A stretch of 64,000 bases of DNA from the NCBI GenBank assembly GCA_965197525.1, contig OZ240211.1, positions 768,001-832,000 on the forward strand. Reading direction: 5' to 3'. This stretch comes from Nitrosopumilus sp. Lineage in GTDB: Archaea > Thermoproteota > Nitrososphaeria > Nitrososphaerales > Nitrosopumilaceae. The notes beneath the pieces are model-generated. The model was not told where the DNA came from. It did not search any database and saw only the letters and a list, made by a program, of their open reading frames with translations. Shown here one piece after another: positions 1 to 64,000 of this stretch. How positions within the stretch are numbered: the stretch's first letter is position 1; each line of letters begins with the position of its first letter. The translations under genes and the position numbers were made by a program.

Positions 1-3000
1 AAGTTTTTGTTTTGTGCAAGATCATCTACAGAGTCAGCAGGAATGGAGACTGTAAGATCGCCTGTAGTCAGTCCTGTTATGTCAAATGTGAATGTTTGGT
101 TGAAATTCGAGGTTGGTTCAGAGACAATGCCTTGAGATACAACTACATCTGATGCAGTAAATGTGGTAGCGTTAATTTTCACACCAAAGTTAACTGTGAA
201 TGTTATGGAACGTTGGTTTGTAAGTAATGGGGTGTCAGTGCGGATTAATGGGGGAACTTGTGTAACCTCTACTGTGAAATATTCGTCGGTACCAGGTGCA
301 GTATCTGTCAAGTCGTTGCCTGCAGTATCGGTTATGTTGTTGTCTTGCGCAACATCCAAGTTTATGATACCGACAGTGGTAACTTTAACTGAAACTATAT
401 AAGATGATGCACTGACAGTGGAGAGGGTTATGGTGCCTGTACCTGCGCCTACGTCAGTGGATAATACAAAGTCAGTTGAATCCACATTGGTTACGTCTTC
501 GTTAAAGTTAACTGCAAAGTCAAGTGATGTGTCGGAGGTGTGTTCTGATGCAGGTGAGTCTCTGGTTATAGATGAGAGTGATGGAGATGTGGTATCAATG
601 ATGATTGTGAGTGTTTCAGATGCCAAGTTCTTGTTTTGTGCAAGATCATCTACAGAGTCAGCAGGAATGGAGACGGTAAGGGTGCCGGCAGTCAGTCCTG
701 TTATGTCAAATGTGAATGTTTGGTCGTCATCTGTGGTTGGTGTAGAGACAGTGCCGCTTGATGCAGATATGTCAGATGCTATGAATGTATCAGGGTCAAT
801 TGGTTTACCAAAGTCAACTGTGAATGTTATTGATTGCTGGTTTGTAGGTGATTGGATGTCAGTACTGATTGATGGTGTAAACCGTGTATTGTCAACTGTG
901 AATGATTCATTTGGGTTAGGGGGAGGATGAGTTTTCAAGGCGTTGCCTGCAAGATCGGTTATGTTGTTGGCGAAGGGTTTAACATACAAGCTGATGGTAC
1001 CTGCAGTGGCATCTGTAACTGTTACCACGTAAGATGATGCGTTAATAGGAGTAACAGTAGAGATACTAGCAGTATTACCGCTATTTGAATCCAAGTCAAA
1101 GTCAGATGCATCCACATTTTTCACATCTTCACTGAAATTAACTGCAAAAGCAATACTAGTCTCAGATGTAGTCTCTGTTGTAGGTGAATGTCTAGATATG
1201 GATGTTATACTTGGGTGTGTTGTATCTAGTGTGATTTTGACTGTGTTGGAGACCAGATTTGGGTTGCCTTCAGGATCAGTTACAGCAGATGCAGGAATGT
1301 GTAGTGTATGAGTGCCTTGATTAATAATGTAGACAGTGAATGTATATATCTGATTGTCAGTTGAGGTCAGGCTAACTGGAAAAGTAGCACTAGATATAAT
1401 TATATCAGACGTAGTGAACGAGTTAGGGTTAATTGGTTTTCCAAAATCTATTTTAACGTTCAGGTAGTTATTACTGGTGAGATAGGCATCAAGAGTAATC
1501 GTTGGTACAAATAGAGGTAATTCCAATGTGTAGGATTCGTTTTCAGAGGGAGCACTGTTTGATAACGCATTGCCTGCAGTATCCGTGATGTCGTAATTTG
1601 CATTCAGAGCTAATCCAAGAGTACCATCAGACGTACCTCGTACAGTGACAGTATAACTTGAACCAGTGCCCAAAACATTAGATATGGTACCTGTACCGTT
1701 ACCTGATACTATAAAATCAGATGAATCAACACCAGATACGTTTTCACTAAAAGCGACTGTAAAGTCAAGAGTGCTACTAGATGTGGATTCTGATGCAGAT
1801 GAACTTCTAGTTATGGATGTAATTGATGGTGCCGTATTATCTATTGTAATTGTTACAGTATTTGAGACCAGATTTTTATTCCCATTAGGATCCTCTACGG
1901 CATCTGCAGGAATCGATACTGTTAGTACACCGTCATCATTTAATCCAGTTACACTAAATGTAAATATCTTGTTGTTAGTGGTGGCAGGTGTAGAAACAGT
2001 ACCGTAAGATGCAACTACATCAGATGCTATGAATGTCGTAGCATTTATCTGTTTTTGAAAATCTACCTGAAATGATACAGTCTGCTGATTGGTTGGAGAT
2101 GTGGTGATGCCAGTAATTTCTGGTGTAAACTCGGTCCTCACCACCGTATACGAATCATCTGATACCGGGGCAGGAGTACTTGCAAGTGCATTATCAACAG
2201 AATCTACTATGTTGTTGTCAGATATGATATCCAAGTTGAAGGTACCGTCAGACAAAGCATCTACTGTAACAAAGTAAGAGTCTCCAGAACCAGTAACACG
2301 AGTTATTGTGCCAGTACCAGTACTCTCAGAAGACAATACAAAGTCATCAGAATCCACCACACCGTAAACATCCTCGCTAAAGGTAACTGCAAATTCAAGG
2401 ATGGATTCTGATGTAGATTCTGATGTAGGTGTGCTCCTAGATATAGATGCCAGGTACGGTGCTGTGCCATCAACTTTAATGCTTACTGTGTTGGAGATCA
2501 GATTCTTGTGCTCATCAGGATCATCTACAGCATCTGCTGGAATGGAGACTGTCAGGGTACCATCAGCGATTTCACTGATAGTGAAATCAAATATTTGGTT
2601 ACTATTGCTATCTGTAGCACTAGGACTAGAGACATTGCCACTGGATACAGATATGTCAGTATCGGTAAATGTGTCAGGGTCAATGGATCTTCCAAAATCT
2701 ACGGTAAACGATATAACCCGCTGATTGGTAGGCGATGTGGTAGTGGTAGTAATGACTGGCGTATACGGTAATTGTGAAGCATAAGCAATCTGGACTATTG
2801 AGATGCTACTGCTAGAATATCCTGATGAAGCAACGATTGCATACGTGCCAGATTCCGTTGTGAATGTTTTAACAGCACTATGAGCTGCAAATACATCAGA
2901 GTCATCAGCAGTTAGATTACCTAATGCTATAGGGGTAGATGGATTGTTTATATTTATCAGTTGTATTCCGTGTTCATAGGGAGAGGTAACTAACGCATAG

Positions 3001-4103
3001 GTAACAGAATCCATCACAAAAGTATCCACAGCAAACGACCCATCTAATACAGTGGCACTATCATCATACAAACTGCCAACAGAACTTAGCATAGAAGGAT
3101 CGGTCACGTTTAGCAGATGTATACCGTTACTATATGTCAAGGCGACTATCGCATAAGAGGTGGAGTTTATAGTAAAAACATCTGCATCTGATGGGCCAGA
3201 GAAATGATCAATATTATCGGAAGATAGATTACTAGAAAGAGTTGGTACAGAGGGATTGCTCATATTTATCAGTTGCACACCATTATCCCATTGAGCACTA
3301 ACTAATGCATAATTGTCATTATCTATATTAAATGTGGCCACATCTGTTGCGTGGTACAAGAAAGCATCAGAGTCAGTAATGCTACTGATGAGATTAGGTT
3401 CAGAAGGGGTATTTAAATTTATCAACTGGACGTCATTGCCAGAGGAAGTAGTTACTATTGCATATGTATCAGAATTTACCGTAAAGACATCCACGCCTCG
3501 TGCATCACCAATATAGATATCATCATCATTATCAGTCAGATTACCAACAATGAGAGGTGCAGACGGAGTGCTCAAATCCATCACATAAACCTCACCAGGA
3601 TACTCTACTGTAACTATTGCATATGGGGTGGAATCTATTTCAAAGGTATCTACACCATATGCATCATATAACGATATAGAATCATTACCAACCAAACTAC
3701 CAGCAATGTGAGGTGCAGATAGATCACTTAGATCTATTGTTAAAACTGCGTTACCGTTTTTTGTAGTGGTTATTGCATAGAGGGTTGAATCTACCGTAAA
3801 AGTAGCCACATTAGTAGGATAATCAAGTAATATAGTATTATCGTCAATCAGACTGCCAATTTGTACAAGTGCAACCTCATCATCATCAGATTCTGCATAT
3901 ACATCATCAACTACATCGATAAATGGGACGTACATATCAACACCGACTATTTGAAATTGAATTGCAAGACCAAGCACAAGACTGACTAGCACCACAAGTA
4001 ACACAAAAAACAATACAGTCGTTGATAATGCCCTTTTTGAAATCTTGGTATAGTGTAGATTCCTCGTTGTTATATCACTTACAACATGATTCAAGCGTAT
4101 CAC
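1..4103 (-). CDS. Giant secreted/surface protein, partial (runs off the window start): N-terminal signal/TM segment, LVIVD-like beta-propeller repeats, then tandem Ig-like modules
   Basis: Absent from the ORF track because it has no stop inside the window. My manual minus-strand translation found no stop from about 4103 to position 3 (>1360 aa). Hydrophobic N-terminus (STTVLFFVLLVVLVSLVLGLAI); repeats such as TYAIV...GVQLINMSNPSVP; recurring modules SITFTVDFGKPIDPDTF...LTVSIPADSVDD and LDFAVNFNEDVTNVDSTDF...ITDTAGNDL. Start codon uncertain (GTG 4103 or TTG 4094). Confidence 0.8.
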   Translation of the reverse strand, partial: MIRLNHVVSDITTRNLHYTKISKRALSTTVLFFVLLVVLVSLVLGLAIQFQIVGVDMYVPFIDVVDDVYAESDDDEVALVQIGSLIDDNTILLDYPTNVATFTVDSTLYAITTTKNGNAVLTIDLSDLSAPHIAGSLVGNDSISLYDAYGVDTFEIDSTPYAIVTVEYPGEVYVMDLSTPSAPLIVGNLTDNDDDIYIGDARGVDVFTVNSDTYAIVTTSSGNDVQLINLNTPSEPNLISSITDSDAFLYHATDVATFNIDNDNYALVSAQWDNGVQLINMSNPSVPTLSSNLSSDNIDHFSGPSDADVFTINSTSYAIVALTYSNGIHLLNVTDPSMLSSVGSLYDDSATVLDGSFAVDTFVMDSVTYALVTSPYEHGIQLININNPSTPIALGNLTADDSDVFAAHSAVKTFTTESGTYAIVASSGYSSSSISIVQIAYASQLPYTPVITTTTTSPTNQRVISFTVDFGRSIDPDTFTDTDISVSSGNVSSPSATDSNSNQIFDFTISEIADGTLTVSIPADAVDDPDEHKNLISNTVSIKVDGTAPYLASISRSTPTSESTSESILEFAVTFSEDVYGVVDSDDFVLSSESTGTGTITRVTGSGDSYFVTVDALSDGTFNLDIISDNNIVDSVDNALASTPAPVSDDSYTVVRTEFTPEITGITTSPTNQQTVSFQVDFQKQINATTFIASDVVASYGTVSTPATTNNKIFTFSVTGLNDDGVLTVSIPADAVEDPNGNKNLVSNTVTITIDNTAPSITSITRSSSASESTSSSTLDFTVAFSENVSGVDSSDFIVSGNGTGTISNVLGTGSSYTVTVRGTSDGTLGLALNANYDITDTAGNALSNSAPSENESYTLELPLFVPTITLDAYLTSNNYLNVKIDFGKPINPNSFTTSDIIISSATFPVSLTSTDNQIYTFTVYIINQGTHTLHIPASAVTDPEGNPNLVSNTVKITLDTTHPSITSISRHSPTTETTSETSIAFAVNFSEDVKNVDASDFDLDSNSGNTASISTVTPINASSYVVTVTDATAGTISLYVKPFANNITDLAGNALKTHPPPNPNESFTVDNTRFTPSISTDIQSPTNQQSITFTVDFGKPIDPDTFIASDISASSGTVSTPTTDDDQTFTFDITGLTAGTLTVSIPADSVDDLAQNKNLASETLTIIIDTTSPSLSSITRDSPASEHTSDTSLDFAVNFNEDVTNVDSTDFVLSTDVGAGTGTITLSTVSASSYIVSVKVTTVGIINLDVAQDNNITDTAGNDLTDTAPGTDEYFTVEVTQVPPLIRTDTPLLTNQRSITFTVNFGVKINATTFTASDVVVSQGIVSEPTSNFNQTFTFDITGLTTGDLTVSIPADSVDDLAQNKN

Positions 4104-4134
4104 AATCGACACAAATTTGCATGCATATAAATGA

Positions 4135-4750
4135 TTAAAATAATCTAATCCTCCCTACTCCCCCCCCCCCCCCGACACCTGCCAGGATCTGTTTTATTCC
4201 AAGATTTGCCCGCCTTTTCTCAAATACTGATGCCTCCTCTCTTTGTCTCTGAGGCATTGGCGTAGAACTGGACGCCCATACCGGGCATCCCACCCATACC
4301 GGGCATGTCTCTCTCTTTGCCTCTGAGGCATTGACGTAGAACTGGGATCCGCAGTAAGTCATCAAGGATACAGGCTTGCCGTGGTTTTTTATGGCCTCCT
4401 CAAGTACGGTCAGCGCATTTTCGGTAGTGGTATGCTCAAACATGCCGTACCCTGTGACAAAACGTGATGCATCATCCTCGCAGCACAGGAACAGCCTGCA
4501 GTCATCGAGCAGCTTGTAGTCTGCGTGCCATATAGAGTTTGAATAGGGCGCTAAGAGCGCATCCATGCCCCTCTTGCTCTTCTTTGGAGGCCCTGATAAA
4601 GTTCTCGTCTCTTAATATCTGATGTATCTTGTTGTAGATGATATTTATTCAGGTATTGTCCCTGATGATTTCGTGCAGTGTACAACATCGAGGTGGTCCT
4701 TCATCCTAGCAGTCAGCACTGCAGAATACTCCCAGCGCCCCAGAATGCCG
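4135..4750 (-). pseudogene. Degraded IS481-like DDE (rve integrase core) transposase
   Basis: IWHADYKLL...EDDASRFVTGYG...TTENALTVLEEAIKNHGKP-SLMT-CGSQFY resembles the archaeal rve core. Upstream part is frameshifted; there is an internal duplication of cccataccgggcat and a poly-C tract at about 4160-4173. Confidence 0.7.
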
Positions 4751-4944
4751 TCCTATGGCTTTCCTAAGATAGGGCATTAAGAAGGTAATAGATTCTCCAA
4801 AAGTCCGCACACGAGGTATTCTTAGATATTTACATATCAGCCAAGAACGCAGCCCCCACAGTGCACTGATTGGCAGGTGGAAATCTCAGGTCAGCCTCTT
4901 CTCAGATAGTGTATTTATTAGGTAGAAAGAATTTGCAGAGTATC

Positions 4945-5958
4945 TTGAAGATAGCGGTAATGGGAATGGGTGTTGCAGGTTCTTATCTGATGGCAAGGCT
5001 AAAAGATTCAGAACATACGGTCGTCGGATATGAGAGAATGGTAGAGGAGAAACACGACTCAATTTGTGCGTGGGGAACGATAAAGTCAGAGTTGACAGAG
5101 TTCTGTAAAAAGACAGAGAGAGATTTTAATGACTTTTTGATTCATGACGGCAAGAACATGCATGTCAAGATGAACAACGACATCAAATTTGATATTAAAC
5201 TAAAGGGATTATGCACGTATGACAAGTTGGGATTAATCAAGGATTTTATCAAGGATTGTAATGTAATGTATGGCAAAGCCCCAAAGCTAGAAGAACTAGA
5301 AAAAGAGTACGACATGATAGTTGATTGTACCGGATTTCACAGAATGTATCTTCCAAAGCTAAAAGAGGATTTCTTTTTACCAACATACGAATACAAAGTA
5401 GAGTATGAAAAAAAAGTTCCTTTCAATGACTTTTACATAGAACCATTTCCAGGAATGTCGGGATACTTTTGGTATTTTCCACTGGGTGAAAAATGGGCAC
5501 ATGTTGGTGCAGGAGATTACAATAAAAATCACATAAAGGCAACTGATGGATTCCTAGAGAAATACGGGGGAAAGGTAGTTGCGACCAAAGGACGACCCAT
5601 ACGACTTGCAACGCCGGATAGATGTAAACCGTACTATTCAGGCAAAGTAGTAGGTGTAGGTGAATCAATAGGCACAGTATACGCGTTGTTAGGAGAGGGA
5701 ATCATCCCATCCATGCAGTGCGTTGAGATATTTTTAGAAAACATGCATGACTTTAAAGCGTATGAAAAGGCAATAGAGAACCATTACAGAGTATATGCAA
5801 AAGTATTCAAATTTGTAAGAGCTAAAATTCACAAAGACTTTAATTTTGTTAAAGCGCTACCTGATTTTTTGTCAATATTTAGATATATGAAGAAGAATGA
5901 GGACAGGTTTGGAATGGATATAAAGATAGCAGATTTGATAAAGGTTGCAAAAGCCTGA
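4945..5958 (+). CDS. FAD-dependent oxidoreductase, geranylgeranyl reductase family
   Basis: N-terminal KIAVMGMGVAGS (GxGxxG), PGMSGYFWYFP (PxxYxWxFP GGR motif) and VGVGESIG. Likely TTG start at 4945. Confidence 0.8.
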   Translation: MKIAVMGMGVAGSYLMARLKDSEHTVVGYERMVEEKHDSICAWGTIKSELTEFCKKTERDFNDFLIHDGKNMHVKMNNDIKFDIKLKGLCTYDKLGLIKDFIKDCNVMYGKAPKLEELEKEYDMIVDCTGFHRMYLPKLKEDFFLPTYEYKVEYEKKVPFNDFYIEPFPGMSGYFWYFPLGEKWAHVGAGDYNKNHIKATDGFLEKYGGKVVATKGRPIRLATPDRCKPYYSGKVVGVGESIGTVYALLGEGIIPSMQCVEIFLENMHDFKAYEKAIENHYRVYAKVFKFVRAKIHKDFNFVKALPDFLSIFRYMKKNEDRFGMDIKIADLIKVAKA

Positions 5959-6006
5959 CTTGTATCCAAGATATATGCAATCAATTATAGACTAACCCCA
6001 GTGAGA

Positions 6007-6714
6007 TTATTTGGAAAGACTGATTGATCCGAATCCTTCTCGATTGGTTCTGCCGGATGCCATGGTATAGTCATAGATTGTCTTAGAATAAGATTGAAAT
6101 TCATCCTTCATAGAGTCAAGACTGTCTGCAAGATAGAACCCGGGACAGTCACCTGTGAATTGGTAGGTGGCATGTACACGTGCTCTGCCTTTTTCATTTT
6201 CAAGCCAGCTTGAAAACGGGTACATGTAACACACACCCGGTCTTGCAGGATGCATGCTACAGCCTCCATTATCGTCAAGAAACCTACATGATATATGAGT
6301 ACCATCATCAGCAGGTGTCTCATCGTCTCTTCGCTTTAGATTAATTGTAGTCAGGGTAGTGCTCTGGCCTGCAGGACCACTGTCTTGATAAGTTACAGTT
6401 AACGTCTCTTTTCTTATAAAATCCGAGGGTTTGCGATACTTCAAGCCTTGTCCGATAGTTATCAGATCATCTGAAGTTAATGGAAGCCTGCCCTGTCTAT
6501 CACAGCAGTTATGACAGTCAGGCCAAAAGCATCTCCACAGAATGTATTTTTTTATGGAGCGGAGATACGGCACATGAAAGATAACACCATCGACTCTGAG
6601 GGCATAATCAGATACGTCAGTAATCCCACCTAACATAAATTCGCGTAATACAGGATCCACATCCCAATCCTTCTCCAACAGATTCAGGGATTCTTCAATC
6701 TCTTTTTGGGACAA
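6007..6714 (-). CDS. YkgJ-family cysteine-cluster (Zn/Fe-chelating) protein
   Basis: CFWPDCHNCC and CRFL...CSMHPARPGVCYMYPF motifs. Confidence 0.8.
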   Translation of the reverse strand: MSQKEIEESLNLLEKDWDVDPVLREFMLGGITDVSDYALRVDGVIFHVPYLRSIKKYILWRCFWPDCHNCCDRQGRLPLTSDDLITIGQGLKYRKPSDFIRKETLTVTYQDSGPAGQSTTLTTINLKRRDDETPADDGTHISCRFLDDNGGCSMHPARPGVCYMYPFSSWLENEKGRARVHATYQFTGDCPGFYLADSLDSMKDEFQSYSKTIYDYTMASGRTNREGFGSISLSK

Positions 6715-6737
6715 CTAAGTTATAAGATCATTGTAAG

Positions 6738-7070
6738 ATGTTATTAGTGTTGGGCGGGAAAGGAAAGCATGCATCAGCTACAGAAAATAGGAGATTTGTG
6801 TGGCGTGAGATTATTTGGCCGTTAGTACTAGAGGTTAATGACGTTGAATTTTCATTAAAACAATTTCAAAATAAACGCCAACAGATATGCGAAGAGAAGA
6901 ATTTGACAATCACAATACCATCAAGAGGACTAGCGTCGCTAATCCATAAAGGAATCATCAGAAAAGAGAATAATGGTTATTATTCCATACATTACAGACT
7001 GATTCCGTATATGAGGTTAAAAGCAGAATGCGGCTATGGGACTGCCATTCATGAAGTCAAAATCAAATAA
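6738..7070 (+). CDS. Hypothetical protein (possible winged helix)
   Basis: 110-aa ORF filling the gap, with normal composition. Confidence 0.6.
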   Translation: MLLVLGGKGKHASATENRRFVWREIIWPLVLEVNDVEFSLKQFQNKRQQICEEKNLTITIPSRGLASLIHKGIIRKENNGYYSIHYRLIPYMRLKAECGYGTAIHEVKIK

Positions 7071-7124
7071 GAGCAACGACGACAGCAAATGATTATATGC
7101 TAAAACATTCGAATTGCATATGGT

Positions 7125-7229
7125 AGCCCGATAGTCTAGCGGTCAAATAATATTTTAGATCAAGGATTCTGCCCTCTGGATCTCAAGAGTGGATAGGCAG
7201 AGACGGCAGTTCGAATCTGCCTCGGGCTA
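7125..7229 (+). tRNA. tRNA-Gln(CTG) with two introns (D-loop 7147-7163; canonical 37/38 7180-7194)
   Basis: Acceptor AGCCCGA/TCGGGCT, T-arm GGCAG-TTCGAAT-CTGCC, anticodon stem CTGCC/GGCAG with loop CT-CTG-GA after intron removal. The D-loop intron forms a clean BHB (GGTC/GATC helix, AAA and AAG bulges). Confidence 0.9.
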
Positions 7230-7366
7230 CTAGAAAATATTGTAGTTCTTCACGTCTTTTTTTGATTTAGGTCTACAAACAATCGTGGTGAAAAATGAAT
7301 AAGTATGAGACAGATAACCTGAGTAGTTAAAAAGTATATCAATGACGCCTGTCTAAAAACAACATA

Positions 7367-8096
7367 TTGTATTTAATGTATGTTGATGAATCAGGTGTTG
7401 CAGAATTGACTGATCAGACAAATTTTTTGTAGTCGCTGGTGTTATCATACATGAAGATAGCTTGCAAAATATACAAAATGCTGTAGAGAAACTAAAGAAT
7501 AAAATTTTTCGTAATCAATTACAGGGATCGGAGATACACATTCATGATATTTACAAAGCGAAAAAAGATTTTTACGGAATTTCATATAATGAACGGGATT
7601 ACATTTTAAACGAAATATACAATTCTTTTAACGAGATGGAATTTGATACCATCACTATTGCAATAGACAAATGCAAGCTACGAAACTCAAAATTCAAAAA
7701 TTGGAATATACTTAGAACAGCATATACGTTTCTTGTAGAACGGTTTGATCTCTTTTTAACGAGAAAAGAAAACAAAGGAATGTTACGAATAGATTTAACA
7801 TCAAATAAACCCGGATCTTTAAATGCAAAGGACTGTGAAATCTTAGAACACATAAACACAATTAGGAAGAAGGGTACGTCTTGGCAGGTAATAAAAACAT
7901 TGTCGAAGAGCCAGTTTTTTATGATTCTTCTACACAGTTTGGCTTGCAGATTGCGGATGCTGTCTGCTATTGCACGTATAAACATTTGACTACAACTCGT
8001 GACTTTGGTGAGTACTGGAACTTGGTTTCAGAGAAGGCACAAAGAAACACACGTGGAGATATTCATGGTTATGACCTTACTGTATTTCCAAAATAG
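7367..8096 (+). pseudogene. DUF3800-domain protein with two frameshifts
   Basis: N-terminal MYVDESG and C-terminal GLQIADAVCY motifs lie in three successive frames; -1 shifts at the T6 run (~7424-7429) and the A5 run (~7893-7897). Confidence 0.75.
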
Positions 8097-8275
8097 GTGT
8101 ATGATCGCAATATCCGCCACCAATACACCATACAGATGCGCTCATCCGCACCTATACCTAGTATGACATTATATCATATAAATAATTATGGAGCCATTCG
8201 GGGATTTATGCCTCCAAACAGTATGGTAAAAAACGAGCGGGTAGGAGACAGATAAACTAGACAGTTACAAAATGT

Positions 8276-8875
8276 TTATCGCGATGCTTGAGCAATGCGT
8301 TCTAACTCGTGCTTCTTCTTCACAGAAGGCGCATTTGAGTCGTTGGCTGCTGCAAGGATCAACTGTTCTGCCATATGTTCTTCGATGGGTTTTGGGTTTG
8401 AGAATGTTGCCTCCTTGATTGCATCTGCAATAAACTTGAGTGCCAAATCGACACGTCTAATTGGTGCAACATCTACTGATACATGATAAACCGTTCCACC
8501 ATACACAATTCTTGTGGTGTCCTCATTTGGGGCAGAGAACTCTATTGCCCGCACTAGAACCTCAACAGGGTTCTGTCCCGTCTTCAAGGCAATAATGTCA
8601 AATGCGGTCTTTACAGTGTTCAATAACTTTGTCTTTTTACCAGTCATTCTACCGGTGTTTTTTGCATATTTTTTACCAAAGTGCATGGTCTTGTTGATTA
8701 ATCGTTCCACAATGTTGACGTCTGCTTTGTTGAATCTCTTCAGAGCTGAACGTCCATATGTGTAGGGCAGTATCTGCTTCTTTAATGATATTGCAGTTTT
8801 TAATCCAGGATCACGAACTTCAATTTTTGATAAATCCCATTTTCTAAATAATAACAAATTCTGTGTTTGAGCCAT
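8276..8875 (-). CDS. rps7: 30S ribosomal protein S7
   Basis: Archaeal uS7 sequence ending KKKHELERIAQASR. Confidence 0.98.
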   Translation of the reverse strand: MAQTQNLLLFRKWDLSKIEVRDPGLKTAISLKKQILPYTYGRSALKRFNKADVNIVERLINKTMHFGKKYAKNTGRMTGKKTKLLNTVKTAFDIIALKTGQNPVEVLVRAIEFSAPNEDTTRIVYGGTVYHVSVDVAPIRRVDLALKFIADAIKEATFSNPKPIEEHMAEQLILAAANDSNAPSVKKKHELERIAQASR

Positions 8876-8883
8876 GTGTATAT

Positions 8884-9321
8884 CTATCTCCTTGGTTTCT
8901 CCTTTTTGCCAATGACCAGTTCATGAAGTGACGTGCCATTAACCTTGAAGACTTTGAATCGAACCCCGGGAATATCACCCATTGCACCACCTTGTGTAGC
9001 ACCCATACCTTGAATGTGTACTTCGTCGTGTTCATCAATAAAGTTCATCGCACCATCTCTTGGCAGGAATGCTGTAACTGTCTTTCCATTTTTAATTAGT
9101 TGAACACGAATACATTTTCGGATAGCGGAGTTTGGCTGTTTTGCTGCAATACCAACTTTTTCTAAGACAATACCGCGAGCTTGTGGCGAGCCTCCCAGAG
9201 GATCGGATTTTTTATCAATACCTAGCTTTCTTCTCTTATAAGTAGAGATTGCCCATCTCTGCTTTTTCTTTTTATTGGTAAGTACTCTACCTGCAAATAG
9301 TCCAAGTGGCGATTTTCTCAT
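8884..9321 (-). CDS. rps12: 30S ribosomal protein S12
   Basis: [15 protein letters not shown] and [10 protein letters not shown] motifs. Confidence 0.98.
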
Positions 9322-9324
9322 CTA

Positions 9325-9789
9325 TTACATCTCCATTGTTGCGCGTTCAGGGCTATTTATTAATACACTGCTAATATCAAAATATCGTTTGGCAAGCAGG
9401 CGTGCTTTCTCGGCATTTCTACCGTCTCTTCCAACAACAATTCCTTTCTTTCTTGGGTCTACCATAACAACTGCCTGCTTTGATCCATCAAGACGTGTAT
9501 TTATTTTTACTTCTGATACTAGTTTTGCATTAAGTAGTGTGGTCAGAAATTTGGCAGGATCTTCATAGAATTCTACTAGCTCTATGTTTCGTTTAACAAT
9601 ATTTTGTAAGGATTTTATATGAACACCACCTTTCCCAATAGCAAGACCCATCTTTCCATTATTTACAACAAAGATTACACGGTTCTGCTTCTCATCCTCT
9701 ACACAATCACGTGCAGTGGCGCCTGTAACATTTTGGAATAACGACATCATGCGCATCTGATCGGTTGTAAGTTTGATTGATTGCACCAT
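9325..9789 (-). CDS. nusA: Archaeal NusA (KH-domain) transcription factor
   Basis: Two KH GxxG motifs (AIGKGG, VVGRDG); conserved position between rpl30e and rps12. Confidence 0.95.
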   Translation of the reverse strand: MVQSIKLTTDQMRMMSLFQNVTGATARDCVEDEKQNRVIFVVNNGKMGLAIGKGGVHIKSLQNIVKRNIELVEFYEDPAKFLTTLLNAKLVSEVKINTRLDGSKQAVVMVDPRKKGIVVGRDGRNAEKARLLAKRYFDISSVLINSPERATMEM

Positions 9790-9852
9790 TAGAAACCCTT
9801 TTTGCCCCAGAATAGAATTTTAGTATTCAGATTTTGGTTAGATATATTCCAA

Positions 9853-10176
9853 TCAAACATGTTTTATCCCGTCCTCTGCGTCTTTTAAAATTGATTTAAT
9901 GATTGCGTCGTCTAGCGATGTAAATGAAATTGTTGAAATTCTAAATTGTAAGCCGCATAACCTGCCTAATGCGACTGAGGTTCCTTGAAAGTTTACCAAC
10001 GGTACCTTTTCTTTCTTTGCTACAGATTCAATCTGTTCAACCATATCTCCTTTAATTGACTGAGACAGGACAACTAGTTTGGAACGTTGCATAGAGTTCA
10101 AAACTTGCTTTGTGCCCATTGTTAGTTTATTCTCCTTGCGGGCATCCCTTAATGATTTCTCAAGTAATTTACTCAT
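9853..10176 (-). CDS. rpl30e: 50S ribosomal protein L30e (L7Ae family)
   Basis: GTKQVL...GTSVALGRLCG; synteny. Confidence 0.9.
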   Translation of the reverse strand: MSKLLEKSLRDARKENKLTMGTKQVLNSMQRSKLVVLSQSIKGDMVEQIESVAKKEKVPLVNFQGTSVALGRLCGLQFRISTISFTSLDDAIIKSILKDAEDGIKHV

Positions 10177-10292
10177 GTGTTTACCTTATCACATTGTCTT
10201 GACGGGGTTTTATAGGTTTATGTAAAAAATTGATTTTAGACACATACAAATAGTACAAAAACGGGCGCTGTCAAGTTATAGAGACCTTATTT

Positions 10293-11531
10293 ATGAGGAT
10301 AGGCGTACATAAATGCCCCAAAATCATAGAATATTTGTTGAAGGCAGTAAAGTCAATAGCACAAAAATATACGCCAAACTCTGACCTAATGGATATGATG
10401 GCCACATTCACAGAAATGGTTAACCGTTGCATCAAGATAGGGTTAAAAGAAGACACACACAATATGAAAAGGCTATCATGTCTATGCTATCACGAATTGA
10501 GAGACTATGACGTTTTATCGTCATACAAACTAAATGCAATATCAAGGGCTGCTGGCATATTGGCAAACAGAAAACAGTCAATAAAACGTGGTGTTAAGGT
10601 TAGATACCCAAAGGTAACAAAGCCGTTTATCACTAATTGTTACGGTATAAAACACAATGGTGCACTACTCACAATCCCATACAAGAGTAGAAATCCAATC
10701 AACATCTTGTTAAACCCGCATACCCAAAAAATCCTGTCAAATCCTGCCTTGACAGTACGCTCGTTTTCATTGACTGCCTTTAGCATCAATCTTTGCGTTT
10801 CCAAGGAAACTGAAAGGATAAAATGCACCAAGACAGTGGGAATCGATAGAAATTTGAGGAATGTTACATGTGGCAATGAGGAGCAAGTAACATTTTACAA
10901 GACAAACAAACTGCTATCCATAAAAGAGAACACCATGCACGCCAGAGCCGGATTCCACAGAAATGATCGCAGAAAGAAAGGTCAATTCTGGAAGATAAAA
11001 CAGCGAAGAATGACCAATAGAACAAAACAATACATACACAGAATATCAAAAGATATTGTGGATAATGCCGTCAAAGAAAAGGCTGTAATCGTTCTAGAAA
11101 ACCTAAAAGGAATTAAAAAACTCTACAAAAAAGGAAATGGTCAAGGCAACAAATACAGGCGCAGATTAAACGGATGGCAATTCTACGAGTTACAACGCCA
11201 AATAGAATACAAAGCCCAATGGGTCGGGCTCCCGCCAGTCGAATATGTAGACCCAAAAAACACGAGCACGCAGTGTCCAAGATGCGGAAAGAAACTCCAA
11301 GAGGACATGCAACACAGTCGTAAAATGTCGTGTAATAATTGCGGATTGTACATGGACAGAGACATTGTAGCTGCCATGAACATATCGCGCAAACCGTCCC
11401 CTAGGTTTAGGGATAGTAGAGATGACATAGGTGAAGCGCAGTCCGGTGTTTTTGAACCGGTGATGATGGAACCCTGCATACCGGTAATCCAGATAGTCGA
11501 TATGTCAAAGTCGAGTGATAGGAGGATGTAA
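10293..11531 (+). CDS. tnpB: TnpB RNA-guided endonuclease (IS200/IS605/IS1341-type)
   Basis: RuvC motifs GIDRN (D), VLENLKGI (E) and MDRDIVAAMNI (D); Zn finger CPRC...CNNC. Real start is probably TTG at about 10338. Confidence 0.93.
   Translation: MRIGVHKCPKIIEYLLKAVKSIAQKYTPNSDLMDMMATFTEMVNRCIKIGLKEDTHNMKRLSCLCYHELRDYDVLSSYKLNAISRAAGILANRKQSIKRGVKVRYPKVTKPFITNCYGIKHNGALLTIPYKSRNPINILLNPHTQKILSNPALTVRSFSLTAFSINLCVSKETERIKCTKTVGIDRNLRNVTCGNEEQVTFYKTNKLLSIKENTMHARAGFHRNDRRKKGQFWKIKQRRMTNRTKQYIHRISKDIVDNAVKEKAVIVLENLKGIKKLYKKGNGQGNKYRRRLNGWQFYELQRQIEYKAQWVGLPPVEYVDPKNTSTQCPRCGKKLQEDMQHSRKMSCNNCGLYMDRDIVAAMNISRKPSPRFRDSRDDIGEAQSGVFEPVMMEPCIPVIQIVDMSKSSDRRM
11394..11525 (+). ncRNA. Predicted TnpB omegaRNA scaffold (E1); boundaries approximate
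   Basis: Overlaps the 3' end of tnpB; conserved in all five elements with covarying hairpins (here CCGGT-gtttttga-ACCGG). Confidence 0.55.
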
Positions 11532-11551
11532 CTTGTTAAATCAACAGGTAC

Positions 11552-12808
11552 CTATGACTTCACAGAACCGTTAACAGTGACTAGAACAGAGTCAGGCTCA
11601 GATAATGGTAAAAAATTATCAAGAGACTTCCATACAAAGGTCTCAATTGTGTATGTTCCAGAGGTTTTAGGAATCCAGGACTGCGATACGTCAATACGCT
11701 GCTCAGGTGGAACTTTACTTTGGAACCACGATAAAAACTCAATGGTCCCATCAGAGGCCTTTACTTGAAAGATGTAGGCAAATGGTTGTGATGCAACGAT
11801 GTCAGGGTTTGTTACAGAGCCAACCATCTGAAAGGGAGTATCCACAGATAAAGGTACGGTTATCGGTTCACCAAAACTATTAGACATTACAACAGGAGAG
11901 CTCTCAAGTTTGTTAAGATACAATGATTCGACTCTGATTGATGATTCAACAGATAAAGTATTAGACGAGTAAACGTTGGAGTCAGGTAAAGTGTGATCAT
12001 GATATCTTGCATATAGATGATCACCTGATTGCACATAGAGTCTATTGCCATTAGATGGCAGATGTTCAGACAGAGATACGGCAACAGTAAAAGAGCCAGA
12101 ATCAGCGGTTGTCTCAACTGCGCGTCCTATGATTCCTGCAACATCAGAATCTGTGTACATATGCACCATAACGGTATCAGGGAATTGAGGATTCAGATTC
12201 ATGTCAGGGTCAATGACACGAACTGTGATAGAATCAGCATTACTGCCATCTAAAAAAAAGACACCGTCATCATTATCATTATTATTATTATGATTATCCA
12301 TATTGCCATGCAAAAGTTCAATGATGCCAGTATTCCAAGCAACATTTACAGTATGTAAGAGCAAAACATCGTCTGCGAATTCAAATGATATGGTTATGCC
12401 TGAATCAGGCTCAACTTCTAGATAACCATTAGTTGGTCCGGTGCCACCGGTACGAGGTGTCGTATCATCAACACCATCACCATCAACATCATATGCAAAT
12501 CCAGTCAGGGTAACTTCTGCTGTAAAGATTCCAGAGTTTGCATCAGTTTCAACAAACCGGTAAGGCATAAGAGAGTGATCAGATGTTGCAATCTTGATTG
12601 GATGTGTGTCAGTATCCCCAATGGTATCAATCAGATATCGGTCAGTATTCCAGCTAGGTGATACGATCGTCATGTAGATTTTATCAGTCCAAGTATAGAT
12701 TGATTTGTCAGTAAGGATAGGAGCATAGGGATTGTAGTAATCAGGTATAGGCTCACCCTCATCTCCGAAGGCAGTAAAGAGAATAATCAGCGGAAGAGAC
12801 AAAAACAC
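11552..12808 (-). CDS. Secreted thaumarchaeal hypothetical protein (Ig-like/S-layer-like domains)
   Basis: Signal peptide; VETDANSGIFTAEV and VIDPDMNLNP motifs; C-terminal WIPKTSGTYTIETFVW. The last codons (GSVKS-stop) come from the E1 right TIR. Confidence 0.75.
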   Translation of the reverse strand: MFLSLPLIILFTAFGDEGEPIPDYYNPYAPILTDKSIYTWTDKIYMTIVSPSWNTDRYLIDTIGDTDTHPIKIATSDHSLMPYRFVETDANSGIFTAEVTLTGFAYDVDGDGVDDTTPRTGGTGPTNGYLEVEPDSGITISFEFADDVLLLHTVNVAWNTGIIELLHGNMDNHNNNNDNDDGVFFLDGSNADSITVRVIDPDMNLNPQFPDTVMVHMYTDSDVAGIIGRAVETTADSGSFTVAVSLSEHLPSNGNRLYVQSGDHLYARYHDHTLPDSNVYSSNTLSVESSIRVESLYLNKLESSPVVMSNSFGEPITVPLSVDTPFQMVGSVTNPDIVASQPFAYIFQVKASDGTIEFLSWFQSKVPPEQRIDVSQSWIPKTSGTYTIETFVWKSLDNFLPLSEPDSVLVTVNGSVKS

Positions 12809-12889
12809 GATATGTGTTAGAAGATATGAGATTTAACGTTTAGGAGACTAGGCTATGTTGTGTTATCGAGGGACAAGAGTAGAAATAAA

Positions 12890-13143
12890 GGTTCTGTTAA
12901 CCTATCGGAGCTTGGTTCATAATCTTATCGGTGTTAACTGTCGGGGCTTTTGGGCACAATCACTTCTGCTATTAAAGATATAAAGTAAAGGGTTCTGTTA
13001 ACTTATTGAGGAGTAATTCTTGCTGTTAACTGTCGAGAGGTCAAACCGTACCAAACCTAACACAAAATCCTGATTTTATTAAATGTAGAATATTTCTAGA
13101 TTCTGTTAAGTTACCGTCGCCTGATTCTTCCTGTTAACTATCG
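12890..13143 (+). repeat. Six direct copies of a TIR-like motif (CTGTTAACYRTCG) arranged as three pairs
   Basis: Motif cores at about 12894, 12931, 12995, 13023, 13103 and 13131; pairs recur about every 101-108 bp. Confidence 0.7.
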
Positions 13144-13158
13144 TCACCCGTCCTAAAA

Positions 13159-13633
13159 GGAATAAGAAAGTTGTACAAAAAAAAAGGAAATGGCCATGAT
13201 GCAGGCAGGATTTTGATGGAATGGTTTTTAATCCATAGGAAATAAATACAGACGCAGATTAAACAGCTGGCAATTCTACGAGCTACAACACCAAATACAA
13301 TACAAAGCCCAATGGGCAGGACTATCAGTCGAATTTATAGATCAAAAACACGAGCTCGCAATGTCCAAAATGCGGAAAGAAACTCCAATAGGACATCAAT
13401 ACAAACGAAAAATATCGTGTAATAATTGGGGATTGTTCGTGGACATAGATGTTATAGATGACATGAACATATCACACAAACTGTTCCCTAGGTTTAGGGA
13501 TAGTAGAGGTGACGTATATGAAGCGCAGTCTGGCACTTTGGTGCCGGTAATGTTGGAACCTGGTATAACACCACCAGTAATCCAAATAGTCGATATGTCA
13601 AAGTCGTGCAATCGTGGTTATGTCCCTCGATAA
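13159..13633 (+). pseudogene. tnpB: 3' remnant of tnpB including the omegaRNA region
   Basis: GIRKLYKK...RRRLNSWQFYELQHQIQYKAQWAGL through IQIVDMSKS, broken by frameshifts. Confidence 0.85.
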
Positions 13634-13650
13634 CACAACAGAACCGGAAA

Positions 13651-13875
13651 TTATTCAGACAATGAGATAGCTAAAATATTATCTCCACGCAGTAAAATCT
13701 TGCCAAACGGTATAGGATTCTTCTCATCAGATACATCCTTGGCATCATTCAAAGTCAGATTCATATGAATATCAAAATCTTTTAGGATGCCTTGTACTAT
13801 AGTAGTGTTGCGCAGTCGTAACGTAACTGTCTTGTCCATGTAAGCGCCCATCAAAGTAGAAATCTCGTCTGCCAA
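13651..13875 (-). CDS. LSm/Sm-like archaeal protein
   Basis: Sm1 (GILKDFDIHMNLTL) and Sm2 (ILLRGDNI) motifs. Confidence 0.92.
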   Translation of the reverse strand: MADEISTLMGAYMDKTVTLRLRNTTIVQGILKDFDIHMNLTLNDAKDVSDEKNPIPFGKILLRGDNILAISLSE

Positions 13876-13884
13876 ATATTATCA

Positions 13885-16800
13885 CTATTTATCCTTCTTC
13901 TTTCTACTGACCTGCATGTACAAGTCGACGGTTCCGCTGCCAATTGGTATGTTACTGCCAACAATAACATTCTCAGTAATTCCTTTGAGCTGTTCTACCT
14001 CACCTGCAAGGGCTGCATGTGCAATTGTGGGAACGGTAATCTCAAATGCAGCTCGTGCAAGAACGCTATCTTTGGTACCTGCAATACCATGTCGTCCTAT
14101 CTGCTGCATATAGCCTCTAGAGCACATTAAATCTGATACCAGCATAATATACCTGTTATCAACCTCTAGCCCTTGGTCACCTAGCGTGTGATTCAATTCG
14201 TTAATCAATGCGTTTCGGGCAGCCTCAATACCCAAGGTGCCTGCAATCTCAAATACGTTGTTTGTACGTACGTTTTGTTTGTCAATACCTTTGACCTCTA
14301 ACAGTTTAGCGATGTTTGAGCCTGTGGTTTGAATGATCCATTGATCGTCTTTTTGAACCAGTGTCACTCGCTCAATATCTGGAACACCACTTACAGTGGT
14401 GTTAAAGACCTTGTTTCTAATAGCAATTGCAGTTGCAGTATCAGTCTCTTCTACTAGATTCAGAGTCAATAGCTCTCCTGTTACCTCTATCTTGAATTTT
14501 TTGTTAGAGGACAATACATCTACAACGTCAGCTACTGTACACCCCCTCTCACGTAATCTTGCTTCACTGAGTGATATCTTGATATTTGTGGAATAGTCAG
14601 TCTGAGTATCAGCAACTAGCGCACTTACCTTTGTTTGTAGTACGTTTTTTGCAATTTGGATGGCCTTCTCTCTTGACCGCTTTGACTCTTCATCAAGATA
14701 GATATCCATAGTTGGTGTGACAGGTTTCTTTCTGGCATCAACTAACTCTATGAGTCTTGGAAGACCTAATGTGACGTTTCGTTCTTTAATTCCGGCAAAA
14801 TGGAATGTCCTAAGCGTCATCTGGGTACCCGGTTCACCGATGGATTGGGCAGTAATGATACCTACTGCCTGACCTGGTTCCACCTTGGCATTGTTGTAAA
14901 GCGATAGTCCTTTTTTACACACAGCCTCGATACCGTTCTTACTAAGATTGGAATTTTGTAGTGCTTCAGTGACAAGTCTAGTTAATCTAGGATTAAACGT
15001 CTTTGTGTACTTTTTAATCAAAGTCGCAATCGCATCTTTTGTTGCCTTGGAACCAGAATCACTGATGGTTTGAGATTCAGCTAATCGGCTTGCATTAAAT
15101 GCCTCTCCATGATCACTCTTTGCCACATCAATTCCGTCTTCACCGTAAAGGAATTGTATGATATGACCGTGTGGATCCCTGACAGTTCCGTCATACTCTA
15201 GTCGGATATGCTCTAATGCGTTTATCAATCTGCGTTGCATGTAACCACTCTGCTGAGTTCTAACTGCAGTGTCAACTAACCCTTCACGACCGCCCATTGC
15301 GTGGAAAAAGAACTCTAATGCAGACAGACCTTCCCTGTAATTTGATTTTACAAATCCGTGGGCATCAGGGTTGTTATCATGTTCTTTGTAGTGGGTTAAT
15401 GCACGATTACTATACCCATCGTTCATTCTGTTTCCTCTTCTTGATTGTTGACCTAATGCACCTGCCATTTGACCTACATTCAATGATGAACCCCTAGCAC
15501 CGGTAGTTGCCATAATCTTTCCAGCATTATTATTGTCAAGTGAGTCATTTGCAGTAGAACCTGCCTTATCTCTTGCCTTGCCTAGCTCATTTACAACGTA
15601 CGCCTCTAACGCTTCTTCTGGTTTCATACCTCTTGTAAGTTTGAGAGTTCCATCCTCGTACTGACTGATAAGATTAGAGACTTGATCGTAAGTTTTTTGT
15701 ATGTCATTTAGTATCTGCTGTCGGTTCTTTTCAGGTACCTCAAGGTCACCATACCCATAACTAAAACCATAATGAGTGATAAATTGTTTAACCATGATAA
15801 GAATAGAGTTCAAGAAATTCTTTCCTACTGCATTGCCATAGTCCTTGGTAATTCTGTGTAGTACACTTTCTGGCTCTTCAGCACCAATGGATGTCTTGTC
15901 AATAACTCCACTGATTAACTGACCATTCTTAATGACCACATCTTTTTGTGCACCTGTTGTTCCTTTAGACCACTTTGAGGTAAGGACATAGGTAAAGTCA
16001 TTTGGAAGAAACAGTGAAAATAACTGTTTGCCAGTATACATTGGTACGCCGTTTTTTGTTGTTGCAGGTTTAGGAAGTGAGTCAGTATATCCACCGAGCA
16101 TTGCATAGTTGGAGAATTCTTGTACGGTTAGAACAGTGTCGTCTTTGGTAAGCAGATATGCGCCAGTCACAAAGTCACGTAGTGCTCCAATAATTGGACC
16201 TCCATATCTTGGAGAGATCAGTTGATCTTGAACCCTCATTAATAAAATTGCCTCTGCTCTTGCCTCTTCGCTTTGAGGAACATGAAGATTCATCTCATCG
16301 CCATCAAAATCTGCATTATAAGGTGGACATACAGAAGGGTGCAATCTAAAGGTTTTACCCGGTAGCACTCTGACATAATGAGCCATAATTGACATCTGGT
16401 GAAGTGATGGTTGTCTGTTAAACATAACAATGTCACCGTCAGATAGATGTCGCTCAATGAGATATCCTATCTCAAGGGTATCAGCTATTGTAGAGCGGTC
16501 CTCTACAAAATCCAGTCGGATCTTTACACCGTCAGGTCGAACAATATAGTTGACACCGGGAAACACGTCAGGACCGTTAATTACTAGTCTCTTCATTCTG
16601 TCAATATTCCATTCAGTAACAATCTCAGGTATAGTTAACTTCATTGCAACTTGTTCAGGCACGCCAACCTCTGATAGATCCAAGTTTGGATCAGGGGAGA
16701 TTACAGTCCTGCTTGAAAAATCGACCCTCTTTCCAGATAATGAGCCTCTGAATCGACCCTCCTTTCCTTTGAGTCTTTGTGTCAGCGTCTTTAGAGGACG

Positions 16801-17685
16801 TCCTGAACGATGATGGGCTTGGGGAATGCCAGATACCTCGTTATCAAAATAAGTTGTAGAGTGATATTGTAATAGATCAACTAGATCTTGAACAATCAAT
16901 GGAGGGGTTCCAGCCTCTTTGCTCTCCTTTAATCGCTGATTGACTCGAATAATATCAACCATCTTGTGTGTTAGATCGTCTTCTGAGCGTATACCAGTCT
17001 CTAGTATGATTGAAGGTCTTACAGTGACAGGAGGAACAGGGAGTGCTTGCAGAACAAACCATTCAGGTCTTGCAGTGCCTGGATCATATGAGAGTAACTC
17101 TAGGTCCTCATCAAGAATGTGGGAGAATCTTTCCCTTATTGTAATTGGTAACAGCCTATGCTCACCGATCTCAGTTTTTTCTACAAATATGGTAGGTTTT
17201 GTAAAGACCAGCTCGTATTGGGCCTTTCCGCAATGAGGACACTCTTTTGCTTTTTTGGCTTTCTCTATAATTTGATCAGGTATGCGTTTTTGTGATATTA
17301 TGGTATATGCAGCCTGTTTTGCTTTTATTCTCTTGAGGGACTCTAAGTCCTCTTGAGGTACTTTGAGTCTCATACAATAACGACATGTTGACTGCAATAG
17401 TTTGTAGATATTGTCAATAAATGCAATATGCAAGATTGGTTCTGCTAGCTCTATATGCCCAAAATGTCCTGGACATCTTGCAGCAGTATTTCCACAGGTA
17501 AGACATTTTTGTCCCGGTTCCAAAGTACCCAATCTTCCGTCCATAAGACCACCTTGAACAGGCATACCGTCTTCATCATATGTCTCAGGAGCAGTAATTT
17601 CAGCAACAGAATATTTTCTGATCTCTGTAGGTGACCACACAGAGAAACGAATGCCATCTATTGCTTTGATTGCTTGAACAGACAT
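13885..17685 (-). CDS. rpoA: DNA-directed RNA polymerase subunit A (fused A'/A'')
   Basis: Catalytic NADFDGDEM motif; a single 1266-aa ORF covers both A' and A''. Confidence 0.98.
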   Translation of the reverse strand: MSVQAIKAIDGIRFSVWSPTEIRKYSVAEITAPETYDEDGMPVQGGLMDGRLGTLEPGQKCLTCGNTAARCPGHFGHIELAEPILHIAFIDNIYKLLQSTCRYCMRLKVPQEDLESLKRIKAKQAAYTIISQKRIPDQIIEKAKKAKECPHCGKAQYELVFTKPTIFVEKTEIGEHRLLPITIRERFSHILDEDLELLSYDPGTARPEWFVLQALPVPPVTVRPSIILETGIRSEDDLTHKMVDIIRVNQRLKESKEAGTPPLIVQDLVDLLQYHSTTYFDNEVSGIPQAHHRSGRPLKTLTQRLKGKEGRFRGSLSGKRVDFSSRTVISPDPNLDLSEVGVPEQVAMKLTIPEIVTEWNIDRMKRLVINGPDVFPGVNYIVRPDGVKIRLDFVEDRSTIADTLEIGYLIERHLSDGDIVMFNRQPSLHQMSIMAHYVRVLPGKTFRLHPSVCPPYNADFDGDEMNLHVPQSEEARAEAILLMRVQDQLISPRYGGPIIGALRDFVTGAYLLTKDDTVLTVQEFSNYAMLGGYTDSLPKPATTKNGVPMYTGKQLFSLFLPNDFTYVLTSKWSKGTTGAQKDVVIKNGQLISGVIDKTSIGAEEPESVLHRITKDYGNAVGKNFLNSILIMVKQFITHYGFSYGYGDLEVPEKNRQQILNDIQKTYDQVSNLISQYEDGTLKLTRGMKPEEALEAYVVNELGKARDKAGSTANDSLDNNNAGKIMATTGARGSSLNVGQMAGALGQQSRRGNRMNDGYSNRALTHYKEHDNNPDAHGFVKSNYREGLSALEFFFHAMGGREGLVDTAVRTQQSGYMQRRLINALEHIRLEYDGTVRDPHGHIIQFLYGEDGIDVAKSDHGEAFNASRLAESQTISDSGSKATKDAIATLIKKYTKTFNPRLTRLVTEALQNSNLSKNGIEAVCKKGLSLYNNAKVEPGQAVGIITAQSIGEPGTQMTLRTFHFAGIKERNVTLGLPRLIELVDARKKPVTPTMDIYLDEESKRSREKAIQIAKNVLQTKVSALVADTQTDYSTNIKISLSEARLRERGCTVADVVDVLSSNKKFKIEVTGELLTLNLVEETDTATAIAIRNKVFNTTVSGVPDIERVTLVQKDDQWIIQTTGSNIAKLLEVKGIDKQNVRTNNVFEIAGTLGIEAARNALINELNHTLGDQGLEVDNRYIMLVSDLMCSRGYMQQIGRHGIAGTKDSVLARAAFEITVPTIAHAALAGEVEQLKGITENVIVGSNIPIGSGTVDLYMQVSRKKKDK

Positions 17686-20600
17686 CTAAATTCGCTCCTT
17701 GATTAATAGACGTGGTGCCACATTAAGACTCTGCATCTCTTGTAATAGTAATTTAAATGCATAAGCTACTGATACAGATGAGACTTTGGCTTTATCACCA
17801 CATACACGACAGACGTATTTTCTCTGCTTAACATCATGATACGCAACAAGACCACATCTTTCACAGACAAAGATATCAGACTTGTCAGACTCGTCTAGCA
17901 ACCTGTCTTTGAGTATCATAGATGCGCCATATGCAATAAGGCAATCACGTTCCATCTCACCGAATCTTAAGCCGCCACCACGTGCCCGTCCCTCAGTTGG
18001 TTGTTTAGTTAACATTTGAACTTGGCCACGTGCCCTTGCATGAATCTTATCGGCTACCATATGATGTAATTTTTGATAGTACACTACACCAATAAAGACC
18101 TCTACTGGAAACGATTTACCTGTTCTTCCATCATACATTATCTCTTTACCAGAATACTCAAAGTTGTGAGCGCTCATTACCTCTTTGACTTCGTCCATCT
18201 TCTCTCCAACAAATGCAGAGCCATCAAAGCGTTTTCCACGAAATGCTGCAGCTTTGCCACATATGGATTCCATCATCATCCCAACTGTCATTCTTGAGGG
18301 GAATGCGTGAGGATTAATCAATACGTCAGGGGACATACCCTCTGCAGTGTAGGGCAAGTCTTCTGCTTTTGCCAATATTCCTAATACACCTTTCTGGCCA
18401 TGTCGTGATGCAAACTTGTCACCAATCTCAGGTATCCTCATATCTCTTGCACGAATCTTGTACATCTTTCCACCTTCGTTTGATTGAGTCATAACGACAG
18501 TATCAATAACTCCAGTCTCAGAGGGTCTGACACCGATAGATGTATCTCGCCTGTATGGTCCTGATGACTCAAACTCTCTGTACTCTTCCATGAATCGTGG
18601 CGGACTAGTCTTGCCAATCAGTATATCACCACCTTTCACAGGTACCTCTGATGCAACTACACCGTCATCCTCCAATAGCCTATATGCACGCTCACCTTTG
18701 TAACCTCGAATATTGTCATCTGCATTTGGAATCTCAAATGTATCGCGCATTCCACCTGGGTATTGTTTTGCTTCGGCGTCATAAATTCTATAAAAGAATG
18801 TTCTTCCAAGACCTCTATCAACTGACGCTTTGCTTAACACTATAGCGTCCTCAATATTGTAGCCATCAAACGGTAATACTGCAACAACACAATTTTGTCC
18901 TGCAGGTCTGTCTTCGAGTCCCAAAAGTTTCATAGCTTTAGTATTAACAATTGGAACTTGAGGATACAGCATAAAATGTTGTCTGACATATGTACTAGTA
19001 TTCATCATAGGTGTAGAAAAGCCCAAGCTCTGTTTTGCCATGGCCGACTCGTATGTATTTCTAGGAGATTGATTGTGTTCAGGATATGGAATGATTGAAG
19101 CGCCTGCCCCAAGAATTGCTGGCGGAAAGACTTCCAGATGGGTGTGCTGGTTTACAACATTCTCATCTAAAGTAATGTAACAGTTCTCTTCTTCGTTTGC
19201 ATCTATCATCTCAAGGATACCCATCCTCAGAAGATCAGTCCAAGAGAGTAATTTTTTGGAGATCTTGTCTAAATGATCACTAGTTAACAACGGTTTACCG
19301 TCTTTGATGATAATTAACGGACGCAAGACCCGGCCTGCATTACAGTTAGCGTATAATCTTTTTGTAGAGCCGTCAATTCCAGATTGGTGAAATGACACTC
19401 CAACATGAGGATGAATCTTCGATGATCTCCTCAAAGTCCTCAAAGATTCAGCTAGTTCGTTACCATCTTTGTAATATCCGATGAGGCGACCGTCTACGAA
19501 TATCCTAGCACCGTCTTGTTTTAGGTCTTCTTTGGCATCAAAAAAGTGAACCGTTCCAAGCTCGTAGAGTTTTTCTACTATCTCTTCTGAAGGCACATTA
19601 ACTGAGATTATTCCAGATAATGCTAGATTCTTTACCAGACCACAATTGGAGCCTTCAGGCGTCTCACTTGGGCATATTCTTCCAAAGTGAGTGGCATGTA
19701 AGTCCCTTGCCTCAAAGTTTGGCTGGGTTCTACTCAAAGGAGATTGAATTCTTCTCAAATGACTTATAGTTGAGAGATAGTTGGTTCTATCCAACAGTTG
19801 GGTAACGCCTACACGACCTCTTCCCCAGTTACCTGTAGCGATAGCATTGTTTAGTTTATCAGTAATAATACCAGGACGAATTGCAGCAGCAACCGCATTT
19901 ATTCCACGCTTCTGCCCAGATCTCTCAAGCTGATACTTCATATCTCGTACTAAATTTCTAAAAGCAGTTCTAAACAGATCTGCAAGCATCTGTCCTGCAA
20001 ATTTAATTACTTTGTTGCCATAGTGGTCCTTGTCATCAGGAGTTATCCAACCAAGTTTTAACTCTAATAGTTTACAGGCAGCCTCACCTAAGAATTGTGC
20101 CTTTTCTTTTCTATTTTCAGGATGTTTGCCCAGATGTGGTAGCAGCCCCCAGTCAAGTAAAGTCTCAGCGCGTTTTATCTGGAACTCTTCTAGCATTCCT
20201 GGCGCAATTCTTTTACTGATATACACAATAGCATCTTTTGAGGTAGGTACATCACCTGCTTTTTCAAATGATCCCTCCAATTCATCTTGTATCATAGATA
20301 CTAGTGAAACAACAGATGCGATCTCCCTATCAGATTCCAATCCCAGAGCTCGTATCAACGTAACTACAGGTATATCAACCGGAGAACCTGGAATTCGTGC
20401 AACAATCAACCCATCATTTTTCATGACTAGTTCCAACTTTGCGCGATATCCAACGATTGAAGAGTACACTTTAGCCTTAAATACACTGTTTCCACTTACA
20501 TTCTCTTTATCAACAATAATTTTGTTATAAGAGAGATCCTCTAACCCTACAATTACACGCTCTGAACCATTAATGATAAAGTAGCCACCGGGATCGTTTG

Positions 20601-21033
20601 AATCTTCACCGTGCTCAACTAGCTTTTGAACAGAAAAGTTATGCAATATACATGCATTGGATTTCACCATAACCGGAACATCTCCAATATGCACAAATCG
20701 TGATTCTAACACCTTCCCATCTTCAACAACACTGGCCTCCATCAAGATAGGTGCCGAGTAAGATACATTTCGCAACCGAGCTTCAGCTGGCGTGATATGA
20801 GTAATTGAGCCATCAAGCTCCATCATTCTTGGTTGCTGTCGTTTAATCTTACCTAGCTGAATTTTATAAGGATACTCTGCATTTTCAATATCAATCTGTG
20901 CGACTTCGTTAATTATACTTTGTAGCCCTCTATCTAAAAATTCATCAAAAGAGTTCAAATGCTGACGTGCAATACCTTCACGTTTTAGAATATCTTGGAT
21001 TACAGGCCAACGTTTAGTAGAAGGATCAGCCAT
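17686..21033 (-). CDS. rpoB: DNA-directed RNA polymerase subunit B
   Basis: GDKFASRHGQKG and GGLRFGEMERD motifs; C-terminal Zn ribbon. Confidence 0.98.
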   Translation of the reverse strand: MADPSTKRWPVIQDILKREGIARQHLNSFDEFLDRGLQSIINEVAQIDIENAEYPYKIQLGKIKRQQPRMMELDGSITHITPAEARLRNVSYSAPILMEASVVEDGKVLESRFVHIGDVPVMVKSNACILHNFSVQKLVEHGEDSNDPGGYFIINGSERVIVGLEDLSYNKIIVDKENVSGNSVFKAKVYSSIVGYRAKLELVMKNDGLIVARIPGSPVDIPVVTLIRALGLESDREIASVVSLVSMIQDELEGSFEKAGDVPTSKDAIVYISKRIAPGMLEEFQIKRAETLLDWGLLPHLGKHPENRKEKAQFLGEAACKLLELKLGWITPDDKDHYGNKVIKFAGQMLADLFRTAFRNLVRDMKYQLERSGQKRGINAVAAAIRPGIITDKLNNAIATGNWGRGRVGVTQLLDRTNYLSTISHLRRIQSPLSRTQPNFEARDLHATHFGRICPSETPEGSNCGLVKNLALSGIISVNVPSEEIVEKLYELGTVHFFDAKEDLKQDGARIFVDGRLIGYYKDGNELAESLRTLRRSSKIHPHVGVSFHQSGIDGSTKRLYANCNAGRVLRPLIIIKDGKPLLTSDHLDKISKKLLSWTDLLRMGILEMIDANEEENCYITLDENVVNQHTHLEVFPPAILGAGASIIPYPEHNQSPRNTYESAMAKQSLGFSTPMMNTSTYVRQHFMLYPQVPIVNTKAMKLLGLEDRPAGQNCVVAVLPFDGYNIEDAIVLSKASVDRGLGRTFFYRIYDAEAKQYPGGMRDTFEIPNADDNIRGYKGERAYRLLEDDGVVASEVPVKGGDILIGKTSPPRFMEEYREFESSGPYRRDTSIGVRPSETGVIDTVVMTQSNEGGKMYKIRARDMRIPEIGDKFASRHGQKGVLGILAKAEDLPYTAEGMSPDVLINPHAFPSRMTVGMMMESICGKAAAFRGKRFDGSAFVGEKMDEVKEVMSAHNFEYSGKEIMYDGRTGKSFPVEVFIGVVYYQKLHHMVADKIHARARGQVQMLTKQPTEGRARGGGLRFGEMERDCLIAYGASMILKDRLLDESDKSDIFVCERCGLVAYHDVKQRKYVCRVCGDKAKVSSVSVAYAFKLLLQEMQSLNVAPRLLIKERI

Positions 21034-21309
21034 TTAGAATTCCACCACGTATCGATAGTATAGACTCTCACCGGCAGTTGGACTTTGTCGTGTGATTTTA
21101 ATCATATCGCCTGGCTTGACACCAAGACCCAATATTGCAGGATCGTTTACGTAGATTAACGGTAGTTCTGTTGGTTTACAGTTGTATTTTTTCAGAATGG
21201 ACTCTGCTTCTGCCTTTATAATAATTTCATGTTTTGGGACGTAGATGTGGTCTGGCACTAGTACCTGATTCTTCTTAATAGCCAACTGTAACCCCCCTTT
21301 TACGTTCAA
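21034..21309 (-). CDS. rpoH: DNA-directed RNA polymerase subunit H (Rpo5)
   Basis: HIYVPKHEI...LPLIYVNDP...YYRYV. Confidence 0.95.
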   Translation of the reverse strand: MNVKGGLQLAIKKNQVLVPDHIYVPKHEIIIKAEAESILKKYNCKPTELPLIYVNDPAILGLGVKPGDMIKITRQSPTAGESLYYRYVVEF

Positions 21310-21467
21310 ATTTAGATAAAATAGCGAATAATATACACAAACTGTCCAAAATTTAAATGCAGGTTAATATATATCTAATCAGAAGACCGCCCAAAATTAA
21401 GGTTTTTCCCCTTTTGTCAACATTGTTTTACGTAACCTTAAATAAGATAAGTCTAAGGCTAAGAATA

Positions 21468-22307
21468 ATGAAAGAACGTCTAACGGTGTTTGCAGTACTT
21501 GCAGTTTTAGTTGTAAGTATAGGCATGACACCAGCATTTGGACAGACACAAGGCGCCATTGTTGTTAGTACTGATAAACCATCTTATGCCGATGGGGAGG
21601 TAATACTGGTAACAGGCGAAGTCAGAGATAGATATTCGGGATTGCAAGTAAGCATAGTCATGATAGCTCCTAACGAAAATAGAGTAGGGCTTGCTCAAGT
21701 TGATGTAAATAATGACAAAACATTCAGTCATGAATTTAGAGCAGGCGGACTAATGACAGTTGACGGAATGTATACAGTTGCAGTTCAGTACGGAGGAGCA
21801 AGTAATTCAGCAGAAACGACGTTTGAGTTCGGAGGAGCAATGGAAATCAAACCAGTGAAAGACTACCCTCCAGGAATAAATGCAACACATGTAATGATTG
21901 AAGGTGCCAGTGATCTGATATTATATGAGATCACAAACGGTAGAATACTAGGTGTTACACCTATAGTAGACGACAATTCATTGGTAGTATCTATTGAGAC
22001 TACAGGTGATGGGTCACTGCAACTTACAATACCTAGAACTGTACTTGAATCAGTTACAGACGGTAGTGATGACGATGTGTTTATCCTAGCTGATGGCGAA
22101 GAGTATGACGACTATGAGATAACTGTGACAGACACTGATAGAACGATCACTATACAGTTCAAAGAAGGGACTGAAGAGATTGAGATAATCGGTACATGGG
22201 TAATCCCAGAGTTCGGCACAATCGCAGCAATGATTTTAGCAATCGCAATTATATCAATAATTGCAATTTCTGCAAGATCAAAACTTAGTATTATACCAAG
22301 ATACTAA
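21468..22307 (+). CDS. PEFG-CTERM sorting-domain surface protein
   Basis: Signal peptide; C-terminal IPEFGTIAAMILAIAIISIIAISARSK. ATG at 21468. Confidence 0.88.
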   Translation: MKERLTVFAVLAVLVVSIGMTPAFGQTQGAIVVSTDKPSYADGEVILVTGEVRDRYSGLQVSIVMIAPNENRVGLAQVDVNNDKTFSHEFRAGGLMTVDGMYTVAVQYGGASNSAETTFEFGGAMEIKPVKDYPPGINATHVMIEGASDLILYEITNGRILGVTPIVDDNSLVVSIETTGDGSLQLTIPRTVLESVTDGSDDDVFILADGEEYDDYEITVTDTDRTITIQFKEGTEEIEIIGTWVIPEFGTIAAMILAIAIISIIAISARSKLSIIPRY

Positions 22308-23579
22308 ATTTTATTTTTTTTATATTTTTTAAGACAGATATAGACAATATGCTCATCACTGTAAAATTAGATAAATGCACACATACAACAAGAACAGCAT
22401 GATGCGATATATTATTAATTAAAATTATTACAATAATACAAAGCAGATTTTCTATAAACAGCATACTTGTGTAAAATCACTCAAAAGTAAATAATTCACA
22501 TTGTATCACTAAATATGACTACAATATGTGATGAAAATCACATACGTCTACACAAACAATACATTGCTAGACGGATTTTGGCATGAAATCAAAGCTGTGG
22601 AATGTCAGTAAAGTCACATGTGACAAACATGACAAGACAGAAAAAATGAACAAGATACACTAGTTGAAGAGGGTAAGAAACCGTAAATGACGGCATGGTG
22701 CTATATTAATAATATATAACATATCAAAGTATGCAATAGCAAGATTAACAAAATATAACTATGGATAATAAATAATACGCCTAATAATAAATATAAACAG
22801 TTAAAAGTGTATATTGTTATATCGATAAATAATGACTTGATACGTATTATAATCTAATTAAAAACAATAAACAGAGTATAAAACAGTATATGATTTGTAA
22901 AGTTATCAGAGACTATTAAAACATGACATGGGACAGGTTATACATGAAGACAGCTTGTAGATTTTAGAATTTGTGAAAAAGAGTATCTATATTGTTGTAA
23001 AATCTAATCACATACAAAAGGATAAGTGCAGAATATTATATAATAAACAAAATTAATAATGCAAAATCAATGATGATGGAAAATCTGATACGTGTATTGG
23101 TGCGTATAAAAACAATTCATCAAGCATGCATTTTATCATGTGTAGGTAAATGTTGGCATGTAACAAGCTATGGTTTTAAAATAAAGCATATTTGATGGGC
23201 ACATTACAAGTTTGGCAATAATTTAAAGTGTTATAAACATAGCAGACAATGACAGCATGGTAGACAGAGACCCAAATTATCAAAAACGTTGATTTGATTG
23301 AGTAGCACACGATAGAATAAATCAAAGTACAAGAAATTTAGTAGACGGCGACTAATGAGGTCAGAAGAGACAAAAATGCATAAAATCCAAGAGATAAAAA
23401 CAAATGTCAATTGTTTGTAAGATACGAACGAATATCAGAGAAGCGAGAGTTATCCTTTTAAAAACAGATGGTGTAAAGTATAACATATTCTGTAAAAAAA
23501 ATCAGACATAATTCTACAAAATTTCAGATAGAATCATTTTTAAACATACATAAATAACAGTATAATGTGATAAAACAGG

Positions 23580-24443
23580 ATGAGTTTTAAACGTACGATG
23601 ACATCAATGACAATACTAGTAATGTCGCTATCGTTAATCTCAATGGCGTCAGTGCAGCAAGATGCTTTTGCTGCAGGTACGGGAATAGCCATTACTGCTA
23701 CGGCTGATAAGGGCTCAGATACAATAACTGTTAATGGTAGAACATTATCAGATATTTCAGATGTTACATTCAAGATAACATCTCCGACAGGAAACAATAT
23801 TGTTGCAATCGAGCAGTTATCGCCTGATGAGAATGGTGAGTTTATGGTAGAATTTAAGATTGGTCCAACATGGACAGAGGATGGATACTATCAGATTACA
23901 GCTAAACAAGGCACGGGAGCAAATTCATTTTATACGCTAAATGTCTTCGCCGAAGTGATTGATGGCAGAGCCATGCAGACTGTGGCGACGGAATCGAATC
24001 TAGAGACAGGAATCTTTACACCACGTGGGACTAACGTTGCAACAAATGCAGGAATAACACTTGATCCAATAGACGCCGTACAAGGTTCAACAACGTTTAC
24101 AGTTACGGGAACAACTGACAGGGTAAGTCAGGATGTTACGATAACTGTGAATGCGCCAAACGGAAATGTAGTAACAGTTGGCCAAGTATCACCAACAATT
24201 GATGGAGATTTTACCACTGAGATTACAGTAGGAGGATCACTGTGGAAGCAAGATGGTATTTATACGGTAACTGTGACACAGTTAGATGACCCAAGCTATT
24301 CAGCATCCGCTGAAATAGATATCAAAGAGGGTGTCGTGGTGCCAGAATTCGGTACAATTGCAGCCATGATTCTAGCAGTAGCAATCATCTCAATAATTGC
24401 AATATCTGCAAGATCAAGACTAAGTATCATACCAAGATACTAG
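23580..24443 (+). CDS. PEFG-CTERM sorting-domain surface protein (two Ig-like repeats)
   Basis: Signal peptide; duplicated ITSPxGN...WxxDGxY module; VPEFG plus TM tail. Confidence 0.88.
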   Translation: MSFKRTMTSMTILVMSLSLISMASVQQDAFAAGTGIAITATADKGSDTITVNGRTLSDISDVTFKITSPTGNNIVAIEQLSPDENGEFMVEFKIGPTWTEDGYYQITAKQGTGANSFYTLNVFAEVIDGRAMQTVATESNLETGIFTPRGTNVATNAGITLDPIDAVQGSTTFTVTGTTDRVSQDVTITVNAPNGNVVTVGQVSPTIDGDFTTEITVGGSLWKQDGIYTVTVTQLDDPSYSASAEIDIKEGVVVPEFGTIAAMILAVAIISIIAISARSRLSIIPRY

Positions 24444-24504
24444 GATCACAATTTTTTTCTATGTTTAAATATACATAAATAGAGCGGATATAAAATACAA
24501 TTAG

Positions 24505-25389
24505 ATGAACAGTCGTACGTCGTTCGCACTACTAGCTCTTTTGACAGTAATTAGTACACTAACTGTCACATCGGCATATGCCCAAGGTGATCTTCCTCCT
24601 GCATGTGCAGGTTGCGGCGAAATAGATCCACGAATGGCAGCAGAACAATTCTTGGCTGCAGATATTCCAATATCTATTTGGACCGATAAAACAGAGTACG
24701 ACCACGATGATGTAATTGTGGTAACAGGCAAAGTGGCAAATGTAATTTCTGGAGTTCCAGCTACATTGACAATCACAAGTCCATTAAACAACATCGTCAA
24801 TGTTGCCCAACTTGACATTACAGAAGATGGTAGTTTTGAGACTACAATATCAACAGCAGGTCAATCGTGGAAGTACAATGGTGCCTATAAAATTACAGCA
24901 AATTACGGCAGTAATGAAAGATCCAATAGTGCGCAAATCAAAATAACTGGTCTATATGAAGGTCCAGGCGGTACAATGCAAAAAGACAACATCCAATGTG
25001 ATGCAGGTAGTCTAGCAGTAGATGACCAATGTGTGCCTTTTAGTATTTCAGGCGGAATGGTAACTAGTGCAACACTCAACATAGATGACAAGTCAATTGT
25101 CATTAACATCGATTCTGAAGATGATGGAACATTAACAATAAATCCATCAAAAGCAGTTCAAGATGGCATATTTTTGGTGTTAGTTGACGGAGAAGAATGG
25201 GACGATGCTGAAATTGTTGACAACAACGTAACAGTAATGTTCCCAGCAGGTACTGAACAAATCGAAATATTTGGTACCTTCTTGATTCCAGAGTTTGGTA
25301 CAATCGCAGCCATGATTCTAGCAGTAGCAATCATCTCAATAATTGCAATATCTGCAAGATCAAGACTAAGCATTATGCCAAAATACTAA
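24505..25389 (+). CDS. PEFG-CTERM sorting-domain surface protein
   Basis: Signal peptide; IPEFG plus TM tail. Confidence 0.88.
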   Translation: MNSRTSFALLALLTVISTLTVTSAYAQGDLPPACAGCGEIDPRMAAEQFLAADIPISIWTDKTEYDHDDVIVVTGKVANVISGVPATLTITSPLNNIVNVAQLDITEDGSFETTISTAGQSWKYNGAYKITANYGSNERSNSAQIKITGLYEGPGGTMQKDNIQCDAGSLAVDDQCVPFSISGGMVTSATLNIDDKSIVINIDSEDDGTLTINPSKAVQDGIFLVLVDGEEWDDAEIVDNNVTVMFPAGTEQIEIFGTFLIPEFGTIAAMILAVAIISIIAISARSRLSIMPKY

Positions 25390-25417
25390 AATCATACAAC
25401 TTTTTCATTTTTTCATT

Positions 25418-26320
25418 TTGAATAGTAAAGAAAATATAGAAATAGACATGATAAAGACTGTGAATAGTAATGCAATGATGTATTGTTTTTCAGTATTACT
25501 AATAATAATAATAACAGCAGCAGCAGCAGCTGTAGCAGTAATCCCCACCCCAACAGTATTTGCCCAAGAATCGATAGTATCTGTCCAAACAGACGATAAC
25601 CATTATGATGAAGGAGACACCATTGTAATTTCAGGAGTTGTAACTACAATCATTAGTAATACACCTGTAACATTACAAGTATATTTTGAAGGCAACATAC
25701 AAGATATTGCACAGATCACAGTAGCGCAAGATGGAAGTTATTCCCACACAATACTTGCCGAAGGAGCACGTTGGGGTAACCAAGGCAAATATTCTGTCAC
25801 AGTAGCATACGGAAAGGGAAACACTGCAGAGACTGTCTTTACTTATTCACCAAAATCAGAAATAATTACAACTAGCAATCACTTTGAGGTGAGTGCCGGA
25901 AGTCATGGAACATTTGATGTAGATTATACAATTGTAGGAGGAGCGGTTGACAATATGGAGATAGAGTATAGCAGTCTTGCATTAAAAGTAGAGATAACAG
26001 CAACAGCTGATGAGGGATCAATCACATTAGATCTTCCAAGAGATTTCATAGGTGCAGAAAATGAGAACGGAAGAGATGAGATCTGGATAGTCCTAATAGA
26101 CAATATACCAGTATCATATTCAGAGTCAGGACTGCAAGAAGATTCAAGAATTATAACAATTAGTTTTGAGGAAGGAGATTCTGATATTTTGATAATTGGG
26201 ACATATGTTGTTCCCGAGTTTGGAACAGTTGCCATGATGGTAATATTGGTAATAGGAGTTACTGCTACTGTTTTAGTTTTGAATAGTAATAATAAATTTC
26301 AAATAATAACCAAGTTTTAA
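25418..26320 (+). CDS. PEFG-CTERM sorting-domain surface protein
   Basis: Hydrophobic N-terminus; VPEFG plus TM tail. Start may be a downstream ATG. Confidence 0.85.
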   Translation: MNSKENIEIDMIKTVNSNAMMYCFSVLLIIIITAAAAAVAVIPTPTVFAQESIVSVQTDDNHYDEGDTIVISGVVTTIISNTPVTLQVYFEGNIQDIAQITVAQDGSYSHTILAEGARWGNQGKYSVTVAYGKGNTAETVFTYSPKSEIITTSNHFEVSAGSHGTFDVDYTIVGGAVDNMEIEYSSLALKVEITATADEGSITLDLPRDFIGAENENGRDEIWIVLIDNIPVSYSESGLQEDSRIITISFEEGDSDILIIGTYVVPEFGTVAMMVILVIGVTATVLVLNSNNKFQIITKF

Positions 26321-26718
26321 TGACTGCTAGAGGCCACAAATAAATCCCAAAATAATGGTCTGTTAAGTTAGGTTCTTGACAGGTTTGTACGATACGTTGA
26401 TGTCATCAATGACGATGATTCGATCAGGATCATTCCAAAAACCTGAATGCCAAAAAAGTCATGACGTGGAATTGATAATATCCTAAAGAATAGCGGATTC
26501 TCATTGGTATCATTCAACAGATTTGAAGCTGCTGGGTCAGGGTCTGAACTATTTCCCACTCTTAGACTTCATGCGTATTTTTTAGATACAGACAGGTTTT
26601 CGAATTCTGCTAGGATTTTTTTTTTTTGCATGTTTTGGGAGAAGAGCCCGAAAACATCCCAAGTTTACAGTCACATAAAAATATCAACTAACTTACCAGT
26701 GCACAAAATAACACTTGT

Positions 26719-27909
26719 TCAAGTATCAGATCTAAAAGAATATTTTGTTTTAAACGGAGAAAATGATCGCAATTCTTTTACTATTTGTTTAAGAGAAGAT
26801 ACAGTCTGGATTATCTCTTTTTCATGATTAAAAATTCCAACAGTTAATCGTAAAGAACCGGTAATCTGCTCGTGAGAAAATCCCATAGCCTGTAAAACAT
26901 GAGATGCTTTTTGAGTATTGACAGAGCATGCAGAGCCTGTAGATGCAGCAATACCATGCTCATCAAGTTTGAGAATGAGATCCTCCCCATTTACACCAAG
27001 AAAGGTAAAATGAGCGTTATGTGGCAATCGGTGTTTAGGATCACCATTAAGAGTTGCCTGAGGAATATCGTGTAGCACTTTATCAACTAGGGTATCCCTA
27101 AGCGTAGTCATAAAACTAGTATTCATAGACAGGTTATTTCGTGCCAGTTCGCACGCTCTGCCGAATCCAACAATACTGGCAACATTTTCAGTTCCAGAAC
27201 GCAACCCACGTTCTTGTCCACCGCCTAAAATTATTGGGTTCATATCAATACCATTTTTTATGTATAATGCACCAACCCCTTTAGGACCGTAAAGTTTGTG
27301 AGAGGATATCGACATCAGATCAATTCCTAATTCTTTTACATCAATAGGAACCTTACCTACGGCTTGAATAGCATCAGTATGAAAAAGGATTTTATGTTTA
27401 TTGCATATTGTAGAAATATCAGAGATTGGCTGAATGGTACCTACCTCATTATTACCAAACATTATCGAAACAATACATGTGCGATTCGAAATCTTGGATT
27501 CTAATTCAGAGGGATCAACCATGCCAAATGAGTCAACTGGTAGATGAATAACATTGAATCCGTCTTGAGCCAATTTTTTACAGGGCTCTAAAATTGCATC
27601 ATGCTCAATTTGGGATGTAATAACATCATGACAAGAATTATTTTTTGACGTTTTAGATGCCATTGCAGTCATACCCATCAATACGGTATTGTTTGATTCT
27701 GTACCTCCAGAAGTTATTAAGATTTCAGATGGATCAGCATTGATTAATAACGCAATCTGTTTTTTTGCTTTTTCTATAGCTCTACGTGCAAATCTGCCAT
27801 ACCTATGGAGCGATGACGGATTTCCGTACTCCTCTTTGAGGTAAGGTAGCATTGCAGTCAGGACGTCTTGGTGTATAGGAGTAGACGCGGCATTGTCAAG
27901 ATATATCAA
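26719..27909 (-). CDS. iscS: Cysteine desulfurase (IscS/NifS class I)
   Basis: IYLDNAAST, SSHKLYGPKG (PLP Lys) and STGSACS (catalytic Cys). Confidence 0.95.
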   Translation of the reverse strand: MIYLDNAASTPIHQDVLTAMLPYLKEEYGNPSSLHRYGRFARRAIEKAKKQIALLINADPSEILITSGGTESNNTVLMGMTAMASKTSKNNSCHDVITSQIEHDAILEPCKKLAQDGFNVIHLPVDSFGMVDPSELESKISNRTCIVSIMFGNNEVGTIQPISDISTICNKHKILFHTDAIQAVGKVPIDVKELGIDLMSISSHKLYGPKGVGALYIKNGIDMNPIILGGGQERGLRSGTENVASIVGFGRACELARNNLSMNTSFMTTLRDTLVDKVLHDIPQATLNGDPKHRLPHNAHFTFLGVNGEDLILKLDEHGIAASTGSACSVNTQKASHVLQAMGFSHEQITGSLRLTVGIFNHEKEIIQTVSSLKQIVKELRSFSPFKTKYSFRSDT

Positions 27910-28724
27910 TCGGCCATCACGTTAATTTTTCCTGGTCTGTATCCTTCTGCATCGATTTTGACTGTATTGAAGCCAATCAATTTTAATTTTTCAGTGATCT
28001 GCTGTAATGTGACACCATCAATGGCAGGTATCATTTTTTTATCTACTTCGATCTTGGCAGAACCGTCAATGTCACGAACTCGAACCTGTTTGATGTTTGT
28101 TAGTTGTTTGATGATGGTCTCACCTAACTCTATACGAGTTAGTCTCTCAGCAGTAACTTTGGTGCCCCAAGGGATTCTAGACGCTAGGCATGAATTTGAT
28201 GGCTTGTCATATACAGACAGACCAACCATCTCTGCTGCTTCTCTAACCTGAGATTTGGAAAAACGGGTATCAACTAGAGGACTTTGGATTCCATTCTGCC
28301 TTAATGCTTGAATGCCAGGCCTATAGTCACGGAGGTCGTCAAGATTGGTACCATCGACGATAACTGTAATGTTGTGCTGTTTTGCTAGCTGAACTAGTTT
28401 ACTTCCCAGCTCCATCCTACAATGGAAGCACCTGTTTGAATCGTTTTTTGTAAACTCGTCGTTCTCAAGTTCGTTATAGTTTAAGACGAGTTGTGTGATG
28501 CCAATCTCAGAACAGACGTGTTTGGCAGTAGCAAGTTCTTCTTCTGACAGAGTCTTATAGTCAGCAGTTACAGCAATAGACGCATTACCTAGTTTTTGAA
28601 ATGCAGCGTATGCTACAAGTGCACTATCAACACCTCCTGAAAGCGCAATCATTACTCTTTCTTTGCCCTCAAACCAATTTACAAGATCATCAAGGGCAGT
28701 CATTGCTACTCTCCAATTTTTCAA
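27906..28724 (-). CDS. larE: ATP-dependent sulfur transferase LarE (nickel-pincer cofactor)
   Basis: PP-loop ALSGGVDS, RCFHCR, SCLASRIP and QVRVR motifs. Confidence 0.9.
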   Translation of the reverse strand: MKNWRVAMTALDDLVNWFEGKERVMIALSGGVDSALVAYAAFQKLGNASIAVTADYKTLSEEELATAKHVCSEIGITQLVLNYNELENDEFTKNDSNRCFHCRMELGSKLVQLAKQHNITVIVDGTNLDDLRDYRPGIQALRQNGIQSPLVDTRFSKSQVREAAEMVGLSVYDKPSNSCLASRIPWGTKVTAERLTRIELGETIIKQLTNIKQVRVRDIDGSAKIEVDKKMIPAIDGVTLQQITEKLKLIGFNTVKIDAEGYRPGKINVMAD

Positions 28725-30003
28725 TCTCTCGTCTAAGTAATGATTCTGTCTCCCTTATTGATTTACCAAGAATGTCAGATATTCTCTTTAGATCATCAAA
28801 CTCTATCTTCAAGCTAACGTTTCCCTTAAAAAAAGAACGCTTGTAATTTACATGAAATGTTTGATCATTTAAGGTCAGAGAGGCATTATGAGAAGAACGA
28901 GAGACGATAAATCGTGTTGAATCAGATACGCGAATTCCCAATGTTCCAGTCTCAGATATCAAAGTGTCGACTATTCCATCGATGGTATCACCAGTACAGA
29001 TAACAGATACAAGATTTGTAGGTCTTCCTTTTTTTGTAATTCCGTGATAGATGGAGATGTCTAGTGCGCCTCGGCTCATGACTTTTTCAACAAGGTTTCC
29101 CAGGATCTCACCTGAGACGTCATCAAGATTTGTTTCAAGAATCTTCACAGAATCGGTTTTAAGAGCATCATCGCAGTTGTGGTTATTGTTAGAGGTATTG
29201 TGATTGTCTTCTTTTTCATATTTGTTATTGTTATCAGCTCCAACTACAGATCCACGAATAACTTTCAAAACGTTTGCAAAGCTATCAAAATCATTCTGTC
29301 CAGCGCCATACCCAACTGAATCAACTTGCATTAATGGGCAATACCTTGCAGATTCATTTACCAGGTTTACTAGTATACATGCACCAGTAGGAGTTGTAAG
29401 CTCTTGATCCGCATCGCTACCTTGAATAATTAAATCAGAGTTCTTAAAGATCTCAAGAATTGCACTTGCGGGATTAGACATCGTGCCATGGGAAAAAGTT
29501 ACAGATCCACTGCCAACTGAAACAGGAAGGCAGAGAATCCTTTCATCAAATAGATCTAAATCTTCTAACGCAATTGTAACGCCTACGATATCAATGAGTG
29601 TATCAATGCTTGATGCTTCGTGAAGATGAACAGACTCCCTTGCAACACCGTGAATCTTTGATTCAGAGGAGATCAGAGTATCAATGCAAGAGTCTGCAAA
29701 AATTTGTGCCTTCTGGGACAGTCCGAGTTCCAAGACAGAGTGAGCAATCGCTTCTTTGATTGCAGTACCGCTACGTTGACTAACAGAATCTTCGACTAGT
29801 CCTAATGCTAGTTGGAGAGAACTAATACCATGTTTTTGAATCCTCTCAAGAGCAATATGTGATATTGTAGATTCCGGAAGGAATTGAGCCGATCTTTTGA
29901 CTCCTTGGATAACTTTGTCTTTGTCAGCACCTAGATCGACTAGGGAACACAATAACATATCACCTGACACTCCTGCAATCTGAGGATCAATAACAACGAC
30001 CAT
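28690..30003 (-). CDS. larC: Nickel insertase LarC
   Basis: GVSGDMLL, VHLHEASSIDTLIDIVG, ELTTPTGA, ETNLDDVSGE and ETGTLGIR motifs. Confidence 0.92.
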   Translation of the reverse strand: MVVVIDPQIAGVSGDMLLCSLVDLGADKDKVIQGVKRSAQFLPESTISHIALERIQKHGISSLQLALGLVEDSVSQRSGTAIKEAIAHSVLELGLSQKAQIFADSCIDTLISSESKIHGVARESVHLHEASSIDTLIDIVGVTIALEDLDLFDERILCLPVSVGSGSVTFSHGTMSNPASAILEIFKNSDLIIQGSDADQELTTPTGACILVNLVNESARYCPLMQVDSVGYGAGQNDFDSFANVLKVIRGSVVGADNNNKYEKEDNHNTSNNNHNCDDALKTDSVKILETNLDDVSGEILGNLVEKVMSRGALDISIYHGITKKGRPTNLVSVICTGDTIDGIVDTLISETGTLGIRVSDSTRFIVSRSSHNASLTLNDQTFHVNYKRSFFKGNVSLKIEFDDLKRISDILGKSIRETESLLRREIEKLESSNDCP

Positions 30004-30086
30004 GATTGGAAATTATCAAAAATACTTATAAATTCGACTATAACCCAGCCATTAGATTTAATTATCAACGTTCAAGACAAAATTTC

Positions 30087-31001
30087 ATGATTACAATAAT
30101 TGGTTCTGGAAAAGTAGGCGGAGATGCTGCACTATTCTCGGCATTAAAAAAGATAGATAACGAAATTTTACTGCTAGATGTAGTAAAAGGGCTCCCACAA
30201 GGAGAGGCAATGGATATTAATCACATGCTATCAGAGCAAGGAATCGATGTAGAAGTAAGAGGTTCAAATGATTTTTCAGACATGAAAGGATCAAATGCTG
30301 TTGTGGTAGTAGCAGGGTCAGGAAGAAAACCAGGAATGACAAGGATGGATCTATTGAAGATTAACTCATCGATTGTAAAGAGCGTTGTAGAGAATATCAA
30401 AAAATACGCAGACGACTCTATAATAATACCAGTTACAAACCCACTTGACCCCATGACATACATCACTTACAAAGTATCAGGATTTGACAAGAGTAGAGTA
30501 TTTGGGATGGGAGGAATGCTTGATTTATCAAGATTTAAACAATTCATTCATCAGGCAACGGGATACTCGCGTGACTCTATCAGAGCACTAGTGATCGGAG
30601 AGCATGGAGAGAACATGTTGCCACTTCCGAGATTTTCAACAGTTTCAGGCATCCAACTATCATCATTTCTCTCAAAAGAAAAGCTAGATCAACTAGTTCA
30701 GGATACAAGACAAGTTGCAGCCAAAGTAATCGAATTGAAAGGATCCACAGTCCATGCACCAGGAAATGCAATATCGGCAATTCTAGAATCGATTCTAAGA
30801 GACAGGAAACAAGTAATACCGGTTGCAGCATATCTTGATGGCCAATATGGTCACTCAGATGTTACAATAGGCGTTCCTGCAGTTATTGGAAAAAACGGCA
30901 TAGACAGGATTGTAGAGTTGGATTTAGATGAGAATGAGAGGCAGGTATTTGATAAAGCAGTCACGGTTGTAAAAAGCGCGATTACAAGCATAAAGATCTA
31001 A
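30087..31001 (+). CDS. mdh: Malate dehydrogenase (LDH-like archaeal type)
   Basis: IIGSGKVG; [11 protein letters not shown] (MDH-type Arg); IGEHG. ATG at 30087. Confidence 0.93.
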
Positions 31002-31105
31002 TCTGTTTTTATACTGCTTGAATCTGTACGCATTAAAAAGACTGTAGATATTATTATAACTATATGATCTAAGCATTTTTTTATGCTATCAAGTAAAAGA
31101 TATCA

Positions 31106-31894
31106 TTGGAAATCGATGATATTTTAGAATCATTACGAGATGGAAAGATAACATCAGACAAAGCAAAAAAGCTTCTGTCATTGTATAGTATTGAAGAGAT
31201 AGAAGGATTTGCAAAAATTGACATAAACCGAAGAGACAGACGAGGGATACCAGAAGTAGTTTTTGCAGAAACAAAACAGCTAGATGAGATTAAAAAAATT
31301 ACAAAGCGAATTTTAGAGAAGACAAACTCAGTAATCATATCAAGAATAAACAAAGAGGATCAACCAAAGATCATAACATATGCGAAGAGATTAAAAGTCA
31401 AGATAAAGACTGGCAAGAACGCATCATCACTGCTGTTGTTTAAAAAACCTATCAAGTTTCAGGGAGGAGTAGTAGGAATCATTACTGCAGGTACATCAGA
31501 TATCAAGATAGCAGAAGAGTCAAGGCTGATGTGTGAGGCAATGAATTGCAGATGCATTACAAGTTATGATGTAGGGGTTGCAGGAATTCAAAGAGTGCTT
31601 CCAGTTTTAAAAGAGATGACAGAACATGACGTAGACTGTATAATAGTAGCAGCAGGAATGGAAGGGGCTTTAGCCACTCTAGTATCCACGCTAGTAGACA
31701 TACCGATCATAGGAGTCCCAACATCTGTAGGATATGGATACGGAGAGAAAGGAATTGCAGCACTTGCGTCAATGCTTCAGAGCTGTTCTTTGGGACTGTC
31801 AGTTGTGAATATTGATAACGGAATTGCAGCAGGTGCAATAGCTGCAAATATTGCAAATAGAGCAGTTAAGAAAAATAACTCCAAGAGAATATAG
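31106..31894 (+). CDS. larB: Nickel-pincer cofactor biosynthesis protein LarB (PurE-like carboxylase/hydrolase)
   Basis: RRGIPEVVFAE, AGTSDI, DVGVAGIQR, AGMEGAL, PTSVGYG and VVNIDNG motifs. Confidence 0.92.
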   Translation: MEIDDILESLRDGKITSDKAKKLLSLYSIEEIEGFAKIDINRRDRRGIPEVVFAETKQLDEIKKITKRILEKTNSVIISRINKEDQPKIITYAKRLKVKIKTGKNASSLLLFKKPIKFQGGVVGIITAGTSDIKIAEESRLMCEAMNCRCITSYDVGVAGIQRVLPVLKEMTEHDVDCIIVAAGMEGALATLVSTLVDIPIIGVPTSVGYGYGEKGIAALASMLQSCSLGLSVVNIDNGIAAGAIAANIANRAVKKNNSKRI

Positions 31895-32009
31895 CACCAA
31901 TGCTGCAAGATGAAATCTGACAAATTTTTGTATTTACTTGTACGCAGATTCAAGTACAGTCAGTAGAGACAACATCAAGCACGGGTTCTGTGAAGTTATC
32001 GAGGGTTAA

Positions 32010-32143
32010 CCCCTATAAACTTGACTTTGACATATCGACTATTCGGATTACCAATGGTGTGCCGGGTTCCGTCATCGCCGGCTCAAAAGTGCCGGACTGC
32101 GCTTCATCTATGTCATCTCTACTACCCCTAAACCTAGGGGGCA
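32010..32143 (-). ncRNA. Predicted TnpB omegaRNA scaffold (E2); boundaries approximate
   Basis: Hairpins CCCCT-aggttt-AGGGG and CCGGC-acttttga-GCCGG on the minus strand. Confidence 0.55.
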
Positions 32144-33200
32144 GCTTGCGTGATATGTTCATGGCAGCGATAATATCCCTGTCCATAAACAAACCGCAAT
32201 TATTACACGACATTTTACGATGTTGTTGCATGTCCTCTTGGAGTCTCTTTCCGCATTTCGGACACTGCGTGCTCGTGTTTCTTGGGTCTACTGTCTCGAC
32301 TGGAGGCAACCCGACCCATTGGGCTTTGTATTCTATTTGGCGTTGTAACTCGTAGAATTGCCACCCGTTCAATCTACGTCTGTACTTGTTACCTTGACTG
32401 TTTCCTTTTCGGTACAATTTTCTTATTCCTTTCAGGTTTTCCATGACGATTGCAGTCTTGTTTTTGACTGCGTTGTATACCATATCCTTTGAGATTCTGT
32501 GGATGTACTGCTTTGTTCTATTGCTCATTCGTCTCTGTCTTTGTTTCCAGAATTGACCTTTCTTCCTGCGATCATTTCTGTGGAATCCTGCCCTGGCGTG
32601 TATTGTGTTCTCCTTTATGGATAACAGTTTATTTGTCTTGTAGACTGTCACCTCTTCCTCGTTCCCACACGTCACATTTCTTAGGTTTCTGTCTATTCCC
32701 ATTTTCTTGGTGCACTCTATCTCTTGTACTGTTTTTGAAACACAAAGACTGATGTTCAGAGCAGTCAATGAAAACGAGCGCACCGTCAAGGCGGGATCAG
32801 ATAGGATTTTTTGGGTGTGAACGTTGAGTAAAATGTTGATTGGGTTATGTTTCTTGTATGGGATTGTGAGTAGTGCACCGCTGTGTCGTATACCGTAACA
32901 GTTTGTCATAAAGGGATTTTTGACTATTGGGTCTCTTATTCTGACACCTCGTTTGATTGACTGTTTTCTGTTTGATAACATGCCTGCAGCTCGTGATATT
33001 GCATTTAGTTTGTATGAAGACAGGATGTCATAATTACGTAATTCATGATAACATAACATGGACAACCTCTTCATATTGTGAGTGTCTTCTTTCAATCCTG
33101 TCTTGATGCAATGATTGACCATCTTTGTGAATATAGCCATCATATCCATTAGATCAGAGTTCGGCGTATATTTCTGTGATATTGACTTTATCGCTTTCAA
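32013..33200 (-). CDS. tnpB: TnpB RNA-guided endonuclease
   Basis: RuvC D/E/D motifs (GIDRN, MENLKG, MDRDII) and Zn finger intact; near-identical to the 49072 copy. Confidence 0.93.
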   Translation of the reverse strand: MKAIKSISQKYTPNSDLMDMMAIFTKMVNHCIKTGLKEDTHNMKRLSMLCYHELRNYDILSSYKLNAISRAAGMLSNRKQSIKRGVRIRDPIVKNPFMTNCYGIRHSGALLTIPYKKHNPINILLNVHTQKILSDPALTVRSFSLTALNISLCVSKTVQEIECTKKMGIDRNLRNVTCGNEEEVTVYKTNKLLSIKENTIHARAGFHRNDRRKKGQFWKQRQRRMSNRTKQYIHRISKDMVYNAVKNKTAIVMENLKGIRKLYRKGNSQGNKYRRRLNGWQFYELQRQIEYKAQWVGLPPVETVDPRNTSTQCPKCGKRLQEDMQQHRKMSCNNCGLFMDRDIIAAMNISRKLPPRFRGSRDDIDEAQSGTFEPAMTEPGTPLVIRIVDMSKSSL

Positions 33201-33316
33201 CGAATATCTTACGGTTTAGAGGTTTATACAATTTAGGGATTAACAGATAACCCTCGATAACTTCACAGAACCCAAGCACGTAAATGATATATAACATATA
33301 TTGAATAGTTTTATAG

Positions 33317-34897
33317 TTGTCAGGCAAACGTGTCGTACTAACTGCTGATCGTAGTTTAATGACAAATTATCGTGGAAACTTCTTATACGGATTTATTGCA
33401 TGTGGTCCCTATGAAGTATTACCAGAGTGGGTCTTTGACAAAGTATTTTGCCCTTCAGTTGAGACTGACCCAACAACAGGACAAGTCAAAGTTGCCCAAG
33501 TTGGACTGCGAAGAATAGAAAGTTCGTTACTACAGGGAGGATACAAGAGAGAAGATGTATTTATGGCACATCCTGAAATGTTAGCAAAATCAATAGGGCC
33601 TGATACCAAAGTTGTTGGGGTCAATGTAATGGATCCGTTAGGAATGGCGCCGGTTACAACAACAATGTCTCCTGAAAAGTTATCGTATGTTGCAATGAAG
33701 TTCAAAAAGATGTGTGCCAGTATAATTCAGCTCAAGAAAAAATATGATTTTAAAGTTGTAGTAGGCGGTAACGGTGCATGGGAGCTTGCAAAATCAGATA
33801 GAATGAAGATACACGGAATAGATACCGTAGTTGTAGGCGAGGCAGACGAATTAGCAGTAGATCTATTTCAAGATTTAGAAAAGAATGACGCCCCAGAGAT
33901 GATGCATTGTTTTGTAAGAAACCTTGAGAATATTCCGGTTATAGAAGGTCCTACAATTAACTCACTGATAGAGGCAATGCGTGGCTGTGGAAGGGGATGT
34001 GATTTTTGTGATGTTAACAAGAGATCAAAGAAAGATCTGCCTCTAGATAGATTACAGTACGAGGCAAAAACAAATTTGGATTATGGGTTTGACTCGATTT
34101 GGTTACACTCTGATGAGATGTTGCTTTATGGATGTGACAACAGAGACTTTATTCCAAACAGGGATGCCATAGTTGATTTGTGGAAAGGGTTGAAAGGATT
34201 GGGTGCAAACTTTGTTGGAACAACACATATGACATTCTCAGCAGTGGCAGCAGATCCTACACTCATGAAGCAAATTTCACATATCAACGAGCAAGACAAG
34301 ACAGGAAGATGGCTTGCTACCAACTTGGGAATTGAGACAGTAGCTCCTGCAATGGTAAAGAAACACCTAGGCGTCAAGACAAAACCATTTGCACCTGAAG
34401 AGTGGGGAAGCGTTGTAAGAGAAGGTGCAAAGATTTTAAATGAGAACCATTGGTTCCCTGCAGCCACAATAATTATTGGTTGGCCTGACGAGACACCGGA
34501 TGATATCCAACATACGATTGATATGATAAGTGACTTCAAAGAGATGGACTTTAGGGGGCTGGTGGCGCCATTGCTGTACCAAGACTTTAGTGAAAAGAAC
34601 TCTATGCATTTTGGGAATTTAAATGAGGCGCAATTTACATTGTTTTGGAAGTGCTGGGAGAATAACTTGCGTGTAATTAATGACATTATTCCGATTATTC
34701 TCAGAAACAAGACGTATGGGCCACCGATGAAGGTATTCATGTACGGAATTCTCAAAGCAGGCACATGGGCAATAATGAGATATCTTCGCGGACTGTGCAA
34801 AGACTTGTTTAACGGCAGAACACCTGATGAGATTATTGATAAATATGCAAGAAGTAGATCGGTGACTGCACCTAAAATTCAAACAAAGAAATTATAG
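33317..34897 (+). CDS. Radical SAM protein (B12-binding/radical SAM-like family)
   Basis: CGRGCDFC (CxxxCxxC). Confidence 0.85.
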   Translation: MSGKRVVLTADRSLMTNYRGNFLYGFIACGPYEVLPEWVFDKVFCPSVETDPTTGQVKVAQVGLRRIESSLLQGGYKREDVFMAHPEMLAKSIGPDTKVVGVNVMDPLGMAPVTTTMSPEKLSYVAMKFKKMCASIIQLKKKYDFKVVVGGNGAWELAKSDRMKIHGIDTVVVGEADELAVDLFQDLEKNDAPEMMHCFVRNLENIPVIEGPTINSLIEAMRGCGRGCDFCDVNKRSKKDLPLDRLQYEAKTNLDYGFDSIWLHSDEMLLYGCDNRDFIPNRDAIVDLWKGLKGLGANFVGTTHMTFSAVAADPTLMKQISHINEQDKTGRWLATNLGIETVAPAMVKKHLGVKTKPFAPEEWGSVVREGAKILNENHWFPAATIIIGWPDETPDDIQHTIDMISDFKEMDFRGLVAPLLYQDFSEKNSMHFGNLNEAQFTLFWKCWENNLRVINDIIPIILRNKTYGPPMKVFMYGILKAGTWAIMRYLRGLCKDLFNGRTPDEIIDKYARSRSVTAPKIQTKKL

Positions 34898-34984
34898 AGA
34901 TATCATCAACAGCAGTAGCAACAACAACAAAATGATAATAAAAAAGATACATGTAGCAGAATTGTTACTTGAATAAAAAAGAGA

Positions 34985-35314
34985 TTAGAGTTTTTCAATA
35001 GCAAAGTCGGCAATGGTATTTCTTTTTGGTGTGATAGAAATAAAATACACCTTGTCTGCGCGCTCTATTGCACTTACTTTTTTAAATGATGTATCAGAGA
35101 CGTCAAACTCATAGATGCCTTGATCCAATGACCCTGAGGCATAAAGCATTAGATACGTATCACCAGTTGCGGCGCCTAGTGGAATGAAAGACATTACATA
35201 GCCTTTGTAAGAGTTTATAGGCATGGTATTCTTCATTGGCGGTGCAGCCGATGTCATATACATAAGAAGATCTTCTATGGTATTGAATTCTTCATACTCT
35301 ATATGCATAAACAC
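34985..35314 (-). CDS. Hypothetical protein
   Basis: 109-aa ORF with normal composition. Confidence 0.65.
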   Translation of the reverse strand: MFMHIEYEEFNTIEDLLMYMTSAAPPMKNTMPINSYKGYVMSFIPLGAATGDTYLMLYASGSLDQGIYEFDVSDTSFKKVSAIERADKVYFISITPKRNTIADFAIEKL

Positions 35315-35350
35315 TGTAAAAAGAGTCAGTATAATAATCTTATATAATCA

Positions 35351-35738
35351 GGTTCTGTGAAGTTATAGAGACCTGAAACATGAATGAATGAATATCGTTA
35401 ATTATATCATAATTATGTTGAATCCAACAAACACGAACACGCAATGTCCAGGATGCGGAAAGATATTCCAAGAGGACATGCAATACAGATGTAAAATATC
35501 GTGTACTAATTGTGGATTGTTCATGAACAGCAACAACATTGCCATGAACACATCTCACAAGCTGTCCCCTAGGTTTAGGGATAGTAGAGGTGACATACAT
35601 GAAGCGCAGTCTGGCACTTTTGAGCTGGCAATGTCGGAACCTAGTACACCGGTAATCCGAATAGTCGATATGTCAAAGTCAAGTAATAGGAGAAACACAC
35701 CTTGGTAAATCAACGGGTACCTATAACTTCACAGAACC
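35351..35738 (+). mobile_element. 388-bp miniature element E4 (TIRs plus tnpB 3' end/omegaRNA region) with perfect 8-bp TSD
   Basis: TIRs identical for 18 bp (21/24); TATAATCA duplicated at 35343-35350 and 35739-35746; the interior keeps only the Zn-finger/tail part of tnpB. Confidence 0.93.
35561..35692 (+). ncRNA. Predicted omegaRNA scaffold in mini-element E4
   Basis: Same conserved hairpins as in E1-E3. Confidence 0.5.
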
Positions 35739-35902
35739 TATAATCAATGAGAATCGTCCTTTTATTCTATAAAGAGTGCCAAGGTAAACAAAAAGACAAG
35801 AATTACCATACCGAGAGGCACAAGTCATGATGTTTTTATAATCATGAAAGCAGACAATGCATGAATTGTGGTATTAGATGTAGAACGCTTATGCATGTGT
35901 GA

Positions 35903-36415
35903 TTACAGTGAAGAGAATATATCTTCAAGGGCTAAGGCAGGTGCGTCTAATAAGTGTGGGTGATAGTCATCTACGAGACGATCCACTGTACTTCTATCCA
36001 CGATACCGTAGGATATCTTTGTGTTTGTCAGACGTCTCCACACTACATTGTCTCTGACTAGGTGTGAAAGAGATACAGACACGGTAGAAGGTGATCTGTT
36101 AGAAAGTTTTGTTATTTGATCAAATGTCAAACCCTCTGGATTTTGCATAAGAGCAAGAATCAAACGTCTATGAGTATTACGTCTAAGATATCTGCATAGA
36201 GTAGATTCTACATCTGAAAGACCAAGGGGATAGTAATGGGTTCGACGCTGGAATCGTTCTACTGTTACAATGCCTAATTTTTCAATCATGCGTAGATGAT
36301 TACTCAAAGTGCCGTTGGCCATTCCTGTACGGCGCATGATCTCCCGATACTGTATTCCAGGATTGCCACGAATTACACATAGTATATTTTGGCGTTTATC
36401 TGACATACTAGTCAT
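35903..36415 (-). CDS. Tandem winged-HTH transcriptional regulator
   Basis: NPGIQYREIMRRTGMANGTLSNHL and a second HTH (LTFDQITKLSNRSPSTVSVSLSHL). Confidence 0.85.
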   Translation of the reverse strand: MTSMSDKRQNILCVIRGNPGIQYREIMRRTGMANGTLSNHLRMIEKLGIVTVERFQRRTHYYPLGLSDVESTLCRYLRRNTHRRLILALMQNPEGLTFDQITKLSNRSPSTVSVSLSHLVRDNVVWRRLTNTKISYGIVDRSTVDRLVDDYHPHLLDAPALALEDIFSSL

Positions 36416-36797
36416 TTCTGAACACCCCCATAGACATGGTGCAAAACGCTACCAATAGCATTACGTGACTAATTTCAGACAATGACATTGAACCAAAAGT
36501 GTAAACAAATGGCCAAGTGATGTCCACTAGCATATGTACCTCTGCAAATACGAACATGAACAATCCCACACATGTAAATCCCATACGTTTGGTTCTAGTA
36601 CGAGAGTAAGCCACAGTGCCAAGCACGGCCAAAAACGCAGCTAAAATGATGCTTCCAACGTGTAACATAATATGTGCTGTATGAGTCCCATGAAAGAGAT
36701 GTGGAAGTATTATTGGCACAGCCAAAATTCCTAGCACTAGTATCATTACTATGCCAAGTAAGGCAGGTTTGTTAACTAAAATCTGAGAGTTGAGCAT
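36408..36797 (-). CDS. Small integral membrane protein
   Basis: Four hydrophobic segments with His residues; overlaps the regulator start. Confidence 0.7.
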   Translation of the reverse strand: MLNSQILVNKPALLGIVMILVLGILAVPIILPHLFHGTHTAHIMLHVGSIILAAFLAVLGTVAYSRTRTKRMGFTCVGLFMFVFAEVHMLVDITWPFVYTFGSMSLSEISHVMLLVAFCTMSMGVFRND

Positions 36798-36979
36798 ATA
36801 CAGAATTACTGCATCTGTTCTTATAATGTATGTGGTTCATTTATCGAACAGATGTAGCTGATAGATATCTCCAAGTTCAGTACATATAGTTATAGGATAC
36901 ATATTTGTCATTTGGGGGTGTGGTACATTCGTAGTATGTATCACAATGATTACTAATGTTACAGATAGTATTATTGTAA

Positions 36980-38566
36980 ATGAAGCAAAAAACATTACTG
37001 ATTGTAATGCTAGCAGTGACACTTGTAGCGGCAACTAACAGTGCATATGGAGATCACGCAGAGGTAGCAGTTAGCATCACTCCCGGTTCTCAGAGTGATT
37101 GCAAGACAAACCCATGCTATGTACCATCTGAAATTGTATTGAATGTTGGGGACGTTGTTACATGGTCAAACGATGGAGCAGTAAGTACTCAAGTTATGAG
37201 CGGCACCATAGGCGATGCTGACGAAGGAAGTGTGTTTGATTCAGGACTAATTCCGATTGGCAATATGTACTCGTTCAAGTTTGAGAATGCAGGAACATAT
37301 CATTTCTTCTCACCAATCCAACCATGGATGAAAGGAACTATTGTTGTCTCAGAATCACAAAGAAATGATTCAGATGATGAGCATGACGAACATGTGCATG
37401 GGCACTCGGTAATAGAATCAACAGTACAGGTCAGTATGGATATTGATGTTGACGTAGAGCCTGAAGGCGGAGTCAACGTGTACATAATGACTGAGAATTG
37501 GAGATGGGCACCTGAAAATGTTAACACTGAACATATTCCTGGTGAAGGACACGCGCATGTTTATGTAGATGGTGAAAAGATCAATCGTGTATATGGTTCA
37601 CACTACTACATTAAAGATGTAGAAGCCGGCGAGCATGTTATTCGGGTGTCGCTTAATACAAACGAACACAACGAGTTTACTGTTGATGGGACACTAGTAG
37701 AAGCAACACAGACCATAACTGTTGAGAAGAGTCATGGTGATATGAGTGAACGTGTTCCGGTAGAAGCTACAGCATCAATGGCAGTAGAAATCATGGTACA
37801 TCCTGATTTATTAGGAGGATACAACATGCAGGTTATCCCTACTGACTTTGTATTCTCAGGAGAGCATGTCAATGGTGAGCATGTCAATGGTGAAGGATAC
37901 GCGTATGTAAACATAGATGGAGAACATCACACGCGTATGTATGGGGAATGGCTCAAACTACCTAGTCTGGAACCTAGGATGCATACAATCACAGTAGGAT
38001 TGAATGCTAATGACCATAGTCCTTACCACCAAAACAACAAACCAGTATCGGTCTCAACTGCCATACATGCAGATGACGCAGACAAAATGATGATGGATCA
38101 TGACAAGATGATGGATCATCATGATGACACGAAGATGACAATGACTGACGATCCATCTGCTACAGGAATTCTATCTGATGGAACTGTGGTTATGATCAAG
38201 GTAGACGAGCTTGTGATAGGACAGCAATCAAGGATTGATGTCGTATTTGATGATGTAAAACACGTAAACTATGATCTCATGGTAACACAAAATGGGGTTG
38301 ACGTGTTAACAGACAAGAACTATCGTGCAATGACTGGATCAAGTATTCATACAACTAACACGCTAGAATCAGATGAACCGCTTGACATTACCATCATTGT
38401 ACAAGGTTACGGCATGTCAGAACCATATACTGGACCCATAGACGAACATGTGGTGTTTACTAACATTGTACCAGAATTTGGCATGATTGTAATTGCGGTA
38501 CTTGGCGTTGCCATGACGTGCACTGCAATCTTTGGAACAAGGACATCTGCAATGCTGAGATCTTGA
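36980..38566 (+). CDS. PEFG-CTERM surface protein with a degenerate cupredoxin domain and duplicated His-rich domains
   Basis: Cupredoxin fold (FDSGLI...AGTYHFFSPIQPWMKGTIVV); repeated GEGHAHVYVDG / GEGYAYVNIDG; VPEFG tail. Confidence 0.8.
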   Translation: MKQKTLLIVMLAVTLVAATNSAYGDHAEVAVSITPGSQSDCKTNPCYVPSEIVLNVGDVVTWSNDGAVSTQVMSGTIGDADEGSVFDSGLIPIGNMYSFKFENAGTYHFFSPIQPWMKGTIVVSESQRNDSDDEHDEHVHGHSVIESTVQVSMDIDVDVEPEGGVNVYIMTENWRWAPENVNTEHIPGEGHAHVYVDGEKINRVYGSHYYIKDVEAGEHVIRVSLNTNEHNEFTVDGTLVEATQTITVEKSHGDMSERVPVEATASMAVEIMVHPDLLGGYNMQVIPTDFVFSGEHVNGEHVNGEGYAYVNIDGEHHTRMYGEWLKLPSLEPRMHTITVGLNANDHSPYHQNNKPVSVSTAIHADDADKMMMDHDKMMDHHDDTKMTMTDDPSATGILSDGTVVMIKVDELVIGQQSRIDVVFDDVKHVNYDLMVTQNGVDVLTDKNYRAMTGSSIHTTNTLESDEPLDITIIVQGYGMSEPYTGPIDEHVVFTNIVPEFGMIVIAVLGVAMTCTAIFGTRTSAMLRS

Positions 38567-38699
38567 TGATCATAAGCAGTTTCAAAACTCTATCTTTTTT
38601 TTATTATTATAATTATTTAATTTTAACCAATTACACAACTCTTCATCTAACATGAGACAGGGATAATGCAGAGAGATCAGATAAAACCTGAGATACAGA

Positions 38700-39887
38700 T
38701 TAGTGTTTTCTAGATTTAAAGTATTTGTGAACTTGGAATCCAATTAATGCAGGTGCTGCAATATACATGCCAAGGTTCAATGCAATTACAGAGATGCCCA
38801 GTCCAAGAACATCAAACTCTGAACCATCATCAGCTAGCGACATAATTGGGAGTGTTGATATCATAGGAGTGATAAATGCTTGGACTGCCTGTCTAAATAC
38901 CGGACTCTCTCGTTCCATATCAGCAATGGCAGGAGAGAATGCATAATAGAATTCATTAAATCCAGACATAAATGTAATTCCAGACGATGTACTCATCAGT
39001 GTATTGTCCCTTACCTCTCTGAGTAGTTGAACCTGTGGCGCTAATTCAGTACCATATGCTGCTGTTGCAATCAAACATCCGTTAGTAGGAGGTGGTGATG
39101 GAGGAGTAGTTGATACAACTTGACATATGCCATCAACTAGTTCAGTTCCAGGACCACATACGGGATCTGTGGATGGTTCAACAGGTGGTGTAGTAGGTGG
39201 TGGTGGTGGAGGTGGAGGTGGAGCAGAACCAGCGACTCGTACTGTTTCTGTAATTTCAGCATAATTGTTCTCAGAGTCGGTTACTCTGTATGTTACTGTG
39301 TATTCCCCTGCAGTATTAGTATCTACAGATGAAGTACCCGTGACAGAAGTTGAGGTGTCAGATTCATCAAAGATGTTTTGAATGGTACCAGCCGAGTACA
39401 CGTCGCCTAACTCAAGATTTGTCACAAAGTCACGAGTATTACCAGAGATATCAAACTCGGGAGGATCATTATCAAGAGTGGTTGAAGGGCCTGCGGCTCC
39501 ATTATAGTTGATTACAGCCGTACCAATGTTTGAGTTATAGTGAAATTCAATAGTATATTCCCCATTTACATTCCATAAATTACCGCCCACAATAAAACGG
39601 ACTTCAAATGAACCGTCAGAGTTAGGAACTGGTTGTCCGATATGTATACGCGGATTATTAGAGGAGCTAACTACAAATGTTAGTCCATACCCATCTGCAG
39701 CATCATAATTTTTTAGATTTCCGGTTATAGTTATTTCATCGCCAGCAGCATAGAGTGGTAGTGGATCAGATATTGATACTGATACTGGAAGAATATCATG
39801 ACTGTCTGCAAATGCAGAGCCATCCAAACCGTAAGAAAGAATAGAAATTGTTAATAACGTAAACACAAAGGATTTGGTTAGCCTCAT
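38700..39887 (-). CDS. CFI-box-CTERM surface protein with an Ig-like (DUF5011-like) domain and Pro-rich linker
   Basis: GCLIATAAYGTELAPQVQLLREVRD; VDTNTAGEYTVTYRVTD; poly-Pro. Confidence 0.85.
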   Translation of the reverse strand: MRLTKSFVFTLLTISILSYGLDGSAFADSHDILPVSVSISDPLPLYAAGDEITITGNLKNYDAADGYGLTFVVSSSNNPRIHIGQPVPNSDGSFEVRFIVGGNLWNVNGEYTIEFHYNSNIGTAVINYNGAAGPSTTLDNDPPEFDISGNTRDFVTNLELGDVYSAGTIQNIFDESDTSTSVTGTSSVDTNTAGEYTVTYRVTDSENNYAEITETVRVAGSAPPPPPPPPPTTPPVEPSTDPVCGPGTELVDGICQVVSTTPPSPPPTNGCLIATAAYGTELAPQVQLLREVRDNTLMSTSSGITFMSGFNEFYYAFSPAIADMERESPVFRQAVQAFITPMISTLPIMSLADDGSEFDVLGLGISVIALNLGMYIAAPALIGFQVHKYFKSRKH

Positions 39888-40226
39888 TTTACTTAATTGA
39901 AGAATTAACGGTATTTATGTTTTCATAAAACGAAAATTGACTGGATCATATAAAAGATTGAATTTTTTTGATCCCAACAGATTATAAAAAAATCAATGGG
40001 AATATGTACATGATCTCAGAAATGATGATAGCAAACTGCCAAGATACGTAAACTATGAAAAAATTCAAGAGTCAAAGAGCAATAAAGCAAAAAAGATCTA
40101 GTTGAGCTGTTACATTGAAATTCGTAAACAAGATCAGGATCATGGCGTCATCTTCATATGTCACTGTATTTTGCACATGCGTCACGTCCTTCACACACGG
40201 TATACATGACCATAATCAGATCGTCA

Positions 40227-43490
<3,264 letters not shown>

Positions 43491-43863
43491 AAGATCAGTA
43501 TATTATCGTAAATAATAATATTCAGTGCAAGGCAGATTATTGAAATAGATTCATAAACCCACATTAACGTTTTGTAATTCAGACATTACTTTATACATAT
43601 AAAAAAATCAGAGAAAAGATAATACTCTATCATTCAAAAAATATAGATGGATAGAAACAGAGATAATCAAAAGGAGAAAAATTGGTGGGCATTAGTTATA
43701 AAAACTAAAAACTAATTTCGAAAAAAATATGATATTGTTTTAGAGATATTAGAGTAACCACAACGACATACATCATCGTCATCATCAAACGATGTGTTGA
43801 AGAAAAACGACAATTACATAAATACCTAAATGATATAAGCTGTGCTATAAAACAAGAAATCAT

Positions 43864-45216
43864 ATGTTTGAGAAGAGAACCCAAGTTTTAAAGATCTCAT
43901 TTTTAGCAATATTTTCAGCGTTTGTAGTAGAGTTAATCTTTGGTCTAATCTCAAACAGTCTTGCGCTTGTTGCTGATAGTATTCATGCGTTGCTTGACAG
44001 CGTAGTCACCATTGTACTACTTTTAGCAGCAAGATGGGCAATCAAACCGCCTGACGCTGAACACACATACGGACATGGAAAGATGGAGTCACTAGGAGGA
44101 TTTATCGGTGGAGTCGCAATTTTGATACTAGCGGGTTTTTTCATTTACGAATCTATTCACAGATTACAAAGTCCACCTCCAAGCGTTTTACCAGGATTAA
44201 TTGCAATTGTTGGAGGGGCATATACGATTGGAATAGATATTTTAAGAATGGTCATACTGCATAGATCAATTAAAAAACTTGGAGGCTCGACACTTAAAGC
44301 AGATTTTTACCATGCAGTCACAGATCTTGGTTCCACTGCAATTGCAATAGGCGGAATAATACTAGCAACATACGGATGGTATTTTGGAGACTTTGTTGCG
44401 GCATTAATCTTGGGCATAGTTTTGGTAGTACTAAGTCTAAAGCTAATATACAGAACATCGCTGGATTTGACAGACGCCATAGCGCCTGAACTGGTAAAAA
44501 AAGCCAAAGAGATCACATTGTCAACGCAGGGAGTAGTTGATGCAGGGGCCATATTGATGAGAAGATCAGGAGACATAATTTTTATGGATATCACAATATC
44601 ATTAAGGGGCGATACAAGTTTTGATAAAGCACACAAGATTAGTGATGATGTTGCAAAAAATGTAAAGGATGAGATAAAAAATGCTACAATTACAGTTCAC
44701 TTTGAACCAAACTGGAAAGGAGTATCACCGAATATCCGAATATCAGAGATTGCAACGAGCGTCAAAGGTGTAAGAGAGGTTAACAACATAAGTACAAATA
44801 ATATCAAAGGAGAGACGTATTGCAGTCTTCATGTAATGGTAGACAAAGACATCAATCTGTTAGCAGCCCACACAATTTCAGAGATAGTCGAAGAAAAGAT
44901 TCAAGGGCAGATACCTAAAATCACACATGTTACAATACATTTAGAACCATTTGTCAGAATTCCTAAAAACTTCAATAAAGAAGACACATACACCAAAGAA
45001 AAAATAAATAAAATATTAAGAGAATATCCAGATATTAAAAAAGTTGGACGTATAGCATCGTTAAGATTTGAGAATATTCTCAAGATAGATGTTGACTGCT
45101 CGTTTGACAAAGAGTTATCAATTGAGAAAGTTCATGATCTGACAAGCGAGATTGAACAAGCCATAAGATCAGAGATTAAAAATGCCGTAATCACGATTCA
45201 TCCAGAACCTTACTAG
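43864..45216 (+). CDS. Cation diffusion facilitator (CDF) transporter with extra C-terminal dimerisation domains
   Basis: ADSIHALLD, HTYGHGKMESL and ADFYHAVTD; repeated IHxEP/VHxEP C-terminal domains. Confidence 0.9.
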   Translation: MFEKRTQVLKISFLAIFSAFVVELIFGLISNSLALVADSIHALLDSVVTIVLLLAARWAIKPPDAEHTYGHGKMESLGGFIGGVAILILAGFFIYESIHRLQSPPPSVLPGLIAIVGGAYTIGIDILRMVILHRSIKKLGGSTLKADFYHAVTDLGSTAIAIGGIILATYGWYFGDFVAALILGIVLVVLSLKLIYRTSLDLTDAIAPELVKKAKEITLSTQGVVDAGAILMRRSGDIIFMDITISLRGDTSFDKAHKISDDVAKNVKDEIKNATITVHFEPNWKGVSPNIRISEIATSVKGVREVNNISTNNIKGETYCSLHVMVDKDINLLAAHTISEIVEEKIQGQIPKITHVTIHLEPFVRIPKNFNKEDTYTKEKINKILREYPDIKKVGRIASLRFENILKIDVDCSFDKELSIEKVHDLTSEIEQAIRSEIKNAVITIHPEPY

Positions 45217-46436
45217 ACGAGTATACTAGTCAGATACATTACTGACATTCCAACTGCAAATCCTGACACTACTGAGATACTTGACAGGTTGTTAGAATTG
45301 CCGTTACCAGTAGCAGTAGCAGTAGCATCATCATCATCACCATCATCATAAATCCATTTCAATATTACCAAAATCACTTGAAAGATGGCACCTGCGCCAA
45401 CTGCAAGAAAGATTACAGATGTGAATGGGGAATAAGCAAACCCCCCTATCCAAGCACCAAAGATGGCAGGAGTTCCTGCAATTAACCCTAGGGCAATCAG
45501 TTTTTTTACCATTAGCCTGCCTTGAGACATCGGTGCTGCAATGGCAATCCCTTCAGTAGTATTGTGCAAGGCAAACCCTACAATCAGAAATGTACTAAAT
45601 GCAATAGAGCCTAGACCAACTGCAGCGCCAATAGCTAGACCTTCACCAAAATTGTGCAGTCCTATCCCAATTGATATCATCAATGCAACAGCAAAAGGTT
45701 TGGCAAGTTTTGCAGATACAGATCGCTTGACTAGTTGATTGCCAGTATAATACAGTCCAAGAAAAGAGAGGACAACAACTGTTGCAACAAGCAGAACACC
45801 ATTAAAACTAGGAGCAAGATTTTCGGCAGATACATCCAAGGACTCCTCTATAGAATCAATTGCTAAGAAGAGTAGCAGGCCTGCAGTCAAAGCCAGAAAA
45901 AAATGATATTTTTTCTTGCTGATTCTTTTTATGAACGGGAGCCACAATAAACCAATCATCACAGGAATTACTCCAACATACGTTCCAATTACAGCAAAGA
46001 ATACTGCCAAGTCCAAAGTTAAATCAAGAGCTGGTGCTGCTGCATCGACTGCCTTTTCAAAACGAGTGCCATCATCAACTGTAATTCCAATGGTATATGG
46101 TTCTGCAACGTTCCATTCAAAAGGAATTCTAACTAGCGCAGTCTCAAACCGTTCCAAGTATGTGTCAGGTTCTACAGCAGCCGGTTGAATTCGATCATTT
46201 ACATCAGCAACAGCTATATCAACGGGGATATGACCGGTATTTCTCACGGTAGCTTGAATTTCAGAATCGATAAAATCGATCTTTTCAATAGTGATTTCAG
46301 GCAGCATAACTCCTAAATCTAATAAAGTAGCACCAGGACCAAAGATGTACAACATCAAAATAATTAAAAATGCGAATGGAATTAGCCCACTTGCAACAAG
46401 CTTCAATTTAGATGAATGATCATTGATCTTCAACAT
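45213..46436 (-). CDS. ZIP-family metal transporter with N-terminal soluble domain
   Basis: GLHNFGEGLAIG and LHNTTEGIAI motifs. Confidence 0.9.
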   Translation of the reverse strand: MLKINDHSSKLKLVASGLIPFAFLIILMLYIFGPGATLLDLGVMLPEITIEKIDFIDSEIQATVRNTGHIPVDIAVADVNDRIQPAAVEPDTYLERFETALVRIPFEWNVAEPYTIGITVDDGTRFEKAVDAAAPALDLTLDLAVFFAVIGTYVGVIPVMIGLLWLPFIKRISKKKYHFFLALTAGLLLFLAIDSIEESLDVSAENLAPSFNGVLLVATVVVLSFLGLYYTGNQLVKRSVSAKLAKPFAVALMISIGIGLHNFGEGLAIGAAVGLGSIAFSTFLIVGFALHNTTEGIAIAAPMSQGRLMVKKLIALGLIAGTPAIFGAWIGGFAYSPFTSVIFLAVGAGAIFQVILVILKWIYDDGDDDDATATATGNGNSNNLSSISVVSGFAVGMSVMYLTSILV

Positions 46437-47472
46437 ACATCTCTGGTGTAGTTATGTCATCTGTGTTATCACTTGCAATAAATAGACCGACCCAACCTTT
46501 CTCGGAGAACTCTACTTTGTGTGCATGAAAGAGGTATTTGCCAGGATAGTCATATGTGAATTCCATTATTCCTCTCTCAGTCTGCGACAGGGTTATCATA
46601 TCAGTGTAAAATGAGGGAATAAGATCAGTTCCTGTAGGATAATATGTGTACAAATTAGCATGAAGATGAAAGTTATTGATTAAATCAAACTCTACCATAT
46701 TGACAACATAGATTCGAATTAGTTTACCAGTATCAATTTGGATAGGGTGGTGTTGATAGTAAAATGGAATAGTATTTGCGGCATAAAAATTGTTTTCAGC
46801 ATCAAAATCAGTATCAAAACCATTTAAGACCATGACCATCTCATCGGCAGGAGGACGGCCTTCTTTAGGATCTACAATAAAGACACCGTATAATCCATGT
46901 ACAATATGCTCTTCAAGCGGCATCACGTGACAGTGGTAGGGATGAACCCCCATAGGATCCGCTTCAAATTCATAGATAAATTTCCCTCCAGGACCTACAG
47001 GCTCAAATACTCCATCCATCTCAGAAGGGTGAATTCCATGAAAATGCATAGTATGCGTTCGAGAGCCATTATTGATAAAATTAATTCGGACTATATCACC
47101 TTCAGTAGCTCGGATAGTAGGTCCTGGAACTGTTCCATTAAACGTCCAGACGTTATAGAAGACACCGGGTGAAACTTCCATTATTTTATCATCCTCAGCA
47201 ACAATGGTATACTCCCTAAGAGTAGTACCGTCAGGTAGTTGTGAGACGTGTCCGTAATGAAATTCACGTAGATACTCCATTGGATCAAATTCTACTGTAG
47301 ACACTGAATAGACGGGATCAATTACTTGACCAGTCGTCTTTATGACCGCACCTGAATGTGTCAGAAATGTGGTTGGTTCAGATTGAGCCTGAGTAAACGC
47401 AGGTAGCCCGACAAACAACCCAATGATAAGAGATGGAAACAAAACAATAAACACAAAATAAAATATCTTCAA
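46420..47472 (-). CDS. Two-domain multicopper oxidase (T1 site in domain 1)
   Basis: HTMHFHG, YHCHVMPLEEHIVHGL, FHLHAN and LFHAH (no Cys in domain 2). Confidence 0.88.
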   Translation of the reverse strand: MKIFYFVFIVLFPSLIIGLFVGLPAFTQAQSEPTTFLTHSGAVIKTTGQVIDPVYSVSTVEFDPMEYLREFHYGHVSQLPDGTTLREYTIVAEDDKIMEVSPGVFYNVWTFNGTVPGPTIRATEGDIVRINFINNGSRTHTMHFHGIHPSEMDGVFEPVGPGGKFIYEFEADPMGVHPYHCHVMPLEEHIVHGLYGVFIVDPKEGRPPADEMVMVLNGFDTDFDAENNFYAANTIPFYYQHHPIQIDTGKLIRIYVVNMVEFDLINNFHLHANLYTYYPTGTDLIPSFYTDMITLSQTERGIMEFTYDYPGKYLFHAHKVEFSEKGWVGLFIASDNTDDITTPEMYVEDQ

Positions 47473-47496
47473 GACACAGAAAAGGACGTCGACAAA

Positions 47497-47538
47497 TATT
47501 TAAAGTTAACTTGAGCTAACTTTTTTAGCCTAGGATAA
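47497..47538 (-). promoter_or_regulatory. TATA box of the MCO-ZIP operon with adjacent inverted repeats (candidate metal-regulator operator)
   Basis: Minus-strand TTTAAATA about 25 bp from the TTG start; AAAGTTAACTTGAGCTAACTTT (18/22 palindromic) followed by TTAGCCTAGGATAA. Confidence 0.45.
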
Positions 47539-47941
47539 GTTTTTGAAATAGACGTATAGATTGAGACACTGATACAAAAGTTAAGATTTCAACTTTGACC
47601 AGATACTTAGTCATATGGATATAGAATTTTTTGGCATGATAACTTTCAAAAGAATTGTTTGATATTTGAATTTAGATATTTTTAACAACCGGCTAGTAAT
47701 CATAGTAATAACTTTGAGATATACAAAATATCTAAAGGTAATACAAGTAGATACAATGTGTAATCATAAAAGATGGCATCAAAATTTGTAACAGCATATA
47801 TCAATGTGGATTTGTGTACATGCTGAGAGATTACGCGTTTGATCATTAGTGCTAGAAAAGATAGCTTACAAATAAAATAAAATAAAAGGAAATAAAATAT
47901 TAAAAAAATAGGTTTAAACTAAAGAAAGAAAATGATAATGT

Positions 47942-48454
47942 GTGCATAAATCGGGATTAATTATTATAATTTTGGGATTATTGATTGTGACAGGACTAGT
48001 AGTGTCTGTGGTAGGAGATAGAATTACGTTAGAAGGAATATCTCAAGGTAACGGACAAGTAGATGAAATACAGACAGTTACAATTACATCCGAGTTAGAT
48101 AGAGACAAGACATCCAAAGGAGTTTTTGCAGTTCAGGCAATGGAGTTTAAAGAAGACACATTATCTGCAATAGTATTAGGCCCTTCAAATACCGAGATAA
48201 TATCAGAAAGACTAGACACAGATACAATAGAAAGTGAGTTTGATGTGCTAGAGACTGGAACCTATCAGTTAATAATTCAAAGTTCAGACGATGAAGAAGT
48301 ATATGTAGCAGGTGCAATAGGACCATTGCCTGATGCGACAAAAAAATTAATCACATCAATCATATCATCAGGTTGTATTATTAGCGGCATGATAGGCCTA
48401 GTAGTAATTGGGATACTAGGAATTAAAAATAAAAAAAGAGATCAGTTAAGATAA
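47942..48454 (+). CDS. Membrane-anchored hypothetical protein
   Basis: N- and C-terminal TM segments. Confidence 0.7.
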   Translation: MHKSGLIIIILGLLIVTGLVVSVVGDRITLEGISQGNGQVDEIQTVTITSELDRDKTSKGVFAVQAMEFKEDTLSAIVLGPSNTEIISERLDTDTIESEFDVLETGTYQLIIQSSDDEEVYVAGAIGPLPDATKKLITSIISSGCIISGMIGLVVIGILGIKNKKRDQLR

Positions 48455-48753
48455 CTGTCCATTTTCTCTAGACCGCTAATAGTTGCATCAAAATTGCCAC
48501 TGTCTGCAACTACACTCTCAAGCTTATCAAAGTTGGCAGTAAGAAAACACCCGGTATCATCTGCAGTCTTGAAGACAAATCCATGTTGAATCAGATATGA
48601 GAGTCTCTGAAGAACGTCAGATTCGGGCAAGGAAGACTGTCGGGCCAAAAACGAGCATTCTTTTTTACCATCTTCTAGCGCTTCTAAGATCATGGATGTG
48701 GTGGGATCAAACATACAATCTACAACTTTATCTCTATCAAAGGTATCATCCAT
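48442..48753 (-). CDS. Hypothetical protein (winged-helix-like)
   Basis: MFDPTTSMILEALEDG...LSYLIQHGFV pattern. Confidence 0.65.
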   Translation of the reverse strand: MDDTFDRDKVVDCMFDPTTSMILEALEDGKKECSFLARQSSLPESDVLQRLSYLIQHGFVFKTADDTGCFLTANFDKLESVVADSGNFDATISGLEKMDSYLN

Positions 48754-48917
48754 TGATTTAGCAATAAATTTAGAGCATTATAACTTTTTGAATGCGATGA
48801 TTTCATTACAATTTTAATAGCAGTTCTAAGATCAGCATGATTAGACAAAAATGATCAAATTGACTCTGTTACCATTTGGAATCAATTCATCGTATCACCT
48901 TGTTGTTTTTAGCTCCA

Positions 48918-48967
48918 GATAACCCGACAGAACCATAAAATTCACATCCCCATAACGTTACAGAACC
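48918..48967 (-). repeat. Two orphan TIR-like sites (GGTTCTGT...TTAT) next to E3
   Basis: Plus strand GATAACCCGACAGAACC and CATAACGTTACAGAACC, 33 bp apart. Confidence 0.6.
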
Positions 48968-49071
48968 GTATATCCAATAAGGTAATTAATGAAAAAGAGG
49001 GTTCTGTGAAGTTATCGAGGGTTATCTGTTAATCCCTAAATTGTATAAACCTCTAAACCGTAAGATATTCG

Positions 49072-50265
49072 TTGAAAGCGATAAAGTCATTATCACAGAA
49101 ATATACGCCGAACTCTGATCTAATGGATATGATGGCTATATTCACAAAGATGGTCAATCATTGCATCAAGACAGGGTTGAAAGAAGACACTCACAATATG
49201 AAGAGGTTGTCCATGTTATGTTATCATGAATTACGTAATTATGACATCCTGTCTTCATACAAACTAAATGCAATATCACGAGCTGCAGGCATGTTATCAA
49301 ACAGAAAACAGTCAATCAAACGAGGTGTCAGAATAAGAGACCCAATAGTCAAAAATCCCTTTATGACAAACTGTTACGGCATAAAACACAACGGTGCACT
49401 ATTAACAATCCCATACAAGAAACATAACCCAATCAACATTTTACTCAACGATCACACCCAAAAAATCCTATCTGATCCCGCCTTGACGGTGCGCTCGTTT
49501 TCATTGACTGCTCTGAACATCAGTCTTTGTGTTTCAAAAACAGTACAAGAGATAGAGTGCACCAAGAAAATGGGAATAGACAGAAACCTAAGAAATGTGA
49601 CGTGTGGGAACGAGAAAGAGGTGACAGTCTACAAGACAAACAAACTGTTATCCATAAAGGAGAACACAATACACGCTAGGGCAGGATTCCACAGAAATGA
49701 TCGCAGAAAGAAAGGGCAATTCTGGAAACAAAGACAGAGACGAATGAGCAATAGAACAAAGCGGTACATCCACAGAATCTCAAAGGATATGGTATACAAC
49801 GCAGTCAAAAACAAGACTGCAATCGTCATGGAAAACCTGAAAGGAATAAGAAAATTGTACCGAAAAGGAAACAGTCAAGGTAACAAGTACAGGCGTAGAT
49901 TGAACGGGTGGCAATTCTACGAGTTACAACGCCAAATAGAATACAAAGCCCAATGGGTCGGGTTGCCTCCAGTCGAGACAGTAGACCCAAGAAACACGAG
50001 CACGCAGTGTCCGAAATGCGGAAAGAGACTCCAAGAGGACATGCAACAACATCGTAAAATGTCGTGTAATAATTGCGGTTTGTTTATGGACAGGGATATT
50101 ATCGCTGCCATGAACATATCACGCAAGCTGCCCCCTAGGTTTAGGGGTAGTAGAGATGACATAGATGAAGCGCAGTCCGGCACTTTTGAGCAGGCGATGA
50201 CGGAACCCGGCACACCATTGGTAATCCGAATAGTCGATATGTCAAAGTCAAGTTATAGGGGTTAA
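49072..50265 (+). CDS. tnpB: TnpB RNA-guided endonuclease
   Basis: RuvC D/E/D motifs and Zn finger intact; TATAAA at 49044-49049, about 25 bp upstream of the TTG start. Confidence 0.93.
   Translation: MKAIKSLSQKYTPNSDLMDMMAIFTKMVNHCIKTGLKEDTHNMKRLSMLCYHELRNYDILSSYKLNAISRAAGMLSNRKQSIKRGVRIRDPIVKNPFMTNCYGIKHNGALLTIPYKKHNPINILLNDHTQKILSDPALTVRSFSLTALNISLCVSKTVQEIECTKKMGIDRNLRNVTCGNEKEVTVYKTNKLLSIKENTIHARAGFHRNDRRKKGQFWKQRQRRMSNRTKRYIHRISKDMVYNAVKNKTAIVMENLKGIRKLYRKGNSQGNKYRRRLNGWQFYELQRQIEYKAQWVGLPPVETVDPRNTSTQCPKCGKRLQEDMQQHRKMSCNNCGLFMDRDIIAAMNISRKLPPRFRGSRDDIDEAQSGTFEQAMTEPGTPLVIRIVDMSKSSYRG
50128..50260 (+). ncRNA. Predicted TnpB omegaRNA scaffold (E3); boundaries approximate
   Basis: Conserved hairpins overlapping the tnpB tail. 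Confidence 0.55.
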
Positions 50266-50624
50266 CCCTCGATAACTTCACAGAACCAAAAAGAGACATC
50301 ATAAACATGCAAAGATTGTGTAGGTATGATCCAACTGGCAAAGGAACGCATTGTTTTTGTATAGATATTGACGCACAAAAAGGAATCAAAAAATGCTGTA
50401 AATGCAATCAATGGAACGTTCAGGGGAATGACTGGACTAGTAATGAAGATTTTAGATAAGTAAATGCACGAGATCACAGGAATGGAATAATCACGAACTA
50501 ATTCTCTGAATTGATACTAGGAGCTTTGTTTATGACATGTACGTATAACCGATAGGAGTACTGAAAACCCTCTCTTCATTCTATCTAATGGTTTTTATCA
50601 GGGATTCTTTGAATTTTGGATTAC

Positions 50625-51113
50625 TTGAGTACGCAGGAATATAGACATATAGTTAGAATTGTGGGAAATGATATCCCAGGAGAGAAGAAGGCGTTAATTG
50701 GACTGACTCAGATAAAAGGCATAGGATACAATTTTGCTACTGCAATTCTTGATACTATTAATATTAATACAAACTCCAATATCGGTAACTTGACAGATGA
50801 GAATGTGCAGGCAATTGAAAAATTAATCACAGATCCGTTAAGCGGAAATTTCCCATCTTGGTTTCTCAATAGAAGAAAAGATATTGAGACAGGGGCAGAT
50901 CTGCACCTATTGACGTCAGATATTCCATTCACATTAAGAAATGATATAGAACGAGAGAGAATAACTGCAAGTTGGAGAGGTTACAGACACATGAGCGGTC
51001 TAAAAGTCAGAGGTCAACGAACTAGAACTTCAGGCAGAAGAGGCGGAGCAGTAGGAGTCGCAAAGGGTGGACTGGTAGCGCCAGATAAGAAAAGCAGTAG
51101 CACAGGAGCATAG
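50625..51113 (+). CDS. rps13: 30S ribosomal protein S13
   Basis: GLTQIKGIG; [17 protein letters not shown] start at 50625. Confidence 0.97.
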
Positions 51114-51125
51114 TAGGTGTTACAG

Positions 51126-51752
51126 ATGGGCGATCCAAAATATCCACGTAAAGTATGGAGAAAACCAAAGAGGCCTCTTAATTACGAATTAAAGATGGAG
51201 GAGTTAAAGACGTTAGGTACGTTTGGATTAAGGACAAAGAGGGAGCTATGGAAAGCACATACACATTTATCACAGGTAAGGCATCAAGCAAGATCGCTAC
51301 TTGCATTAGGACAGGAAGTCAGAGCAGAGAAAGAACCAATCTTGATGAGATCGCTTGCAAAGATTGGTTTGGTAAGTAACGATGCAACACTTGATGACGT
51401 ACTAAACTTGAATGTAAACGATGTACTTGGACGCAGGTTACAGACTTTAGTTACTAAAAAATTAGGATTCAAGACACCCTACCAAGCAAGACAAGCAGTA
51501 ATTCACGGTCATATTATGATAGGGGACAGAAAAGTAGACATTCCATCATATATTGTCACAGTAGAAGAAGAGCCAAATATTCATTTCACGCCAGAATCAA
51601 CGATTCCGGATAGTTTGGATGACAGTAAATCAAAAGAGCCCAAAACTCTCGTAGATGATGATACTGCTGATAATGATATTGCTGATAATGATACTGATGC
51701 TAAAGTAAAAGCAGAAACAAAGACAGACGAGTCCAAAAAGACAGACGAGTAG
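51126..51752 (+). CDS. rps4: 30S ribosomal protein S4 with acidic C-terminal tail
   Basis: MGDPKYPRK...RRLQTLV...ARQAVIHGHI. Confidence 0.97.
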   Translation: MGDPKYPRKVWRKPKRPLNYELKMEELKTLGTFGLRTKRELWKAHTHLSQVRHQARSLLALGQEVRAEKEPILMRSLAKIGLVSNDATLDDVLNLNVNDVLGRRLQTLVTKKLGFKTPYQARQAVIHGHIMIGDRKVDIPSYIVTVEEEPNIHFTPESTIPDSLDDSKSKEPKTLVDDDTADNDIADNDTDAKVKAETKTDESKKTDE

Positions 51753-51868
51753 ACTCATAGAATAAGTTTACATTCCCTAGTGCGTACGCACGTATGATAT
51801 CAAATTACTGGGCATGAGAAAATAGAGATATGCTTACAGTAAATAACCCCAAATAATCAATAATCGTA

Positions 51869-53677
51869 ATGTGTTCAATTATTGGATACTCTGGGGATAC
51901 GACTGCTGCGCAAGTAATCGTAAAGGGCCTAAAGAGAATGGAATACAGAGGATATGACAGTGTAGGAGTTGCAACTGAATCAGAATACAAGATCAAACTA
52001 AGAAAGGGCACCGGTAAGGTAGATGAGGTAAATGCACAGATGCATCTAGATGCACTGCCAGGCAAAGTAGGGATAGGGCATACCCGATGGGCAACTCATG
52101 GAACAGTTACAAATTTTAACGCACACCCACACAAGAGCAACTCTGGTAGTATTGCAATTGTGCATAATGGGATAGTAGATAATTTCGAAGAAACAAAAAA
52201 ACGGCTGCAAGAGGATGGGTATAGTTTCAAGAGTGATACAGACAGCGAGGTAATTGCAAACATAATACAAAAGCATTATGAGAAAACAAACAACATAAAA
52301 GAGACAATGATAAAAACAGTTTCAGAAATTAAAGGACATTACGCATTTGTTGCAATATTTGAGAATGGAGAGCTTGCAGCAGCAAGACTACACGAGCCGT
52401 TAATTGTCGGGGTAGGAAAAGACGAACATTTTTTGTCAAGTGACGTATTAGGTTTCATAGAACATACAGATGATGCAATTTACATGGAGAATGGAACTTT
52501 TGTAATTTTAGATAAAGATAATTTTCAGATTTTAGATTTTGATGGAAAGGATGTAAAATACGAGATAACAAAAATTTCAAAAGAGTTCGGAGATGCGTCA
52601 AAGGGAAAGTATGCGCATTTTACACTAAAAGAGATCTATGAACAACATGAGACAATACTCAGAGCAGGAGGAGGTAATGACGAGGACGGTAAAGAAACAA
52701 GGGATAAAACACAAGATGTCATTAGAAGAGCTTCGGCATACATAAAAGATGCAAAGAACACCTATGTGACAGGCAGTGGAACAAGTTATAATTCAGCACT
52801 AATTGCAAAACAAATTCTATCAAACTATGCCAAGATAAAAATCGAACCAATAATAGCAAGCGAGCTTCAATTTTCAGCAGATTCTATAGATACAAATTCT
52901 ACAGTAATTGCAATATCACAGAGTGGAGAGAGTGCAGATGTGCTTGAGGCAGTTAAAATTGCAAAACAAGCAAATTGCAAAGTTATAGCCATAGTTAACC
53001 AATCAACATCATCACTTGCCAATCAGGCAGATCTAGTCATAGATATGAATTGCGGCCCAGAGATAGGAGTTGCTGCAACAAAGAGCTTTACAGCACAGCT
53101 TGTAATAATATACAAGATTGCACAAGTGTTAACTGACAATGACATAAGCATTAACTGGAATGAGATCTCAAGACTGGTCTCAAAAGTACTGCATAATTCT
53201 GCAAATATTAAAGGGATTGCAAAAGAGCTAAAGAACATATCAGATATCTACGTTCTAGGAAGAGGAATAAACTACCCAATTGCAATTGAGGCTGCCCTGA
53301 AATTAAAAGAACTTACGTATATACATGCAGAAGGAATACCTGGAGGAGAATTAAAACATGGACCACTTGCTTTGATGGACTCGAACGTATTTGTGATAAC
53401 AATTAACCCAGATGATTCGACATACTCAGACATGCTAACGAGTGCAAGAGAGATAAAGGCACGAGGGGCCAAAATTATTGGAGTCTCAGATATCCCAAGC
53501 GATGTATATGATTTCTGGATAGAGATCCCCGTTTCAGGCAAAAAAGAGACAGATGTGGCAGCATATCCAATATCTGAGATTATTCTAATACAGTTACTAT
53601 CGTATTATGCAGCTATCGAAAAGGATACAGACCCTGATTATCCAAGAAACCTAGCAAAATCAGTTACAGTGAAGTAA
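51869..53677 (+). CDS. glmS: Glutamine--fructose-6-phosphate transaminase
   Basis: N-terminal Cys, EYRGYDS, GHTRWATHG and PRNLAKSVTV motifs. Confidence 0.97.
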   Translation: MCSIIGYSGDTTAAQVIVKGLKRMEYRGYDSVGVATESEYKIKLRKGTGKVDEVNAQMHLDALPGKVGIGHTRWATHGTVTNFNAHPHKSNSGSIAIVHNGIVDNFEETKKRLQEDGYSFKSDTDSEVIANIIQKHYEKTNNIKETMIKTVSEIKGHYAFVAIFENGELAAARLHEPLIVGVGKDEHFLSSDVLGFIEHTDDAIYMENGTFVILDKDNFQILDFDGKDVKYEITKISKEFGDASKGKYAHFTLKEIYEQHETILRAGGGNDEDGKETRDKTQDVIRRASAYIKDAKNTYVTGSGTSYNSALIAKQILSNYAKIKIEPIIASELQFSADSIDTNSTVIAISQSGESADVLEAVKIAKQANCKVIAIVNQSTSSLANQADLVIDMNCGPEIGVAATKSFTAQLVIIYKIAQVLTDNDISINWNEISRLVSKVLHNSANIKGIAKELKNISDIYVLGRGINYPIAIEAALKLKELTYIHAEGIPGGELKHGPLALMDSNVFVITINPDDSTYSDMLTSAREIKARGAKIIGVSDIPSDVYDFWIEIPVSGKKETDVAAYPISEIILIQLLSYYAAIEKDTDPDYPRNLAKSVTVK

Positions 53678-54737
53678 ATAGCCTATGATATTCACTCTCT
53701 GCTAGACTCAAAAATTTTTCGGGAGTATTGCCTGTCTTGAGCATTGATGATATGATACTTCCACCTGCACCAACACCTTCTTTTGCAAACCCCTCAGAGA
53801 AAGCCCGAAGTCCAGAATATTGTGAATTATCTAACCCCGGATTGACAGAGATCACTGGAATATCAGCAATTTTAGGTATAAGGCTCGTAAAGTTTGCATT
53901 AGCGTCATGTGCGATATAAGATGTGGTTCCAATAGCAGTATTGTCCTCGTTAAATCCAATCTTCGATGCAAATGCCAGTACTGCTGCCATCTGCGTTCCG
54001 CCTGCAAGCATAACAGATGACATGTACGATGCAGAGCTTAGCATCCCTGCAACAAAGGCGATCATAGGATCGCCTACTTTGGCAACTATGGAATAGGGAT
54101 GATCAGAGTCAAGTCTGTCTAGTGCGTTACGCGTAATTTGATTCTTTAGTTTAACCGGATTCTCAGGCATGCTAGAACTGACCTGGGCATCATAACCCAA
54201 GGCTTTGAGTACGGCAAGAGCAGTAGTTGTCCCGCCAGGAATACTCTCACCAATGACAAGACAGTCAGTAAGTGAGGCAAGATTTCTTCCAACGATTCTG
54301 CCATATTCTACTGCGTGTGATATTTGAGAGTCGGTCATAGCATCCTGAGTTGCTATATTCTTGCCATATGACAGACCAGTCTCAATGAATGGAAGTTTAG
54401 GGGCAATCTTACTTCCTGCATTAATGGCTAGGTGCGATATGCTAGCAGATTCAAGTGCAGTCTTGGTAAGTAATCCCGGTGTCGGATTACCATCAGGAGT
54501 CATTGGTATCTTGTTGATAGTTTTACAATAGCCGTAATGCAGGTATTCGGCATCAGCAGGGGGAGTGAACTGGATTGTATCAGGAGTTGCGCCTGCAATA
54601 GTAATTCCAGGAATCTCACAGGTTTCAGTGTATGAGAGTACAAAGGAAAAGAGAAACCTTTTTGATTTGACAGCCTCAAGAAAGTTTTGTGCCTGTGTCG
54701 TATTTCCAAATAGCTCAAAGTTGTCCATAGGAATCAC
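53664..54737 (-). CDS. cobT: Archaeal nicotinate-nucleotide--dimethylbenzimidazole phosphoribosyltransferase
   Basis: ETCEIPGITIAG, GESIPGGTTTA, LAGGTQM and KEGVGAGG motifs. Confidence 0.88.
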   Translation of the reverse strand: MIPMDNFELFGNTTQAQNFLEAVKSKRFLFSFVLSYTETCEIPGITIAGATPDTIQFTPPADAEYLHYGYCKTINKIPMTPDGNPTPGLLTKTALESASISHLAINAGSKIAPKLPFIETGLSYGKNIATQDAMTDSQISHAVEYGRIVGRNLASLTDCLVIGESIPGGTTTALAVLKALGYDAQVSSSMPENPVKLKNQITRNALDRLDSDHPYSIVAKVGDPMIAFVAGMLSSASYMSSVMLAGGTQMAAVLAFASKIGFNEDNTAIGTTSYIAHDANANFTSLIPKIADIPVISVNPGLDNSQYSGLRAFSEGFAKEGVGAGGSIISSMLKTGNTPEKFLSLAESEYHRLFTSL

Positions 54738-55351
54738 TATGGACCGCCCATCATATCAATAAACTGTTGTTCAGTGCGTCTTTGCATCACATGATTGGTT
54801 AGTTTTTCTTCTCCAAGTGTAGAAGTCTCAGTACTGCCATAGTTATGTCCAGAATACATTACCAAATCTTCATCTAAAGAGTACAAGACATCAAAGATAC
54901 TATGATAAAGATCTTTTGAGCTGCCGCCAGGTAAATCAACCCGACCACAATTTCCAACAAACAGAGTGTCACCTGAAAAAAATTTTCCATCACCTACAAG
55001 ACATATGCTGTCTTGAGAATGGCCTGGCGTATGTAAAACTTGGAGCTGTGAATTACCAAACTCTATAAAATCCCCATCCTTTACTGCAATATCATGGGAT
55101 AACTCTGAGGATTCATGTTGAACCACGAGAGCTCCTGTAGATTTTACCATAGCTTCATTGCCCAAAGTATGATCAAAATGATGATGTGTGTTTACAATGT
55201 ACTTGATCTCAAGATTGTTTCTTTTTATGATCATCTCCAATTCTATCAGATCCCAAGAAGGATCAATTATTATTGCATTATGGGTATCGTCATCTTCAAC
55301 AATATAACAAAAGTTTTGCATACCTCCAACTTGAATTTGATGTACCAGCAT
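54737..55351 (-). CDS. Metallo-beta-lactamase fold hydrolase (glyoxalase II-like)
   Basis: THHHFDH, HTPGH and GDTLF motifs. Confidence 0.9.
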   Translation of the reverse strand: MLVHQIQVGGMQNFCYIVEDDDTHNAIIIDPSWDLIELEMIIKRNNLEIKYIVNTHHHFDHTLGNEAMVKSTGALVVQHESSELSHDIAVKDGDFIEFGNSQLQVLHTPGHSQDSICLVGDGKFFSGDTLFVGNCGRVDLPGGSSKDLYHSIFDVLYSLDEDLVMYSGHNYGSTETSTLGEEKLTNHVMQRRTEQQFIDMMGGP

Positions 55352-56019
55352 TACAGGATACCTCTTTCAGCTTCTGGAGGAATGCCAATTTTTTCAACAA
55401 ACAGGTCACCGGTCAAATCTGGACGTTTAGGAATGCCTTGCTTCATTTTATGAAAAGTGACAGTCATATCGCATTTGGAGCATATGTTGGCAGTGTTACC
55501 TGTCTGAGGATCCAAACCAGATGGCACATCGACTGCAAATTTGTAGCTGGCTGCCTGATTTATATAATTGATTGCAGATGCAAAGGGCTCTCTAATATCT
55601 CCAGATATGCCAGTTCCCAATATAGAGTCAATAATAATATCAGCTGAGGCGTCCGAGTCAGTGAGTACATCAGGCAAATTAGAATTGCATGAGAGTAATC
55701 GTACAGATGACGGCATCTTTTGTAGAATGGACCAGTTCCAACTACATTCATCGGTCTTTATCTTGTCAGGATTTCCTAAAAGAACGACTGTAACTTTGGC
55801 ATCATAACCTGCAAGATGTCTTGCCATTACCAGTCCGTCACCGCCGTTATTTCCCAGTCCTGCAAAGATTAAGATGTGCTTTTGTGAGACGTCTACTAGT
55901 TTACTCACGAGACGCCTAACAGAAGCAGCACCTGCATTCTCCATCATGAATTTTTTAAAAAATCCCATGTCATGGCCTTTATTCTCAATTTTATACATCT
56001 GATCAACTGTAATCTCCAT
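55351..56019 (-). CDS. nnrE: NAD(P)H-hydrate epimerase
   Basis: GLGNNGGDG and AVDVPSG motifs. Confidence 0.9.
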   Translation of the reverse strand: MEITVDQMYKIENKGHDMGFFKKFMMENAGAASVRRLVSKLVDVSQKHILIFAGLGNNGGDGLVMARHLAGYDAKVTVVLLGNPDKIKTDECSWNWSILQKMPSSVRLLSCNSNLPDVLTDSDASADIIIDSILGTGISGDIREPFASAINYINQAASYKFAVDVPSGLDPQTGNTANICSKCDMTVTFHKMKQGIPKRPDLTGDLFVEKIGIPPEAERGIL

Positions 56020-56183
56020 GTTTGTGATGAAATTAACCCAAAATATAAAATTTGAAGTGAAAATACCACGAATTGCGCCTTTTTTGGCATCAATAGACTG
56101 AACTTATTTAAAGCAATGATAATAGATGGGTTTGATACGAACAACGAAGATAGGAAATAAACGATCAGTCGATATTTTGTAAA

Positions 56184-56620
56184 TTATATCTCGAGGATTT
56201 TATGAATTTGTTTTTTAGATGTATGTTCATCATAATGACTCTCACCGTTCGTACAAATAATGTAACTAAGATTGGTGTTATCAGCACGGCTATCAACATT
56301 AGAGCAACGAGATGACTGGCATATCGTCTTATCTGCGACATGCCAAGGCTTTGTCCAGACAGCTCTTCTAGTTTGTCGTGCAGTTCTACAGAGTGTAAAT
56401 GCGCGTCCCTCGCACCAATGCCTTGCCTTGTCTAGAATTTTTCTGTCTATTTTTGGTGGACGTCCTGACCATGGCTTGTCTGATAAGGCCTGTCGTATTC
56501 CATGGAGTGATTTTGTAGCACATGCAAACCTGCAATCACATGGCAACAGTACGACTATAACAATAAGATATTTCGGCAGTATTGACAAATGTTTTGATTA
56601 CCATAAATGCTAACAGCATG
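56184..56620 (-). pseudogene. IS630-like transposase N-terminal (HTH) remnant
   Basis: LSDKPWSGRPPKID motif in a frameshifted context. Confidence 0.55.
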
Positions 56621-57065
56621 GACAACCTACGTGATATACGGCCTACATGTTCTACTTTTTGCACTTGTTTTAGCATTTTACGTTCGTGCATATGTATACT
56701 TGGAGAAACGCATTTTTGACTTTTCCTATTGAGCTAGTAACCGTACAGTTAAATTTACATTCGTGTGTAATGCTGAGCTATACCCAGAAAGTAAAGTTCG
56801 AGAACACCTATTCTGGCAGGCTAGTGGAAAAATTCTGCGTTTTGATCACGGACTTTTCTTTCACGGTATAGTTCCGGTTTACACATTTGTGTGAAAAAAA
56901 TACGTCAAGGCATACAGATGTCATTCGGAATACAGGAGACGATGATTTACACATGATGTGATATACAAGGGACTACGATGACCAAAAATTAGCTGTACAG
57001 AAACTTATGCACGTTGCTATATGTCCTTGGTTATGTCATTGTTTTTACTCTTAGGTGATAGCATC

Positions 57066-57352
57066 ACCACTCGAATTTAACAGTCTCAAAAACACGTAAT
57101 AATTACCACCTGAATTTAACAATTTTACACCAAACACTGCGTTACCACTCAAATTTAACAGTCTCTTAAAAACCTCCTAAATATTGAACAGTGTAAAGAA
57201 ATTCAAAAACATGTAATAATTATATCCCTATCTTAACAGTCTCGAAAACATGTAATAATTATATCCCTATCTTAACAGTCTTGAGACAAATACGACTTTA
57301 TCTCCCGAATTTAACACCCTAGTGAAACCTCCCTAAGATTGAACAGTGTAGT
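57066..57352. repeat. 39-bp periodic array with TTAACAGTCT core and divergent interspaces
   Basis: The C of TTAAC falls at 57081, 57120, 57159, 57237, 57276 and 57315; TGAACAGTG variants at 57189 and 57344. Confidence 0.75.
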
Positions 57353-57419
57353 TTATTTTGTAATAATTTACAAAATTGTTACTCATTCTATATTGATATA
57401 GTTTCTGGTAAAAACACGG

Positions 57420-58185
57420 TCACTTCATCGCTTTTGAGACGATTTTAAGTACATTTTCAGATACAGTGGTAAAAGATGAGGGTTTTTGGGGCAAAAGAGG
57501 TTGGTAAGTCCTGCACCCAAAATTCCTCCCTCTTAGAAACACTCTCTTTGAACTTACCCATATTGAATTCATCTCCATAAACTGATTTGATTTTGGTTCT
57601 AACCATACCTGGATTTAGCACTACTCCTTGGCCATCCAGGAATGAAAGGTCATGTAAATGCCTAGGATGTTTAGTATACAAAATGGCCCTAATTTTCTCA
57701 GCCATAATCTCTTCCAGAGACATAGTTGGAATCTCAAATGGATTTGTAAAAATATCATAGAAATGTAAAACAGGTTTTGTAGAAGTTTCTGTGAGAACAT
57801 CTTTTCGGAAGCTTAAATCAACTCTCACACTTGTTGTTCTGTCATTAAATTGAGTATATTTTATTTTGAATTTGAAACTTTTATTTTTTCTTTCTTCATC
57901 AGCAATTTCTGTAAATTGTACATCAAGTTCTGTCATGTTATTGTTGATAAAATCTCGAAATTCTTCTGAAATATCTTCTAAACAAGTAAAATCAAGATCC
58001 TCAGAAAATCTAAAGTTTTCAAAATGTATTTTTTTAAGTGCAGTACCTCCTTTGAATACTAACGAATCAAGTTTTGGAAAATTTGTAATTATTGAAAGAA
58101 GACTAGTTAATGCATAATCTTTTTCTAATGTACCCAATGGTATGTGATGTCTATTTGCCAAACTTCGTAATTGGTTTTCCTCCAT
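57420..58185 (-). CDS. AbiEii-family nucleotidyltransferase (type IV TA toxin) with a +1 frameshift near the C-terminus
   Basis: LEKDY, VFKGGTALKK, RFSEDLDF, AEKIRA and RHLHDL motifs. The annotated frame stops at 57457; the alternative frame reads LLPQKPSSFTTVSENVLKIVSKAMK to 57420. Confidence 0.85.
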
Positions 58186-59009
58186 TAGTAATCCATCCAC
58201 CCTAATAGTTCTTCTTTAGTCCTATTAATTATCAATCCATAATCATTAGATGACTGAATTTTCTTTTTTACAGTGTTTGGGTCTAAATATTGATATGGAT
58301 ATAGTTTTATTTTTTTAATAGTTGATTTTGAAATATTATTTTCAATTTGTAAAATATCTAACAAATATCCTAATCTTTTCAATACAACATTAACTTCAAC
58401 TTGTTGTGCCATTTCTAGAACTTGATTCCAATCTATTTCTTTGCGTACATTCCACATTGCTTTTGTTACTTCAGGAATTCCTCCACAATATTCAGGATGC
58501 ATTAAACCATCCACTATTGTTTTTTCTTTACTTGAAATGTTAAATTTTGTTTTACCTGATTTCTCTTCTATAAATCCAAAAAATTTTTTCTTGGATAATG
58601 TTACAAACTCATATCGTTGATCTCCAAACTCTAACACTTTATTCTTTTTTCTTTTTGGTGTTGCAACAAAAACAGTATAGAGAATTTGTTCAGTCATTTC
58701 CCAAAAATCCATTGCAGTCCAAAATCCAACATAATATTCATCTATTAGATGAGGGACTACTACCCATGCTTCTTCGGCCCAATATCCCCCTACTCCTGCA
58801 CGTGACGGAATGAGAAGATATTTTCCTCTCTCAATCTGCCTAATACGTCCTTTTTGCTTTAATCCACTTACTACAAGTTTTGTTGCTATGGCTCCCGATC
58901 CTAGTATTTTTCTGGCATCATCAATAGTGAAAACACTGAAATTCTTCTCTTCCAGTGTGAAAAGGAGTTTTGTCTCCTGAGGACCAAGTTTTATATTTTG
59001 TGTAACCAT
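58185..59009 (-). CDS. AbiEi-family antitoxin (type IV TA, winged HTH)
   Basis: IRQIERGKYL, YYVGFWTAM, EKTIVDGL and KRLGYLLD motifs; directly upstream of the toxin. Confidence 0.88.
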   Translation of the reverse strand: MVTQNIKLGPQETKLLFTLEEKNFSVFTIDDARKILGSGAIATKLVVSGLKQKGRIRQIERGKYLLIPSRAGVGGYWAEEAWVVVPHLIDEYYVGFWTAMDFWEMTEQILYTVFVATPKRKKNKVLEFGDQRYEFVTLSKKKFFGFIEEKSGKTKFNISSKEKTIVDGLMHPEYCGGIPEVTKAMWNVRKEIDWNQVLEMAQQVEVNVVLKRLGYLLDILQIENNISKSTIKKIKLYPYQYLDPNTVKKKIQSSNDYGLIINRTKEELLGWMDY

Positions 59010-59037
59010 AGTATCTCTTAAAGATATTATGGTAACA
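59001..59037. promoter_or_regulatory. Palindromic operator 1 (16-5-16) overlapping the antitoxin start
   Basis: TGTAACCATAGTATCT-CTTAA-AGATATTATGGTAACA (arms match 14/16). Confidence 0.7.
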
Positions 59038-59193
59038 TAAAGTATATATAATTTATGTAACTATAACTCTGTTTTCCAATTTCGATAAACGTATCTGAGT
59101 TGCCACAAAGAGCACGATTCTCGTGTGACTTGACGCTGTTTACGAACTAAATTAATCGTAAAAGTGCGAAATGTACGAGTTGGGAAACAAAAT

Positions 59194-59230
59194 TGTAACT
59201 ATAGTATCTTTATAAGATACCTTAGTGACA
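59194..59230. promoter_or_regulatory. Palindromic operator 2 (16-5-16)
   Basis: TGTAACTATAGTATCT-TTATA-AGATACCTTAGTGACA (arms match 13/16); left arm 15/16 identical to operator 1. Confidence 0.65.
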
Positions 59231-59459
59231 TGAAACATCTCTTGTACAAAAAATAGTTCCTGCCCCCACATAGGGTGTCGTCGTCTGGAGTAAATCCAAG
59301 ACCAAAACTCAAACCAGAGCCCATAGGGCGGAGGAGGAGAAACACCAGCTACTGCAACAACTGCTACTGCGTCTGCTGCTTCAACTGCAACAACAATTCC
59401 AATCATCACTATGATGAGCACATCTAAATTGAATTAATTTCTAGACTCCGCCAAAAAGG

Positions 59460-59678
59460 TCATAATAAGAAAAAATGAACATTGTATGAGATCATAAGTT
59501 CTGCAACCTTCATTGCGCATCTTTTGTTTCCGTCGCTGAGCACATGACTTTTGGTCAATACTTCCATTATCGTGGCAGCTTTTTGATACAGTTCGGGATA
59601 CAGCTCGTGACCGTAGAGTGACGTCAAAAAGTCTTTGCAATTTTCAAAAACACTAGAAACACTTATAGCTTGAAACAT
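59460..59678 (-). pseudogene. Fic/Doc (death-on-curing) toxin fragment
   Basis: YGHELYPELYQKAA...SHVLSDGNKR (HxFxDGNKR-like); N-terminus lost. Confidence 0.75.
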
Positions 59679-60333
59679 TTATCGCCCATCGTGGAAAACC
59701 AGAATGTGGAATTAATATATGTATATAAGAGGGAATTAAACTCAAAGGCAAAAGAACGAATGCTTGCAGTGTTAAATGTCGTAGAGGAACCTGCTTTAAT
59801 CATGTAGCCAATAAATATGGAGAATTTCCAGCCATAGAATTTGGAATACTTGATTATTACACTTATTTGCCAGGTACCAACGATTCTAATAATCAATGTT
59901 CTGTATTTTGCGATATTTACGGATATGAACCACAATGGGCCAAATCAATGGATGTTTATCAAGCAGCTGGAGTATGTATGTCAATCTTTAATAATTCTGA
60001 ACAGGCAAGTGATGATGATCTAGGATGGTGTTATGAACTTACAAGATATCTAATTGAGTAATATTAATCAAAAATCCAGGTTGTAATTTGTAAAACGTTT
60101 TACGGGGTAAAACATCAACCAAAAGCATTTTTTTTTTTTTGTTGTTGATAGATTTAGGGATTCAGCTAAATCATTAGTATAATGATGATTAATATACTAG
60201 GAATTATATCATATATTACGTGTAAACGTGTTTGGTGTTGTCATACTATACACTAAACGTGTTCGTGGATAAGACAAAAATCCTTGGAATGGCATCCACA
60301 ACGCATTTTTACTTTACACATAATCTAATTCTT

Positions 60334-60420
60334 GCCAAGTTAAATTAGTCTGATCGAAATTGGATGTCTTAAGAACATCTGCCATTCCAAGACATGTGGG
60401 TTCAAATCCCACACTTGGCG
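60334..60420 (+). tRNA. tRNA-Leu(TAA), atypical
   Basis: Acceptor GCCAAGT/ACTTGGC, anticodon arm GATGT-CTTAAGA-ACATC, T-arm GTGGG-TTCAAAT-CCCAC and long variable region. The D-arm is all A-T and lacks the GG motif. Confidence 0.75.
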
Positions 60421-60506
60421 CTTCTATTAGTCAAAATGTGGTATGTATAACCATACATGAATCTGAATTTTAATTTTTCATGCATTCTGCTTCATGTTTT
60501 TGATAT

Positions 60507-60613
60507 ATTCCACAGACAACAAGCATTATGCATATTGATAGTTGACATCTCAGGTCTGATTAAATATATGAGGTATTATTCCACAGATAACAAGCATTAT
60601 GCATATTGACAGT
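60507..60613 (+). repeat. Two 36-bp direct repeats separated by a 35-bp spacer
   Basis: ATTCCACAGAYAACAAGCATTATGCATATTGAYAGT at 60507-60542 and 60578-60613 (2 mismatches). Confidence 0.75.
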
Positions 60614-60793
60614 CCTAAAATGCCATGTATCGAAACTTATGCACGTTGCTATAGGGGTACATTTTCAACTTCTGATATAGAAATGATTTGGTACATATCA
60701 CAGTTAAGAAGATGTAGTTGTAGGAAAATGGATTATTTGCCTAAGATATTAGAAAAGTGCAAGAACGCTGTTGGCCAGCCCACGGTTATTATT

Positions 60794-61156
60794 TCAGAAT
60801 ATGCCAAACTTACTTGATTCCATCTCCTCTTTGATTGCAAGTTTGAATCGAGGAGATTTGGCGTTTACTTTGCTTGTCAGCCACGTCAGAAATTTCTTCT
60901 CCATACTCTTCCCTTTTAACACGACAAAATCAGGACCCATAACTTCCATTAGTTTCTCTACTAGCGACCTATTCACACTGAGTACAAAAAAATGCCATCC
61001 AAAAGCAAATTCAGAGTCAGTCATAACAAAATCTTCTTCGCTGTGAACCATCTCCTCTAAGAGAGATAACTGGTGAGTCAATGCCTTGCTAGTCTTGTCA
61101 TAATCTACTGCAGAGACATTGATGTTGATTCTGCCACTACTACCACCACTATTCAT
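60794..61156 (-). CDS. Hypothetical protein
   Basis: 120-aa ORF co-oriented with its neighbours. Confidence 0.7.
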   Translation of the reverse strand: MNSGGSSGRININVSAVDYDKTSKALTHQLSLLEEMVHSEEDFVMTDSEFAFGWHFFVLSVNRSLVEKLMEVMGPDFVVLKGKSMEKKFLTWLTSKVNAKSPRFKLAIKEEMESSKFGIF

Positions 61157-61195
61157 ACTTGTAATACATTAAAACAAGATAAAAGGATTACACCC

Positions 61196-61966
61196 TCAGT
61201 CAAGCAAGTGCCCAAAGTCAATATCAAAATGCATCTTCATGATACTAATGTATGTTGTAATGGATTCTGGAACCTCATCTTCGCATGATACGCCTAATTT
61301 TTTGGCGTTAATCCAAATTATCAACGTCTGTATAATTGTTAAAAATCGATCGTTCTCAACTTGAGGACTGCCTAGTGATTTTGTGTATCTTTCTGCAAAC
61401 TCCCATGCTGTAACAAAATCTATACACTTTACGCCAAAAACGGATAACAATTGTTCTTGCATACTAGAGGCTTTTTTAAATGGAGTTGTATTGATGACAT
61501 ATGGAAAATCCACCTGTTCTGGAAGACAGTCAGGGAGCGGCCCCCAAATAGTGATTATCTTTGTTCCAGGTCTCAAATCTTCAAATTTTTTTAACATTTG
61601 TTCAATGACATGCTCATCAGTAAACCAGAATAAGACTACAGTGGCATCTGAAATGTTAGAGTCTATAACATTTTGGCAGATTAATTCTGCCCCTTGGACA
61701 TTTTTCTCTTGTAGTGTCTTTTTTGCATCTTTGATTTTTTCGGAGTTATTATCAATTCCCACAGCTCGTCTTACATGAAACTTGCTTACTGCTAGATCAA
61801 TACTTGTTGCATCGCCGCAGCCAAGATGATAGAAAACGTCATCACATGTTAACTTTGCAAATTTAAAGATAGTCTCAAGAGATCTCTCAGACAGCGCAAT
61901 ATCCTCTCCACTAAGTAAATTAGTTGGAAGCGTGTCTAAATATTCTTCAATCCTCATAAATACCAA
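61196..61966 (-). CDS. Class I SAM-dependent methyltransferase
   Basis: VFYHLGCGD motif I variant; AVGID; ATVVLFW. Confidence 0.8.
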   Translation of the reverse strand: MVFMRIEEYLDTLPTNLLSGEDIALSERSLETIFKFAKLTCDDVFYHLGCGDATSIDLAVSKFHVRRAVGIDNNSEKIKDAKKTLQEKNVQGAELICQNVIDSNISDATVVLFWFTDEHVIEQMLKKFEDLRPGTKIITIWGPLPDCLPEQVDFPYVINTTPFKKASSMQEQLLSVFGVKCIDFVTAWEFAERYTKSLGSPQVENDRFLTIIQTLIIWINAKKLGVSCEDEVPESITTYISIMKMHFDIDFGHLLD

Positions 61967-61982
61967 GAAAACAAAGAGGGAT

Positions 61983-62252
61983 TTATTCTCTTATACTCTC
62001 TAATTTTGAAACTGCTTGCCATAGTTGGGTTCTAACATAAGAAGGCATGTTCGGATCTTGGGTAAAATCATCAAACAAGCTTATTGTATTTGCGACCCTA
62101 ACTGATAATGAAAACTCTTCACTCTTTAGATCGGTTATCATATCAAGAACCGCTTTTTTTATAGTCTTGGGAGTAGAACTGCTTGTAGCAATTTGATTAA
62201 GTGTCTCTATTGCTTCCTTCATGGATTCTTTATTTTCTATATCACTTGGCAT
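61983..62252 (-). CDS. UPF0147-family protein
   Basis: TPKTIKK...DPNMPSYVRTQLWQAVSKLES. Confidence 0.85.
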   Translation of the reverse strand: MPSDIENKESMKEAIETLNQIATSSSTPKTIKKAVLDMITDLKSEEFSLSVRVANTISLFDDFTQDPNMPSYVRTQLWQAVSKLESIRE

Positions 62253-62287
62253 TTTTCCACCTTTTCTTAAAAATTAGAGGTATATAG

Positions 62288-62596
62288 TTACATCTCTACA
62301 TAGACGTTATCAGATTCGACTACAATGTTATACGACGTTAAATCTCTAATTTTGGCAGGGAATTTTGATAGTTTTCCAGTTTTACAGTCAAACTCTGCCC
62401 CATGCCATCCACAAGTGATAGTGCATCCGTCTAGTTTACCTTCAGACAAGCTGGCGCCTGCATGAGTACATGAATCGTCTGTCGCACAATACGTATTATC
62501 AATATTTGCAACTAAAATATCACGCCCGTCAACTGACACCTTGATCATACTACCAGGTGACACATCTGCTGTTTTACAAACCATAATCTTACCCAT
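62288..62596 (-). CDS. Rieske [2Fe-2S] ferredoxin
   Basis: CTH...CGWH motifs. Confidence 0.92.
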   Translation of the reverse strand: MGKIMVCKTADVSPGSMIKVSVDGRDILVANIDNTYCATDDSCTHAGASLSEGKLDGCTITCGWHGAEFDCKTGKLSKFPAKIRDLTSYNIVVESDNVYVEM

Positions 62597-63132
62597 GTGA
62601 AATCATACCTAAATATAGTTAATATTTTTTTCCATAGCCATTTTAGAAAACCCAGATACAAGATCAGATAGTTACAAGTCATGTGATTTTAACACATGCT
62701 AGTTACGATTGTTGTTACAACATATAACAGATGTAAACTAACAAAATTCATCAATGTACAAAATAAGAATTAAAAGTAGAAAGATATCCATAATGCGATC
62801 TGCATAGAACAAAATTATGAAATAAATAAAGCAAGACAGACTAGACGCGCTGTTTAATATTTACAATATTAAATATTCGAACATATAGAATTTGATCTTG
62901 ATCTAATATCAAATGCGACAAAAGATAGTCAAAATGTATTGATATATAGACACTCATTATGCAATACAAAGAATAAAAATAAAATGTAAATTTATGCATA
63001 ATTAAAATAGAATTAAATCAAGAAGAAATAATAAGTCAAAAAACATCCACATATATAAAAACGATTGGTCTACAAAAGAAATTGCAGAGTAGTGTATTAA
63101 TTAAATGATGGGCATGAGATATATGCTAGCGG

Positions 63133-63335
63133 TTAAAAGTTCTTGAGGTTGAACGATTTTCTACTGATGTAGTTCATTACATTAATTCTGGGACGTACCA
63201 TCCTGAAATATTCTGATACGGCATCGAGCATCTGTTCTACAGTTGCATAATACTCTGACACCAGCATATCACACTTTGACTGCTGCCGGTATTCTTTGAT
63301 CGCGCCGAGCTCCGGTGTTGTAATAGGAAGATGTA
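63133..63335 (-). pseudogene. IS630-family transposase C-terminal remnant
   Basis: Manual translation LPITTPELGAIKEYRQQSKCDMLVSEYYATVEQMLDAVSEYFR resembles the LPxxSPELNxIExxW DDE_3 tail. Confidence 0.65.
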
Positions 63336-63435
63336 ATAATTTTAAAAGCGATATCTGATAAATTAGGAAGGACAGAGGATTCCATAAAATCTATTTAGAA
63401 TCTACAGACTAAATACTGAGATTCATAAATAAGCG

Positions 63436-64000
63436 TTAGAGTATCTGTTTTAACAATTTTTTTAATTCTTTTATCATTTGTGCCATTGTTGGGATCTCTT
63501 CATCTTTCAACCATATTAGACCCTCTTCACTTTGTAAATCTAACTTTTCAACAATGTTTTCAGGAAAAAATTGTTTAACGCTTGTATATTCTGCACCTCT
63601 AAGTTTTAATTTTTCTATAAACAATTTTTTTATTTTATCGTTGTCAATTTCTTCTGTTTTTAACAATCGCCATACATCATAGTAATCTCTTATGTAACCT
63701 CTTTCTATAATTGCACAAAGTTTTTCTGCTAAAATGGTTGAAATCGAATATACTTTCACCATTAAATCTGGATAATCAAAAATTTTGAATAATTTCTTAT
63801 CTTCAATATCTCCTATTGTGTTTTCTAATGTAATCTCAATTTTTACAGTTCCCGTACCTATTTTGCCATTATATGAAAATCTAGTGCGTATAAATTTTGG
63901 ATTTATGTATGGATCTCCTTTTTGCCTAATATCTAAATTACAAGATTTTTTTATTATTTTTGGCAATTCATTTTGCAATGTTTTTCCGAATGTTTCAAAT
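63436..64000 (-). CDS. AbiEii-family nucleotidyltransferase, partial (start beyond the window)
   Basis: ILAEKLCAIIERGYIRDYYDVW motif; the frame is open to the window edge. Confidence 0.8.
   Translation of the reverse strand, partial: FETFGKTLQNELPKIIKKSCNLDIRQKGDPYINPKFIRTRFSYNGKIGTGTVKIEITLENTIGDIEDKKLFKIFDYPDLMVKVYSISTILAEKLCAIIERGYIRDYYDVWRLLKTEEIDNDKIKKLFIEKLKLRGAEYTSVKQFFPENIVEKLDLQSEEGLIWLKDEEIPTMAQMIKELKKLLKQIL

Follow-up and report, generated by a model that had tools for sequence, protein, structure and literature searches.

A TnpB-carrying element with IS6-like ends and a one-sided TAM-like flank motif, independently inserted in a Nitrosopumilus genome

Between a larB-like gene and a radical-SAM gene of a Nitrosopumilus genome lies a tnpB-bearing element, hereafter E2, which raises the question of what kind of transposon it is, which enzymes may have brought it there and whether its TnpB has any part in where such elements end up. 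E2 was studied in a window of 64,000 nucleotides, i.e., positions 768001–832000 of a 2.21-Mb single-contig genome that is 99% complete. A preliminary description of this window, made from the letters alone, had presented E2 as the recent twin of a second copy, E3, and had claimed that the whole TIR-tnpB-TIR unit was mobile. The features involved are collected in Table 1, in which positions refer to the window unless the contig is mentioned.

Table 1. Coordinates of E2, its sister copy, their parts and the surrounding genes. RE, right end; LE, left end, both in tnpB sense.
Feature	Position	Strand	Remark
LarC-like Ni-insertion protein	28690-30003	-	
Ldh/Mdh-family dehydrogenase	30006-31001		
larB-like gene	31106-31894	+	AIRC domain; RE side of E2
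Predicted guide	31964-31983	-	RE-side TSD plus 12 nt of flank, predicted from geometry
E2 TSD, RE side	31976-31983		CAAGCACG, 8 bp
E2	31984-33272	-	complete non-autonomous element (IS6-like TIR - tnpB/omegaRNA - TIR), 1289 bp
E2 right TIR (tnpB sense)	31984-32008	-	25 bp; inner half pairs with segment following the RNA scaffold
tnpB ORF of E2	32013-33200	-	395 aa; RuvC D/E/D and CxxC..CxxC zinc finger intact
Putative omegaRNA	32018-32152	-	conserved structured scaffold overlapping the tnpB 3' end
E2 left TIR (tnpB sense)	33248-33272	-	25 bp, GGTTCTGTGAAGTTATCGAGGGTTA
E2 TSD, LE side	33273-33280		CAAGCACG, 8 bp
TAM-like motif	33281-33283	-	TAA on the + strand, TTA in tnpB sense; directly 5' of the LE-side TSD; kept in relatives' empty sites
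Radical-SAM gene	33317-34897	+	LE side of E2; conserved TATA-like box just past the TSD
E3 TSD	48992-48999 and 50288-50295		AAAAAGAG, 8 bp
E3	49000-50287	+	sister copy of E2, 1288 bp
DDE-carrying element	contig 746475-748444		1970 bp; TSD CTATTGTG

The inverted orientation of E2, its length, the 25-bp TIRs in common with E3 and a perfect TSD of its own had all been reported previously, and verification of the ends and of both TSDs bore this out. Between the two copies, compared over their full length, there are 17 substitutions and a single indel of 1 nt. Their identity runs from the first base at GGTTCTGTG to the last at CACAGAACC, and the flanks, of which 100 bp were included in the alignment, are unrelated. 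The TIRs of both copies are perfect, and the TSDs are perfect in both but different. The indel corresponds to an extra T in E2, which follows the conserved end of TnpB (...IVDMSKSS) and precedes the right TIR, and gives a C-terminal tail SKSSL* in E2 versus SKSSYRG* in E3; this tail varies freely among subfamilies. At the protein level E2 and E3 TnpB are 98.2% identical (dN 0.011, dS 0.036 between the genes), which agrees with the difference of a few residues noted before. Besides E2 and E3, at least 22 copies have the same boundaries with different TSDs, which supports the earlier claim that the TIR-tnpB-TIR unit is what moved. The pattern of the two copies is not a matter of chance, as the genome contains 16 copies at an identity of at least 94%, 12 of which are flanked by perfect 8-bp TSDs.

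A comparison with relatives leads to the same conclusion. In at least 15 genomes of the same genus (Nitrosopumilus), the larB-like and radical-SAM genes are 23–50 bp apart without any element between them, and this adjacency in congeners identifies E2 as an insertion. An alignment of the intergenic regions of seven relatives shows an uninterrupted site, with CGTAAATGATATATAAC conserved right beside the insertion point. E2 is thereby confirmed as a real, independently inserted copy of the element. That a segmental duplication or gene conversion, instead of transposition, produced E2 and E3 is extremely improbable: similarity halts precisely at the TIR tips, where a duplicated segment would show homology past them, each copy has its own perfect 8-bp TSD, and the E2 site is empty in congeners. 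Mosaic variants in the young copies do speak for some recombination or conversion between copies, and segmental duplication was rejected for lack of homology between the E2 and E3 flanks beyond the TIRs. Exact 24-mers of the empty E2 site and of the filled E2 junction had no match in metagenome contigs, in which the host population is unsampled.

Within the intergenic region, E2 looks to have landed just upstream of what appears to be a TATA-type promoter of the radical-SAM gene. Since the 8 bp at the insertion site were duplicated, the promoter-proximal sequence has been preserved. The surroundings of E2 (28690–31894) form a lactate-racemase-type cofactor cluster.

In addition to the 16 close copies, about 18 further full-length copies at 76–86% identity are present, so that some 34 full-length tnpB-only elements make up the family in this 2.2-Mb genome, together with MITEs. 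Nine copies constitute a young group with 10–30 pairwise differences. The portrayal of E2 and E3 as recent twins is overstated: both belong to these nine young copies, but they are not parent and daughter, given a dS of 3.6% and the fact that E3 is closest to another copy. Indeed, the nearest copy to E3 is found at contig position 164081 (15 differences), and E2 is equidistant from E3 and from the copy at contig position 2170934 (17 differences each). Variant sites common to several young copies occur in incompatible combinations, indicating recombination or conversion between these copies. Because of this mosaic sharing among the nine young copies, and because the closest copy to E3 is another one, E2 and E3 are, as read from these comparisons, siblings within one burst rather than a parent-daughter pair. 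Among the copies compared, no insertion site is common to this genome and that of Nitrosopumilus OZ245003.1.

Which enzymes may move such an element is suggested by its ends. The octamer GGTTCTGT is the terminus of many elements of differing sizes in this genome, and a genome search revealed 29 elements with inverted GGTTCTGT termini and perfect flanking 8-bp repeats. IS6 elements are defined by 8-bp direct repeats, short perfect inverted repeats, MITE derivatives and cointegrate transposition (PMC7986276), and E2 has ends of the IS6 type, with short perfect GG..CTGT-type TIRs and 8-bp direct repeats. Some of the GGTTCTGT-ended elements encode DDE transposases that score above the cut-off of PF13610 (DDE_Tnp_IS240), and the genome contains 7–8 IS6-like DDE transposase genes with the same termini. 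These proteins are long (378–383 aa) with N-terminal zinc-binding domains. Their top NCBIfam model is the IS6 family transposase NF033587, matched over its full length with 102.8–120.6 bits against a cut-off of 125; as these scores are below the curated cut-off, we refer to the proteins as IS6-like. The E2 termini resemble IS257-type repeats.

The sole ORF of E2 is tnpB, and an IS6-type transposase gene is absent within the element. Across the approximately 34 tnpB copies, no DDE gene was found in cis, and no DDE-carrying element with the exact inner TIR of E2 and E3 was found in the genome, the outer GGTTCTGT(G) being all that is in common. E2 is most plausibly a non-autonomous derivative that uses IS6-like ends, and not a strict member of IS6. 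Its ends, its TSDs and the presence of the enzymes suggest that it was moved in trans by IS6-like transposases encoded elsewhere. TnpB is classically found in the IS200/IS605 family, and tnpB-only IS1341-type elements are common (PMC10691335), so E2 might be taken for an ordinary tnpB-only element of this kind (IS1341 group), moved by a Y1 TnpA through single-strand peel-and-paste. This reading is highly improbable: the perfect 25-bp TIRs and the 8-bp TSDs of E2 have no counterpart in that family (PMC13565253), and a search of the 99%-complete genome for Y1 TnpA (PF01797) gave no match. With TIRs, TSDs and no Y1 TnpA, E2 falls outside the definition of IS200/IS605, and mobilisation of this type was rejected.

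The IS6-like ends are also found around other contents on the same contig. At 920321–923722 and 699962–703151 they surround larger units in which a DNA methyltransferase lies beside a DDE transposase. In the former unit, the methyltransferase is joined to an HNH nuclease in one protein. Both units are IS6-like elements that are composite or carry cargo. An 851-bp element at 883991–884841 has perfect 24-bp IS6-like TIRs and the TSD TATTACTG, shows no tnpB or scaffold similarity, comprises only small lysine/glutamate-rich ORFs and has TTA on one side only.

The E2 protein matches the TnpB family models NF040570 (124.9 bits; cut-off 100) and PF07282 (75.3 bits; cut-off 26.3), and its PDB matches are TnpB and Cas12f chains. 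GIDRN, VMENL and MDRD are located at the RuvC catalytic positions of solved TnpB/Cas12f, and a C4 zinc finger (CPKC...CNNC) is present. The tnpB ORF is intact in 31 of the 34 full-length copies, and dN/dS between subfamilies is 0.10–0.15; as judged by this ratio, TnpB is under purifying selection. Over the last ~100 codons, dS drops 3–7-fold with dN unchanged. When 15 diverse copies are aligned over the scaffold (~130 nt), a consensus fold is obtained in which 7 out of 30 pairs show compensatory double changes. Moreover, eight MITEs keep exactly the left TIR and the last 300–400 bp, which comprise the RNA scaffold region plus the right end. Covariation, the drop in dS and the retention of the scaffold region by MITEs point to a putative omegaRNA scaffold that overlaps the 3' end of tnpB. 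An Rfam scan of the element (E up to 1) yielded no family. The segment between the scaffold and the end of the element folds into a hairpin in most subfamilies, with an outer stem in which the inner half of the right TIR pairs with the bases that directly follow the scaffold, and CACAGAACC is left single-stranded. In a comparison of ten TIR types, cognate segments pair more strongly than non-cognate ones (permutation p = 0.006), and the hairpin is missing in three of the ten. This suggests an omegaRNA that continues across the right TIR, with a guide beginning at the TSD.

A sharp sequence preference is present on one side of the elements. Read in tnpB orientation, the bases directly 5' of the left TSD are TTG or TTA, less often ATG or ATA. 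Position -3 is a T or an A in all 34 full-length copies, -2 is a T in 31 and -1 is a purine in 32. Every copy with an intact TSD (24/24) has T-purine at -2/-1 (binomial p = 2e-20) and 17 have TTR (p = 4e-18); the mirror motif after the right TSD occurs in 4 of these 24. The TSD abuts the motif in 24/24, and even the youngest copies have the motif. In E2 it reads TTA, in E3 ATG (48989–48991). The second Nitrosopumilus genome, OZ245003.1, has T-purine in 10/10. Homologs at 36–46% identity, with IS6-like ends and 8-bp TSDs, have GTA in Nitrososphaera and TTG in two Bathyarchaeota, and a distant Sysuiplasma homolog has GAT in place of the motif. For 13 DDE-carrying IS6-like elements with perfect TSDs (two from this genome with a readable TSD, 11 from relatives with enzymes 40–45% identical to those of this genome), TTR is found on 2 out of 26 sides, which is chance level. 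In MITEs, the side of the motif tracks the orientation of the scaffold remnant.

As a source of the signal in the left flank, a TATA-like A/T bias at -12 to -7 (external promoter) was considered and rejected. It has a KL of only 0.3–0.5 versus 0.7–1.3 at -3 to -1, and such a weak signal offers no explanation for the sharp motif. The motif looks like a putative TAM of this TnpB. In the empty site the order is motif, then TSD, then right flank, which fits a TAM and the adjoining target if the guide is taken from the right end. A point against this interpretation is that three nucleotides is short for the TAM of a prokaryotic TnpB.

Taking these observations together, we consider it somewhat better than an even chance that E2 is a TnpB/omegaRNA transposon with IS6-like ends that is moved in trans and homes at TAM-adjacent sites. 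IS6-like transposases from other elements would recognise the ends of E2, mobilise it and generate the 8-bp TSD. The omegaRNA most likely extends through the right TIR, and the guide would then consist of the 8-bp TSD and the right flank. In an unoccupied allele, the sequence matching this guide would lie directly 3' of the TTR (strictly T-purine) motif, i.e., a TAM and then a target. TnpB-omegaRNA could thus cut empty copies of its own insertion site, with the occupied chromosome copy as the template for repair (homing). Only TAM-adjacent insertions would be driven to fixation, E2 and E3 being two independent ones from the young burst. IS6 transposition is thought to be replicative, without excision (PMC7986276), so that homing would be non-restorative (as discussed in PMC13565253), unlike the restorative role in IS605/IS607. 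If IS6 elements do not excise, homing of the gene-drive type must be assumed, which counts against the favoured model.

The siting of the elements could also be explained without homing. TTR may simply be the target preference of the transposase (perhaps of one IS6-like paralog that serves these ends), with TnpB as a passive passenger in siting. DDE transposases can indeed have target preferences, and just two DDE elements in this genome have a readable TSD, the enzymes of the other 11 controls being diverged. Nevertheless, we deem this unlikely, as the motif is one-sided and tied to the orientation of tnpB despite perfectly symmetric 25-bp TIRs, and as MITEs follow the orientation of their scaffold remnant. 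The near absence of TTR beside the 13 DDE-carrying elements also goes against it, in particular since the DDE element at contig position 746475 has no such motif, in contrast to TnpB elements whose TIRs agree with its own in the outer 18 bp. Another option is that TnpB-omegaRNA acts during insertion itself, in that TAM binding and unwinding offers the TTR-adjacent 8 bp to the IS6-like transpososome in a guide-independent, CAST-like manner. The exact spacing in 24/24 copies and the presence of the motif even in the youngest ones would agree with this, and Cas12k-guided Tn7-like transposition provides an analogue in which descendants of TnpB steer DDE transposases. The same exact spacing is, however, predicted by selection through homing, neither a cis linkage of transposase and TnpB nor adaptor proteins were found, and we know of no precedent for guide-independent targeting by TnpB, which makes direct assistance at insertion a doubtful alternative to homing. 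In a broader sense, TnpB-omegaRNA may have been adapted to a TSD-making, probably non-excising IS6-like transposon, either as a homing (gene-drive) nuclease or as a TAM-directed insertion factor; we put this forward tentatively, at slightly less than an even chance. If true, it would explain why 24/24 TnpB insertions, and not the transposase-bearing ones, are sited at TTR-N8.

TnpBs accompanied by DDE transposases and symmetric ends have been described before, in a study that distinguishes the branches DDE-1 to DDE-6 and names IS630 (Altae-Tran et al. 2023, PMC10691335), and a review of 2026 mentions ISL2, IS630 and IS1031 as DDE partners of TnpB (PMC13565253). As in these branches, the TnpB of E2 is enclosed by symmetric ends of a DDE family, not by ends of IS200/IS605 or IS607, and solo copies are mobile. 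Unlike in these branches, the partner of E2 is IS6-like, a type not named in the text consulted. The E2 family further differs in that a transposase is never in cis, in its strong proliferation, with about 34 full copies and a number of MITEs within 2.2 Mb, and in having a strict one-sided T-purine motif outside the TSD. DDE-borne TnpB was already known in 2023. In a literature search that covered only a minority of subscription journals, no link of TnpB to IS6-type ends, no TAM-like motif outside a TSD and no paper treating both Nitrosopumilus and TnpB was encountered, and co-mentions of TnpB and "IS6 family" were unrelated.

With IS6 elements (IS26, IS257 and archaeal clades; Varani et al. 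2021, PMC7986276), E2 shares the GG..CTGT-type TIRs, the 8-bp repeats, the MITEs and the occurrence of a DDE_Tnp_IS240-type transposase in the same genome. For the entire family, that review names one member carrying a passenger (PMC7986276). Unlike IS6, E2 has no transposase gene and carries TnpB and a putative guide RNA as cargo, and the DDE proteins in its genome, at 378–383 aa, score just under the NCBIfam IS6 cut-off. We know of no target motif for IS6. The TnpB-omegaRNA of ISDra2 (IS200/IS605) uses the TAM TTGAT and acts in restorative homing. E2 resembles ISDra2 in its RuvC-type RNA-guided nuclease family, its putative omegaRNA scaffold, which overlaps the 3' end of tnpB and would reach into the right end, the T-rich motif 5' of its left end and a guide presumed to derive from the right flank. 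By contrast, E2 has no Y1 TnpA, it has TIRs and a TSD, the 8-bp TSD lies between the TAM-like motif and the element, and transposition of the replicative IS6 type may leave no excised donor site to restore. Fanzor, the eukaryotic TnpB (PMC3627910, PMC13565253), similarly represents a TnpB homolog that is carried as cargo in TSD-making, often non-autonomous DDE transposons, whereas E2 is archaeal and has the canonical RuvC arrangement. The TAM of Fanzors is described as including the 5' TSD; in E2 the motif is upstream of a TSD that is variable in sequence.

In IS200/IS605 and IS607, the natural role of TnpB is established as the restoration of excised copies, and its role in TSD-making, possibly never-excising DDE transposons is regarded as an open question (PMC13565253). 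The family of E2 constitutes a clean natural experiment: one small genome offers dozens of independent insertions, the motif is strict, orientation-specific and found only with the TnpB/guide-RNA module, and matched transposase-bearing elements are without it. Whether TnpB is a homing drive or a target selector for a DDE transposon thereby becomes directly testable. A further benefit of the family is its compact archaeal TnpB, for which a short TAM is predicted. Genome annotations should not assign such elements to IS200/IS605.

Other traces of the family are present in the window. A MITE of 388 bp (35351–35738) is bounded by IS6-like TIRs and by a perfect TSD (TATAATCA) that follows a TTA; of a tnpB element belonging to the E1 subfamily, it retains only the left TIR and the last ~325 bp (scaffold and right end). 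E1 itself (10264–11569) represents a diverged tnpB subfamily, ~82% identical to E2, with a degenerate left TIR (GGCGCTGTCAAGTTATAG) and without a matching TSD. Three tandem left-end-like TIRs (starting at ~12890, 12992 and 13099, spaced ~100 bp apart) are followed by a decayed 3' fragment of tnpB, a recognisable scaffold and a right end at 13645; the region 12890–13645 looks like a scrambled remnant cluster. Two solo TIR remnants of the right-end type are located in tandem at 48917–48967, ending at 48934 and 48967 (33 bp apart), the second of which stops 33 bp ahead of the left end of E3. They may reflect repeated insertion or deletion beside existing ends, by analogy with IS26-type elements. 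Finally, two copies in Nitrosopumilus OZ245003.1, L047 and L050, have reciprocally swapped TSD halves (TAGAAACT/TTATGTTA and TTATGTTA/TAGAAACT), which is the signature of a chromosomal inversion via recombination of two inverted copies; this exchange is compatible with, and not diagnostic of, IS6 replicative cointegrate transposition.

Follow-up and report, generated by a model that had tools for sequence, protein, structure and literature searches.

Can a transposable element that has lost its nuclease gene still carry a guide RNA for the nucleases of its relatives? The question is raised by E4, a 388-bp element at positions 35351–35738 of a 64,000-nt stretch of Nitrosopumilus sp. DNA (the whole of this stretch is referred to here as the window, and positions are those of the window unless marked as genome positions). 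The genome is represented by one 2.21-Mb contig with 39.6% G+C. Our best explanation, which we hold to be reasonably probable when taken as a whole, including the use of TnpB in trans and homing, is that E4 is a miniature, non-autonomous offshoot of a tnpB-only family with IS6-like ends.

Anatomy of E4

Read directly from the sequence, the context of E4 runs ...cTTA TATAATCA, then the element from GGTTCTGTGAAGTTATAG to CTATAACTTCACAGAACC, then TATAATCA atga... (Table 1). An earlier note on this DNA had described terminal inverted repeats (TIRs) and a perfect target-site duplication, and both are present, with 18 of 18 positions matching in the outer TIRs (22 of 24 overall) and the 8-bp TATAATCA on both sides. 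The 18-nt repeat was found at ten sites in the window with no more than three mismatches, compared with 0.12 expected from shuffled sequences. E4 has the attributes by which MITEs are recognized, namely TIRs, a duplication, small size without a transposase gene and several copies of shared structure. Its only reading frame is a decaying TnpB tail. The alignment of E4 with the full-length element E3 covers E3 positions 988–1260; approximately 77% of tnpB is absent and the last 23% is kept, close to the loss of about 75% that had been estimated previously. In this remnant, where tnpB homology begins at approximately 35424, the Zn ribbon is kept and the RuvC-III DRD motif is lost. The AT-rich segment that had been noticed ahead of the remnant is also there, and it is specific to the E4 subfamily.

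Table 1. Features of E4 and its immediate flanks (window positions)
Feature	Position	Strand	Basis or remark
TAM-like motif TTA	35340–35342	+	Directly 5' of left duplication copy; W-T-R at -11 to -9
Left target-site duplication copy TATAATCA, 8 bp	35343–35350	.	Direct reading and TIR-pair scan
Left TIR, IS6-like GGTTCTGT terminus	35351–35374	+	18/18 perfect, 22/24 overall
AT-rich segment, candidate archaeal promoter	35375–35423	+	In E4, M548, M516, M870 and M2108 only; full-length elements lack it
TnpB C-terminus remnant, 106 codons open	35388–35708	+	PF07282 6e-4
Predicted omegaRNA hairpin P1	35561–35585	+	RNAalifold consensus
Predicted omegaRNA multibranch domain, closing UGACAUA/UAUGUCA	35587–35680	+	Consensus fold
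Near-invariant block GGTAATCC.AATAGTCGATATGTCAAAGTC	35652–35683	+	Nearly all of 49 right ends, 208-bp MITEs included
Predicted terminal hairpin, tnpB tail with inner right TIR	35679–35732	+	MFE folds of 36 distinct tails; E4's own fold
Right TIR	35715–35738	-	Direct reading and TIR-pair scan
Predicted guide-encoding DNA, right duplication copy (35739–35746) and flank	35739–35758	+	Inferred from TAM geometry

The Parental Family of tnpB Elements

Three full-length elements in the window are bounded by the E4-type repeat (E1, 10264–11569; E2, 31984–33272; E3, 49000–50287). These parents are approximately 1.29 kb long with tnpB as the sole gene, and each encodes solely a TnpB protein of 395–412 aa (NF040570, 2.4e-35; PF07282, 4.5e-21). 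In its RuvC/Zn-ribbon part, this protein is a homologue of TnpB and Cas12f proteins with solved structures. Genome-wide, approximately 35 full-length tnpB elements fall into several subfamilies, and an open frame of at least 385 aa is retained in 32 of the 35. The closest public relatives with the same TnpB are in MAGs labelled Nitrosopumilus sp., and a relative with 96–98% identity is represented in a sponge metatranscriptome library. The ends of family members are TIRs of 22–29 bp beginning with GGTTCTGT, and none is of the IS200/IS605 type.

Duplications of 8 bp with at most one mismatch flank 28 of 45 copies, and the copies without matching duplications are explained by recombination between copies. 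A case in point comes from a related Nitrosopumilus MAG (OZ245003.1), in which two inverted tnpB copies (L010 and L012) approximately 126 kb apart have the reciprocal 8-bp flanks TAGAAACT/TTATGTTA and TTATGTTA/TAGAAACT; such flanks correspond to an inversion by recombination between copies and thereby account for many copies that lack matching duplications. The scan for TIRs additionally brought up long head-to-tail arrays with a unit of approximately 725 bp (marker GGTACTGTTACGTCAGTCTC) at many sites in the genome, for example at genome positions 168–173 kb and 316–319 kb, which are probably giant repetitive surface-protein genes.

E4 Transposed as a Short Unit, and Short Derivatives Arose Repeatedly

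A second element of 388 bp (M548, genome 548812–549199) is 96.4% identical to E4 over the full length, and three more copies (M516, M870, and M2108; 378, 378, and 358 bp, respectively) share E4's junction and its AT-rich left part of approximately 50 nt. Because a nearly identical copy exists together with three others that have the same junction, E4 transposed as a short unit, which is one of the two histories that the earlier note had allowed. A 344-bp MITE with its own duplication (L039) was found in another species.

In this genome there are at least 13 short tnpB-derived elements that originate from at least seven junctions, at E3 positions approximately 879 (E5), 910–913, 988–996 (the E4 group), 1088–1093, 1135, 1155, and approximately 1220. 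The right-end scaffold is present in every one of them, whereas the 5' part of tnpB is missing throughout; the bias in retention that the earlier note had noticed thus holds across the genome. E5 (approximately 12890–13645), for which the same bias had been proposed, indeed contains the 3' part of tnpB only. This right-anchored retention could partly reflect how deletions arise. No left-end promoter region is kept in M852 or M1385. The only short elements with TIRs and no scaffold are S338, which is transposase-derived, and S883, and neither derives from tnpB.

Several of the short elements have unusual structures. On the left side of E5, the 3' part of tnpB is preceded by three left-TIR-like sequences in succession (at 12890, 12991, and 13099), which suggests nested insertions or TIR capture. 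At genome positions 1394563–1396016 lies a TIR-bounded mosaic of 1,454 bp, with TTG on the left and GAAAAATA as its duplication. The left end of a tnpB element is combined in it with pieces of an IS1595-like gene and of the IS6-like insertion sequence (IS) described below, and with the scaffold of a tnpB element (its last 169 nt), the tnpB body having been lost. S883 (genome 883991–884841) is a single-copy element of 851 bp with GGTTCTGT-type TIRs of approximately 33 bp and the duplication TATTACTG, and its AT-rich cargo contains neither tnpB nor scaffold. Part of a short M1385/S418-type MITE occupies 48837–48967, and its solo TIR (48950–48967, minus strand) lies 32 bp upstream of the left end of E3.

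The Predicted Guide-RNA Scaffold Is under Constraint in Gene-Less Elements

We aligned 49 right ends and scored covariation among the 43 distinct sequences. The RNAalifold consensus was constant whatever window was chosen and consists of hairpin P1 and a multibranch domain, with a structure of approximately 125 nt. Among the 43 distinct sequences, standard pairs occupy 97.7% of pair cells, compared with 23–39% when the partners are slid, and double compensatory changes occur in 10 of 31 pairs; the pair 1132–1148, for example, is UA in 25 sequences and CG in 15, and another is GC in 27, AU in 12, and UA in 2. Copies from other genomes behave alike, with 474 of 489 cells paired in 16 distinct copies and the same positions covarying. 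The structure had no match in Rfam 15 at an E value of 1 or less in a search of positions 30000–52000, which span E2, E3, and E4.

That the structured 3' region is kept in E4, as had been proposed from its sequence, is borne out by all 31 consensus pairs, which are intact; identity to the E3 scaffold is 91%, and E4's own MFE fold reproduces the structure. E4 therefore keeps what is predicted to be a complete omegaRNA scaffold, made up of P1, the multibranch domain, and a terminal hairpin in which the right TIR is embedded. The terminal hairpin is predicted in virtually every subfamily and is formed by the tail with the tnpB stop codon, which pairs with the inner right TIR, the arms covarying with TIR subtype; AGAACC, the approximately 6 nt at the element end, stays single-stranded beside it. 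Inside the multibranch domain, a stem-loop at 35609–35629 of E4 has an invariant loop. Apart from one bulge, the loop sequence ACUUUUGA is complementary to UCAAAGU of the invariant block (E3 1183–1190/1245–1251; E4 35616–35623/35675–35681), and a pseudoknot between the two is possible; both sides are invariant and covariation is consequently uninformative there.

Across MITE copies, substitutions in the remnant frame are even over codon positions, and the summed differences in the MITE lineage are 105 in the coding remnant versus 61 in the scaffold, which is of similar length. E4 and M548 differ at 14 positions, of which four lie in the stem at 35609–35629 and all four preserve pairing, and the stem variants CTAAC/GTTAG and CGTTC/GAATG occur in MITEs only. 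With a remnant that drifts free of codon bias, a more slowly changing scaffold, and compensatory stem changes, constraint on the predicted scaffold is evident within the gene-less lineage.

The same observations bear on whether the open frame itself is what was retained. If the 106 codons encoded a small protein with a Zn ribbon, which might for instance regulate TnpB or compete with it, retention would be explained without recourse to RNA, and it fits this proposal that E4 and M548 both have a frame uninterrupted as far as the native stop and that indels within the subfamily are mostly multiples of three. The even spread of substitutions among MITE copies and the loss of the catalytic DRD argue against it, however, and neither M1385 (208 bp) nor M2108 has such a frame, so we give it hardly any credence.

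A more serious alternative is that E4 is an inert decay product without RNA function, the 3' region of which was kept by shared ancestry or for sequences that the transposase needs in cis, such as sub-terminal sites or the right-end hairpin. Five MITEs descend from a single deletion event, and one of them, M2108, has a 14-nt deletion within a scaffold stem. The terminal hairpin is an inverted repeat at the DNA level and thus symmetric, the sense fold being the more stable in only 21 of 36 strand comparisons, in which G-U content was considered as well; its role might thus lie in protein binding or otherwise at the level of DNA. Expression data are compatible with inertness as well. One sponge metatranscriptome (X1) contains contigs 96–98% identical to the single-copy neighbors as well as contigs over the conserved 3' region of the family; these are assembled contigs of a multi-copy family, the start, end, strand, and copy of origin of which are not assignable, and they therefore cannot be ascribed to transcription of E4. 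A peak over the scaffold in X1 is mirrored in the DNA run and was set aside as evidence for expression. Nevertheless, a need for cis-acting DNA sequences would not lead one to expect a conserved region that extends approximately 100 nt beyond the hairpin and has RNA-type covariation including G-U pairs, nor MITE-specific stem variants that are compensatory, nor a scaffold that evolves more slowly than the adjoining remnant. At least seven independent junctions spare the scaffold, IS6-family elements are described as requiring short terminal repeats only (PMC7986276), and the flank motif described below follows scaffold orientation even in MITEs of 208–388 bp. We consequently regard inertness as unlikely, though the most plausible of the alternatives, and favor retention of the scaffold for its RNA.

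A One-Sided Motif Next to the Duplication Points to a Flank-Derived Guide

To locate the guide, we oriented the flanks of all copies by tnpB before counting motifs. Counted from the left end, positions -11 to -9 carry a W-T-R motif, of which the T (-10) and the R (-9) are found in all 28 duplication-bearing copies of this genome. In other genomes, the motif is present in 13 of 13 copies and its mirror in none of the 13. Overall, 31 of 45 copies have TTR, which has a genome frequency of 4.4%, and only 6 of 45 have the mirror on the right side. All five MITEs with intact duplications have TTR oriented as the scaffold is (TTA in E4). A palindromic target, TTR-N8-YAA, which unoriented flanks had suggested, was rejected, the motif being one-sided once flanks are oriented by tnpB.

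We infer that W-T-R is the TAM. In the empty site, it would immediately precede the duplication and right flank on the 5' side, the position that TnpB would require of a TAM if the guide were transcribed across the right end. The motif could also be a target preference of the mobilizing transposase; neither of the two autonomous IS6-like copies with duplications that were available for comparison has the motif in either orientation, and the transposase-derived MITE S338 has TTA. Because the motif beside the duplication is strand specific, the guide is more likely to consist of the duplication and the right flank than of an internal stretch.

The internal alternative places a fixed guide within the element itself, in the variable stretch that separates the conserved block from the right TIR, and supposes that E4 has a distinct, constant guide. 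Conservation does fall sharply after ...GTCAAAGTC, and the next 10–100 nt differ by subfamily, in the manner of a boundary between scaffold and guide. The variable stretch starts, however, at the tnpB stop codon, where coding constraint ends; it forms the 5' arm and loop of the hairpin with the inner TIR, covaries with TIR subtype, and ranges from 10 to 100 nt in length. Spacers of nine subfamilies gave no off-element match better than chance, and the oriented TAM-like motif beside the duplication suits a guide taken from the flank. We judge an internal guide to be quite improbable. The "guide seed" that the earlier note had distinguished from that of E1 is on this evidence probably nothing other than the hairpin arm and loop that pair with the inner TIR.

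A guide derived from the flank has consequences for what E4 could target. In the occupied site, ACC stands in place of the motif and breaks both of its fixed positions, so that E4 would not target itself. The predicted guide of E4 has no other match in the genome with three or fewer mismatches, and its first 18 nt have no match in IMG/VR. The flank guide of each copy would target solely that copy's own empty site, so that E4 is better described as a candidate selfish homing cassette than as a source of alternative guides. The proposal that MITEs supply alternative guides in trans to intact TnpB hence survives in part: the use of TnpB in trans remains the best reading, and the guides would not be "alternative" ones, because the flank motif points to the element's own empty site. 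A clean empty site was not found among relatives, in which the left flank is only approximately 75% identical and the sequence to the right of the site differs, and no joint skipping E4 is listed in the DNA run.

An IS6-Like Transposase Is the Most Likely Source of Mobility

The hallmarks of the IS6/IS26 family are an 8-bp direct repeat and short terminal repeats, and its recorded members include two MITEs and one element with a passenger, none with tnpB (PMC7986276). We found eight matches to the IS240-type DDE domain (PF13610) in the genome. One belongs to an intact IS6-like IS of 1,970 bp at genome positions 746475–748444, which has a TIR matching at 29 of 30 positions and starting GGTTCTGTG, an 8-bp duplication, and a transposase of 378 aa with extra N-terminal Zn fingers. 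This protein scores above the cut-off for PF13610 (1.2e-10), and its best NCBIfam match is the IS6 model NF033587, at 102.8 bits, below the 125-bit cut-off.

The tnpB subfamily represented by F1649 (genome 1649168–1650609) has the same first 18 nt of the TIR as this IS. The 171-bp MITE S338 (genome 338241–338411) has TIRs of the TnpB-element subtype around the 3' end of a gene for an IS6-like transposase, and this combination is a direct link between the tnpB elements and an IS6-like partner. An intact IS with exactly the TIR of E4 was not found in the genome, and four other genes with IS240-type domains have no convincing TIRs at their ends. From these sequence relationships, it is most likely that the tnpB elements and the MITEs owe their movement to an IS6-like DDE transposase that is supplied in trans from another locus of the genome.

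The IS240-type transposase is also part of a 4,126-bp unit at genome positions 1956395–1960520, which has the IS6-like TIRs and the duplication TTTAATAG and also holds extra ORF fragments, one of them resembling another DDE transposase. This unit is probably an IS with a nested insertion.

A Model for Homing of E4

These results can be combined into a model in which a DDE transposase from elsewhere in the genome would move full-length elements and MITEs alike. A transcript crossing the right end of E4 would carry the guide, composed of the 8-bp duplication and the right flank. As an alternative to a promoter of its own, E4 might depend on read-through transcripts that are processed by TnpB; the TnpB of ISDra2 reportedly processes its mRNA. 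TnpB from one of the approximately 32 intact sister copies would then load the E4 RNA in trans; this is probably the best reading for the source of the nuclease because so many full-length copies (32/35) keep the long open frame. The complex would cut loci without E4, that is TTA followed by TATAATCA and the flank (target TTA-TATAATCAATGAGAATCG), recombination with an occupied copy would restore or spread E4, and the occupied site would be protected by the TIR terminus ACC in place of the TAM. IS6-type transposition is replicative, and the benefit of homing is therefore less obvious than in IS605 elements.

The one-sided motif could have a different origin. The TnpB–omegaRNA complex or the scaffold-bearing end might join in target choice by the IS6-like DDE transposase, so that the oriented T-R (mostly TTR) motif would be imposed at integration instead of resulting from selection among insertions afterwards. 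We consider this unlikely. If it were the case, an RNA-guided nuclease would be coupled in a primitive way to a DDE transposase, and E4 and other gene-less MITEs would make use of both proteins in trans and form a library of homing guides that spreads.

Relation to Known Guide-RNA Elements

Guide-only cassettes have been published before. Stand-alone omegaRNAs (Altae-Tran et al. 2021), in the summary given in PMC10691335, are guide scaffolds without effector or transposase in genomes with intact effectors and are reported to be active in trans. E4 resembles them, as far as that summary goes, in being a mobilized scaffold without an effector in a genome with intact effectors. They are placed there in IS200/IS605-type contexts, whereas E4 has IS6-like TIRs, an 8-bp duplication, a visible tnpB remnant, and a putative activity in trans. 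PATEs (Meers et al., PMC10055086) derive from IS605 elements, contain no genes, and encode omegaRNAs. As in E4, they are minimal, non-autonomous elements with both ends and an omegaRNA, and the transposase and TnpB come from trans; they differ in having asymmetric hairpin ends and no duplication and in being moved by Y1 TnpA via single-stranded DNA, whereas the TIRs and 8-bp duplication of E4 point to a DDE enzyme. Membership of E4 in IS200/IS605 or among PATEs is ruled out by the symmetric TIRs and the 8-bp duplication. By analogy, E4 would work like a PATE or a stand-alone omegaRNA, yet it does not belong to the IS605 type.

Branches of TnpB associated with DDE transposases, and solo TnpBs with matching inverted repeats that are presumed to be mobilized in trans, are described in the main text of Altae-Tran et al. 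2023 (PMC10691335). The elements there share with ours a tnpB within inverted terminal repeats, its 3' end less than 250 bp from the transposon end (PMC10691335, main text). That main text names IS630 as the sole partner and no IS6-type transposase, and it describes no MITE derivatives, no TAM 5' of a duplication, and no hairpin in which a TIR is embedded. IS6/IS26 insertion sequences and MITEs (Varani et al. 2021, PMC7986276) share the 8-bp direct repeats and short terminal repeats; neither tnpB cargo nor an RNA scaffold is reported for them, and the transposase found here departs from the family in its length of 378 aa, its additional Zn fingers, and its score below the NCBIfam IS6 cut-off. 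Our family is like the ISDra2 TnpB–omegaRNA complex (8exa, 8h1j) in having a homologous RuvC/Zn-ribbon nuclease (E value 3e-7), a predicted RNA that overlaps the 3' end of tnpB, and a modelled 5' TAM with a guide derived from the flank. It is unlike ISDra2 in the sequence and structure of the RNA, which has no Rfam match, and in that the embedded end is a TIR and not an IS605 right end. E4 is set apart by the combination of IS6-like ends, the TIR embedded in the predicted RNA, the TAM-like motif on the 5' side of the 8-bp duplication, and the existence of MITE lineages whose scaffolds evolve by compensatory changes.

Published work on homing by TnpB rests on IS605 "peel-and-paste" elements, the excision of which recreates the target. 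The nuclease and predicted guide module described here instead rides on a transposon with TIRs and a duplication (DDE, probably replicative) in an ammonia-oxidizing archaeon. Gene-less derivatives that combine compensatory scaffold changes with the same flank motif provide comparative evidence of selection on guide-only cassettes, and the arrangement of TAM, 8-bp duplication, and flank is a testable geometry for OMEGA systems beyond IS605/IS607. A compact TnpB with a TAM-like motif of 3 nt may also be of interest to tool developers.

Genomic Neighborhood of E4

A minus-strand ORF of 109 aa (34985–35314) has E4 on its upstream side, approximately 36 bp from its start, the gap between them being 35315–35350. 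The duplication overlaps a TATA-like sequence, TTATATAA, that still adjoins this ORF, and the sequence further upstream is now the TIR of E4; the insertion may alter the promoter of the ORF. The other neighbor of E4 encodes a winged-HTH regulator (35903–36415, minus strand).

Follow-up and report, generated by a model that had tools for sequence, protein, structure and literature searches.

TnpB nucleases usually reside in IS200/IS605 and IS607 elements, and are generally held to bring back those copies of IS605 and IS607 that scarless excision has removed. A DDE transposon does not leave an empty site of this kind behind, so the reason why it should keep the nuclease is unclear. In the accessible part of Altae-Tran et al. 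2023 (PMC10691335), six DDE-associated TnpB branches are described, all with inverted terminal repeats, together with solo TnpBs that have near-identical ends and are presumed to be mobilised in trans by DDE enzymes. A 2026 review (PMC13565253) gives ISL2, IS630 and IS1031 as the DDE partners of TnpB, IS6 not being named among them, and discusses why DDE transposons rarely keep the TnpB module. For the IS6 family, one passenger gene, two MITEs and no TnpB are recorded (PMC7986276), and the archaeal enzymes called 'IS6' are distant from IS26 and of unstudied chemistry (PMC6807381). Has a tnpB gene packaged between IS6-like ends already been catalogued? In part it has, since DDE-associated TnpBs with inverted ends have been in print since 2023, but the partners named for them are not IS6-like, and in the accessible portions of the TnpB and IS6 literature we found no paper naming an IS6-like TnpB partner or a nuclease-specific 3-base motif. 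Judged from the part of the 2023 study at hand, an overlap of the family described here with its branches DDE-1 to DDE-5 is possible.

The stretch analysed here, which we call the window, comprises 64 kb (positions 768001-832000) of a genome assembled as a single 2.21-Mb contig (C1), 99% complete and with 39.6% G+C, that encodes archaeal AmoA and belongs to an ammonia-oxidising archaeon. Window positions 49000-50287 are occupied by a 1288-bp element whose 25-nt inverted arms (49000-49024 and 50263-50287) are 100% complementary and whose tips start with GGTTCTGT, a sequence for which the window has 13 occurrences where 1.95 would be expected. These tips have the GG start and the cTGTt motif given for IS6 ends (PMC7986276). 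On both sides the element is bordered by the octamer AAAAAGAG, at 48992-48999 and, repeated exactly, at 50288-50295, as an 8-bp target duplication. The sole long ORF inside is tnpB, and its stop codon lies within the right repeat. The element and its immediate surroundings contain the following features.

48918-48934 and 48952-48967 (span 48918-48967), minus strand: two solo right-end remnants of related elements, within 179 bp that relatives lack
48989-48991, plus strand: ATG, the local instance of the flanking W-T-R motif and candidate TAM, directly 5′ of the left duplication
48992-48999, no strand: left copy of the 8-bp duplication AAAAAGAG, present as a single copy in relatives
49000-49024, plus strand: left terminal inverted repeat, 25 bp, beginning GGTTCTGT (100% complementary pair)
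49072-50265, plus strand: tnpB, 397 aa, the longest ORF (Pfam, NCBIfam, RuvC alignment, dN/dS)
50131-50244, plus strand: conserved structured RNA, a candidate omega-RNA scaffold over the tnpB 3′ end (covariation)
50249-50277, plus strand: hairpin specific to the right end, with the inner right repeat as its 3′ arm (single-sequence fold)
50263-50287, minus strand: right terminal inverted repeat, 25 bp (100% complementary pair)
50288-50295, no strand: right copy of the 8-bp duplication, presumed to supply guide nucleotides 1-8 (sequence match)

The history of the insertion can be read from related genomes. When the left flank, one 8-bp copy and the right flank were joined and compared with the loci of relatives, retrieved using the right flank, eight genomes of the same genus aligned unbroken from window position 48973 across a single 8-bp copy into 50296 and onward. 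Because these relatives are uninterrupted across the junction, 49000-50287 is shown to be a clean end-to-end insertion that produced an 8-bp duplication of the staggered-cut type. The adjoining 179 bp (48794-48972), which bear the two solo right-end remnants, are also absent from the eight relatives, so that this intergenic spot has been hit repeatedly. Downstream of the element lie a small conserved cysteine-rich ORF (50307-50459) and then ribosomal protein S13 (50616-51113). The insertion separates a conserved AT-rich box (ATAATTAA) from the ATG of the cysteine-rich ORF, which may be cut off from its promoter unless transcription of the element reads out into it.

The window contains three full copies (10264-11569, 31984-33272 and 49000-50287) and two 3′-end derivatives, so that the studied element is accompanied by four others.

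10264-11569, plus strand: full copy belonging to a different subfamily (82% aa identity), with a degenerate left end and without duplication
about 13232-13645, plus strand: 5′-truncated copy that keeps the RNA region and the right end
31984-33272, minus strand: another full copy whose repeats are identical, with duplication CAAGCACG and DNA 98.7% identical
35351-35738, plus strand: 388-bp deletion derivative that keeps both ends and the RNA region, with duplication TATAATCA

Upstream of the truncated tnpB, three to four IS6-like left ends (12890, 12991 and about 13100) stand head to tail with a spacing of about 100 nt within 12850-13160, each followed by a CTGTTAAC-type box.

Genome-wide, tblastn retrieved about 35 full-length tnpB genes, with 60-100% aa identity, and 14 fragments; a further 208-bp tnpB derivative recognised by eye brings the partial copies to 15 in total. 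Every one of these 15 keeps the tnpB 3′ end with the RNA region, and no partial copy consisting of the 5′ part only was found in the genome. Ends of the GGTTCTGT type, 1280-1372 bp apart, enclose all but one of the approximately 36 full-length tnpB copies, with a looser match needed at one end for two of them; for the one exception no left end was found. If a duplication is accepted when it matches at at least 7 of 8 positions, the genome has 31 end pairs with duplication, all with different duplication sequences, and tnpB or its 3′ end lies inside 27 of them. The 8-bp duplication is exact in the studied element and in 24 other full copies. About one third of the full copies lack it, among them C1:296603-297889, 598949-600235 and 642464-643751, in which both repeats are present. 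A search for flank exchange among the 15 copies without duplication, which was aimed at recombination or intramolecular replicative transposition and is uninformative on cointegrate-only movement, returned one 7/8 match, the chance level, and no partner flanks. Within the studied subfamily the copies share 97.7-99.0% DNA identity, subfamilies differ from one another by 16-30%, and the terminal repeats differ between subfamilies along with tnpB.

The product of tnpB matches Cas12f1-like_TNB in Pfam (4.5e-21) and guided_TnpB in NCBIfam (122.6 bits, cut-off 100). Its GIDRN, MENLK and DRD motifs align to the catalytic RuvC motifs of a solved TnpB-like nuclease, with the D/E/D triad intact. Between tnpB subfamilies, dN/dS is 0.08-0.15 and the protein is therefore under selection; with an aligned triad and a ratio of about 0.1, this TnpB looks functional. 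Public protein names offer only 'putative transposase'. A second TnpB clade, 30-33% identical, is found in similar repeats with 8-bp duplications. Up to this point the initial annotation has stood up well: it had described a 1288-bp element with perfect 25-bp repeats and a perfect 8-bp duplication, IS6-like tips, tnpB as the only cargo, an intact RuvC triad and five members in 64 kb, and the two comparisons it had called for, of empty sites in related genomes and of repeat pairs holding tnpB across the genome, came out in its favour.

Over roughly its last 130 nt, tnpB is conserved at the DNA level far more strongly than over the rest of the gene. Given 30 distinct aligned copies, drawn from three genomes, RNAalifold folded this region into four helices with 26 pairs, 13 of which show compensatory changes. 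In this structure 97.3% of cells are paired, compared with 28-39% when the partners are slid by 1-3 columns; the slid versions have 2-5 compensatory pairs, and none of 500 shuffles reached any of the observed measures. The paired region (50131-50244) thus resembles an omega-RNA scaffold, for which we consider it a candidate. No Rfam family matched the element at E up to 1. Between scaffold and tip, an interval of 40 to about 95 variable bases with the repeat included, a right-end hairpin makes use of the inner repeat, and a comparable hairpin is predicted in another subfamily, in both cases from single-sequence folds. The element is covered in four runs, two of them sponge metatranscriptomes and two without a recorded type, and contig depth peaks at 49883-50281, a summed depth that mixes copies and organisms and to which DNA in the libraries may contribute.

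Which enzyme moves the element? The Y1 transposase profile (PF01797), with controls that responded, gave no match anywhere in this genome, a single contig that is 99% complete, and the serine recombinase profile (PF00239) gave none in the whole genome either. DDE_Tnp_IS240 (PF13610) has eight matches in the genome, seven of them above the Pfam cut-off and five apparently intact. Each of the five intact transposases (374-460 aa) combines a SWIM finger, a zinc ribbon and a DDE domain. The partner enzymes reach 42-57 bits against PF13610 (cut-off 27), and the best NCBIfam match of the intact ones is the IS6 model NF033587, over its full length, at 103-121 bits (cut-off 125). On these profile scores the transposase is an archaeal IS6-like enzyme and not a bona fide IS6/IS26 member. 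The transposase elements share GGTTCTGT termini and 8-bp duplications with the tnpB elements. One of them, an autonomous 1970-bp element at C1:746475-748444 with 29-bp repeats and duplication CTATTGTG, has its first 18 nt identical to tnpB subfamily C. The two genes keep to separate elements: tnpB was not found inside any of eight bounded transposase elements, nor a DDE gene near tnpB in 60 tnpB loci examined with 1.5-kb flanks. Repeats of the resident transposase elements match those of the studied subfamily at no more than about 16-18 of 25 nt. The closest repeats, at 21/25 nt, are those of transposase element L027 of another species, and in the genome analysed here the studied repeat type occurs outside tnpB elements only as solo ends. 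In a genus sample of 81 genomes, the SWIM-DDE transposase is present in 31 and the tnpB family in seven, with both in six of these seven, a co-occurrence that counts only as supportive because related genomes are not independent. The tnpB family is rare in the genus, with a burst to about 35 copies here and in one close 2.5-Mb relative.

From this evidence we infer, with good support, that the tnpB element is mobilised in trans by a SWIM-zinc-ribbon-DDE transposase. The earlier proposal of a non-autonomous IS6-type vehicle mobilised in trans gains from the lack of Y1 and serine enzymes and from the presence of DDE transposases with the same termini, but its family label has to be loosened, the enzyme falling below the NCBI IS6 cut-off. 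In the same way, the IS6-family transposases with matching repeats that it had suggested looking for do share the termini, but resident elements match the studied repeats only in part.

Other IS6-like elements of the genome have different contents. A DNA methyltransferase-HNH fusion is the cargo of two of them, at C1:699962-703151 and about C1:920351-923763; the 475-aa fusion is intact in the second and frameshifted in the first. Between methyltransferase and transposase, at C1:921818-922420, runs a long 21-nt tandem repeat that is open in several frames. The left end at C1:920321, a candidate for the end of a transposase element matching tnpB subfamily C, is actually a neighbouring solo end and was rejected. 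At C1:883991-884841, an 851-bp element has perfect IS6-like repeats of 30 bp and the duplication TATTACTG; its only contents are short ORFs rich in lysine and glutamate, without transposase or tnpB.

A further regularity lies just outside the duplication. With the elements oriented by tnpB, we read the three bases directly outside the left (tnpB 5′-side) duplication. In this genome, the 27 tnpB elements with duplication have T at -2 (27/27), a purine at -1 (27/27) and, at -3, T in 20 cases and A in 7, that is, the motif W-T-R; the right side has nothing comparable. One element in genome G033 and three independent insertions in another genome, of 2.5 Mb, have it as well, which makes 31 of 31 tnpB copies with duplication in three genomes, on a background of 9% genome-wide and 15% in element flanks. 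Copies without duplication keep W-T-R on the left in 10 of 15 cases, so the right flank is the side that has changed. Elements of the second TnpB clade have TAT at the same position (3/3), and for this reason the strict part of the motif follows the nuclease, as expected of a TAM. Five other TnpB lineages of the order, with one example each, show mixed flanking triplets, in few cases. Without the insertion, the site consists of W-T-R, then the 8 bp, then the right flank; once it is occupied, the 8 bp at the right end follow directly on ACC, the repeat tip. The motif, clade-specific as it is, stands where a TAM next to the target must be, which is compatible with a TAM positioned for TnpB to cleave the un-inserted site.

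Taken together, we think it likely that this is an IS6-like non-autonomous element with an OMEGA cargo, moved in trans, inserted next to a TAM and using TnpB for homing or retention. The element would be a non-autonomous member of the archaeal IS6-like group, with tnpB and a guide-RNA scaffold (the OMEGA module) as cargo, and its insertion would be catalysed in trans by the SWIM-zinc-ribbon-DDE transposase encoded in a separate element with the same termini. Since transcription is proposed to run through the right end, the guide would open with the duplicated 8 bp and continue into the right flank; it is from the layout that we infer this probable position of the guide in the DNA beyond the right end. 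The empty allele would offer the TAM and the full target, whereas in the occupied allele ACC precedes the target and the repeat follows the left copy. With the target intact only in the empty allele, TnpB would cut empty sites only, and recombination at a cut empty site would copy the element back in. We propose here the same homing and retention logic that has been shown for IS605 and IS607. Nevertheless, a retention role is less obvious in this setting because IS26-type enzymes make cointegrates, without excision. In addition, the scaffold and the guide abut in ISDra2, whereas here 40 to about 95 variable bases would intervene, which counts against the explanation. We are more doubtful about a full coupling of the nuclease with the DDE enzyme, comprising TAM-adjacent insertions, the 8-bp guide start, RNA-guided homing or target choice and RNA-only derivatives that borrow both proteins, and consider it possible but tentative.

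How much of the flanking motif might the transposase alone explain? Were the element simply moved by its DDE enzyme, W-T-R would be an asymmetric target preference of the transposase, and TnpB and its RNA would have no link to the insertion site. Indeed, the 19 transposase-only elements are rich in T at the corresponding positions, with W at -3 in 18/19 and T at -2 in 12/19 on one side and no bias on the other, and their biased side has the kind of subterminal sequence seen at the tnpB-proximal left end. Because these elements too are one-sidedly T-rich, part of the motif may be transposase preference. At -1, however, the purine of all 31 tnpB elements compares with 7/19 in transposase-only elements, in which T is commonest (10/19); L027, whose repeats are like those of the studied subfamily, sits at ATC; the second TnpB clade has its TAT within similar repeats; and W-T-R is located exactly at the position required of a TAM. 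On balance, a transposase preference with TnpB unlinked to the site seems unlikely to us as the whole explanation. The differing motifs of the two TnpB clades could come from the different transposases used, and the strict adjacency of the motif could result from a loose T-rich bias of the transposase plus selection, or from site choice aided by TnpB.

A more active part for the nuclease, in which TnpB and its RNA, bound at the element end, recognise the TAM and direct the DDE transposase to a cut right next to it, would suit the observation that W-T-R is strict even in the youngest copies (98-99% identical), which simple survivorship explains poorly. We know of no TnpB that steers transposase targeting, the protein-protein contact is hypothetical, and the RNA-guided transposons known so far insert at a distance of tens of bases from their PAM, unlike the steering considered here; we hold it to be improbable. 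Least credible of all, and in our judgement very nearly negligible, is a single landing of an IS1341-type tnpB unit, self-moving, in an unrelated inverted-repeat shell. The IS200/IS605 and IS607 setting in which TnpB is commonly met would favour such a landing, but all but one of the full tnpB copies are enclosed by GGTTCTGT-type ends, repeats and tnpB diverge jointly into subfamilies, the genome has no Y1 or serine enzyme, and the same arrangement of tnpB in repeats occurs in five further families of the order. The enclosure of nearly all full copies and the missing enzymes also speak against an internal IS605 unit that moves independently of the repeats, an outcome against which the initial annotation had asked to check its own claim. 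The trans-mobilised IS6-like element with an OMEGA cargo is thus the reading that we retain.

If the full coupling considered above were true, a replicative-type DDE transposon would gain RNA-guided homing, or even TAM-assisted target choice. The family offers a tractable natural case: young copies stand by the dozen in one complete genome, the transposases have elements of their own, the guide-RNA scaffold is backed by covariation, and there are RNA-only derivatives and a clade-dependent 3-base motif one duplication length away. What it adds to the systems already known is a clade-specific candidate TAM, the RNA-only derivatives and a clean separation of transposase and nuclease elements. It also supplies compact archaeal TnpBs with a short candidate TAM, and thereby enlarges the pool of possible editing enzymes.

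Compared with known systems, the closest resemblance is to the DDE-associated TnpBs (PMC10691335), which, going by the accessible part of that paper, have inverted repeats, a tnpB 3′ end within 250 bp of the tip and solo members presumed to be moved in trans. There, the DDE gene adjoins tnpB in some members, whereas here the two were never found in one element, and the partners named are IS630, ISL2 and IS1031, whereas here the partner is IS6-like. IS1341-type units of the IS200/IS605 group share the size of about 1.3 kb, tnpB as sole gene, a scaffold over its 3′ end and, 5′ of the insertion, a short motif, but they depend on Y1 and have neither inverted repeats nor duplication, in contrast to the 25-bp repeats, the 8-bp duplication and the absence of Y1 here. 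Their motif abuts the element, while ours lies 8 bp from it, and IS200/IS605 elements have subterminal hairpins instead of the perfect 25-bp terminal repeats of the studied element. IS607 uses a serine recombinase TnpA, of which this genome has none. With IS6/IS26, the common features are the GG..CTGT tips (IS257-like), the 8-bp duplication and the DDE_Tnp_IS240 domain in the partner elements; unlike them, the studied element has no transposase of its own, the partner enzymes are 374-460 aa long with SWIM finger and zinc ribbon and fall below the NCBI IS6 cut-off, and the partner elements are 2-5 kb long with cargo. Fanzor is likewise a TnpB homologue on DDE transposons with inverted repeats and duplications, but in that case the TAM includes the 5′ duplication, and the 3′ duplication falls within the scaffold (PMC13565253), whereas here the 8 bp are arbitrary and the candidate TAM lies outside them. 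With OMEGA systems, finally, this locus has in common both an intact RuvC D/E/D triad and a structured RNA over the 3′ end of the gene.
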